Source: Eledone cirrhosa (taxonomy: Eukaryota). From it: a stretch of DNA of 64,000 nucleotides. The stretch is from NCBI GenBank assembly GCA_964016885.1, contig OZ024743.1, positions 218,302,001 to 218,366,000 of the forward strand, in the 5' to 3' direction. Below, one piece after another: positions 1-64,000 of the stretch. The notes under the pieces are model-generated. The model was given only the letters and a program-made list of their open reading frames with translations, was not told the origin of the DNA and did not search any database. The translations under genes and the position numbers were made by a program. Numbering within the stretch: the first letter of the stretch is position 1; each line of letters begins with the position of its first letter.

Positions 1-884
1 ACCAGTTTCGCCAACTGGATTGCAGCAATCGTGCACAGAAAAGTGCACCTTCGCTGTGAGCCTGGGGGCTTATCAAAAGACCCCTCAATTTAGTGGTCTA
101 TATTTTGACCCGAACGTTACAAATGAATAAGTCTTGGGGGCGGGGAGAAATAATACTGTGATACAGCGGTCACAGAAGGGAGGCAAAAGGTAGATGTTTA
201 GTGAGTACCATATTTGCTAGAAAAAGCAGTCAGCAGAATGCCCAGCGTTTCCCAGGTTGAAACCTAGCAATAAATGGGCTAGAATCTAAACTATAATAAA
301 GGGAGGAGCGCGGGACAGCGTCCAGAATATATTTTGTTATCCCGTTTGTAAAATAAGTTGGATTACTTTGAATAAATAATGAATGAATATTACATAATTT
401 ATCTACTAAATTTCGTTATTCTTGATTAAATATAAATAATTTTGTCGCTTATTTTAAGATTCACTTCTTTAAAATTTTCAAATATCAACACTTCCGGTTA
501 GCGATGGCTTAAATAAACAGTCATATATTTCCGTCAATGGATTACGTTACTGATTACATAAGACAGTGTAACACAGTCTTCGTTCAATTTCTGTGTATAT
601 TGTCAATTACGATTTTAGTTGACGTATCATATCTACATGTATATATACTTGCGTATAATATCAATATGCTCACTACACATGCTAGCAGACAACCACTCGA
701 AGGGTGGTTTTTCTGCTAGTTGTTCTTAATAAAGGCATATTTGATATACCATTACTCGATTTCTCTTGAAAAGTTAGCTGTCGTGTAAGAATTATAGGGT
801 CTTTTTCTGAAATGTGTATAACATTCCAATATCTAATGCAGTATGCTACAGAGACGCGCTCAATATGAAAAATATCCTATATAA

Positions 885-1066
885 TAGTGCTGTGTTTGTT
901 CCATTACTCTTTACGTTCTGAGTTCAAATCTTGTTGAGGTTAGCTTCGCCTTTCATCCTTACGGGGTTCAATAAAATAAAGAACCAGTAACGCACTGGGG
1001 AAGATTTAATCGACATTCTCCTCCCGCAAAATTGTTGGCCCTGTGACTAAATCACAAACTATTATT
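885..1066 (+). mobile_element. tRNA-headed SINE (major family)
   Basis: B-box GAGTTCAAATC plus conserved core GCCTTTCATCCTTACGGGGT..ATAAAATAAAG.ACCAG (MetaSINE-like core, from memory). Confidence 0.75.
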
Positions 1067-2072
1067 GATAGTTATCTCGTTAATAATAAAAGAAAAGGAA
1101 ATCTAAATTACACTGAGGAAATGTAACTTTAAATAGAAATGTAATTTCGAGGGAAAAGAAAGACAAAAATATAAGCTCTGGAAGATTTTCGAATATGGAT
1201 ACTATGTGTTTAATTCGTGTTACAGACAATATCAATATATAACGTAAATGTACAAATTAGCAGAAAGAACAGCAGATGGATAGTGCATGAGAGAAAGAGA
1301 GGTGTAAGTGAAAGGAAAAATAAACAAAATGAAAGAGAGAGCGATGAAGATTGGAAATAAGATGTAATAGTATAAAACAAAGTGTGTCAATAAGAGAAGT
1401 TAAAATGACGCTAGTATACGAGAGTAACCACGGCAGCTTGAACAATGCTATTCTAAGACGACAGTTCCCATTTTCGTGGCATTATTGATGTGGTCAATAT
1501 AATAGTTTCCAGTCGACTGTTCCTACATACCAACATTTCTAGCATTGTGCCTATTAAAAAATAATACAAACACAATATTAAGAGAAAAAGAAATAAACGT
1601 ACAAATTGACAATTAAGGTAAAATTGAAAGAATAAGAAATAGAGTCGGGGAGAAACAAAACGAGAAAGAAATTAGGGACAAAGAATGACAGGTAGAGAAA
1701 GATGCAGGCAAATAGAAGAGATAGCAATGATATGCATGAGAAAGACAAGTATGGAGAAAAGTGGAGGAGTAGGCTTAGCTACTGAGAAAGGAAAGAGGGG
1801 TATATGAGAAAGATGCGATGATGAGTAGGAAAAGATGCTTAAAGCATTATGGGAGATATGATGTGATATACACACTGACATTTAGAAATTTTTTTTTTCT
1901 TTTTTTAAATGACATTCGAAAACTTGCCAATATGGAACTCGAAAACACGACATTCGCTTTATTTAAATAATGTTCTAACCAACTAAAACCAACCCGCCTG
2001 TCAGTGTTTTAACTTTTAAACTAAGGAGTAGATGAAATACACACATGAAATAAACATTTAGAAATACATAAT

Positions 2073-2154
<82 letters not shown>

Positions 2155-2669
2155 CGTAGAATTGCACTATGCATTGACCTCTATCAATTTGCATGTCAAA
2201 TTTTCAGAATGTCCTTTCAATACATTATGAAACTGAACTGAGAGTCTCAGAATATTTTTCAAATACCACATTTGCAAATCTTGGGATGGTGGATATGATA
2301 TATTGCGAGAAGATTTATATTTGGGATTAAACTTTACAATCTAAATCCCTTTCATTCCCAGTTCGGTGTCTTACGAACAGAAGATGATATTTCTGCAGTG
2401 TGAGAATGGCATTTTATCAATAAAAGTCAGGAATAAATTATCAAGAGTAGATGTCATTTTACTGGCAAACATTTACGTTTCACAAATACAAAATAGAAAC
2501 CCATATTTCAGCCGAAGAAGAAAGCTATTTCGAATATTGCAAATTAATACCCTACCATTAAAAAATATATTCCTTCGTTACTAATAAAAAAACACGTCAT
2601 AGACTTGAATTAGACATGGTTGTCTTGTTTAGCGAATGTTAGTTGTCTTAACGGTACATACACAAAATG

Positions 2670-3050
2670 ATAGAACGTTAGTCGTTGCAGGGAGCACCGG
2701 ACAGAATGCTCTTTGTGTTTTAAATTCAAATCTTGCAGAAATCAACTTTGCTTTTCATCCTTTCCAGAGTCAATAAATTAAATAACCAGTCGAGTACTGT
2801 TCCTTCTCTCAAATTTGCTGGCTTTATACCTATCTTGATTTCTAATTTAGATACAAGGCCAAAAAACATTTGCAGGAAGGACGAAGGTAATTAAATCGAC
2901 TCCGGTACTTGGCTAATACTTTATTTTATCGATCCCAGAAGAATGAAAGGTAAAGTTGACATTGGTGGGATTCGAAATCAGAACGTATAAGGCCGTACTT
3001 AAATACCGCATTTTGTCCAACGTTCTACTCATATTATTAATCCACCACCC
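2670..3050. mobile_element. Two major-family SINE copies, tail-to-tail (+ 2670-2835; - 2836-3050)
   Basis: Core motif present in both orientations. Confidence 0.7.
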
Positions 3051-3423
3051 TTACCTTAAACCGATATCAGAAACCATTATAGTATACATTTCTAAATAAT
3101 GTTACCTGTCCTTTGTGATCCTATCCTTGATAATTATATCTAAACGATGGTTTGCCTTCATTTGTTATCAGTCAGGACAGATATGCCCGAGATAGTTGCG
3201 ATCAATTCGTTGTCAAATACTTCTTATGTGTTGAAGTATCCGCATATTTTCCGGGTCACATAGCAGTCAATCTAGTAGCAAGAGTATATTGGAGAAGACT
3301 GAGCTTCCAGAGATGATAAAATTGCCTCAGTGTACTGATTGTTTAGTCTGCACTGTATGTTAACCGCTTCTTTCATTATTTCTTACAATTATTTGTGACT
3401 AAGCATTGAATAGTGCACAGCTA

Positions 3424-3619
3424 CAAGGGTCGGCTGAAAAGTTCAGAAGCTGACTATCAAATAGTGATGCTAGCGCTGTGAAATTTTGCATGTATTATTT
3501 TCAACTCTTCTTATTTATAACGCAATGTTTCTTTTAGGGTCTATTTTAAAAAATAAACCTTATTTGGCCATTCAATGAGGGTTTCTTGACCAGCCTATGA
3601 ACTCTTCAACCGACCCTCG
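3424..3619. mobile_element. Mariner-type MITE
   Basis: TA-CAAGGGTCGGCTGAAAAGTTC...AACTCTTCAACCGACCCTCG-TA; partial relatives near 3870, 38158 and 62505. Confidence 0.8.
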
Positions 3620-3989
3620 TATATATTCTTATCTGGTCCTCAACTTCATGTTATCTAGGAAATCTGTGTTTGGTTGCTTATATCTTAGAAATATAACCCG
3701 AGTACTCGCCAATGACCACCGAAGATGAAAGTAGTTGGTGCAGCGTTCGACACTGAAAAAGATTTAGGGACCAGGATTAGGATGAGATGATGATGATCTT
3801 AGAAATTCTTGCTAATAAACATTGTTGAAAAATCAACATCATTTGGTCATTGCATTAGAGTATCTTCGTCAGCCTATGGACTTTTCAGCCGACGCTCGTA
3901 AAATGTGTCCTTTTTTACGTTTAGCCCTGATCTTCTATACTTGTATTGGTTTTCACTCGGGCTCCTATTCAATCTTGAAGAGTAGTGGC

Positions 3990-4795
3990 CATGGAGGTGT
4001 TTTTCTTTGTTGTTTTCTCTAATATATTTTGAGATTTTGTTTTAATTTTGGCTTCTTTACCCTTTCATTTTGTTTCGAATTTATCTAGATATCTTTACTT
4101 CTATTTAGATAGTTTCTAGTTCATATTGTTTTGTTTTCTGGTAAATAAAAAAATGTTTTGCTCGTGTTCCCTTTTTACACTAATCTGTTTCTTGTTATTG
4201 ATTCTAAATATTTCTCTAGTCCCTCCCGTTGTTTCTTTGTAGTAGTCCAGTTTTTGTATCACGTATACCCTATCTATATCGGCCTTGGTTGGAGTGGTTT
4301 TAGAAAACTGATAGTACTTTCTTGGTTTCTTTCGTGGTTTCTTTTCTTTTTATTTGTTTCAGTCAAAACTCTTCAATTCACTTAATCTTCAATTTATTAT
4401 GCTGAAGTCGTAGACTGTAACTGAGATTTCTAGTGTATTTATAGGTATTATCTTTTTTCTATTATCTAGTTTTTAATAATAGTCACACTCTTCTATAATA
4501 CTCTTTTCTAATGTTCCATTTTGTTCTGTACGCTGTTTCTTATCAGTTTTCATCTACTCCTAAGTATTTTTATGGGTGATTCTGCGCTAAATCTTCAATA
4601 TCAGAGTCTGAATCTAAATTAATGTTTTCAGTTATATTTCATTTCCCTCTTATATCAGGTTTGGCATATTTGTCAAATCCCATACTCATTTTACATTCTT
4701 GGCTGAATGTATTATTTTTAAATCATTTGTTGATTCATGCTTTTTCTTGCTTTCTTTAATATTTCGTCTATGTAATGTGCCCAATAAAATAAATT
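3990..4795 (-). mobile_element. R4/Dong-clade LINE fragment (heavily decayed)
   Basis: TFSQECKMSMGFDKYAK and HKKYLGV-like remnants around 4560-4710. Confidence 0.5.
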
Positions 4796-4938
4796 GCTCT
4801 TATATATATATAGGAAAAGAGTCAGGATCCCGACGGCTGAGCTCCGGCCGTCTCGACACCTAGATTCGAACTACTACCCTAAGTATTGAGTACTCTGGTG
4901 CGTTATGGTCCACCTGGTATCTTACTAACCCTCTTTGT

Positions 4939-4964
<26 letters not shown>

Positions 4965-4970
<6 letters not shown>

Positions 4971-5065
4971 GTCCCAAAAAAATGTATACACACTTTGATT
5001 ACCTGTACAGGCAATATTTATTAGAATGCTGTTGAAGTGTGTATACATTTTTGAGGGACATACTG
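4965..5065. mobile_element. Tc1/mariner-type MITE (~100 bp)
   Basis: TIR (C)AGGGTGTCCCAAAAAAATGTATACACACTT in a TA context; same family at 7085-7162 and 59110-59212. Confidence 0.8.
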
Positions 5066-5067
5066 TA

Positions 5068-5149
<82 letters not shown>

Positions 5150-5179
5150 CATATGTATATATATATGTATATATATATA

Positions 5180-5228
<49 letters not shown>

Positions 5229-5649
5229 TATAAAGAGTCGGGACCCGACGGCTGAGCCCTCGCCGTTTCGACAGCCAGTTCCAGATCAGAACTAGCTGTC
5301 GAAGCGCCGAGAGCTCAGCCCTCGAGCCACGACTCTATAGTCACACTCTACTGTCCCAACTATCGAATACTATGTTGAATAATGATCTAACTTGTTTAAT
5401 ACTGGTTTAATCCTGATATACATTTATAATTACAGGTGGATTCCTGAGGAGTAGCAGGGGTGACCACAGGTAAAAACGGTACTCAATAAGTTATAGATGA
5501 TAAACAGTCCAGAAATAGCCGTCGAAACGGCTTGACGTCTGCCGTCGGGGTCATACATTTTCCTATTACCCACTCTACTAACCTAAGTATTGAGTACTCT
5601 GGTGCGTTATGGTCCATCTGGTTACTTACCACAACTCCTTCGTTATATA

Positions 5650-5737
<88 letters not shown>

Positions 5738-5739
5738 TG

Positions 5740-5825
<86 letters not shown>

Positions 5826-5914
5826 TAGTTATGTATGTATATATATATATAATTATGTATGTATATATATATATTTAAGTATGTATGTATATATATATAT
5901 ATATAAGTATGTAT

Positions 5915-5959
<45 letters not shown>

Positions 5960-5963
5960 TAAG

Positions 5964-6022
<59 letters not shown>

Positions 6023-6108
6023 CGATATGCAAATTAGGCTGCTCAGCCGTTAATATACATAAGGAAAGTATATACTTTCAGACGTTCAATCATCTGGCAG
6101 GAAGGTAT

Positions 6109-6151
6109 ACGATGCTGACGATAGCTAATAAGCTTGAAACTAGTACATCGT
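6109..6151 (+). ncRNA. Minimal type-I hammerhead ribozyme, intact core (family I element, ~6020-6425)
   Basis: acgatg-CTGACGA-tagct aata agctt-GAAA-ctag-TA-catcgt: 6-bp stem I, stem II, 1-bp stem III with palindromic CTAG loop, cleavage after A6145. Confidence 0.9.
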
Positions 6152-6438
6152 TCCTGTGTCAGTGTCGAACAAAAAGGCGACGATGGTTGCCTGAACACTG
6201 TACGGCGTAATTCGGGCTGTTTGTTTGTTTACAAACAAACCGAACATTATAATAAATGTTCGGTAAACCCATACGTACATATATATATGTGTGCATGTAT
6301 GTATATATATATACATACTACTGTACGTCTGTATACATATATGTATGTACGTATACATACTTACTTACTTACATTTAAGTATCAGCAGTACTAAGAGTGA
6401 GAAATGAAATTTCGTTTCATTCTTTTCTCTCTCTCTCT

Positions 6439-6483
<45 letters not shown>

Positions 6484-7084
6484 GAGAAGAAAGAAGAATA
6501 CTGCGTGGTTGCACATGGGTTACATATGATAAAAATAGTCCTTCGTCAGTGATTTGCCAACCATCATTGATATTTCATCTCATTAAAAATCATATACCTC
6601 AGGTTGGTGCGAGCAATAACTAAAAAAAGCTATTGGGACAAGTAAATCGCGTAAAGCGAGTGAGACAAGTAAACAACATAGAAGGATGAAAGCAACGCAA
6701 AGATGGGAATAAGCAAGCAACATGGTTATCCGGTCAGCATAAACTGGATGGATTTCATGAGCGATCAAGATACATACCGTCCAAACGTGAGTGAGATGTG
6801 AGCAAGAAGAGAACCCACTACTAGCCAAACGGGAGGAAGTGAGAAGGGGAGAAACAGAGAGTGAGTGAGTGGAAGTGCAAGGAAGAGGTCAGTCGAGAGA
6901 AAGTGTAACTGACAGAGGGGGGCGAAAGAAGGTGAGAGCAACAGAGAGAACGGGGAAGTAGTAAGAGAGAAACAGACAAACGCAGCCGAGGTAAATATAT
7001 ATAAAAAACATGAGAAGAAAGAAGAATACTGCGTGTTTGCACATGGGTTACATATGATAAAAAAAATATATATATATATATACA

Positions 7085-7162
7085 CAGGGTGTCCCCCAAA
7101 AATGAATACACATTTTTATTAGAATGCTGTTGAAGTGTGTATACACTTTTTAGGACACCCTG
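7085..7162. mobile_element. Tc1/mariner-type MITE
   Basis: CAGGGTGTCC...GGACACCCTG followed by TA. Confidence 0.8.
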
Positions 7163-7192
7163 TATGTATATATATAGAGAGAGATAGATATA

Positions 7193-7247
<55 letters not shown>

Positions 7248-7964
7248 TGTGTGTATAAATGTATATGCATGCACTCTCAAATAAATAAATGCATATATAT
7301 ATGATGGCTGCCCCCTCGTTATCGAGTATGGCCATTGCACGATATACCATTATTAATAATAATAAATTAATTCTATCGTGCAATGCCTGTGCGTGAAGAT
7401 ATTTTTTAAAGTGACGCAAGACTGTGCACTGAGCCAATCCCACTCTCTGAGCGACAGTAGCTATAACCCGAAAAGAAGAAAAGATCAACATCATCGGTAA
7501 CTACTGAGCCGCAGCTTTTATATCTCAGGGCATTCTTCTAGGAGAAGGCAACTCAGGAAACTGGGATAACTCCGATATAAAATATATATATATACATACA
7601 TACATACATACTTACATATATATGTAAGTATATATATATAGAGAGAGAGGCGGGATACTGGGGGCGTTAAAGAACCTTGTGGTAGTCAGATATGTACTTT
7701 AACCTTTGACAACTGGGAATTAAACTAGCGCCAGCAAGTCCTACTTATGAAACACTGAAAAGAAATATTACATTTGTGTAATAGTGACTGACTGAAATCG
7801 CTTTGTGGTTGAACGAAAAAATACTATAAAACTATAACGACAATCAACAACACCAAAAGTAGCAGGGGTAATAATAAGAAGAAGAATACTAATAATAACA
7901 CTCATTGTTATCACTATTAATGGCCCTTGTGGCCAATATAAGAAATCATTATTATCATCATCTC

Positions 7965-8152
7965 CGGTGGATTGGCAGTATCAGTAGAGGGTCGGACGCC
8001 ATGCTTTCCAGCATAGTTACGTCCCTTTACGATCTGAGTTCAAATCCCGCCGAGGTTGACTTTGCCTTTCATCCTTACGGGGTCGATAAAATAAAGTACC
8101 AGTAATGCACTGGGTAATTGCTGGCCTTATGCCTAAAGTAGAAACAATTATT
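7965..8152 (+). mobile_element. Major-family SINE
   Basis: TGGCAGTATCAGTAG A-box-like, GAGTTCAAATCCC B-box, core, GGCCTTATGCCTAAAGTAGAAAC tail. Confidence 0.8.
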
Positions 8153-8365
8153 ACTTTCTTCAATAATATTAACATCAACAACGATGTTACTGCTACTACT
8201 ACTAATGAAATATTACCACTGATAACAACAACAACAATAAAAATAATAATGATGATGATGATGAATGTAAAAGAATTTAAAATCAATTGAACGTAAAATA
8301 AAAGTCACTAAAACTTACAAATAACTCAGAAATATTTTTTTAATCAAATTAATAGTATATATATT

Positions 8366-8453
<88 letters not shown>

Positions 8454-8513
8454 GAAAATTAAATAAAAAATATATATATTCCAAAACAAATCGTATTAAA
8501 TAAGAGAGAGTGA

Positions 8514-8560
<47 letters not shown>

Positions 8561-8984
8561 TGTGCGTGAGAGTGAGAGAGAGAGATAGAGAGTGTGTGAG
8601 AGTGAGAGAGAGAGATAGAGTGTGTGTGTGGGTGGGTGTTGTGTGTATACGGTGTGAGTGTATGCTTTTATTTACGTGTGTGTGTACGTGTATTGAGAGA
8701 GAGGGTGGAGGAAGTTGGGTTGTTTATATTGATTTAACGCACGTTTTAGAAATACTTGATTTTTGCAAACTCGCCATTATGCCACCACTCTGCTACCATC
8801 CCTACCACCATCAGTAACAATATTATAATTACCAGCACCACCAACACCTTCAAGCTACAACACACTCATCAGCATTGCCACTACCAGCAACACCTCCATC
8901 TTAACTAACACCACAACCACCTCCACTACCAGAAACACTATATCTACCATCTCTTTAGCTTACAATGCAATAAATACAACAGTT

Positions 8985-9415
8985 AAAAAAGACACCCAAT
9001 ACATGAGTGAAAATGACGTCCGAACAAGTATTCTCCACTACCAACTAACTTACCCCCTGGGTCCTGGCCGACAGGTTGGAGAATGCATTTCCCCGGAGGA
9101 CGGTGAGGGAGATGCGTTGGAACAGCCATTCCACCTCCTTGGGCTCGCACCTGCGGGTGGCCAACTCCAAAAGCAGTGAGTAGCGTTGTGGTTCGGGGAC
9201 CAAGAACGCTGGAAGTCTTCACTGCTAGAGGCTCTACCACAAACTATCCGAGAGCGGCCGATACTTGGATAGTTTGCTTTCTTCGGCTTGGTGGGCAGCA
9301 GAGCCTGGAAAGTTAGCCGAACGCACGAGGTTGCCACTTGAGTAGGTGTCACAGCATGTGGCATCCCAGATGAGGGCCCTACACCCACGGAACGGGAAGA
9401 TTGTCATGCCGTCAC
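8985..9415 (-). mobile_element. CRE-clade non-LTR retrotransposon 3' fragment (restriction-like endonuclease)
   Basis: DGMTIFPFRGCRALIWDATCCDT...AAHQAEESKLSKY...PLAVKTSSVLG...EVEWLFQRISLTVLRGNA across frameshifts, matching the CRE endonuclease C-terminal pattern. Confidence 0.8.
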
Positions 9416-11679
9416 CAACGTCAGCACATACCAGTCCTACAACCACTACTACTGCCAAAAGCAATACCATCACTACCAACACTACTATAAACTCCCACAT
9501 CACCACCATCATTAGCACTAACCTCAAAACCACTAAATGCCACCAGTAACATCACTACTTCCAGCAGCATCAGCACCACCAACAGCAATTACACTACACC
9601 CACCATCAATCAACCTCACGACTCCCATCACCATCGCCAACACCCTCACCATCACAACCATTCCTGCTCAAAACGTGACCTGACAACCACTGGCATAACC
9701 GTTTCAACCACCACATCACTACCACAGAAACGCGTAATAGTTTCGATAAGGACATAAATTACCACTGACACCACTGGGAGAAAGAGAGAGAAGGGAAAGA
9801 AAGAAAAGAAAAAAGAAAAAAGAAAAAAGAAAAAAGAAAAAAAAAGAAAAGAAGGAAAGAAAGAGAAACAAACAAACAAGGGAAGGAAGGAAGGAAGGAA
9901 AATATGAACGCTTAACATTGAATTTGATCTACAAGACACGTACACAAAGATCTTTGAGAATTTGTTTTGCGTTTTTCTTCGGATATTTAAAACTGGAGCT
10001 CTTCGATTTTATTGCAGAAAAAATAAATAAACAATCAGTTTAAATTTAGAGATCCATGATATTCACTAACTCACTATTATTGTTGTGGGCGAGTTATAAA
10101 TCTGGCTTCACAATCATGACATGCCAGTTTCGATCTCACTGCCTGATATCTTGAGCAATTATGTTTTGTCAGAGCCTTTTAGTAAAAGTGGTAGAAAAAA
10201 ACTATATCGAAGCCGGTTGAATGGATTGGACCTGTAATTCAAACATCTCATATTGATTGTATCACATTGATTTTGCTTGGGCACATACGTCTGCGGAATA
10301 TTCAACCACGTACACTATGATATGTGACAAATTGTACCAGAAATTCAAAGGTCTAATCTTGTCACACATTGTGTCACACTGACAGCTGTTGTGGCTGGCG
10401 TTACTATGGTTGCTTTTGCTGCTATTACTACAGATCCAACGGGTGAGCTTGGTACCAGCAAGTATGTTAGTACGTCGTCGGTTGACTTGTTACAAGTAGC
10501 AGAGAAATCTCCATTATCTAAGATAAAAGAATACTCTCGGGTTCCAATTAATAGGGGAAAGTTGGAATTATAAGCGGGAGGAGGGGTTGGGAATCGGTAA
10601 TTTTATAGAGTATGTTCATAAATATGGGATTACTTGTAATGCTCTTTTTTGTCATAATTGGGTTTTTTAAGTAAAATAAAATTATTAGATTCACCAGCTG
10701 CTGTATCGATATGAATCACTTACAATAAAATTTCTCGGGAAATAGATTGGCCAAATTTAATAAACGGGGAAAATTAATAAGCGGGCTGGGGTACGATTAT
10801 TGAAGACCTGGAGCACATTTGACTATTTTGCCCTTGTTTTATATGCAGGACTCCGTTGTCGAACATCTTATTCTATTTTATAAGACGAGATGTGATTTAA
10901 TGGGAACTTGGATACTATCTTTAGCAAGCTGGGTGACCATACAGTAGGTCTGTCGTTAGCTACTGCAGTTAAGTTGTTGCTTATATTGTACATGTGGCTT
11001 CTGCACACTACCTTAGTTGCTGTTATTGCAGCTGTATATCCCCAAGTAAGCTTTGATCGAGCAATTCTAAGACAGGCAGGTAGTCAGCCTAGCGATTAGC
11101 TGCAACTCAGAGTTTCGTTGTTTCAAGGTACGAACTCTGTCCTCATCCATCTGATGACTTGTGGACTAAATTAAGAGGTTTGCTTCATAATCACAATGTC
11201 CAAAGTTCCATCCCAATACTTGGAATCTTGGGCCATACCTTAGAGTTGAACAAAGCCTTGTGAATGAAATTACGTTGTCTGAGACGGTGTCGAAGTCTGT
11301 CTAAGAAATCAATGATCCAACCGCATCACACACAGTCCCACGCTGGTTCTGCCTGAAAATTGTCATGTGAAAGTTACATGTGACTAAGTCACGTACACTC
11401 TAATTCAATGAGAGGACGGTTCATTTGTTCATACAACATCGCAAGGTGGAGTGGCTGTTCTATCGCGACTCCCTCGCCGTCTTCCGGGTAGAAAATAGGA
11501 TGGCAGTCTTTAGACGTAAGGGCTAATAATGCTCTCTCTCTCTCTCCCCCTCTCTCTCTCACACACACACACATACACACACACAACAAGTAAACTTCTT
11601 TGATAACAAATTAAAACAGAAAGTCTAGACAGGGTAAACGATTTCTTTGCACATACAAGCAAGAGAAATATAGTTTAGT

Positions 11680-13090
11680 AATGCTATTGTTGCTGTTAGT
11701 GTTATTTCTGTTATTGTTGTCGTTGTTATTATTGCTGTTACTGTTACTGTTCCTATTGTTCCTATTGTTGCTGTAAGTGTTGTTATTGTTACTGTTATTG
11801 TTGCTGTTATTACTGTTAGTGGTGCTGTTGTTACTGTTATTGTTGTAATTGGTGCTGTTATTGTTGCTGTTATTACTGTTAGTGGTGCTGTTATTGCTGT
11901 TATTATTGCTGTTATTGTTGTAATTGGTGCTGTTATTGTTGCTGTTATTACTGTTAGTGGTGCTGTTGTTGCTGTTATTGTTGTAATTGGTGCTGTTATT
12001 GTTGCTGGTATTACTGTTAGTGGTGCTGTTGTTGCTGTTATTGTTGTAATTGGTGTTGTTATTGTTGCTGTTATTACTGTTAGTGGTGCTGTTGTTGCTG
12101 TTATTGTTGTAATTGGTGCTGTTATTGTTGCTGGTATTACTGTTAGTGGTGCTGTTGTTGCTGTTATTGTTGTAATTGGTGCTGTTATTGTTGCTGTTAT
12201 TGTTGTAATTGGTGCTGTTATTGTTGCTGGTATTACTGTTAGTGGTGCTGTTATTGTTGCTGTTATTACTGTTAGTGGTGCTGTTGTTGCTGTTATTGTT
12301 GTAATTGGTGCTGTTATTGTTGCTGTTATTGTTGTAATTGGTGCTGTTATTGTTGCTGGTATTACTGTTTGTGGTGCTGTTGTTGCTGTTATTATTGCTG
12401 TTATTGTTGTTATTGGTGCTGTTATTGTTGCTGGTATTACTGTTAGTGGTGCTGTTGTTGCTGTTATTGTTGTAATTGGTGCTGTTGTTACTGTTAGTGT
12501 TGCTATTGTTGTTGTTATTATTGCTGTTATTGGTGTTGTTGCTGTTATTATTGCTGTTGTTGCTGTTAGTGTTGCTATTGTTGTTGTTATTATTGCTGTT
12601 ATTGGTGCTGTTGTTGCTGTTAGTGTTGCTATTGTTGTTGTTATTATTGTTGTTATTTGGACTGTTGTTGCTGTTATTATTGCTATTATTGCTGTTAGTG
12701 TTGCTGTTAGGGGTGCAGTTTTTGCTGTTATTGCTGTTGTTGCTGTTAGTGTTGCTGTTAGTGTTGCTGTTGTTGCTGTTGTTGCTGTTAGTGTTGCTGT
12801 TATAGCTGTTAGTGTTGCTGTTATTGCTGTTAGGTGTGCAGTATTTGCTGTTATAGCTGTTAGTGTTGCTGTTATTGTTGTTAGTGTTGCTGTTGTTGTT
12901 GTTATTATTCCTGTTAGTGGTGCTGTTGTTGCTGTTAGTGGTGTTGTTGTTGTTGTTGTTGTTGTTACTTCTGTTGGTCATGCTGAAGTTACTATTGTTA
13001 CTTTTGATATTGTTGATTTTATTTATTTGGTCCTTATTGATTTTGTTGTCGTCACTGTTTTTGTGTTCTGCTGTTGTTGTTGTTGTTGTT
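11680..13090. repeat. Complex (TGT/TGC/TAT) trinucleotide-derived minisatellite
   Basis: Higher-order units such as ttgttgtaattggtgctg and ttactgttagtggtgctg recur; source of the poly-Asn/poly-Leu pseudo-ORFs. Confidence 0.95.
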
Positions 13091-13479
13091 GTCGTTGACA
13101 TTGTTATTGGTGTTGTTGTTACTGTTGCTGGTGGCGTTTTTGTTATTCTGGTTGCTATTATTGATGTGGCTGCTGTTGGTGTTTTTGTTACACGTCTTTA
13201 TGGTGGCCATTTTCTTTTTGTTGCTGTTTTTGTTGTTCTAAATGTTGTACACGAGGTTACTGCTGTTTTGCTGAAAGGATTAATCCCGCCACACGGACTG
13301 AATATCATGTTCCGCATCACTGACTGGTTACGTGCTCGTTGTTGCATAACCAGAACTGCTTATGAAATTGGATAGTATCGAAAAATCGCCGTGCTTATTG
13401 TTCATTGTTTTAAATAAATTCGCCAAGACAAGTGGTAGGGCGAGATATAAATAACGGAAACACTGAAACAGTACTCCTG

Positions 13480-13501
13480 ATACTACTACTACTACTACTA
13501 C

Positions 13502-13586
<85 letters not shown>

Positions 13587-13701
13587 ACTACTACTAACAC
13601 TACTGCTAACACTACTGCTGATGCTACTACTACTACTATTGCTGCTGCTGCTGCTGCTACTACTACTATTACTACTACTACTACTAACACTACTGCTGAT
13701 G

Positions 13702-13735
<34 letters not shown>
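13480..13735. repeat. (TAC)n/(TAA)n/(TGC)n compound microsatellite
   Basis: Direct reading. Confidence 0.95.
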
Positions 13736-15003
13736 CATGTAGGAGCCAATACGTGTCGTTTGTAGTGTTGTGAATAGTAGCTAAATTTCCCTCAAACAAG
13801 ACAGTAACATCATAAAGTAAGAATACATTTGGATAATATCTTCAAAAATATACTGTAACTGAAAAACAAAACTAGATGGGATGGTCAAGGATGTACCACA
13901 TTTGATCAAGTTTTGCTCGATGAGATATGATCTATGCCTAAACAACAAAATCAACATCAGCAACAACAACAATACTAACATCAAAAACAACATAAATACA
14001 CTGATTTCGAAACGCCAATGTCTTGCAGTCATAATCAGTGATGGGAAAAACGTCGGATATAAACTTTGAGGATGTACATGAATCTGAAATGTTTAAGGCA
14101 GTCCGGCGTACTCTTCAACTTCCTTTTGGTAACTTCTGCGACGACATTGATTCTAAGCTGCGTCGACCCTTGTGTTTCGATTATATAACAAGGGAGACAC
14201 GCTGTATGGGTAAACTGCTGGTATTTCATATAACTTTACTCAGGACTACGCCTCTGACAGACTCGCGTATTTTACTCTCTTCAAGACAGACGTCCGTCGT
14301 GTTGCAATTATTCCTCCATGATGCTGCAATTCAACGAGGATGAATTTTCATTGTGTTCTATTGCTAGAGCTTGCATTATCGGTAATATCATAGAAACGGA
14401 TAATAAATCCTCAGATTAATGCCAGAGCTTCAAATTTGACCGAATGGGAAAATAGGATCTTTGAATACTCACTGCGTTTCCAAGCACCACCACGTAGAGG
14501 TACAAAAGCTGGATTACGCTAGCAGGAAATGGGATTTGAATTTAGAACGCATAGTGTCGGAAGAGCTAGCACTCAAATAATTACGTCAATTCACCAGCTT
14601 GGGCTAGTAATTTTTCTATCGATTCCGAAATAATCAAACGCAAAGTTGATCTCAGTGAGATTGAACTCAGGACACCGAGAACCGGGGTAAAGAGAGCATA
14701 ATATTTAATCCAACGACTCTGATAATTTGCCGCATTTGAAACACCATTGATCAGAATTCTGCTCAATAAAAACTGATCCAGAACAAACTAAAGCCTTATC
14801 CTACCATACAACGTAAAAATGGTGATGCCAACTTTGAATTAAGTACAGAACAAACATGCAAAATTATCATATTGCCAGAAACCAATATACTAGTACCCGA
14901 TAAAAGTGTTAACAGTTTTAGTAGAAGGTATGTTTTTAACTTTCTCTTCAAAAGGCACAAATAGATAAGGCATAAATATAGACTCACATACATTTTACAG
15001 CAT

Positions 15004-15184
15004 CGAGGGTCGGCTGAAAAGTTCATAGGCTGACCAAGATACTCTCATGGCATGACCAAACATAGTCCCCGGAAAGAAACAATATACTTAATAATATGAA
15101 GAGTTGAAATTAATGAATGCAAGATTTCACAGCTCTAGCATCAATCCTTCATAGTCAGCCTTGGAACTTTTCAGCCGATTCTCG
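15004..15184. mobile_element. Mariner-type MITE (same family as 3424-3619)
   Basis: CGAGGGTCGGCTGAAAAGTTC...GAACTTTTCAGCCGATTCTCG-TA. Confidence 0.8.
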
Positions 15185-16564
15185 TATACTCTCCTGCTAA
15201 ATCGAGACTACCACAAGGTGCTCGTTTAAGTTAAAATGAACTGCGTGTGTAAAAAATATTCTTAGATAATTAAAATTTCCCATTTAGTTGAAAGAAAATA
15301 AGACATTGTAAAAATTGATAACGATTATCAATGAAAGAGGAAAATGGTTTCAAGAAAATAAGATTTGATTTCTCACATTAATTTACATGCTTAGAGAAAG
15401 AACAATCTAATCACTTGAGTTATTTCCCTTAACTCATTTTATTCTAAATTTATACGCATAATAAATGGGAATAAAAAGTAACGCTGTTCTAGAAATATAT
15501 ATATGGATCGTAGTAGACTACCTTACTTCAAAGCAAAAAGATATCAAGTGTATATATCAACAGCTAACCGCTGGAACCATGAAAAATATAGAAATGAAAT
15601 ATGAAAAAGGAAACATACATGATAATAAAACAAAATCAAACATAAGAAAAACAATCAAACGATGAGAATAAAAGCATTAAATCAATAAACATTGAAAGCG
15701 TAAATCAAGAAAATAGACCTTGTGAAAACAAAACAAAAGCAAATATTAAAAGTGAATACAACTACACTAAGCACATATAGAATATTGTCCAATGAAGTTG
15801 AACCAGAACTACGATAGCAAAAATATGAATACAATTGAAAACGATAAAGATCTAAGAGTAGAAATATCTAAAGCTGGTAATTTTGGATATGACAGTAGTT
15901 TAAAGGTGAAAATAGTTACAGTATTAAATTCAATATACGATCATCGTTTTGACCGACGAAAATCCCAACACAAAGATAAATCTTAATAATGAAGCAGCAA
16001 CGTTTTTTTTTTTTCATTCTAAAAGTGAGAAAAACTGGGCCAATATTGGCGGGAAACAGATGTGGCCATGAATATACACAAGATAAATCATATAATCTAA
16101 TAATCTATTCGTCATAGGGAGTAAACACAAAGGAAAGTATAAACGACTTTAAAACTTTTCCGAAAGTAACATCTAACCTCCCCCCCCCCCCTTTCACACC
16201 AAACACAAAACGTAAAAAATTTAACAAGCAGAAAAAGAAAGAAAATATACGATCTCCCAACTCTCATTGTGGTCGACAGCAAAAATAAATAATTGAAAAA
16301 ATTATTCAGAAGCAAACAACATTACACAAATATAACAAACAATAATTGAAATGAAAAAGCACCTAAATCATACAGAAGTCATTGTTGCAACGCTTCTAAT
16401 TCATTTTATATACCTGTGTATGTATGTGCATGTGTGCGTTTCGGTGTGTCTGTATGTGCCTGTGTGTGTTTGTATGTGTATGCGTGTGTGTCTAAATGTA
16501 TGCGTGTGCGTGTGTAGTGACAGCATCCGTATGAAGGAAAAAGGACGAGAGCGCTGTATATAAT

Positions 16565-16780
16565 GGTTTCTTATATAGGCACAAGTCCAGCAATTTTGGG
16601 GAAGGGGAAAGTCGATTAAATCGACCCCAGTGCCTGACTGGTACTTTATTTTATCGATCCCGTAAGGATGTAAGGCAAAGTTAACCTCGGCGGGATTTGA
16701 ACTCAGATCATAAAGGGCCGTAATTCTATACTGCAAAGCATGGCGTCCGACCCTCAACTGATACTGCAAATCCACCGCCC
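16565..16780 (-). mobile_element. Major-family SINE
   Basis: Reverse complement of head, core and tail. Confidence 0.8.
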
Positions 16781-16890
16781 CTGGCGCTTTATATAATGAG
16801 AAAGGGTTAATATATTATGATTCATATACGAAACATTTATCACACTACCTTAGGTTTCAATGTATGCCTCGTTCAGACATTTTGTTTCTT

Positions 16891-16996
16891 CGTCCGATGA
16901 AAGGATAGGGACCATCGGTCTGTATATGAATTCTGAATCGTGCTTTTACAGTCCGCAGATGTACTGCGCGTCTATGCCTTGAAACTTAAGATAGCG
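16891..16996 (+). ncRNA. Decayed hammerhead with U4C core and long stem II
   Basis: cgt-CCGATGA-aaggatag...ctatgcctt-GAAAC-ttaa-gaTA-gcg; the inverted arm at 16812-16865 preserves GAAACC-TAA-GGTA. Confidence 0.55.
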
Positions 16997-17028
16997 TGAT
17001 AAATGTGTCATGTATGAATCATAATATT

Positions 17029-17088
<60 letters not shown>

Positions 17089-17327
17089 ACACACTTCGTT
17101 TTTTAATTTGTTTTGCAAGATTTCTTATCTGAAAACGTGTGTTGAAAAAGATGTTATACTTTGGGAGGGTCAAGCTACCAACAAAAACATATGCACCTGT
17201 TGGTTTTCACTTCAATTTATTATAAATTTCCGGTTGGTTGGTGGTTTCGATAACCTTTGTTCTGTCCTACACCATCTTGTTTTCGGTGTAGCACAGAACA
17301 TCGAAGAGACACAAAATAAAAACCCAA

Positions 17328-17368
17328 TCACTGAGGATGTCACAGAACGTGCGACGAAAGAGCTTTGA
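17328..17368 (+). ncRNA. Minimal hammerhead (slightly decayed)
   Basis: tca-CTGAGGA-t gtc acagaacgtgc gac-GAAA-gagc-TT-tga; 20-bp inverted repeat at 17152-17171/17385-17404. Confidence 0.65.
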
Positions 17369-17473
17369 CAACCATCTGGTTATCGACCCTCCCAAAGTAT
17401 AACAATATATATATATAAGTTATATAAGTATATATACGTACATACATATATGTATACAGACGTACAGTAGAAT

Positions 17474-17516
17474 ACGGTGGTGATGACATCTAATAAGCTA
17501 GAAACTAGTTCATCGT
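17474..17516 (+). ncRNA. Degenerate family-I hammerhead (C3G)
   Basis: acggtg-GTGATGA-catct aata agcta-GAAA-ctag-TT-catcgt. Confidence 0.7.
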
Positions 17517-17776
17517 TCCTTTGTCAGTGTTGAACAAAATGGCAACGATGGTTGCCGAACACTGTACGGCTAATAATTTGGGCTGTTTGTTTACAAACAA
17601 ACCGAGCATCATAATAAATGTTCGGTAAACCCATATGTACATATATATATGTGTGTGCATGTATGTATGTATATACATACTACTGTACGTCTGTATACAT
17701 ATATGTATGTACGTTTACATACTTATATTTAGGTATCAGCCGTACTAAGAGTGAGAAATGAAATTTCATTTATTCC

Positions 17777-17839
<63 letters not shown>

Positions 17840-17923
17840 AAAAGTAAACGGAAACAACAAAGCGAACAAAACAATATAATGAATAAATATATTAGTTTAA
17901 CGGTTGATATAGTAGGCTACGAA

Positions 17924-17959
17924 TCTTTACCTTTCGGAAACTTGTCCTTCATCAGAAGA
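17924..17959 (-). ncRNA. Minimal hammerhead, family G
   Basis: Minus strand: tctt-CTGATGA-a ggac aagt ttcc-GAAA-gg-TA-aaga; flanks are homologous to 50640-50730. Confidence 0.7.
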
Positions 17960-18089
17960 GAGAATGAAAAATAGAATATGAAATAGAAAGAGTGTGAGAA
18001 GAGAAAGCAAAGAGAAAATGTTGGGGCTGAGGAGCACGCGTGCATTCGTGTGTGCGTGTGTTGCTAACTAAGTAAATAATTCATCCCCA

Positions 18090-19470
18090 ACCCAATATAA
18101 TTTTATCAAGAAATATAGGGTAAAACTCAATATAAGGTCAATAGTGAGATAGGTAAAATACTTTTTGAGAGAATAATGGATAAGTGGTGGATTGAAACGA
18201 CGAGAGCACTAAAACCGAAAAGTGTAACTTCGACAAGAAATGAATATGAAAGTAACCCCGATACTACAAAAAAATAAGCACTTGGGAGACAATTGGAAGT
18301 GACTAAATGTTAAATATCTGGCTAAAGAGTCCGGTTAACACAAAAAAAAAAATTTGCAAGGATATTGAACAATTTACAGAAAGATCCACAAACAGCGTTT
18401 GAATAACTAATGCTTAAGGTTGAAAAAAACATCAAACTTCAAAATCTACTGACCAATGTCCTGTCAATGTACAAAGCTTTTACATTAATCTTATTGCAAA
18501 AGATGTATGTTCGCATGGGAAATAATATCTCATTTTCAGAAGAACAGGAAAAGTTGCTATAATTGGTTGTAGGGCTGAGAAAAAGCAGTTACTAGTCAAT
18601 AATACAATAACTAGAGAAGGAAAAGGAGTATGAGAATGACATCCAATGATTAACATAAAGCTTTATTTTTTTATTTACAATGTTCCTTACCCGTGAATTC
18701 TCAAAGTATCATCCACGAGTACAGTAACACAAAAGAAGTGAATGTGGAATAAAATCAGTTCTTGTCAGAAAAAATATCTCAATAGAAATCCTTCTTTCCC
18801 AATTCATTTTCTGTCTAACACTAACAATATTTTAAATATTTTAAATATTTTAAATCACACTAGTTGCAAATACTTGTATGATAGATAAGGTGACAACCAA
18901 TCATATCTTGTGTATGGAGGACTTCAGGTTGTACACTAAAGATGACAAACAACTTGTAGTTCTTTTATATGCGGTATGTTAATCCAAGAAATAAATTAAT
19001 AGACGATAATAATGAAACTAAACTTAGAAAAATGCACCAAGACTGCCTTAAAGAAAGGAAAAATTAATATTACCATAGATAATTAAAAGATATCAAAGAA
19101 TTAGAGCATGGACAGAAATATAAATATTTAGAGATAAAGAAACTAGACTGTAGAGCATGTACAAATAAAAAATGATTATGAAGAAATGTTCTAGATTCAC
19201 ATTTAAAACTGAATGAAACGCAAAAATAAATGACAAAAGTTGGTATCAATAGCCGAATTCCTTCAGTTATAAATTATAATTATACCATTCTCGGCTGAAA
19301 CTTAAGTGAATTAGAAAGGCAAGGTAGGAAGACTAGATAAATTATGATTCAATTTGCAATACACCAACTAAAAGCTGGCACTGAAAGATTGTATTTGCCA
19401 GCACAATTAGAAAACCATCATAAAATATGTATTGTTTGACTTTAAAAAAATACTTACTACTAATAGTAAT
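18090..19470 (+). mobile_element. R4/Dong-clade LINE RT fragment (heavily decayed)
   Basis: LCMEDFRLY (degenerate LYMDDxKLY) at ~18908; YKYL; RKTR*IM...HQLKAGTERLYLP at ~19325-19400. Confidence 0.7.
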
Positions 19471-19991
19471 AGCCATAATTGTAAGTTTGGCACAAGGCCA
19501 CACACATTTAACATAAGAGATAGAATATCTTGAATAAAATTTCTAGGCGACGTGATTTAGTGATTTTTTTTCTTCTATATACTGCTAAGCATTTCGTCTG
19601 ATACTCACCTATGTTTGGCACTCAATGCGAACGATACATAAAATCTGGTACATTGGGTATCTTATCGATCGACGTGGAAAGCAATAATATGCTCGAAACG
19701 AATGTGAGGGAAGTGATAGGCATTCAGACAAACTGTTAAATACCTCATGAATCCAAGGACAGACACGTGATACAAATACTAAGAGAATCACTAGAGTCTC
19801 TTTCTCGAAATATTTCATTCTCATTTAAAGAACTTCCATTTGATGCCAAAACGTGTTTTGTTTCAAACTCCTGCCATTTTTTTTATTACACGCACATATA
19901 TATTAAAATAACAGATTAAAGTTTAAGTAAGGAATCGCTGCTTGTCGAGCCCTCTTCGGATTTTAGTCTTCACATTTATTATTATTATTAC

Positions 19992-20024
<33 letters not shown>

Positions 20025-20208
20025 ACTGATCTGTCCAGCTCGTTTGTCTACCAGCATATCAGGAAAAAATTGTACATTTTCTATGTATTTTGTCTGAGAA
20101 GGAGATGTTTTGCTTTATGTTATACATAAAACTTTACATCTTCGAAATATATATAATGAAATAAATAGAGATGATATAGAGTATATATCTTTCGTTTATT
20201 TCTATTAT

Positions 20209-20270
<62 letters not shown>

Positions 20271-20386
20271 AGTTATTCCGGGTTGAGTCGGAGGTAACCA
20301 CAGTAAGTAAGGTACTCAATACATAGCAGAGTATAAAAGTTTTAATATAGATGAGATTCTACAGGACTAGAACTGTTTTACTCTTT

Positions 20387-20437
20387 AGATTCCTGATGAT
20401 TTCTAAAGAATTAAACAGTTCTAGTCTTGTAGAATCT
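20387..20437 (+). ncRNA. Type-I hammerhead, family L (G12T in this copy)
   Basis: agattc-CTGATGA-t ttc taaa gaa t-TAAA-cag ttctagtc ttg-TA-gaatct. Confidence 0.7.
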
Positions 20438-21527
20438 CATCTATATTAAAACTTATATATATATATATATATATATATATCCTCTTTACCAGGGTTTTTT
20501 GTGAGGGGCCGGGTTTCTGCTCCATAGAGGAGAACGGAGAGGACCGATGTGTGTGTGTAAGAAAAATGTTTCAAAAGAAATACAACAGATTAAATTATTC
20601 ATTCTTCTTTTTCTTTCTTTCAACGTTTTTTCTTCTCCCCAGGTCTGAATATAGCATATTTCTTCCAGAGAAGGATAGATGTTGTGAGAGAATGGAAGTG
20701 AGAAAAATATAGAGAAAGAATCGACCCCAATATTTGACTGGTACTTATTTTATCGATCTTGAATGGGCGGGATTTGAACTCAGAGAGCAGAAAGCCGAAA
20801 CAAATACTGCAGAACATTCTATCCGACGTTCTAACGACTCTGCCAATTCGCCGCCTATTCATTCTTTACAATAAGCAAAACAAAAACATACTTTAAACAC
20901 CACATAATCTATTTTCTCTTTTGATTTTCGGGCATTTTCCTTTTCTTTTTCTTTCCATTGTGTTTGTTTTTATATTTGGTTAGTTTTTTTTATTCGATTT
21001 CTGTTTTTATTTTTTAAGTCATAATTCTCTTTGGTTGTTGTTGTTAGAGCTGTTTATATTTTAATGTTCGTTTTATATTTCCTTCCTCGCTTAATTGTTT
21101 GTTTGTTCGCATTATAAATCTTTTTATTATTATTGTTGTTGTTGTTGCCCTTGATATTGTTGTTGATGCATTTCCTTTTCCTTTTTATTATTTGCCTTTG
21201 TAACAAAAATGAAAGATAAGACACATACGATTCATCACGTACTTTCAACAACTCAACAGTTTTTGTAGTTTTGTTATTCGTTGTTCAGTTTCCTCTTTTA
21301 ATCTATATTTTCTTTTTATTGCCTTCTACATATACAAGTGGATGAGTGTACAAACAAAGAAAATTGCACTCAATACGCCGAGCACTCAATATATAGTGTA
21401 TATATATTTTTGGAATTTAAGAGTCAATGACTCCCAAAGGCATTACTGTAATTTTTTTAGACACGCAAGCACAAGTTTATTCTTCAAATTTGCGGGAAAC
21501 GTCTGTCTGTACACACACACACACACT

Positions 21528-21576
<49 letters not shown>

Positions 21577-21780
21577 TAACATGAAACTATTTATGTATAT
21601 ATATATATATAAACATGAATATGTATTTATGTATGTGTGTATATATATGTATATATATATGTGTGTGCGTGTGTGTATACAAATAATATATATATTTGTA
21701 ATCAACCTTTCAGTTGCTCAAGTATACTTCACTTCTTATGTGGATATGGGTATATTATATTCAGTATTTCATATTGAGGT

Positions 21781-21824
<44 letters not shown>

Positions 21825-22451
21825 AGTGCCTGTATAAATGTGTATATATCATAGCTATATGCGTGTTTACTTCGAGTTCATATGTGTATGTGTGAAGTAT
21901 ATGTGAATGCATAAATCTAATCTATACATGCATCACACAATCACACGCTGATGTAAACACACTGACATGTGGAATGAACGATACAGTATGAGGTAAAATC
22001 AGATATATATTTATAACAAAAAAAATATCACACATTTCTTGGAAATAGAAAATGAGATAAAATAGAAATAACAATATAAGAATATAAAAATAAAACTGTA
22101 AAAGTTAGAATGAAAGAAAAAACAAACAAAGATATATCAAATTTGCATACATGTGTATGTGAAAGTATATATAATATATATATACAGATGAATGTACATT
22201 TATATATATGTGTGTGTGTGTACATGTATTTGTATATATATTTATATGTGTGTGTATACATGTACATACACACTTATATATATGCATATGCACTCACACC
22301 TATATATACATATATATATGCACACAGACATACACACACACACACATATATATATATACACACACAAACATTATATTATATTATATATATTATATATATG
22401 TATATATATATATGTATATATATGTATATATATGTATATATATATGTATAT

Positions 22452-22501
<50 letters not shown>

Positions 22502-22565
22502 GTATATATTATATTATATATATGTATATTATATATATTTATATATATATACATACACACACACA

Positions 22566-22599
<34 letters not shown>

Positions 22600-23224
22600 T
22601 ACACACATAAATGGGAAAATATTTTGATCAGATTTTGTTTCTGATAATGAATTCACTAAATCGAAAATTAAACAATCTGATTTCTTGCTTTTAATTAATT
22701 TTCTTTGTAGTTCTTCGTATTATCGATTACATATTTTGGGGATTCTTTTCCGTTATTATTTTTTTAAAAGATCATGTATTTATTTTTGCTTCGTTTTGGT
22801 TTGTTTTTTTTTCCTATAAATTCTTGAGTATTTCTCAAGAATTATAAAAATATAAATTTTATTGTTAACTTAAAATAAAACCAAATGATTATTTAATTAA
22901 ATAAAACTCTGGATCTGAATTAAAGGTCTTCGTAAAGATGTCCTGAACAAGGTGAATATTTTACCCAAAGCGCATTCATTCTTGTTGTTTAAAGAAGATC
23001 GAATACAGCTTTGATTTAATTACTGAGGAGAAATTCTCCATCAGAGTGACTTTGAGCACTTGTGATTAATTTTAATTGCTCATGTTATGGTTGTTATTAT
23101 TATTCATTTGATTTCCATCATCTTCAGCCGGTCTTAACCAGAGACCTCCTCAGGCACGTTTACATTTGATGGAGAGAAACTTCCTGAGGTGAGCAGTTGA
23201 TGTGAGCAAAATTCTTTAACCTCA

Positions 23225-24300
23225 TTATTATTATTGTTGTTGTTTCGCTCAAATAAATTGGAATTATTTCCTTAGGTTTAAGTCACGATTAGCTTCTTCA
23301 GAACTCAAAGAACTTTCTAGTGATGTTTGCTGTACCTATTAAGGCAGAGTTATGAATCATCGCTACATCTGTAGTTAATTTTATGTTTTTAAGGAATCTT
23401 TCCATTCTGTTGGTAATAGTCACTAATGTACCAGTAACAGTGGGGGGGGGGGGGTTACTGTTGCGGAGACACTCCACAATATCCTTATCTCCCTAGCAAA
23501 TTCCTGGTACGTTTGAATTTTTCTGCTCCTTGTTGATCACGTTCATGTCAGTAGGAATGGCTATGTCAGCAACTAAATATACTTTTGAAATTTTGTGTAT
23601 AATAACTATGTCATGTCTTCAGCTTATATGTCGTGGTCAGTTTAGATTGTGAATTGTTAAAGTACCTTCAACCTGTCATTTTCAAGAACACTTTTGTTCG
23701 GGTTTGATGTCATTTGCCACTCACTTCAACCCATTGTTAGCGCAATATGTCATAGTGCTGAGCCCTCACCATACAATCATGGCGACACTTATATTCACTT
23801 TGTGCCAAGCAGCTAAAACCACTTTCAGTGTGGATTATTGACTCATCCTTATCATTGCACATTCTGTATTTGGTACACTCAGTAGTATTGTCTTCTTTTT
23901 TACTCTAATAAGATTAGACTTTAATAAGGCCCATAATTGGGGAACTATGATCTGATTTTCAGTTTCTTTCTTCAGCTCCTTATTTTTCAGTCACAACCAG
24001 GATTTCTCTTTAAAAGCTACATATTCCTTGATTTGTCTGAAATGCTATCCAAGAAGGGCTTTTCCTCAAACATCAGTTGCTTTCCCCCTTTCTTCCTTCT
24101 TTTGTATGCTTTTGTATTTTCAATTTCAACTTCATTGGCCCGCCCCGCTTGCTGCAGATATAAGTATTCCTGAACTTATCTATCCAAGTTAAGTTCTGCA
24201 ATATCAACACAGTCCTAAATTAAAATTAACCCTCTCCCTTCCTTTCTGTGTAGATATAATTCATCTATCCACACTATCACCTGGATGAAATGCTCTATCC
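23225..24300 (-). mobile_element. R4/Dong-clade LINE 3' fragment (decayed)
   Basis: AFHPGDSVD.ELYLHRKEG..GLI, then the knuckle CRMCNDKDESIIH..SG...LAQSEYKCRHD, then endonuclease-like DIVII..VADIAIP; ends near a (TAA)n/(CAA)n run. Confidence 0.75.
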
Positions 24301-24461
24301 AACGCTCTACCGATTCTGCCAATCCACCGTTGCCTACAATAATAAGACAACAACACACTTGAGCATCTCTTCATCTGGAATGATAGATTTGAGAACTTCA
24401 TATAAAAATATGACACATTACTGAATTAAATAAGACTAGTACACTGATTTCAAAACAACAT

Positions 24462-24574
<113 letters not shown>

Positions 24575-24893
24575 ACTGGGAAAGCGAGTGTAAAGTATTC
24601 AATGCATAAAGCCGATATATTCAAACTGATAATACAGTTCGTCCTCCATAGAGTTTCTCGATAGAAACATTGTGTAGCGATGTCATGAATCAGTAACTTC
24701 GAATGAAAATACTATATATATATATATATATATATTCAAAATATTAATAAATATAGACATTCAACGTAATCAAAATATATTTTATTATATATATTTCGGA
24801 AGTACTGTGCTGTTTTTTCAGTACGTCCTCATCAAGACTGCCAAGACTGGAATTGAACCAGCAGCACAGTTGAGGTATGTCACACATCAATTT

Positions 24894-24965
24894 ATATATT
24901 TTATCTGATGAGGACGTACTGAAAAAACAGCACAGTATCTCCGAAATATATATAATAAAATATAT
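24894..24965 (+). ncRNA. Type-I hammerhead ribozyme, intact core
   Basis: atatattttat-CTGATGA-ggacgtactg...cagtatctcc-GAAA-tatata-TA-ataaaatatat: 11-bp stem I, short stem III with palindromic ATAT loop. Confidence 0.88.
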
Positions 24966-25103
24966 TTTGATTACGTTGAATGTCTATATTTATTAATATT
25001 ATAAATTAATATTAATAACTCCAGAAACTCCCTAGTTGAGTGCTTCTAATCTATTGTAAAACTATATTCATTGATTAATCAATTAACCTTGTTTAACTTT
25101 TTG

Positions 25104-25157
<54 letters not shown>

Positions 25158-25368
25158 GTATATATGTGTGTGTGTAAATAGATAGATAGACAGATGGGTA
25201 TGAGCAAGACGTGGTCACCTGATCTGTCTGGCATCATCGAACGACAGAGCGTCTAACTCATGCATGAATGGAAAATAGACGTTAAACGGTGATGATGGCA
25301 TATATGTTTGTGTATGAGCGTGTATGTGTGTGTGTGTGTGTATGTGCATGTGTGTGTATGTGTGTGTA

Positions 25369-25427
<59 letters not shown>

Positions 25428-26964
25428 GTGCATTTAGGTTTGCAAATGAGAAAAGATGTGTGCTTATTACAAATGTATGTACAGTGCAGAGGTTTATTAT
25501 AGAGTTGAGACTATTTTATCTCAGTTAAACACACATACATACATACACACACATACATACATACACATACATACATACATACATACATACATACATACAT
25601 ACATACATACATACATACATACATACATACATACACGCAGATACACACACACAAGCAAACACACATATACAGACACATACATATTTGCTGTGAGATATTT
25701 TGCGATTCAGCCACGCCTAAACGACATTTGAAAAGATTCGACAGATGAATTATGTTTACAAATAAAGATATAATGCGGGTTTAAACAGAGATGCGTCGAC
25801 ATTTGAATACAAATCACAAGTCCGTCTGCTTGTTTGTATGTCTTGTTTCTTTCTCTATTTTTTTTTTTTTTGTGTATACCATTAAGGTTTTGTTTATTGT
25901 TGTTTTCTTCAAACAAAACAAAGAAGAAAATAGATTCCCTTAAAACATAGTTTGCGTATACTAACTAACACATGGCCTCGTCAAATGTTAGACATAGCTG
26001 GGTGTGTTGTACGTTTATTTACAACTAACAGCGTCTAACTTCGTTTATCTCATAACTCAGCTTTCTCGTGAATTCCAGTAAAACAGTTTATTATGCAAAT
26101 ATTTCGTGGCCTCAGCTTCGTGACTCGACTTAAGTATCTCTCGTCTAAAACGTCTATTCGTTGGTCGTATTCACATCTTTTTACGTCAGGTGTTACTACT
26201 AAACAAAATATTCGGGCGGTAACGGTTACAATTTTATTTGGATTATTTTTTTCTTCTTCTTCTTCTTCTTCTTCTTCTTCTTCTTCTTCTTCTTCTTCTT
26301 CTTCTTCTTCTTCTTCTTCTTCTTCTTCTTCTTCTTCACGCTCGACACAGATGTGTTAATGTCGAAGACACAATAATAACACTTCCTCCGCCTCTCCAAC
26401 TCTTCCACCTCCCATATACACCTCATTGCAAACAAGTTACTAATTAAATAAGCAAATAAATAAATAAATCATTCTAATTAAGAGAGTGTATGTATGTGCT
26501 GAGAATGTTTTCCAGTGTAATTTTAAAGAAGAGGTGATGAGGCATGAAGGAAAGAGAGAAGACGGTGGGGAACAGCATGTTGGCGGGGGATGGGGGAACG
26601 ATAGAAACGAAGGGGAAGGCGAAGAAGAAGAAGAAGAAGAAGAAGAAGAAGAAGAAGAAGAAGAAGAAGAAGAAGAAGGGGTAAGGAAGAGGTTGAGAAG
26701 AAGAAGGAGAAGAAGAAGAAGAAGAAGAAGAAGAAGAAGAAGAAGAAGAAGAAGAAGAAGAAGAAGAAGAAGAATATAACATGGTGAAGGAAATTTGATA
26801 GAAATTGTGCTTGAGCCTATTAAGTGTGTGTATGTGTGTGTGTGTGTGCGCGCGCGCACGTGTACATCTTTCGCTCATGTACCACGATGACGGATATAAC
26901 TACAGTTAAAAAGATACTCAAAACATTGGTAGAGTATAGGCTTCTTTATTACATATAGAAATGA

Positions 26965-27011
26965 GTTCTACAGGACTAGAACTGTTTCATTCGTATGAAA
27001 TCATTAGAAAT
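26965..27011 (-). ncRNA. Type-I hammerhead, family L (G5A in this copy)
   Basis: Minus strand: attt-CTAATGA-t ttc atac gaa t-GAAA-cag ttctagtc ctg-TA-gaac. Confidence 0.65.
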
Positions 27012-27094
27012 GCCATTTTTTCTTTCGCATACTCATTTTACACCGAACGTGAATTGGCTTACATAAAACGGGTACTTCTATCCCCTCTCTCTCC

Positions 27095-27182
<88 letters not shown>

Positions 27183-27191
27183 GTAAGTATG

Positions 27192-27246
<55 letters not shown>

Positions 27247-27252
<6 letters not shown>

Positions 27253-27596
27253 CAAGAAAGAAGATTGACATGGTTCGCTATACAATAAGGGCTTTATTCA
27301 CATTGCTGACAATTGTTTCTTTGATCTGGCAGGTCTAGAGTTCGCTATACGCCTGTTTTTGCGCCAATCGATCTCCAATACTTTGTTTATAACCAGTCTG
27401 TTTCATCGGTGCCGGTGAAAGCTTTCACCCGCACCGATGAAACAGACTGGTTATAAACAAAGTATTGGAGATCGATTGGCGCAAAAACAGGCGTATAGCG
27501 AACTCTAGACCTGCCAGATCAAAGAAACAATTGTCAGCAATGTGAATAAAGCCCTTATTGTATAGCGAACCATGTCAATCTTCTTTCTTGAATTAT
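27247..27596. repeat. 350-bp near-perfect palindrome (175-bp arms) in a (TA)n-inserted element extending to ~27762
   Basis: Centre AAAG|CTTT at 27421/27422; only mismatch seen is 27413/27430. Each arm carries a hammerhead 3' half GAAAC-AATT-GTC (27524-27535). Confidence 0.95.
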
Positions 27597-27763
27597 TATT
27601 ACTCCAAGTATAAACTACATAGAAATCACCGCGAACTCGCAGCATCACTATGGAAACGTCTTGTTGAGTCAAACTAAGCCACACGTTAATACTATCCACT
27701 ACAAGAACTACTCCAACTGGACTACATCTAAGTAGACTGCCATAACGATAACCTGTTATCCCG

Positions 27764-27819
<56 letters not shown>

Positions 27820-28011
27820 CAGAGGTATCCACTGTAAGTTGTGGGGTCTATTCTGTATGAAGAACTCAATGTAATCCATATGTTGAAAATGTTGTAGGTT
27901 AAGATAAATCTCAGAAAACAATAAAACATTAAAGGGAAAAATAGAGTCATGAGTTAAAACATAAGTTAAAACAATGAAATAAAAAATCAAGTCATTAGAG
28001 ATATACTACAC

Positions 28012-28143
28012 TGCTTTACGATCGTTTCTAGATGGTGATATTACATTGTATCTATACTCAGTTATTGATCTATGTAAGTTTACAAACTATCAGATAGAGA
28101 GAATATTTACTTATATGCATATCACCATCTGTTTTCAAAAGCA
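28012..28143 (-). ncRNA. Type-I hammerhead with U3-A8 core and long stem II
   Basis: Minus strand: tgctt-TTGAAAA-c agatggtgatat-(77 nt)-atatcaccatct a-GAAAC-gatc-GTA-aagca. Confidence 0.8.
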
Positions 28144-28966
28144 ATAATAATTTTATTCAATAATAATTTTACTCAGAATTAGTATCATGTCCATATTCGG
28201 AGGTAGTTGAAGAACTAACGAATCAAATTGTTTTTTTCATATGGTGTTAAGGTGAAAAGTAATACACTTTAGTTGAGGTCATGACCCTTTGAAAGGAATG
28301 GTTGAAAGGTGTTAGTAGAAATGGCATAAAAATCTATTACGAAGGAGATTGTCAAACTGATAGTTGAATGTATCTTGTGAATTTAAAAGGAATGTCAAAA
28401 TAAATGGTGATTAGTGTTGTATTGAGTTTTAAGGTGAACATAAATTAATGTTATGGCTAGGAAAGATAGTATATTAAAAGATGAAAATTATAATAAGATA
28501 ATGTGATATAGTAATGCGATAATATACAACTTAACCAACAGAATATAGTACGGTGTGGTAAATTGCACTCAGTATATAATATAACATATTATACGCTCTA
28601 AAATATTACTAAGTATGTTTATGCATAAACAATCAAACTCAGATAAGTACATGTTGGCATAGTTAAAACACATAAATTACGTAGTCTACAAAGTGCATAT
28701 ATTCACACCACATATAGAGAGAGGTACAGTTATATTGATATCTAACCAAAATATACATACGTGCAAATAGATGCAAACCTAAATACACATCTAATTCTGA
28801 GTCCAGAATTAGCCGTCGAAACGGCTTGAGCTCTACCGTCGGGGTCATACTTGTTCCTATTACCCACTCTACTACCCTAAGTATTGAGTACTTTGGTGCG
28901 TTATAGCCCTTCTGGTTCCTTACCACATTTCCTTCGTTATATATATATATACACACATATATAGAT

Positions 28967-29816
28967 ATAAGTATGTAAACGTACATACATATATGTATAC
29001 AGACGTACAGTAGTATGTATATATATACATACATGCACACATATATATATGTACGTATGGATTTACCGAACATTTATTATAATGCTCGGTTTGTTTGTAA
29101 ACAAACAAACATCCCGAATTAAGCCTTTGTCAGTGTTGAATAAAGGGGCAACGATGGTTGCTAAACACTGTACGGCTTAATTCGAGATGTTTGTTTGTTT
29201 ACAAACAAACCGAGCATTATAATAAATGTTCGGTAAATCCATACGTACATATATATATGTGTGCATGTATGTATATATATACATACTACTGTACGTCTGT
29301 ATACATATATGTATGTACGTTTACATACTTATATTTAAGTAACAGCCGTACTAAGAGTGAGAAATGAAATTTCGTTTCATTTTTTCTATTTATCGTTTTC
29401 GGTGCGCCCGGCCAATTAACTCACTCGATATGCAAATTAGGCTGCTCAGCCGTTAATATGCATAAGGAAAGTATATACTTTCAGACGTTCAATCATCTGG
29501 CAGGAAGGTATACGGTGCTGACGATAGCTAATAAGCTTGAAACTAGTACATCGTTCCTGTGTCAGTGTTGAAGAAAAGGGCAACGATGGTTGCTAAATAC
29601 TGTACGGCTTAATTCGGCATGTTTGTTTCTTTATAAACAAACCGAGCATTATAATAAATGTTCGGTAAATCCATACGTACATATATATATATGTGCATGT
29701 ATGTATATATATACATACTACTGTACGTCTGAATACATATATGTATGTACGTTTACATACTTATATTTAAATAACAGCCGTACTAAGAGTGAGAAATGAA
29801 ATTTCGTTTCATTTTT

Positions 29817-29825
<9 letters not shown>
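28967..29825. mobile_element. Family I cluster: inverted fragment plus partial tandem (period ~432 bp)
   Basis: Minus fragment 28967-29123; plus copies ~29128-29395 and ~29427-29825; GTCAGTGTTGAA recurs at 29129 and 29561. Confidence 0.85.
29512..29554 (+). ncRNA. Minimal type-I hammerhead ribozyme, intact core (family I)
   Basis: acggtg-CTGACGA-tagct aata agctt-GAAA-ctag-TA-catcgt (one G-U pair in stem I). Confidence 0.9.
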
Positions 29826-29877
<52 letters not shown>

Positions 29878-29879
<2 letters not shown>

Positions 29880-30073
29880 CGAAGGAGTTGTGGTAAGGAA
29901 CCAGATGGACCATAACGCACCAGAGTACTCAATACTTAGAGTAGTAGAGTGGGTAATAGGAAAATGTATGACCCCGACGGCAGAACTCAAGCCGTTTCGA
30001 CGGCTATTTCTCGAGTCCAGAAATAGCTGTCGAAACGGCATGAGCTGTACCGTCGGGTTCATACATTTTCCTA
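29878..30073. mobile_element. Family A short element with fold-back (relatives at 4812-4940, 5232-5370, 5506-5645, 28791-28938, 40556-40755, 42318-42470, 58786-59089)
   Basis: ~130-200-bp repeat always adjacent to (TA)n; contains hammerhead 3' half GAAAC-GGC-loop-GCC-GTC-GGGGTC. Confidence 0.85.
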
Positions 30074-30103
30074 TATATATATATATATACATATATATGT
30101 ATG

Positions 30104-30185
<82 letters not shown>

Positions 30186-30186
<1 letters not shown>

Positions 30187-32790
30187 CCAACTTCTGTCGA
30201 GCCGCCTACCAACTTAAATGGCTGACCGCCATCAACAGCGCCACGGAAAATAACAGCGCCCACACAACCCGCCCCAAGTTCCCCACTTACCACCTCGACA
30301 ACCCACTGCACTCCCCACTCATCAGTTTAAAACACTCCATCTCTGATATCCTACACAAACACACACACGCACAACACACAACCTCACTAAATCTCAACTC
30401 ACCACTCTCTCCAACCTGAAATCGAAGAACCTCATCTACCTCCTCTCCGACAAGGGAAAAGAATTCTGCGTCATCCGCAGAGAAGCCTACAACACCCTGG
30501 CCCTCCAAGACCTTGACGATGACAACCTCTACTCCAAAGTCAAAGGAATCACTCCAGCGCAGATCGAGGAGCACATCAACGCCGCCTGGACCAACATCTG
30601 TGACCGGCGGAAGCTCCCGAAGAAGCTGAGATACAACCTCCTCACGAGGAACAACAGACTACCCGCCTTCTACCACCTGTGAAAACACACAAACAGAGAC
30701 CCGACCTGAAGATCAAACCCATCGTATCGAGCGTGGAAGGACCGCTCTACAAAATATCATGGCTCCTAGCCAGAATACTCAAACCCATACTAGACACCTT
30801 GCCGGGACACGTAAACAGCTCCGAGGAGGTGTTGGAGTGCCTGTATATAATGGATCCCGACACCAGAAAGGCTAACAGATATGCCTTCAGCCTTGATGTG
30901 GTCGCTCTTTACACCTCGGTCCCGGCGCTCCCGGCCGTTGATATACTGATGAAACGCCTCCAATCTATCGACCTACACTGCTTCGGGCTCACCCCTACTG
31001 ACATCCACCAACTCCTATCCGTCGTCGTTGACAACACATACTTCGGTTTTCTCGACCAAACATACCGGCAGACCTCGGGGCTGCCCATGGGCTCAAGCCT
31101 GTCGGGTGTGCTAGCGATCTCATACATGGACAGCCTCGAGGCACTCACCACCTGCCATCCCTACGCCGTCGCCTTTTTCTAAAGGTACGTGGATGACATC
31201 CTCATCTTCACATCTTCCCAGGAGATGGCGAACGGAATCTTTGAGGCGTTCAACAACACGGACGAGAATATTGATTTCAGTGTAGAACACCCCAGCGATG
31301 ACGGGTCACTTGCCCTCCTCGACTTCCGAATCAACATCACGGAGCAGGGAGAGATCCACACCAACTTCTACCGCAAGGCAGCCTGCAGGGACTTGTTCGT
31401 CCACTACAAGTCTGCCCTCCCCAATAGCACTAAAAGAGGGTACATAACGAACGAGATCACGCGAATTAGAAACAGATGCAGCGATCCCGTGAGTGGTGTC
31501 ACCCACACCAAGAGATTCCCCAAAGTGCTGGAGACGAACGGGTACCCTGCCTCGCTCACAAACAGAGTAGGAGACACCAGACGCAAGAGCCTGAGAAACA
31601 ACCAAGGCAAGTGCTTCCTTAAAATACCACACCTGGGCGAGAATACCACTAACGCTATCCGCAGGGCTATACGGAGAGAGGGCCTCAACATCCACCTGGC
31701 CCACTCTGGACCCTCCCTGCGGAGATGCCTCTCCAGGAAACCCGGGAAATCGACTGACGCGTGTTCCCTCGTAAAATGTCCGATGCGCCATACGAACTGT
31801 TGCTTACGCACATACGTGGTATACAGGGTGGAATGTGACAAGTGCAACGACTACTATATCGGTACCACAATCCGGCCGCTACATATTCGGATCATGGAGC
31901 ACATCAACACCAGGGCCTCGTCTTTCCTGAAACACATCACCAAATGCGGAAACAAAGACGGAAGGCCCGTTGTCACAGTGCTAGCGACGGAACGCAACGT
32001 CGGCCCGCTACGAATCAAGGAAGCACTTTGGATCAAACGCCTAGGGCCACAAATAAATAACCGATCCGAGAGAAGCGAGACGAGGTGGTTGTTGTGAACT
32101 AACGAGGCACCAACACACGCACACACAGTGACATTCGAACGGTTGTTTTTGTGTGTGTAACACCGCCACCATCCACCGACCTAATTTTAAAAAAAAAAAA
32201 TTAAAAAAAAGAAACCAGGCAGAATACTACTACTACCAGATGACTATACTACACTGCCAGTACCAAAAACCCAACACAGATAAACAGTACAATGAACTGA
32301 CAGCTAACGAAATCCCATTCCCACAATTAAGAGAACTACTTCGACCTCTGCTTGACCACACCGATTCCGCGCGCACGCGCGCTCTGCAGAATACCTCAAT
32401 TAGTCATGAATAGCCAACAAGAGAGGACACGTTCCATTCCTCTCCGACAGATACCCCCCCTCCCCCCGGAAAAACCCCCAGTTGATGGATGCGAATACGA
32501 AATATAGAGACAATTAAATCTCTCCCAAGGTAACTCTATCTCGTGTTATTATTTTTTATTTTTTACGCTCTTTCATACGTTCCTCTACATACTATACATC
32601 TCATTCTACATTCCCTTACATCTCGTGTCATTATTTTTATTTTTACGCTCTTTCCTACGTTCCTCTACACACTATACATCACATTCTACACTCCCTTACA
32701 TCTCTCTCTTCACCACCGGATCCTGTTACCCAGAGAATTACCCATCTGCATTGTTGAGACTTCCAAAACGACCAAAAGATAATAAATCCT
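30186..32790 (+). mobile_element. Penelope-like retroelement (RT + C-terminal GIY-YIG endonuclease), 5'-truncated and decayed; probably Naiad clade
   Basis: Spliced reading gives SDKG (~30446), FYHL/VKTHK...IKPIVS, SLDVVALYTSV, QTSGLPMGSSLS, F*RYVDD, thumb FYRKAAC, a Cys-rich linker (CSLVKCPMRHTNCC) and GIY-YIG VVYRVECDKCNDYYIGTT..LHIRIMEH...LRIKEALWIK. Frameshifts near 30375 and 30679, in-frame TAA at 31180. Flanked on both sides by (TA)n; AATAAA near the 3' end. Naiad assignment is inferred from KTHK, the linker and the (TA)n target. Confidence 0.93.
30679..32097 (+). pseudogene. Disrupted PLE reverse transcriptase-GIY-YIG ORF
   Basis: ORFs 30679-31182 and 31189-32097 are in the same frame, split by one TAA immediately before RYVDD. 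Confidence 0.92.
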
Positions 32791-32803
32791 ATATATATAT
32801 ACA

Positions 32804-32881
<78 letters not shown>

Positions 32882-32969
32882 CGTCTTACGACCGTTTGTT
32901 TGTGTATATGAATATAAAAGAAGAGGAGAGAGACGGAGAAACCTAATTTAAAAGGTTGTTGTGTACATT

Positions 32970-34959
32970 TTTAGCAGTGTGGCAGTATGAAGTTTGTTCG
33001 TCGTGAGTTGACAGTGTGGTAGGGTGATAGTATCCTCGTTGGATTAAATATCGATATAGACGTGAGGGAAGGTCCCTCGATCTATTTACCATCTTTGTAT
33101 TTACAATATTCCTTTCGTCAGGTCGCCAATTCCAGCAGCATGGATTATAGATGTTATTGAGACACGAGTAACATAATAATGATTTCAACAGCAGAAATTA
33201 GAGATGAAATGTATGTTTATTTTTGATGTAGTACAAACAATGTTTGTTAACTTATATGGTTGAAGTTACACATAAAAAGAGGTTACAAAAGGGAATGTGC
33301 CATCGCGCCGTTAAGCCGGCGAGGCTAGGGTGCAATATCTCACCGTTACATTATGCGTGTTGCTGGCTCGAAGTTCCTGGTACAAGAGGAAGATTCTTCA
33401 AATCTTCGCGGGGAATTTCTTCCTCGGGGCGCGTAGGGATACATCCTCTTCTACTGGCGCTGATTGGCTGAACTGAGCCAAATCACGCACAGAGAATGTA
33501 TGTGAGCCCGCGGAATGTAGGTCACTACAATACCTCCGAGCAGATTTTTAGCCGAAAATCGTAAACGAAGAAGCTAAGGACCCACAAGGAAGTCGATACA
33601 GATTATTGAATGAGCAAGAACAAATGTTGAAAGAGCACATCAGTGAAAAAATAATTGAGCAGAAGGCTGCATGCAAGAAAAAAAATGAGGCGCTACGGGC
33701 CGTGTTGAGCCACTGTGTCAAATAACCAGTTGTTTTGTTGTTTACACGTGACCACCAAAGGTCTAACAAAAACGGATAAAGTCAGACATGGGCGAAGTTG
33801 CTGTTCTTGCATTTAATGTTAATGGTAAGTGCTGTACCAGTAGCTGTGGACGAAGCTATTATGGTAGTTTACCAGTGCTGGCAAGAAGATGATGGGTAGG
33901 CGAGAAAATGTTGGCCTCCCAGATGTATTGCCGAATGTGCTAGGGAGCCAGGAAAAAATGGCTGGTTGCTTTGAAAAGAAAAAAAGCAACTTTAATCTGT
34001 AGGTGGGTTGCAGTGTAAATTCCATAATTCGGGCGAATCCACAGAAGTGGCCGAAATGCTGACAAGTCCAGTTCTATTTGCGGTTTTCCCAGCGAGTCGG
34101 GCAAAAACAGCAAAACGAAGGCCGTCATGGACGATCAGTGTGCAACGAGATGCAAAAACTGTTTGAGCTCAGCTGCAATTAGTATTCTCGTGTTGCGGTG
34201 CCTGTTTGAATCCAGTGGATTAAGCTCAATGAGCTGCTAGCATGTGACAGCACCTCAACCAGGTGAAAAGGGACTCGCAGAATATTACGTTTGAAGAACA
34301 TATACCAAGAACAACATGTTGGTGTGTGACAAAAAAAATGTGTGCATATGCAGGCATGTAAAACAGCAAAGTATGTGAATGAACAAAAACCACGAGCAAG
34401 CAAATAGCAAAAGAGCACAAAACATGCAAATGCATTCTACAAAGAAATATGTGAATGTAACAAACTGATAATTCAAAGTCAATCTCAGGGAGCAGGGAAA
34501 TTGCTCAATGATAAGTTCAAAGTTTTTCAAAGTCAAATAGTTCACACATCACCAGTATACAGACTTTCTGACACTAGTTCTATCTGAAAACTGAAAAAGA
34601 AGTTTGTTAATGCCGTTAGGGGTTAGATGTATGGTGTTTTTGAGAGTTTTCGTGGCCATTCTACCGTCCTGCCACCTTGTGTGACATAAGGTTGTGTTGC
34701 TTGTTGTTAAAGCAAAGTAAATGAATCTTCTGTAGAGTAGCAGTCACCAAACATGGCAGCCACGTCTGACGCCATAATGGTGAGAAAACTACCGTCTCAA
34801 TTTCTCGAGTCCCTGTGGTAACGAGACAGAAGGTATGGTGGTTGCGTCGGTAAAGTTACAAGCCGTTTTGAAATTTCCGATGTGTGGTGGTTTGCGTCGG
34901 TAAAGCTATGAAGCTGCCATCTCACCATTCCCTGTCGTTGGTCAGTGGTTAAACAGTGT

Positions 34960-34998
<39 letters not shown>

Positions 34999-35771
34999 CG
35001 TTGTTGTTGTCGAGTGTAGCCAGGACCTGTCGGTAGCCATTTTAAAATTTCCTCGTGGCGAAAAGTTTTTGAAATACTGCTAATTTTTCAAAAAAAATTT
35101 TGAAAGGAATATATTGTATTTTCGCAAGTTGCGAAAAGGCCGGCAACGCGGCAACAAAAGTTCAACTGTACAAAAAAGAAGGCTGCGTTAAATTCTTACG
35201 TCGGTCACCACTTTAGCAGTGTGGCAGTATGAAGTTTGTTCGTCGTGAGTTGACAGTGTGGTAGGGTGATAGTATCCTCGTTGGATTAAATATCGATATA
35301 GACGTGAGGGAAGGTCCCTCGATCTATTTACCATCTTTGTATTTACAATATTCCTTTCGTCAGGTCGCCAATTCCAGCAGCATGGATTATAGATGTTATT
35401 GAGACACGAGTAACATAATAATGATTTCAACAGCAGAAATTAGAGATGAAATGTATGTTTATTTTTGATGTAGTACAAACAATGTTTGTTAACTTATATG
35501 GTTGAAGTTACACATAAAAAGAGGTTACAAAAGGGAATGTGCCATCGCGCCGTTAAGCCGGCGAGGCTAGGGTGCAATATCTCACCGTTACATTATGCGT
35601 GTTGCTGGCTCGAAGTTCCTGGTACAAGAGGAAGATTCTTCAAATCTTCGCGGGGAATTTCTTCCTCGGGGCGCGTAGGGATACATCCTCTTCTACTGGC
35701 GCTGATTGGCTGAACTGAGCCAAATCACGCACAGAGAATGTATGTGAGCCCGCGTAATGTAGGTCACTACA
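32970..35771 (-). mobile_element. Non-autonomous LTR retrotransposon (gypsy-like), young insertion
   Basis: 560-bp direct repeats at 32970-33529 and 35212-35771; by eye only one substitution (33513 vs 35755). 4-bp TSD CATT at 32966-32969 and 35772-35775. PBS-like TGGTGACCGACGT next to the minus-strand 5' LTR. The 1.68-kb interior has no gag/pol ORF. Confidence 0.9.
35198..35210 (-). promoter_or_regulatory. Primer-binding site, resembling the tRNA-Trp-type PBS (TGGTGACCCCGACGT) with a 2-nt deletion
   Basis: Plus strand acgtcggtcacca, 1 nt from the LTR edge. Confidence 0.65.
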
Positions 35772-35975
35772 CATTCATTACTATAGTGACTTCAGTGATT
35801 CCTTTGGTGCTGTTTTTGTCAGAAATATATTTTTAAAAAGAAACTGCTCCTCTTGACAATAAAGATAAAATCTCTCTTTCTGACCAATAATACTGTCAGT
35901 CTTCAGTTTGGCAAGAAAGAAAGAAAACTTGAGAAAGGTGGAGATAGGCGTATAGAGAGAGGTGGAGATGGACAT

Positions 35976-36113
<138 letters not shown>

Positions 36114-36134
36114 CATACATACATACATACATAA

Positions 36135-36245
<111 letters not shown>

Positions 36246-36554
36246 CCAGGCGAAAGTGAGTAGGTGAAATGAAATGAGATAAAAAAAAATCTATATAAGC
36301 GCAGATGTAGAAGACAAAAGCAAAATACGAATGTAATTAGCTCGTTAGAATTTTAGACAAATAGATCGGTAGACAAACAAGGTGAGAAATATATAAGCTG
36401 GCGGGAAGGTAGTTAGACGTATAAAAGTGCTTGTATACCAAAATGCTTGTATTGTTTGAAGTCTTCCTCGGCTCCAGTGGAGCTGCTGTGAAATATACAG
36501 AATAAAATATCAAAGATATAAACGTTTTTGTCTGTGTTTGTGTGTATAGAGGGA

Positions 36555-36948
36555 GAGTTCAGATATAAACGTATGGGTGTGTGGTTGTGTATATATATAG
36601 AGAGAGAGGCCAGATATAAACGTGTTTGTATATGTTTGTGTATATATATAGAGAGAGGCCAGATATAAACGTATTTGTATGTGTATATATATATATAGAG
36701 AGAGAGGGAGATAGGCCAGATATAAACGTGTTTGTGTGTTTGTGTATATATATAGAGAGAGGGGCCAGATATAAACGTATTTGTGTGTGGTTGTATATAT
36801 ATAGAGAGAGAGAGGCCAGATATAAACGTGTTTGGGTATATATATAGAGAGAGGCCAGATATAAATGTATTTGTATGTGTTTGTGTATATATATAGAGAG
36901 AGGCCAGATATAAACGCATTTGTATGTGTTTGCGTGTAGAGAGAGAGG
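36555..36948. repeat. ~55-60-bp minisatellite
   Basis: AGAGAGGCCAGATATAAACGT...TGTGTATATATAT repeated about 7 times. Confidence 0.9.
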
Positions 36949-37049
36949 TTAGAATCTACAATGTCTAAAGACTGTCTCAAGCCCAAAGGCTTATCAGGCC
37001 AGTGCTCAATTTACGCTAGGAAGTAAACTATTAACAATAACCCTCAGTT

Positions 37050-37200
37050 ATTGCTGTTACTCATTTTCAGCTGAGTATACTGGAACAACGTGAAATGAAG
37101 TGTTTTGTTCAAGAACACAACACAAAACCCAGCCCAGGAACCGAACCACTGACATTATGATCGTAAGTCCAACATCCTTACCACTAGGTCACACGTCTCA
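37050..37200 (-). mobile_element. Second tRNA-headed SINE family (relative at 49585-49695)
   Basis: Minus-strand A-box TGACCTAGTGGTAAG, B-box GGTTCGGTTCC, then TGTGTTCTTGAACAAAACACTT core. Confidence 0.65.
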
Positions 37201-37514
37201 CCATTAGAATACTAATGAAATATACATAATAAATCATCAAAAATATAGATGAATGTGGGGTTGTACCGACACTTGTAGCTATGGAGACTTCCAGTGTTCG
37301 TGCTCCTCACACTACCCACTTAGTTGATGACCTGCAAGAATAAGTGCCGTGAGTCGGAACGCTATTTCAACGCGTCTCCCTCGCTACCCTCTAGGGCATT
37401 GAGATTAAAATAAACTAGAGCCTATATAGATTTTGCGTCTTGAATATTTTCTGGAGATGCTCATTTCCATATAATAGAAAACCTTGACTGGAAATGTTCA
37501 TTTGTATATAATTG

Positions 37515-37700
37515 TGTCTACTTTTGGCACAAGGCCAACAATTATCCCAGTGTATTACTGGAACTTCATTTTATCGACCCCGTAAGGATGAAAGGCAAAG
37601 TTAACCTCGGCGGGATTTGAACTCAGACCATAAAGAGCCGTAACTCTTTGCTGCAAAGCATGGCATCAGACCCTCTACTGATACTGCCAAATCACCACCC
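37515..37700 (-). mobile_element. Major-family SINE
   Basis: Reverse complement of head, core and tail. Confidence 0.8.
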
Positions 37701-38809
37701 TCATTTGTATATAATGCAAAACTGATAGGTTATAATTAATTGGCAGTAGCACTGAAAATCCCTCTGACACACCATAATGTTACCGCCACCTTCAAATCTG
37801 TATAAGGTTCTGTGAATTGTCTCATAATAGACGCATTTAATGATAAATGATTATATGTACATACGCCTGTATCTGGTTGTATTTATGCACAAATGTATGT
37901 ATGTATTGGCTGCTTTCATAACATGTTAGATTTTTGTAACTAATTGGTTTATAAGATTGAAGATAGTGTCATTGCTGACCAAGTTGTGCTGGCTGGCCGA
38001 AGGTTTTCATTGTTGATATCCCGTAACTGCCGCCGCATTGGCTAAGTTTAAAATGCCATAGAGAGTTAACAAAATGAGACAGAAGTTCTAAGTGATGAAG
38101 TCATTGAACGAAACTTTTCCAATACCTAGCAGTAATTAGCCGAAATAATCTTGAGCTACAAGGGCCGGTTGAAAAGTTCAAAGGTTGACCAAGATACTCT
38201 CATGGAATGTGAGCAAATTAGATTTATTTTTCAACATAGAAACCTTGATGCGGTCCACACTTCTCGTCAACCATCAACAATGTTCGCAATATTATTCTAT
38301 TCAAAACTTATCTAAAACTCGTGTGTTGAGGAACTACGCCTCGGTATATGATGACGATGGGGATGATGGTGGTGATGATGATGATGATATGCGTATATCA
38401 AAGTATGTATACATACATATGTATTTACATATGTACACGCACACACACGCACATGTGTGTGTCTGTACACTATCATACATGAGCAGTGGCGGACTGACCA
38501 AGTTGCTAGGTTGCCCAATGACAAGTAAGCCCCAGGGGGCCTACGGTAGCATTGCAAGAGCCCACAGTAGCATTGCAGGGCCCACTGTAGTATTTTAAGG
38601 GCCAATGCTTTGCTTTCAAAAAATACCTGAAATCTAAGAGAAAGAATAAAATTTGTTTTTAAATAAATGAAATAATTAAGCAAAGCATTTGGTCAAATAT
38701 ATGATAGTGCAAATAGCTGGAATCAGTGGTTGTACATTATACTAAATCTAATGCTTAGTGTATTCATTCATGCATACAAACATATATATATATAGACACA
38801 GACTCAAAA

Positions 38810-38893
<84 letters not shown>

Positions 38894-39266
38894 TTACACA
38901 CGAACTACTGACCAAATAATTTTTGGTATCAATGGGTTAAAGACATCTGTCAAATCAATTAGTGATGAAGGTGGTGTATATATATATATAGTGAAAAGAT
39001 AACAAGGACGATTGGTTACTCCTTCATTACATTTATTGGTTGGTGACGCGCGTTTCGCCACTGATCAGCTCAAGGTTCGTTCTGTATCGATCTAACCCGA
39101 CTCTGTAATCTGCGGCTCGACGGACCCCTTGAAAGGAGTAACCAATCGTCCTTGTTATCTTTTCACTATAATACACTCTGTCTAGATCTACACCTCGACA
39201 CTGAAATGAACCTAAACATCGAGTGGTCACCCGGGTGAACCTACAGTAACTCCAAGTTACACTCCC

Positions 39267-39370
<104 letters not shown>

Positions 39371-39405
39371 CACACACACATATATATATACATATATACA
39401 GTATA

Positions 39406-39446
<41 letters not shown>

Positions 39447-39649
39447 TTGAGGATACTATTTATGGTTATGCAAATACAAGAACCTTTTGTAGTTATATAT
39501 ATTTTTACAAACCCTAAATAGTGATAGGCAGTAATATATTACTACCTTATTACCAGTAAGTTAAATAGCTCAATGTACTAACATCAGATGTTTTACAGAG
39601 CAGTTATATATAAGTTATAAGAATCAAAGTTCTGATCAAATCATTTCTA

Positions 39650-39696
39650 TGCTTACAATTGTTTCCTCCAAACTGAGGTTTGGATTCTTCGGAGCA
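39650..39696 (-). ncRNA. Minimal hammerhead, U4C core (left arm of an inverted repeat)
   Basis: Inverted copy of 40118-40164 with one change in loop 2. Confidence 0.8.
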
Positions 39697-40117
39697 ATTT
39701 ATTAATGGATGATCACATATATGACCTCCTTTTCAACCCAAGAGACATACAGATACATATAACATTCGTATAAAGGATTCATTACCAGTTCAACCCCTTA
39801 ACACTCTTGATCGCCCGTTTAAGTGCTTCTTTTGCATGTAACACTCTGCCGCACTATAGCATTATATAAACAAGACACACGTGTAACTATTGCACTCAAT
39901 AACTGCTTATGACTATCCTATCTCATTAATTTCATGTTGTATTTTAACCTTAATTTTTGATTTTATCCTCTTTGGATATGAATGTAACCTTTAAATGTAT
40001 ACTGCCACACTAAATATTATAATGGTGTCGACATACCGAGCAACAATGTTTGCATATGTATCTGTATGTCTCTTGGGTTGAAAAGAAGGTCATATATGTG
40101 ATCATCCATTAATAAAT

Positions 40118-40164
40118 TGCTCCGAAGAATCCAAACCTCGGTTTGGAGGAAACAATTGTAAGCA
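40118..40164 (+). ncRNA. Minimal hammerhead, U4C core (right arm of an inverted repeat)
   Basis: tgct-CCGAAGA-atccaaac ctcg gtttggag-GAAAC-aatt-GTA-agca. Confidence 0.8.
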
Positions 40165-40199
40165 TAGAAATGATTTGATCAGAACTTTGATTCTTATAA

Positions 40200-40255
<56 letters not shown>

Positions 40256-40506
40256 GAGTGTGAAAGACCAAAGGTCATTATTGAAAGTCTCTGGATTTCG
40301 CAAAATACATAATATTTATTATTGGAGAAGGTAGGATATTTTTCCGCAAAAATTTGATTGCACTGTTTTTTTTCCACTTAGATATTTTTGAAAATGTTTT
40401 TTATTCATTTTAAAAATTAATTGATAGTATTTTATATGTAGGTAGGCTCCCTTCATCTGGCAATCAATATTTTTAGACCTAGTCCGCCACTGTATATATC
40501 TATCTA

Positions 40507-40558
<52 letters not shown>

Positions 40559-40992
40559 CGAGTAGGACCCCGACGGCTGAGCTCAAGCCGTTTCGACGGT
40601 TAATTCTGGATTGAATGTCCAGAATTAGCCGTCGAAACGGCTTGAGCTCAGCCGTCGGGGTCCTACTCGTTCCTATTACCCACTCTACTACCCTAAGTAT
40701 TGAGTACTTTGGTGCGTTTTGGTCCATCTGGTTCCTTACCACATTTCCTTCGTTATATATATATATATATAATGCCAATCATTGTATGTTTGAATCTAAA
40801 TGACATGCAAAAACATATATATAGGAATAAGGTAAGCCCTAATCATAGTAGATTCAAATATCACGAAGAGATGAAGAGGGGTGGGGAGAAATGAGGTGCA
40901 ACAGAAATGAGACATGGATTGCAGGTTTAAATGTAGTCTAAATAGATGAGAAACAAAACGAGGATGTAGTTTATGGAACACCCACATGATTT

Positions 40993-41448
40993 AGAAGTCG
41001 ACCTCAGTAGGAGCTATAACATTAAGAAATACATGAACGACACCACATCATTTTGTTTTGAAAATTTTGAAAGTATGTTTATAAGTATGAATTTTCATAA
41101 TAGTGTTTTAGTTGTCTCTGTGGCCGAGTGGTAGGTACTAGAGACAGTGGATATCCTGACCTTGGGTTCAATCCTGGTCAAGAGGTGCATGTAACCTTCT
41201 TTCAGTTTTTATTTTACAACCAATAGAAAAAAACTGAAAAGGTTTACCTGGAACCTACTTCCGACCAGGATCGAACTTCAGACCAGGATCACCACCGTCT
41301 ATGATTCCTCCAGCTAGGCCACCCAGGCACCTACAAAAGTATAATGAAAATTGATAATTATAAACTTACTTTCAAAATTAAAGTTAAAAAGATGTGGTGT
41401 CGCTCATGGCTTTCCTGGAGCTATTAGTAATATTTAGGGTCGACTTCT
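40993..41448. repeat. ~450-bp imperfect fold-back with two convergent tRNA-like heads (second copy ~56619-57062)
   Basis: Ends AGAAGTCGACC/GGTCGACTTCT. Plus A-box 41121-41131 and B-box 41164-41174; minus A-box ~41310-41321 and B-box 41268-41277; central T-runs on each strand. Confidence 0.75.
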
Positions 41449-42253
41449 GGTCATTATTGAAAGTCTCTGATTTCGCAAAATACATAATATTTTTTATTGG
41501 AGAAGATAAGATATTTTTCTGCAAAAATTTGATTGCACTGTTTTGTTTCCACTTATGTATTTTTCGAAAATATTATTTATTCATTATAAAAATTAAATGA
41601 AAGCATTCTATTTGTAGGTGGACCCCCTTCAACTCCTGGCAACCAATATTTTTAGACCCAGTCCGCCACAGTACATGAGTGTCTACAAATATATATTTAT
41701 ATTAGCAGTTCACACAGAATTGCATTACTTAAAGATTTACAGAACCCCACCCTCAATAAAAAAAAAAAGCGCTGGTCATTCGGCTGCTTATTACTACCTG
41801 GGGATCGGGGCTAATTTTCATTGGTTAGTTTTAATCACGTGATGGAATCTTTGTCTCGGTTCCTACAGATATACTGGTTCAATTGAAAATGAGACCCACT
41901 CATCAACTAATAGGATTTAATCTTATTTCAAAGTTGTGAACGTCTCAGCTTTCAGAACTAAGCTTCCCAACGATCCAACTTCTTTCGTCTGTGAAACTTC
42001 AAGAAGAAATTTTAAATGAAATTCTTAATGCAAATATTTAAATTCCATCAAACGTATAGATTGTTCTTTTATTTATGTGTACACCTAACTGTATATACTC
42101 ATATATTTGTATGCATAATATACATATTTATATGCACACACACACACACACGCAGAACACAGGCATGTATATGTGCTTACGCGTGCGTGTGTGTGCTATT
42201 TATGCATGTGTATATGTGTAGTTGTCTGTGCTATTGTTTGTATTTATGGACAC

Positions 42254-42298
<45 letters not shown>

Positions 42299-42468
42299 TA
42301 TATATATATAAATATATAACGAAGGATATGTGGTAAGGAACCAGGTGGACCATAACGCACCAAAGTACTCAATACTTAGGGTAGTAGAGTGGGTAATAGG
42401 AACAAGTAAGACCCCGACGGCTGAGCTCAAGCCGTTTCGACGGCTAATTCTGGCGTCTTACTTGTTCC

Positions 42469-43137
<669 letters not shown>

Positions 43138-43236
43138 GTGACTATATATGTGTGTGTCTATGTATATATATATATATATGTTTGTGCCTGGGTGTGTTGG
43201 TGTCTGTATGCTTGTAAGTATGTATGTATGTACACG

Positions 43237-43349
<113 letters not shown>

Positions 43350-43764
43350 ATACGTATGTAAGTGTGTGTTTGTGTATGTATATATATATATATATATATA
43401 TATGGGGGGGTGCGTGTGTGTGTGTGCGTGTTGACATGTGTGTCTTTGGAAATAGGTGCGTATGTGTTTCAGATCGATTTATTGTCGATATAATAATGAT
43501 TGATCAGTTTCTTTGACCATTCCCATAATTAACTCAACTCTGTTTAAAAGAAAATCATCAAGATGATGGCAATTGATGGAGACTGACAAAAACACTATCC
43601 ATCAATAGCGCATATATCACAGGAGATTACTTGCTGCAGTAACAATACTATACCATTTACAAGCCTGTCGGAACTCTGCAGTAGTAAAGACGTCTTCGTC
43701 TGGGGACAATTAATTTCATGCCTGCATCGTCATCCCCCACAACCCCCACCCACTTCCTATCTGA

Positions 43765-44553
43765 TGTGTATATGTGTGTATGTATGTTTGTATGTATGTG
43801 TGTATGTGTGTATGTATGTATGTACGTATGTATGTATGTACGTATGTATGTATGTATGTATGTATATATGTACGTATGCATGTATTAAGTACGTATGTAT
43901 GTATGTATGTATGCATGTGTGTATGTGTGTATGTGTGTATGTATGTATGTATGTACGTACGTATGTACGTATGTATGTATGCATGTGTGTATGTGTGTAT
44001 GTGTGTATGTATGTATGTATGTATGTATGTACGTATGCATGTAATGTATGTACGTATGTATGTTTGTATGTATGTATGTATGTATGTATGTATGTATGTA
44101 TGCATGCATGTATGTATGTAAGTACGTATGTATGTACGTATGTATGTATGCATGTGTGTATGTGTGTATGTATGTATGTATGTATGTATGTATGTATGTA
44201 TGTACGTATGTATGTACTTATGCATGTAAGTACGTATGTATGTACGTATGTATGTATGCATGTGTGTATGTATGTATGTGTGTATGTATGTATGTATGTA
44301 TGTATGTATGTACGTATGCATGTAATGTATGTACGTATGTATGTATGTATGTATGTACGTATGCATGTATGTAAGTACGTATGTATGTACGTATGTATGT
44401 ATGCATGTGTGTATGTGTTTATGTGTGTATGTATGTATGTATGTACGTATGCATGTAATGTATGTACGTATGTATGTATGTATGTATGTACGTATGCATG
44501 TATGTAAGTACGTATGTATGTGCGTATGTACGTATGTATGTATGTGTGTATGT
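43765..44553. repeat. (TATG)n-derived higher-order microsatellite
   Basis: Recurrent gtacgtatgcatgt / gtaatgtatgtacgt units. Confidence 0.95.
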
Positions 44554-45704
44554 AGGAAATGAACCAGTAAATCCTGAGGGAGTCGTGGGAGCACCGTAGT
44601 GATATACGGCGTTTCTTGGGCTTTTATTCATGTCAGGCGAAACCCATCTCCCCTCCAGATTTCTTCCAGGGAAAGAGGTAGAGTGGTAGAAAGGAAATGG
44701 GAAAGAGGTCTAGAGGGAGAATCGAGTCTAGTACTAGACTGGTTCTTTTTTATCGACCTCGGTGGTATTTGAACTCAGAGAGCAGAAAGCTGGAACGAGT
44801 ACTGCTAAGCATTATATCCGACGTTCTAGCGACTCTGCCAATTCACCGTCTTTTATACACTGTTAACTAGCATATAGCAGAATGGTTAACAAGTCAAGGG
44901 TGGAAAAGTAGTGATCATGACCGTTGTCGGGGACTCCAAGACTGGAGACGTGACTTGACTACTAGCAACAGGGTAAAGTGAGCTGAATCTACTCAGAGGC
45001 AGCGAAAGATCAGGTGGTGGTGTTAAATCAGACGATGGATTAAGACTAACATCCCAAACCAGACTTTCATAACAGACTTTCATAAAGTTTCCGTAAACGA
45101 AATTTTACTCAAAGACACTTCTCTAAGGCAGTGTGCACTGGGATTAAACCTGACACCACATACTTAGCAAACGATTATCTTAATCATACAACCATGACTG
45201 TACCTATAATATTCCTAACAAGCAGTATTATGGGCAAATTTAATATAACCAAAATATAAGAAAGCTAATTCAGTGAAATGAAATGTACTCTTGAAAATAT
45301 ACCCTGTCTAGCCGAACGTAATAGTGACATTTCATAATATAACAGTGACACGTCATAATCATCCTTCTAATTGGCATACTACCCTAAAGCTTTGTAAAGA
45401 GATTACACTAAAATGAATTACATTCGTACAAGCCGCATTATTACATCAAAATATACATAGTAAATGCATTTTTTTTTCAAGAGCTCCAACAGGAATGCTA
45501 CATCTCTGTCACAACATATTTAAAGTTTAAAAGAAATCAACATTAACAAAAGCCTATATATTGTTTTATAATTTAAACAAGCTCTTCATATGTTGTGAGA
45601 TTAAAGTGGTTGATAGTTAACTAAAACACCAATAGGTTGATATAAAGGAATTTCAGAATGTAGATATGGAGAGGAATTGTGGGAAATATTTAGTGAGGTA
45701 TGTT

Positions 45705-45722
45705 GTGGTGATGGTGGTGTTT

Positions 45723-45757
<35 letters not shown>

Positions 45758-45830
45758 GGTGGTGGTGGTGGTGGTGGTGGTGGTGGTGGTGGTGGTGGTG
45801 GTGGTGGTGGTGGTGGTGGTGGTGGTGGTG

Positions 45831-45904
<74 letters not shown>

Positions 45905-45955
45905 GGTGGTGGTAGTTGTAGTAGTAGTAGTAGTAGTGTGGTGGTGATGGTGGTT

Positions 45956-46001
<46 letters not shown>

Positions 46002-46146
46002 CAGTAGTAGTAGTACTAGTAGTAGTAGTAGTAGTAGTAGTGCTGGTGGTGGTGATGGTGATGGTGGTGGTGGTAGTGGTCATAGTAGTAGTAGTAGTAG
46101 TAGTAGTAGTGATGGTGGTGGTGGTGGTAGTAGTGGTGGCGGCGGC

Positions 46147-46206
<60 letters not shown>

Positions 46207-46223
46207 GGTGGTGTTGTTGTTGT

Positions 46224-46287
<64 letters not shown>

Positions 46288-46303
46288 GGTGGTGGTGGTA
46301 GTT

Positions 46304-46356
<53 letters not shown>

Positions 46357-46423
46357 GGTGGTGGTGGTAGTGGTGGTTGTAGTAGTCTCAGTAGTAGTAG
46401 TAGTAGTAGTGGTGGTGGTGGTT

Positions 46424-46469
<46 letters not shown>

Positions 46470-46473
46470 CAGC

Positions 46474-46508
<35 letters not shown>

Positions 46509-46535
46509 CAGCAGCAGTAATAGTAGCAGTAGTAG
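45705..46535. repeat. (GTA)n/(GGT)n compound microsatellite
   Basis: Direct reading; source of the poly-Thr/Val/Gly pseudo-ORFs. Confidence 0.95.
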
Positions 46536-46774
46536 TTACCACTGTAGAAAACAAAAGCCATACGAATCATAGTTCGGCTTGCTAGAAATAGCAAACATAT
46601 CTCCCTCAAATCACCCACTATCGTTTTACAAAAAGAACACAATAGACAATAGGTCTGTTCGGTCAGTGTTAAATTGAATTTAAACCAAAAGACTCTACAT
46701 TTGTATTCTAAGGTCTATTGTTTAAAACAAAAGGCATGGTATGGTCCCGTAACCCGCGGTGAAGTGGAAAGGAC

Positions 46775-47073
46775 ATCATAGCGAAATACGGCGTTTTGGG
46801 GCATTTTAAATCTAGAGGATCCCATCCCCACTCCAGGTCTAAGTAGAGCAGATTTCTTCCAGAGAAGGATAGAAAGTGAGAGAATGGAAGTGAGAAAGAG
46901 ATATAGAGGAAGAATCGACCGCAGTACCTAACTGGTACGTTCTTTTATCGACCTCGAAAGCATGAAAGACGAAGCTGAGCTCGGTGGGATTTGAACTCAG
47001 AGAGCAGAGAGCCGAAAAGAATACTGCAAAACATTATATTCGACGTTCTAACGACTCTGCCAATTTACCGCCT
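46775..47073 (-). mobile_element. SINE variant with the same head/core but a different, longer 3' tail (also 20615-20855, 44590-44850)
   Basis: Three copies share ATTTCTTCCAG.GAA..A..AGA..GTGAGAGAATGGAAGTGAGAAA next to the SINE core. Confidence 0.7.
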
Positions 47074-47891
47074 TGTTAAAAAGAAAAATACACCCTGAAA
47101 CCAACCACGGTATTGACTAATAAAAGTCAGTTAGAAATATTTTGAGAAGTCAATTTATTTAAAATAAATTCAAATACAGTTTGAAATATCTAATCATTCA
47201 AATACACGAAACTTAGAACAACTCTAAGTAAATTTTCAGTTATAATCATCATCGTCGTTTTAATGCCCGCTTTCCCTGTTAGCAAAAGTTGGATGGGTCT
47301 ACATAGGCCAAGTCAGTACTGAAGCGGAGCTACTGATCTCTCAGACAAGGCAGGGATATGTGTCTCACTTATGTAAGGTCGCAGGTTCTACTGAGTGCAC
47401 AGGAGAGGTCGTTATGTCTTTGACCCAACTGAGGGTCCACCACCCTATGCTTGGCAAAATTTCTACGACTGAATATCCTTCCTATCACCAGTAAATAAGT
47501 TGTCTTTATTTCTCTAGAAACGGATAAATCACCCTGTCATTAATCTTCGTTGCCCTGAGTGAATGCACAATTCATGGACTAGATGTTATCAAAACAAATA
47601 TATGTGAAAATTAATTTATATTTGTTCCCCTCGGCTGGAACGTAAATAAATGAATACTGTATAGAGGTAAGAGAGTTTACGTAAATGTGTATATGAATTT
47701 ACAAATTGAGATTTTAAACATTTCTACATATCAAATCCGTGTATTTTCCCGTAAATTTTAGAAAACAATAAATATCTTGAATCGATTTTCGAATCTTTTG
47801 GGGGTTATCATCGGAAGATACGTATATCATCTAAAAGTAAAACAAGAAAAATACGCGAGGGGTTTATAATACCATTTCGTTTATAGTAGTA

Positions 47892-49320
47892 CTAGCAGAA
47901 TGGCCCGGCGTTGCTCGGGCTTCTAAACATAGATTGGCATGTTTATCCCTCCTTTCTGAAACAGTACAGAGAAGTACGGAATACCTCAGCCTGGGGATGG
48001 TGTCTACATTTTGTGCTTAGGGAAATAATTTTCCATTAAGATTTTTCAAAAGAATGTAATTGCGTTCCCTCTATTTTTTGTTGTTTTTGCTGCTGTTGGT
48101 GTGATAGTAGCAGTTGGTCGTACTACTAACACAGTCTCATCCTTCATCAGCCAATCGTGTATATCCCCTTCTGCCTCGTCTACCTAAACAATGATTGTAG
48201 CACCTCCTTGTACACAATGTTCCTTGTTCTTCCGTGTCGGACATATGCAAAGAGATTTGTCTTGCTTCCCACTCTTGAGCAGCCAATGTATGGTTGCCCG
48301 TGTCAAAAACATGACTCTTCCAAAAGAAGACCAGCAACAGCTAGGATCTGACCCTGGGATTTGTTGATAGACATTGCAAAGCTGACACGGTTCGGCGAAT
48401 GGTTCGTTGGTTGTCTGTTTCAAATGCTCTTCTGGTGGCAGTACGTTCAGCATCTTGCGACCGTCGAATAGCAGATTCCACTGACGATTCGTTTGCCCGC
48501 CTTGTTCTTTTTCTTGCCGCTTTCGCACTATTTCGGCCAATTGAGTATCTTTTCCTTCGAGGCATGACCTAAAAGCAGGACGAAGTACACTAAGACTAAC
48601 TGGTAGAGTAAGGAGTAAACTCGTCAGTGATGCATGTGATTTCCGAACCGTTGACTATGTAATTGCTGGCCTTGTGCCAAAAGTAGTGGGACTTTTGGGG
48701 TGGCATATCGGCAGTAACAATGACGATAAGCCGTCTGTGCTTTCGTGAAATAAATACGTTTGTTTATATTTTGTTTTTGTGTATGCAAAAATATCTGTAC
48801 ACGAATATATAATTATATATATATATTAAAATAACAGATTAAAGTTTAAGCAAAGAATCTTCTGAAACTAAAAAAATCAATCTGTGAACGCAGAAGTAAA
48901 TATTTCGAAAAGCGTTGCAACCGAAGGAAAACAGGGAGACGATACTTTGGTTTGTGAAGACGTTCCTTAGCAATGAACAGAAAATAGCGAAGATAATACG
49001 TCAGCAATGAGAACAATATTTGTCATAATGTCGTAATGCAGACAGCCAGACATACAGACAGATATTATAAGGGCGCGACGTTATAGCTATGTATCTATCT
49101 AAAAAGACAGACTAAGAAAGAGAGAGATCGGTAACCGGCGCCTAACACCCCTTTAACAACAGAAAATTGAAAAATAAAAGCTGCAGTTAGTATCTTTAGA
49201 CCGCAAGGAATATATAAATGCAAGTTTGAAGTCAATCGGAGTAGAAATGTGGATTTGTATAGACTTTGCAAAAATTAGGACACACACATAGACAATTTCA
49301 GTTTTATATATATGTATAGA
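47892..49320 (-). mobile_element. Internally deleted Helitron
   Basis: Minus strand begins TC (49320) and ends CTAG (47895-47892), inserted between A and T. GC-rich subterminal hairpin gcccggcgttgctcgggc at 47903-47920. Contains ORF 48341-48565 (MPRRKRYSIGR...RRANESSVESAIRR), resembling the basic N-terminus of Rep-helicase proteins. Confidence 0.82.
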
Positions 49321-50465
49321 TTACTGAAATAGGCGTACTAATTTGCATATTATTAGCACTCATGTTGGTAGTTAATGCGGATATATATGAAATTATGTGC
49401 TAAGCAGTCGAAGTATACGATTATTGTATTTGGTTATAGATTGTGTCAATGAATGGTGATTTAAAGAAAAACAACAAGAAAATGCAAGTAAAAGAACATT
49501 GTAATTTCATGTCAATCACTCACATACAATTAAAGATGTATGTATGTGTGTATATAACAAGGAAATAAATTGTGCGTATATAACAAGAAACGAGAAATAA
49601 AGTGTCTTGCTCAAGCACATAACACACCGCCCGGTCCAGGAATCGAACTCACAACCTCCTGATTATAAGCCTAACACTGACCTATGCACCCTCACTATAA
49701 TCAAGATAACTACAAGGAAATATATAACTACTGAAATTGACACAATCTATGATCAGATACATTCCAGGCCATAGTCATCTTGTCTATTTGTAGGGACATC
49801 TAAGACTATGATATATAATGCTTACTTCTTTATGTAAGACAGTACAGTTTAATTTAAAAGAGATTTTACGGCTATTTCTAGCAGGTCGAGTGACTTCCTT
49901 CCTTTTACATTGAAACAAGTCATCATAGTGAATTAATTACTTGGTCGCCATAGTTGTCGTCTTCGGGTGTCATTTACAAAGCTAATCTACACAGCTATAT
50001 ATATCCAAATATACACATGTAAACAGATATTTACAAACACAAGTGTGTAAATTGTAACCAAAGAGAAACTTAGGTTTCTCTAAAGGATTGGAATACTTTT
50101 AAGACATTTGGAATAGGAGAAACGTGTTTTCGATAGAAGGATGGACGAAACGGAGATAAATAAAGTAAGAAGGTGGAGAGGCAGAGATATGAACGTAGTA
50201 AAGACAGGTCTGTAAATAATAAGAGGTGGGCGAGAATAAAAACACAGGCAGCACCACCCCTTCCCATATATGTATGTATGTCTATATGTATATATATAAA
50301 TGTATGTATGTGTGTGTGAATGTGTATGTGTGTATGTATGTCATCATACTGAATTAATTACTTGGACGCCATAATTGTGTTTTTCAAAGCAATGCACACA
50401 CTGAGCACTCAATCCCACGGACGAGTTGTGTTATAAAACATTCTATTACATCCACAACACATTAT

Positions 50466-50524
50466 CCGAGTACATGTGTTTCATTAGGAAGATCTAAATA
50501 GACCCTCTCAGTTCATCAGTTTGG
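50466..50524 (-). ncRNA. Hammerhead with intact core but decayed stems
   Basis: Minus strand: ccaaa-CTGATGA-(imperfect hairpin)-GAAAC-acat-GTA-ctcgg. Confidence 0.55.
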
Positions 50525-50654
50525 CCATATATATTTATATATATATGTGTGTGGGGCGTGTGTCAAAATGAATGGACCTGTTATTTTTATCTAAAGACAT
50601 ATTTTTCCAATTCCACCCCGCCCGTCCCTTCAATCTATCTTATTTCTCATTCTT

Positions 50655-50690
50655 TCTTCTGGTGAAGGACTAGCGTCCGGAACGTTAAGA
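50655..50690 (+). ncRNA. Degenerate family-G hammerhead
   Basis: tctt-CTGGTGA-a ggac tagc gtcc-GGAA-cg-TT-aaga; the consensus with the 17924 copy restores the canonical core. Confidence 0.6.
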
Positions 50691-50771
50691 TCCTCTTCCT
50701 GCTATATCAAGCGTTAACCTAATATATATCTTCCATATACTGTACTGATTGCGTTATTTCTGTTTACCTTT

Positions 50772-50805
<34 letters not shown>

Positions 50806-50935
50806 AACTCGCACCACCAACAACACAAACGAAGACGGGTGAGTTGCATTACGTCGAGTGCTCTCCCTAATATTACATCAAGGTTGACTATACGGAATGA
50901 CCAGTTCTATCCAGTGGTGAACCAACACACCTAAA

Positions 50936-51055
<120 letters not shown>

Positions 51056-51234
51056 TTACACTAAATTTGGTAATTCGCGTTTACTAATAGGTCTTCAGCT
51101 GCCAAACTCATTTCACAGAAATATTTTATATTTGTATTTCATATAAGAAGATCTTCAAGACACACAAATATTTAAAACCCAACTGCACAGAACATTAATG
51201 AGCACGCTAGTCTACATTTTTTTGTTCATTATTT

Positions 51235-51405
51235 ATTAGGGTCGGACGCTATGCTTTGACTCATAGAGTTACGGTCCTTACCATTCTGAGTTCAAATCCC
51301 GCCGAGGTGAACTTTGCCTTTCATCCTTATGGGGTCAATAAAATAAAGTACGAGTGATGCACTGGGTAATTGCTGGCCTTGTACCAAAAGTAGAAACAAT
51401 TATTT
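51235..51405 (+). mobile_element. Major-family SINE (a partial minus copy follows at 51718-51808)
   Basis: B-box, core and tail. Confidence 0.8.
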
Positions 51406-52849
51406 ATTATCTATTATTTATTAATTTTACGTGGTAACAGAGCTGGACAGCAAAAGGTCTTCAGAGAAGAAATACCCCTCCCCCTCAAGCAAGTGTTCTG
51501 GTCCTTAATGTCTTACAGTAAGGGAGCTGGGCTGCATCTAGGTCATGACTCCAGGGTGCACTTCTGCTGACATTTAGCCATTCGGATACCGGAGCCTTGT
51601 GTATTTAAACTGTATCGAGATTTTGTTGACAGGATCTGGCTGGAACTCCTCCCCGATGCCTCTGCTTTCAAATGCTTTCTTTACTTTGGAAAATTAATGC
51701 TGGTAGCCATGGTAATAGTTGTTTCTACTTTTGGCACAAGGCCAACAATTACCCAGTACATTACTGGTACTTTATTTTATCGACCCCGTAAGGATGAAAG
51801 GGAAAGTTATGGTAATACATCAACAGCGTAACCGCCGGCGCCAACACTACAACCGCGACTTACTCAAAGTTACTTCCCTTAGCGTGCACAAAATACAAAC
51901 ACGGTACCCTCAAATGATATGGAGGTCGTTTTTATATATTAATCTATCCTGAGAAACAAAGCATTTATTATATAGAATTTTTACTCTCTATTTTTCTATA
52001 TATGCTTACCTAATGTTTGTTGTTACCTCATACTTTTATATTTTTATTGCATTGCTCCCATGAATATATCCTATTTCTAATCTTCCCCATAATCATTTAA
52101 TATACACTTATTTGGAATTTATATTTATATATATATATATATATGTATAAATTCCAAATAAGTGCATATATATGTGTATAAATTCCAAATAAGTTACATA
52201 TATATATAATCTAATTTAAAAACTTTGGGGATTTACATTGTTTTGCTTACTTATATTTTTATCTACTCATATTTCAATATGAAATATTTTCAAATTTGGT
52301 TATTACATCTAATGGCATAATGCTGTCGGTGTTGTTAGTTTATAAAAAATTCCTTACTTATAACTTTTAATTTTGACCAATAAATCCATCAATATCAATT
52401 TCTTTTTATATATCCACAATGATATACAAAACTGAATATATATGCTTTTAGTAAAGATCGGAGCTAACAGTTCTACATCAGATTACTAGTAACAAGAAGT
52501 GAAAGAGAAACTGGAACTATTCTAGATAGGATAAAAATCAGATTACGTTGTATTAGATTGCGTTGGGTAATAGCATGGTTTTATGTAATATATTAATGGA
52601 ATCTATCTTTATATCAAATCTAAGTTGAACAACTCATAGTAAATTGGATATCATGCACTGACTTCTAAAGCTTAGCTATTTAAGAACTAAACATTTTTGG
52701 AATTTAGCAGAAAGTATATTAAATTTAAACAATCTGTATATTTATATTACACAAATACAAGGTTAAGACAAATATATGTATGCATTTTACCGCATACACA
52801 TACACATATATGAACGTGTGTGTGTGTATGCATATATATATATATATAT

Positions 52850-54942
52850 CTTAGTCTTAGTCTTAGTTCCTCCAGTCCCTTGTGGAACATTAGGCGACGA
52901 GCTTCCTCCACTTGATCCTGTCACTGGCGGCCCTTCTAGCACCTCTCCAGGTAATTCCCATCTCCCGCAGGTCCTCCCTGAATGTGCTCCGCCATGTTTT
53001 TCGTGGTTTTCCCCGTTCTCTCCTGCCACCTTCTGGTACCCAATCCATGGCAATATGAGCAGGTCGATCTGCCGGCAAACGAAGGATGTGACCCGCGAAC
53101 CGCCGTCTCCTTTTCCGGACAATGTCCCTTAACCTCTCCAATCCTGACCTCCTCATCACTTCCTGGTTGCTAACTTGGTCTCTCCATGAAATGTTCAATA
53201 TGGTCCGAATGCAACGACGGTGGAATACATCAAGCTTGTTACATACACTTTCCGTACTCTTCAATGTCTCACAGGCATATATCGCTGTTGGTACTACAAT
53301 GGACATGTAAACACGGAATTTGACGGCGTTGCCGATGGAACACCTGGACCATACCGGACGGAGTCGCTGGAAGACCGCCGCTGCTTTTCCCAGCCTTGTG
53401 CGCACATCCACCTCAGCATCCCCTTCGTCAGAGATGTTGCTGCCAAGGTATTGGAAGTGGTTTACACATTCAATGTTACGCTGACCAACCATGATGGGAG
53501 GATTTGGAGGGTCACCTGTCGACATGGTCTTGGTTTTTTCACAACTGATGCGCAGGCCAACTTTCTCTGCATTGTCATTTAGAACGTTTGTCATCTCTTG
53601 CAGGTATTCTCGGGAATCGCCTATCACTGCGATGTCATCGGCAAAGTTCAGGTCGCTTAATCTCCTTCCATCCCAACTGATGCCAAAACGAGGGTCACTC
53701 ATTGTCTTCTTCATGATGAAATCGATGACAATGAGGAAAAGGAAAGGCGAAAGGATGCAGCCTTGTCGAACACCTCTCAAGATGTCAAACCTTTCCGTGT
53801 TTCCGTCCTTTGTCCTAACGCAGCACCTGGAATGTCGGTACAGCGACCCGAATATGTTAATATATTTCTCTGGGACACTGTAGAGTCTTACAATCTTCCA
53901 CAATGACTCCCGATGAACACTGTCGAAAGCTTTCCTGAAGTCAATGTAGTTGACAACGAGGGACTTGTGGAACTCCCGATATTGTTCAATGGTATTTCGG
54001 AGAGTGAAGATCTGCTCTGAACAAGACCTTCCACTGCGGAAGCCAGCCTGTTCGTCTCGAAGATGACGATCTACTTCTGCTCTCAGCCGGTTCAGGTTGA
54101 CTGTGCAGAATACCTTCCCTGGCACTGATAGCAACGTGACCCCTCTCCAGTTGTTGCAGTTGCTGAGACAGCCCTTCTTCGGTAGTGGTACAATCACTCC
54201 ATTTCCCCAGTCATCCGACACCTCCTCTTCTTGCCAAATCACATTGCATAAATGGGTGAGCTGCTCCTATATTACATCCTTGCCGTGCTTCAGAAGCTCT
54301 GAAGGAATCTCATCCAGCCCTGCCGCTTTGTTATTCTTTTGGCAGCGGATGGCCTTGGCCACCTCAGCTCTTGCGATGTCGTCTAGTCGTACATCCAGCC
54401 GGTAGCTCGCTTCCTCCCAGTCAAGCTCGAAGACTGTTTTAGGGGATGGCTGATTGAGGACCTCACGAAAGTGTTCGTTCCACATCTGGGCCTGCTCTTC
54501 ACTGGCTGCAAGCATCCGACCATCTTTGCTCTTGATTTGGCAAACTGCTTCCACTTCGTCCTCCAGTTAGCTCTCTGACGATCCGGTACAGCGTCTTGGA
54601 ATCATTTCGATCTGCTGCCACCTGCACCTCTGCAGCCCGATCTTCTAGCCACTGGCGCTTGTCTTTTCGACAGCTCTTCTTTACTTCCTTGTCAAGACGT
54701 CTGTACTCTTTGTCCACTTCCTTCCATTGCTGTCGAGTTTTGGTTTGATCTCTTTTGTTCTTAACATTCTTCCTTTCGTCAATGAGATTCCATGAAGTAC
54801 TGCTGATCGACTGTTCCCGGTTGGTCCCCCTTCTTCTACCAATAACTACATCAGCACTCGCCCTGACCGCCTGAGAAAGCATCTGCCACTGGTCCTCACG
54901 GTTCTGTGCGTGCTGTAGTTCTTGGAACTTATTCCTTATCTC
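52850..54942 (-). mobile_element. RTE-clade LINE, 5'-truncated and decayed
   Basis: ORFs 54499-54882, 54267-54554 and 52890-54242 join through one frameshift and one stop. RT motifs: PKKG..NWRGVTLLS, EQAGFRSGRSC, IDFRKAFDSV, GVRQGCILSP, FADD, FQYLGS. RTE-type C-terminus GHILR...RGKPRKTW. 3' tail (CTAAGA)n at 52850-52866. Confidence 0.93.
52890..54242 (-). pseudogene. RTE reverse transcriptase domain (largest intact fragment, 450 aa)
   Basis: Complete RT motif set within one ORF; upstream part disrupted. Confidence 0.9.
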
Positions 54943-54979
54943 TTATATATATATACATAATTATATGTGTATATACTTT

Positions 54980-55482
54980 AGGGCATCCATAGCAGCGAAG
55001 CTACGGATTTTCAAGAGACCATTCAATCTAAGAAAAAAATATTTCATCTGATCGTGGCCAGTGATATTTTCGAAAGGGAAAAATATTAGGTGTTTTATGG
55101 TCATCAAGAGACTTGATGGATGTTACACGAGGATGCTGAGAATGGCTCTTAACATTTCTTGGAAACAGAAGCTGACAAATAAAGAACTATACAGATCACA
55201 ACCACCAGTCTCAAAAAAAAGTTGCCTGCCGACGAATGAAACTGGCTGAGCACTGCATCCGTCATCCAGAAGAGACATCATGACAACTTGTGCTCTGGAA
55301 ACCGGTCGTCGGACGAAGAAGCGTGGGAAGACAGGCCGTCTCATTCATTGATACCCTGCTGAGAGATGCCAACATTGATAACATCGACGAACTGAGAAAT
55401 GTCATGTGCGACCGGCACGATTGGAGAAAGCGTGCTGAATTTTTGCGAGTGTAAACACGATAGAAGAAGAAGAAGAAGAAGG
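54980..55482 (+). mobile_element. 3' fragment of a second RTE-like LINE
   Basis: KRLDGCYTRMLRMALNISWKQKLTNKELY, then RRLKLAEHC.RHPE...GRR-like sequence; (GAA)n tail at 55463-55481. Confidence 0.8.
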
Positions 55483-55575
55483 TGGACTATTGGCGAGTAA
55501 CAGAGCGATTAGATGAAGCAGTCTGTTTCAACCAAATTTTTTACTCAACCGTGAGGGAGTACATAACAAAATTAT

Positions 55576-55678
<103 letters not shown>

Positions 55679-55869
55679 TTAGGTTTCTTGGTTCACCACT
55701 GGATAGAACTGGTCATTCCGTATGGTCAATCCTGGTGTAATATTGTGAAGAGTACTCAACGCAGTGCAGTTCACCCACACCGGATTCATATGGAACCCGG
55801 TCATTGAAATGATCATAGTATAATAAACCTTTCAAGGATTTACACCAGTCCAGCCTCCTGTTATTTTAT

Positions 55870-55916
<47 letters not shown>

Positions 55917-56045
55917 GTGAGGTCTTTTTACAAAATGAAAAATAACCGAGGTGTCCTACACGAGTGAAAGTATAAAGAAAAAAAGATGAAATCGAAAATG
56001 CAACTGGAGTCTTACTTTTAAAAAAATATATATATTTATTTGGTT

Positions 56046-56084
56046 CATTTACCGGTTTCGCAGTTCTTCTGCTTTTCAAAAATA
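56046..56084 (-). ncRNA. Minimal hammerhead with U3-A8 core
   Basis: Minus strand: tattt-TTGAAAA-gcag aagaa ctgc-GAAA-ccgg-TA-aatg; stem I is weak (bulged). Confidence 0.72.
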
Positions 56085-56184
56085 GAGTTGAGAAGGAGGG
56101 TCTGTGGTTTTTCTCACATATATAGGGTATCTATCATGTGCCAGGTTTACTCGATAAATTAATTAATTAGATATATAATCAATT

Positions 56185-56291
56185 AGAGCATTATAAAATT
56201 ATAAGTGGGAAAAGCAAATAAGATAAAAAGCATTTTATATGTAGGAGGGCCCCCTTCATCTGGCAACCAATTTTTTAGACCTAGTCCTCCA

Positions 56292-56334
<43 letters not shown>

Positions 56335-56425
56335 GCCAATCATTGTAAGTTTGAATCTTGAATCTAACTGGCATGCAAAAACATATATATAGGAATAAGG
56401 TAAGATTTATAGTAGATTCAAATAT

Positions 56426-56518
<93 letters not shown>

Positions 56519-57154
56519 GAGGTGGAACAGAAATGAAACATGGATTACAGGTTAAAATGTAGTCTAGATAGATGAGAAACAAAACGAGGATGTAGTTTAT
56601 GGAACACCCAAATAATTTAGAAGTCGACCTTAAGTATAGCAATAACATTAAGACATGAACGACAACACGTCATTTTGTTTTGAAAATTTTGGAAGTAAGT
56701 TTATAAGTATGAATTTTCTTAAGAATTTCGTAGTTGTCTCTGTGGCCTAGCGGTATGTACTAGAGACAATGGAGATTCTGGCCTTGGGTTCAATCCTGGT
56801 CAAGAGGTACATGTAACCTTTTTCAGTTTTTATTTTACAACCAATAGAAAAAAAACTGAAAAGGTTTAACGGGTACCCTACTTCCGACCAGCATCGAACT
56901 TCAGACCAGTTCACTACCGTCTACGATTCCTCCAAGTAGGTCACCGGGGCAACTACAAAAGTACAGTGAAAATTGATAATTATAAACCTACTTTCAAAAT
57001 TAAAAAGATGTGGTGTCGTTTATAGCTTTCCTAGAGCTATTAGTAATATTTAGGGTCGTCTTGTCAATCTTCTGGCCCCTTGGTAACAAGCTTATTATTC
57101 CTATGTGTGTTTAACTGTTGAATTAATTTAATTTGATTATTTTAGCAAACAAAT

Positions 57155-57206
<52 letters not shown>

Positions 57207-58284
57207 CGGAGAAAGCTAATAGCGATACTCCGACCAAATTCCAACTCACTCAACAAACATTAGGAAATACCTGAGTATATTCCTAATTAAACGTTCGGCG
57301 TGCTAACTAATTGTATTGTGTGGAAAATTGGCTGTATCATTTCATATGAGATATATCAAATATATCACTTCCCAGACGACTCGTTTCATTATAAGATTTC
57401 TACAAGTTGGGTGAAATTATACCAAATTATGTAGAAGCTTGTATAAGATCAACAGATACTTATTCAATTGGGCTCTTATAATTCTTCAGTGGGTGCCCAA
57501 TAATATTAATATTGATAACCAAATCAACATCAATATTTAGCGATAATCACCATCAGTGCTTGGGGGAGCTGCTAGGTTGTTAGTCCAGCAGTTCTAAAGA
57601 AAATCTCACACTGTCCCGAAAATAGGAGGAAGGAGACTACCGCCAAAAACAATACATGCGCAGGTCATTGAACTCTGAAAAGAATTCAAGTCACGTGCTA
57701 GAACTCAATTGGATATGAAAAAATAACCATATGTGTGCATCGCTTAATGATACACATAGATATTTTCTCGGGCAAAATAACAGAATGAGATACAATAACA
57801 AACAATCAATATTCATATAAAAAATAAACAAAGAGAGTCATACCTTATATCGGGAAAGTTCATATCTGATATATATATATAATGCCAATCATTGTAAGTT
57901 TGAATCCGACATGCAAAATCATATATATATATGAATAAAGTAAGCCCAAATCATAGTAGACTCAAATATCACAGAGAGAAAGAGAGCGAGGTGGAGGGGG
58001 GGGGGGGGGGATAAATGAGGTGCAACAGAAATGAAAGATATTAGTAATATTTAGGGTCGACTTCTGGTCATTATTGAAAGTCTCTGGATTTCGCAAAATA
58101 CATAATTTTTATTGGAGATATAAGATATTTTCCCGCAAAAGTTTGATTGCACTTTTTTGTTTCCACTTATGTATTTTTCGAAAATGTTATTTATTCATTA
58201 TAAAAATTAAATGATTGCATTCTCTATGTAGGTGGGCCCCCTTCATCTTCTGGCAACCAATATTTTAGACCCAGTCCGCCACTG
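56185..58284. mobile_element. Second, partial copy of the hAT-type element (right-hand portion)
   Basis: Right-end motifs at 56294 and 58284; AATGCCAATCATTGTA internal blocks at 56332 and 57881 match 40771-41671. No left TIR seen. Confidence 0.7.
57371..57493 (-). ncRNA. Type-I hammerhead ribozyme, intact core, 79-nt expanded stem II loop
   Basis: Minus strand: ccca-CTGAAGA-attataag-(79 nt)-cttataat-GAAAC-gagtc-GTC-tggg. Confidence 0.85.
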
Positions 58285-58836
58285 ATTGAAGCTGTAGGTG
58301 ATTTGAAAAATTATTTTATGTCGGAATCCCAAACGCAGAAAATAGCTGTAAGCAGACCCTTGGTTATATGATTAGAACACACGGCTGGAATTTGAGGGCT
58401 GGGAAGTTCGATTCTCGAGAGCGACTGCTGGCCACTTTATCCCGCCCATAGTGATATTTTAACCGATTTTCTAAGCTATCATTTATAGTGATAAACTGTT
58501 CTCACAATTCTTTTCTAAGATTGGGATACCTATGTTTTCACACACACACACACATTATATATATAATATATATAATATATATATATAATATATACAATAT
58601 ATATATAATATATACATACACGGCAACTCGATTTCAAGTAATGCCATCGCTTGATACTTTTTACTCCTGCAAGGAATTTACCTATGGCCAGCAATACCAT
58701 GCATCGCAAAAAATGTCACTTATTATGTGATGTCCGTGCTTGAAGCTTTTTAACACACACACACACACACATACACATACATATATGCGTTATGGTCCAT
58801 CTGGTTCTTTACTACACTTCTTTTGTTATATATATG

Positions 58837-58904
<68 letters not shown>

Positions 58905-59109
58905 ACAAAAGAAGTGTGGTAAAGAACCAGATGGACCATAACGCACCAGAGTACTCAATACTTAGGGTAGTAGAGTGGGTAATAGGAAAATGTTTAACCC
59001 CGACGGCAGAACTCAAGCCGTTTCGACGGCAATTTCTGAAATAGACGTCGAAACGGCTTGAGCTCTGCCGTCGGGGTTAAACATTTTCATATATATATAT
59101 ATATATATA

Positions 59110-59209
59110 CATGGTGTCCCTCAAAAATGTATACACACTTCAACAGCATTCTAATTAACATTGCCTGTACAGGTAATCAAAGTGTGTATACATTTTATGG
59201 GGGGACAGC

Positions 59210-59212
<3 letters not shown>
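59110..59212. mobile_element. Tc1/mariner-type MITE (reverse copy of 4965-5065)
   Basis: Same TIRs and spacer in reverse orientation, TA flanks. Confidence 0.8.
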
Positions 59213-59273
<61 letters not shown>

Positions 59274-59372
59274 GCACACACACGTACGTATATATATACA
59301 CGCACATGTAGATATATATATACACACACACATATACACACACACACATATATATGTACGCCCACACATACA

Positions 59373-59405
<33 letters not shown>

Positions 59406-59480
59406 GTATATATATATACATATATATACATATATATATATATACACAAACACACAAACACACACACACACACACATATA

Positions 59481-59556
<76 letters not shown>

Positions 59557-59974
59557 CAAACCTACATACATACATACATCTATACACACAAACACACATA
59601 TATATACACACATACACACGCATATATTTATACATTTATATATATGACATTGTGTGGAAGAAACGGCACAATGCGACAGAATTTCTGAATGCAGTCTGCA
59701 AGTGATTAAAGGAAGCACAATATCTCAGATATGAAACTAATACTCCATAGAGAAATAGATTCGAGTTGATATTTTTAATTCTCATCTCAGGATACCTTAA
59801 TTTCTAACATCAATTTTTGCGCTATCTATTTTAGTAACATACTTATTTCCATCGTCATTGTTTTCAAAATTTATGTCCTGATCTGACGTCTTTCCACACA
59901 CGTGCCTATATTGATTCACGTATCCGTGCAAGTGGCATTCATATTCGTCGGATTTGATTGCGTCTATCGCCAGA

Positions 59975-60210
59975 GCACCAACAAGGGAAAACATAGATGG
60001 ACTGGCTACCTCCCTCGTTTCAGAGACAACAGTGGTAATATTAGAATGACAGAGTGGACACCAAGGCAGTGAAGAAAAACCAGAGGGCGACAAAAAGCCA
60101 GATTGCGCGATGATCTGACCCGATCCTCGGCCCCTCATGACATAATATGGCCATAGATAGAAAGCAGAGTAGGTCAACCAGGGAGAGGTTCCTCCAACAG
60201 GATTGATGAG
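59975..60210 (+). mobile_element. Decayed RTE 3' fragment
   Basis: Reads as TEWTPRQ*RKPRGRQKARLRDDL...MAIDRKQ, a typical RTE C-terminus. Confidence 0.6.
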
Positions 60211-62157
60211 GTCCTGGAATTTGGATTGCTCGTCTCATGAACAAATCACTGCCAGGCTCTTACTGCTATCTACATTGTAAGAAACGAATAGTTGGAGAAA
60301 GCAACTAGTATCATCAATTCACTGAATATTGAATTCAAAATACACGAATGATTGAACATTTTATCATGTGCATAGTAATATATTAGGTTTATGATGGAGT
60401 AAACCTAATAAAGGTGCTGACAGATTGTTGAGTAGACACAGTTGACATGGAGTAAAATTTAAAATGGCTGCGAACTGGTAGTCATTAGAACGTCAAATAG
60501 AATGCTTTGCTATAGTCGTTCTGGCTCTCTGCGCTTTGAGTTCAAATCCCGACGAAATCCATAAAAAAATAACTAGTCCTGTACTGGGGTCAATTCTTCC
60601 TCTACATCTTTCTCAATTCCTCTATCATTCTCTCTCCTTCTCTGCTGGAAATTGGCTATATTCAAACTTGGAGATGGGAGGAATGCCCTGAGAAAAATGT
60701 GCTTCAATGATGTAATTTCACGAAATCAAAACATATGTTACGTTAACCAGTTAGCTCTTATTCGTGTGATCTCTATTTTTTTTAAATATCAGTTAACTGA
60801 TATTATCAATTATGTCCGTTTGATGTTTTCTTTTTTAGATTTAAAAAACAACTAGTATGAGTTATGTATCACTAATTGCATGGATAACGACAACAAATTT
60901 AATTATTCACAACTCACAATAAGCTGCACCAAGCAAACTTGCCTTAAACACATGGAGAAGAAATTTTCAACAGAAATGTAGTAAAAGTTGTAATGAATCA
61001 TGGGTTATGGGTGATTAGTTCTGTGTCATACATGCGAAAGAAATCCCAAACTGATTTCCATGATACACTTCACCAACTTACCTAATGCAGAGCACAGAAG
61101 CCTACGAACCAACAAAGAAGTTTCTACGTGGTCACATGCCTTTGCTAAAAAATATCAGCCAGCTTTCCCTGAAATTATACTCTGCCATCTTAAAATGATA
61201 TCTAAGACTACAATAAACAATGTACCATTCGTAATAAGTTAACTGATAAAAAAAAAAAGGAGCGTATATTGATTTGCTGGAATAATTTAGATCATGGGTC
61301 TTCTCAATCAGAGACGAGCTGTGTCTAAATACAAAGAGAGAGAGTAGTCTTTCTCTCGTTATTTCTTCTTCAGGCGAAAGGCAAGTTACCTGCTTTCGAT
61401 AGTTGACCTTGCATCGTTTTTATTTTCCAAAGATTTTCTTTGACTGATCTTCCTGGCTGGTCTTTAGATTTGTTAAATTCCCCTGGATGCGGAGTTGTCT
61501 ACTAATTGCATAGATAATATCAGATAATAATTATTTTTCAAATCTCTAACTAAAATATGTAAGACTCTACACCATGTGTACTACTATGCAAAGCGCTTCT
61601 TCTACTTTCCCTCGGTCCAATTGTTGATATTCATAGAAAAATAAGAAAAAGAGTAAGAAAAAAGAAGGGGGAGTTGGAGAGAACGACAGTCTGAGCGGTG
61701 TTTCAGTGGAGAATAGCCAACGACACTCGCTGCAACATCCATTCCACCACACGGAGCTCCTTCCTCGAGTGGGCTGCTGTCTTTCCGATTTTACGAAGGA
61801 AAGCTGCATTGTATTCATCGTATGACTATATATGCAAAGGTTGCATCATAAAACAATGTAAACAAAAGTAAAATATTCGTTTTTAGCTATCTATAATACA
61901 ATCTGCTACTTTTAGAATTTTTTTTTTCTACTTTTTATGAAATTCATCTCACAACACTCCTTAGACCGATTATATCTATACGATTTTAAAGCCTGTAAAG
62001 TCAACGTCAAAATGTGACAAAGAAAAGCAAATGAAGACGAGACAGTTCTGGGAGTAAATGATAGGACAAAGTGCGTTTAATCTTCGTAGGATAGACACTG
62101 ACAAAATCTCAGTTTTTGAGAATTAATGCAAAGGGCAAGAGTTGGTCTTGATCTATC

Positions 62158-62415
62158 TGTATGGAGATAGGCGGAGACAGCGATCTGAGTGGAGATAGAC
62201 GAACATAACGATCCTTATATGGAGATAGATGGAGATAACAATCTAAATGGTGATAGACGGAGAAAGCGATCCTTATATGGAAACAGACGGAGAAAACGAT
62301 CCTTATAAGGAGATAGACGGAGACAACGATCCTTTTGGAGATAGACGGAAACAACGATCCATATATAGAGATAGACCGAGACATCGAGACATATATGGAG
62401 ATAGACCGAGACAAT
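62158..62415. repeat. ~29-30-bp minisatellite
   Basis: GGAGATAGACGGAGACAACGATCCTTATAT-like unit, about 9 copies. Confidence 0.9.
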
Positions 62416-63444
62416 GAAAAAGATGATGTTAACGATGCTACCAACAGAAATATAGGTGGTTGTTCCAAGTTTTACGCCTCCGATTTTCAGAGGTGTGAAA
62501 GTGTGGGCTGAAAAGTTCATAGGCTGACCAAGATACTCTCATGGAATGACAGGAGCGGTGGAAGCATTTCTGAATTAGTGGGGGGGGGGGGGGGTAAATT
62601 TCGACAATTTAGTTATAGTGATTAATTTAGCTCTTTGCACTCTAAAATGGTCAGAAACCTTCGATATGCGATAAACATAATATGTACATAAATTGTTGTG
62701 CATATCCAAATATATGTGTTTTGGTAGTTTGGGGAGAAAATATAATTATTGGAGGAGGCATGCACCCACCCACCCAATCCACCGCACTGTATATATATAA
62801 TTAACAAAAAATGATGCTCTGTGCCCTTTCTTAAAGGGTTGTACAGCCACTGGAAATAACATCTGTGAAATATACAGCTCCATCTATCTGTTAGATCTAC
62901 CTCACCGTGAAACAAACAACCCTTTGAAAACCATCAGAATAAACGCCTACGCAGCGAATAAACATCAAACGATTATTTCTGTATAAATAGAGTGGTCCCA
63001 AACACTTTCGCTAGTCGACATTTGGCAGAGTCAACCCGCGTATCGTTGTTCCTCGCCTCTGCCACGCTTTGTCACTCACACACGCCTTGTACCTTGTATC
63101 GTCGCTTCATGTGAAAATAAATAGCTGATCGAATTTACATCCCTCGCCTTGCTTCGTCCTTTCAACTTGTGCTTTCGTCTGTTCATCTTTACCGTATGTG
63201 ACAACAGTTCTTTTAAGGGCTATCTTCAGATACGATCAGACCGTATGCGATAACAGTCCTTTTAAGGGCTATTCTCGGATCTGATCGGAAGTAGTGACCA
63301 GACTGACTAACCACGTCGCTACAGGGTTAATATATCGAGCTTCTTCGCATTTGCTATTATACCCAATTTAGTCATCTCGTATATATATATATATACACGA
63401 GATGACTTTGGGTTTTTGCTACTATGTTTTCTATACCTTTCATT

Positions 63445-63513
<69 letters not shown>

Positions 63514-64000
63514 TACATAGATCTCTCTTCCAACCCCTCTCTATATCTACTACACCGAATTCTCTTCCAATGCCCCTCTCTATATTAATTAGCACCAAAT
63601 TCTCCTCCTCTCTATATCTACTACACTGTACTCTCTTCCAATCCTCCTCTCTATATCAATTAACACCAAATTCACCCTCTCTATATATCTACTACACGGT
63701 ATTCTCTTCTATTCCCCCATATATATATATATATATATATATATAATGGAGATTGCTAAAGGACCACTGCTAACTTAAAATCCAACTCTTGTTTGGTATT
63801 ACTTGTGATTTACTATTCTTCTGCAATCGTATAGGTTTAGTTAGTTTTTTTATTGCTTCCTTCAAGTAAAGAAAGAAACAGTTTGAGGAAACTGGTAGTG
63901 TTAGTTTGCGCCGATAAAAATAATATTAGGTAGTGTTTCGTGAGATTGGATAAGTTAGTAATGCCGTTTTAGGACTTTTCTATCTGCGCGCACACATAAA

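Follow-up and report, generated by a model that had tools for sequence, protein, structure and literature searches.

Metazoan non-LTR retrozymes comprise units of 225-245 nt in coral, 350-390 nt in mussel and 330/350 nt in axolotl, and canonical type-I hammerheads have been tied to them (PMC7229834). The canonical metazoan hammerhead has a 6-bp helix I, a 4-bp helix II and a helix III of 1-2 bp with a palindromic loop, and is distinct from the minimal hammerheads of PLE pLTRs (PMC4209133). PLEs show partial tandems, an adjoining 5′ inverted copy and a bias for (TA)n as hallmarks (PMC8557442), and a PLE was shown to start reverse transcription internally, at a stem-loop downstream of its hammerhead (PMC11167929); the part played by PLE hammerheads is called unclear (PMC11167929, PMC8557442). 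According to the available text of a 2020 review, animal retrozymes carry no motif naming their mobilising enzyme (PMC7761336). A preprint (bioRxiv 10.64898/2026.07.22.740005) argues that non-LTR retrozymes represent non-autonomous PLEs and that the two form one class, based on co-occurrence and pLTR homology in vertebrates; molluscs do not figure in its accessible part. For Octopus vulgaris, 31 recently active PLE families are reported in PMC13282606, the available sections of which do not mention retrozymes. A literature search retrieved no cephalopod retrozyme, and supplementary tables or repeat databases may list such motifs.

Here, we analysed a 64,000-nt stretch of the Eledone cirrhosa genome (contig OZ024743.1, forward-strand positions 218,302,001-218,366,000), hereafter the window, which is rich in microsatellites and mobile repeats. 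It contains a repeat, Family I, at three loci (29k, 6k and 17k). In our view, Family I is probably a non-autonomous PLE of non-LTR retrozyme type whose repeat unit is genuinely 432 nt long and whose three copies are dispersed insertion products, since it combines a canonical type-I hammerhead and a non-coding, self-paired unit with PLE-type scars. On these points an earlier note, which had proposed a retrozyme or non-autonomous PLE from the bare letters, holds up, but the processing it envisaged at 29k does not.

The 432-bp unit and its copies

The 29k locus and the two further copies consist of the following features, with monomer positions counted from the hammerhead cut site.

28941-28961, no strand: left-hand TA-rich run, short and interrupted
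28962-29125, minus strand: inverted 5′ arm, which repeats 29174-29337 (monomer positions 58-221) as its reverse complement
29124-29393, plus strand: partial unit A, 270 bp, pseudo-LTR-like, without hammerhead
29394-29825, plus strand: full unit B, 432 bp, non-coding, 35% GC, ~60% paired, followed by (TA)n
29671-29752, plus strand: long TA/TG-rich hairpin within unit B
29794-29825, plus strand: 3′ hairpin (29794-29814) and common 3′ end at monomer position ~277
29826-29878, no strand: right-hand (TA)n target
6023-6441, plus strand: dispersed 6k copy between two (TA)n stretches, without inversion, its 5′ truncation lying at monomer position 310
17422-17471, minus strand: inverted 5′ arm of the 17k copy
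17472-17781, plus strand: forward part of the 17k copy, from monomer position 394, ending in (TA)n

The partial tandem of period ~432 bp behind an inverted fragment, as described earlier, was recovered. At an offset of 432, 259 of 270 positions are identical, against only 125/270 at the runner-up offset, and a BLAST comparison between the region and the window aligned 29124-29393 with 29556-29825 at 95.9% identity. The head-to-tail joint is seamless, and the inverted arm joins the forward part via a 2-nt overlap (29124-29125). The array comprises 1.6 units only, and TRF gave no 432 period. Between the direct repeats lie 162 non-coding bp, where an autonomous PLE would carry an RT and GIY-YIG ORF between its pLTRs. 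The first base of unit A corresponds to monomer position 8, 7 nt beyond the cut site; both the A/B junction and the 32 bp at 29394-29425 occur once in the window.

The earlier statement that the unit holds no meaningful ORF was borne out, the longest stop-free run in six frames of the circularised unit being 75 codons and the longest ATG ORF 37 codons. LTR, PBS and PPT are absent from the unit as well, PBS and PPT as judged by eye. Plant LTR retrozymes carry a type-III hammerhead in their LTRs, a PBS, a PPT and a 4-bp TSD, whereas Family I has type-I topology and ends in (TA)n. Self-folding of the unit RNA gave z-scores of -6.5 in linear form (0/100 shuffles as low) and -5.6 in circular form, or -3.1 once the TA-rich hairpin was left out. 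Two hairpins quoted in the earlier note fared less well: the second is exact only in the 6k copy, with a G-U pair in the 29k copies, and in the full unit the first carries mutations.

Copies previously placed at ~6020-6425 and ~17425-17780 were located by BLAST and nhmmer at 6023-6441 and 17422-17781. The former aligns with the 29k region over 6023-6428 (91.6% over 406) and the latter over 17472-17782 (87.5% over 320), with a shortened or decayed 3′ hairpin and an inverted arm that BLAST placed at 17422-17473. When nhmmer was run with the non-TA-rich parts, no Family I copies were found in the window beyond these three loci. Two exact-pattern scans for relatives in a bacterial and archaeal genome collection returned none, as expected for an animal repeat.

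Like the metazoan non-LTR retrozymes of PMC7229834, the unit is non-coding, below 50% GC, a few hundred nt long, predicted to form a stable self-paired RNA and equipped with a canonical type-I hammerhead; it likewise lacks LTR, PBS and PPT and shares its genome with PLEs. At 432 nt it exceeds the 170-400 nt range given in the available text of PMC7229834 and lies within the 51-972 bp of bioRxiv 10.64898/2026.07.22.740005. Unlike metazoan retrozymes, Family I at 29k has only 1.6 units and one hammerhead.

Several other repeats were observed in the window. Family II, a ~145-bp repeat (8 pieces aligned; at 4800-5660, 28787-28950, 29879-30074, 40528-40771, 42257-42457 and 58786-59107), has its 3′ end fixed within (TA)n, 5′ ends near one site and several inverted arms, and flanks the 29k and 6k copies of Family I; no complete hammerhead core was found in it, and it has the appearance of another short PLE-type element. 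At 27247-27764, a 350-bp palindrome (1 mismatch in 175) lies between (TA)n runs, with a unique tail and a GAAAC half-core at ~27653, and is likely a young inverted PLE-type insertion. The segment 32970-35771, in which 560-bp direct repeats (99.8% identical) enclose ~1.7 kb lacking any long ORF, is a young non-autonomous LTR-like element. A MITE-like repeat (40886-41700 and 56227-58284) contains an internal imperfect palindrome with, by eye, two opposed tRNA-like stretches; ARAGORN called 0 tRNA genes, these stretches included. On the minus strand, 52890-54942 encodes a non-LTR RT (Pfam RVT_1, 458-codon open frame), which we take to be RTE-like; its relatives, which come from distant animals, are 55-66% identical, and the best 120 of 563 matches name amphioxus, fish and a nematode but no cephalopod. 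Finally, an abundant SINE-like family of ~150-190 bp (907-1065, 2709-3010, 7965-8152, 16560-16780, 37505-37700, 46913-47072 and 51238-51810) presumably resembles octopus SINEs; a protein search with its translation found nothing.

The hammerhead and its predicted activity

The ribozyme of the full unit was delimited by descriptor scan and inspection:

29501-29559, plus strand: type-I hammerhead of unit B

Positions within the hammerhead follow the established numbering. Stem I comprises distal 5 bp, a 6-nt bulge and proximal 6 bp including one G-U pair; the core segments occupy 29518-29524 and 29539-29542, with the cut after 29548. Stem II (4 bp, 4-nt loop) sits on a U10.1-U11.1 mismatch, which occurs naturally (PMC3088659), and stem III is formed by 1 bp and a palindromic tetraloop. 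The 6k hammerhead (core 6115, cut after 6145) has a perfect stem I. The independent scan thus landed on exactly the two cut sites, 6145 and 29548, named in the earlier note. The 17k hammerhead is decayed, with 6/46 differences that include a stem II mismatch and C3G, a change that abolishes cleavage (PMC11167929). The label "intact" therefore applies to two of the three copies, whose cores are complete, but not to 17k, whose core is broken. Judged by its sequence, the Family I hammerhead is of the canonical metazoan type-I form, unlike the minimal type of PLEs.

In total, the scan of both strands found three type-I motifs in the window: two belong to Family I, and a third, unrelated one lies at 24728-25100 (core 24905), with a long stem II and a TA-rich stem III, of the minimal PLE type. 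It is situated inside a ~285-bp palindrome adjoining (TA)n, probably another inverted PLE end.

Since a search of the window with Rfam at gathering level, and of the two units queried at E<=10, brought up no hammerhead, the call rests on our own descriptor and on inspection. The sub-threshold Rfam matches at E<=10 (40 and 39), mostly miRNA models on the TA/TG hairpin, were dismissed as composition. Covariation analysis of 4 copies and 13 helices yielded zero double-sided compensatory changes, along with one-sided G-U/A-U swaps and several breaks. Rfam's silence and the absence of compensatory changes would fit an ordinary DNA-level repeat (a local duplication, MITE or satellite) bearing a hammerhead-like motif by chance, all the more as TA-rich DNA folds readily. 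Such an origin nonetheless seems very improbable to us: a strict descriptor gave 2 matches in the window, whereas each of 200 block-wise base-pair shuffles gave 0; both helices fit, as does the palindromic stem III; terminal inverted repeats common to all copies are absent; and copies that share their 3′ end but vary at the 5′ end bear a signature of retroposition.

In silico folding predicted the 29k hammerhead to misfold, with stem I pairing probabilities of 0.02-0.08 and the catalytic fold 4.7 kcal/mol above the misfold, which prevails in unit B owing to the G-U pair in stem I. The corresponding predictions for 6k were 0.52-0.86 and 1.4 kcal/mol. An alternative hairpin that would block the hammerhead (positions 1-7 with 34-40) was discarded at an RNA-fold probability of 0. 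Self-cofolding did not return the catalytic dimer; the computed energy of the 6-bp palindrome duplex is -4.8 kcal/mol. A 1-bp stem III and a U-U base of stem II each occur in an axolotl retrozyme, and the hammerheads concerned cleave 6% and 22% as monomers and efficiently as dimers (PMC7229834). Family I shares its weak stem III with HHR_Amex1 and its U-U stem II base with HHR_Amex2 but, unlike either in the available text, combines both. From these models and parallels, the Family I hammerhead looks weak and dimer-dependent.

Excising a monomer takes two hammerheads. Because the cut site precedes the start of unit A by 7 nt, only one is present at 29k, and none of the three loci in the window has two hammerhead-bearing units. 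The earlier proposal of a ~430-nt monomer or circle from 29k thus fails, the upstream partial unit starting at monomer position 8: no such RNA would be released there, and any 432-nt RNA would have to stem from an array elsewhere. As read from the sequence, 29k is a dead-end copy for monomer and circle production. All three loci likewise fall short of the two consecutive hammerhead units by which bioRxiv 10.64898/2026.07.22.740005 defines "active" elements, and resemble its "monomer" class (dispersed, one hammerhead, immobile), with the same conclusion on origin.

Insertion scars and the neighbouring coding PLE

All three copies stop at monomer position ~277, at most 1 nt from a (TA)6+ run, which is the case for 6% of random positions, and the 3′ hairpin sits 11 nt 5′ of this common end. 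As a hammerhead-cut RNA would end at position 432, a 3′ end at 277 would require internal initiation. The 5′ ends differ (monomer positions 8 at 29k, 310 at 6k and 394 at 17k). Inverted 5′ arms of 50-164 nt are present in two of the three copies, with an overlap of 2 nt at 29k and of 4 nt with one mismatch at 17k; the partial tandem is seen in one. The cut-site junction is crossed seamlessly in all three. A 5′ breakpoint at most 8 nt from the cut site is expected by chance in 2% of cases per copy, or 6% for any of the three.

Local folding predicts a stem-loop whose outer pair (9-59) falls on the inversion joint at 29k (8-9 with 58-59), which suggests snap-back of the cDNA at this locus. In the RNA fold of the full unit this stem has a probability of 0, and as cDNA it is suboptimal by 1 kcal/mol; a complete run-off cDNA is predicted to favour a different hairpin from that seen at the joint. 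Instead of running off a cut end, RT may therefore have come to a halt at stem I.

With its partial tandem as pLTR, an adjoining 5′ inverted copy and no visible TSD in the microsatellite, Family I is reminiscent of EN+ PLEs that favour (TA)n (Neptune, Naiad, Hydra) and of non-autonomous Chlamys elements such as MRC1 (PMC8557442), and its fixed 3′ end, variable 5′ ends and microsatellite target are those of a non-autonomous PLE. Unlike these PLEs, it has no ORF and its hammerhead is canonical, not minimal. As in Poseidon PAc (PMC11167929), a fixed internal 3′ end lies beside a stem-loop downstream of the hammerhead, albeit 277 nt from the cut site as opposed to ~85-92 nt. A (TA)n target and 5′ inversion are not described for retrozymes in the available text of PMC7229834.

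A coding PLE lies 365 bp downstream of Family I in a common (TA)n cluster, with (TA)n on either side:

30190-32790, plus strand: broken coding PLE with RT, Cys linker and C-terminal GIY-YIG

It is interrupted by a frameshift near 30660 and an in-frame stop at 31180-31182. Its C-terminal part had 6 matches among 883 candidates, the best and sole named one being an Octopus bimaculoides GIY-YIG protein (54%). The CCHH endonuclease motif is present; the unusual linker C-x4-C-x7-C, common to 4 of the 6 matches, fits neither published linker pattern exactly. Pfam recognised neither of two fragments queried. This element was considered as a parent of Family I and rejected, having no DNA in common with it and no hammerhead. 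Local alignment of two unit parts (both strands, 100 shuffles each) with the coding PLE, Family II and the 24.9k hammerhead element gave no convincing match, the best p against the coding PLE being 0.03 in 2/22 uncorrected tests, both T-rich matches. A relaxed hammerhead search of the coding PLE, including its ~700-nt non-coding 3′ end, returned 3 unstructured matches and no hammerhead. On sequence grounds, this neighbour shows that the type of enzyme is present and is not the parent. Family I thereby differs from the elements in the accessible part of bioRxiv 10.64898/2026.07.22.740005, as it bears insertion scars and is not homologous to the coding PLE of the window.

The counter-case named in the earlier note, that all copies trace to the 3′ pLTR of a coding PLE, is thus answered for the one coding PLE of the window, with which no DNA is shared. 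The copies might still be 5′-truncated 3′ ends (3′ UTR or pLTR) of a coding PLE outside the window, and the period of 432 a one-off, produced when RT carrying a truncated cDNA jumped to the usual start site on a second RNA. The single occurrence of the A/B junction would agree with this, as would the 6k and 17k copies, which never reach 5′ of 29394, the mostly 5′-truncated nature of PLE insertions and the long non-coding 3′ end of the neighbouring element. However, the hammerhead is canonical and not of the minimal type of metazoan PLE pLTRs, and 432 nt contain no ORF remnant. Together with the divergence data considered below, this makes a truncated coding PLE unlikely in our view.

Template and mode of copying

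The inverted arm differs from unit A at 1/161 positions, and A from B at 11/270. Polarised with the 6k and 17k copies, the A/B differences comprise 7 private to B, 2 private to A, 1 in both and 1 shared. The excess of B-private over A-private changes (7 vs 2) has p=0.18, the arm-A versus arm-B contrast (1 vs 5 of 161) p=0.21, and arm-A 1/161 versus A-B 11/270 a conditional p=0.04 from non-independent comparisons. At one site, A has the base of 17k and B that of 6k. This divergence leans towards two different template units, bearing in mind that palindrome arms can convert.

Two templates are also what a jump between RNAs would yield, and mixed templates would fit B as the 3′ end of a coding PLE with A added by template jump. 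Against the truncated coding PLE, in its 5′ part B has diverged as little as A has (2/130 vs 6k), its 3′ part having 7 private changes in 270, and a template boundary is hinted at near the hammerhead rather than at 29394, a weak pointer confounded by hammerhead constraint.

Under the preferred reading of Family I as a non-autonomous PLE of retrozyme type, a source array of at least two units elsewhere would be transcribed, and its weak type-I hammerheads would cut chiefly as dimers through the palindromic stem III, leaving monomers, circles and partly cut multimers. An endonuclease-bearing PLE protein, as the scar suggests, would then nick (TA)n, and RT would be primed from one constant internal site (monomer position ~277) that lies 11 nt 3′ of the hairpin. 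In all three copies RT passed at least one uncut or religated hammerhead junction. It would have halted early by a route that the scars suggest, at 29k 7 nt from the next cut site, and in two of the three copies the cDNA end would have folded back via the 2-4 nt overlap, copying 50-164 nt as the inverted arm.

The last two of these steps allow a variant that is compatible with this reading, in which RT runs round one 432-nt circular RNA, as in the published rolling-circle model of retrozymes; chance or later mutation would then account for the A/B differences and for a stop close to the cut site, and conversion would keep the arm like A. We regard this as quite possible, if short of probable. 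The seamless passage of the cut site in every copy speaks for it, as do the abundant circles of known retrozymes, the weak p-values for private changes and arm similarity, and the 6% chance of a break so close to the cut site in any of the three copies. Yet a single circle predicts equal divergence of A, B and arm, at odds with the conditional p=0.04 given above, the site at which A matches 17k and B matches 6k suggests two template lineages, and a circle offers no end close to the cut site. Tentatively, and with more doubt than confidence, we propose instead that a (TA)n-targeting PLE enzyme copied, from a fixed internal start, a linear, sequence-mixed multimer with a hammerhead-cut 5′ end, the ribozyme setting both the end of copying and the site of cDNA snap-back. 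Divergence and cut-site breakpoint are leads in this respect, not results.

The retrozyme class is known, mollusc included, and its extension by a probable octopus family was to be expected. What sets Family I apart is that a canonical-hammerhead unit bears three PLE scars together and that one copy stops beside the cut site. Its value is mechanistic, as a footprint of retrozyme movement that, from three copies, amounts to a lead. If the multimer reading is true, breakpoints anchored at the cut site would be countable over thousands of copies in octopus genomes, so that the circle model, and the part that PLE hammerheads play, could be tested within the genome itself.
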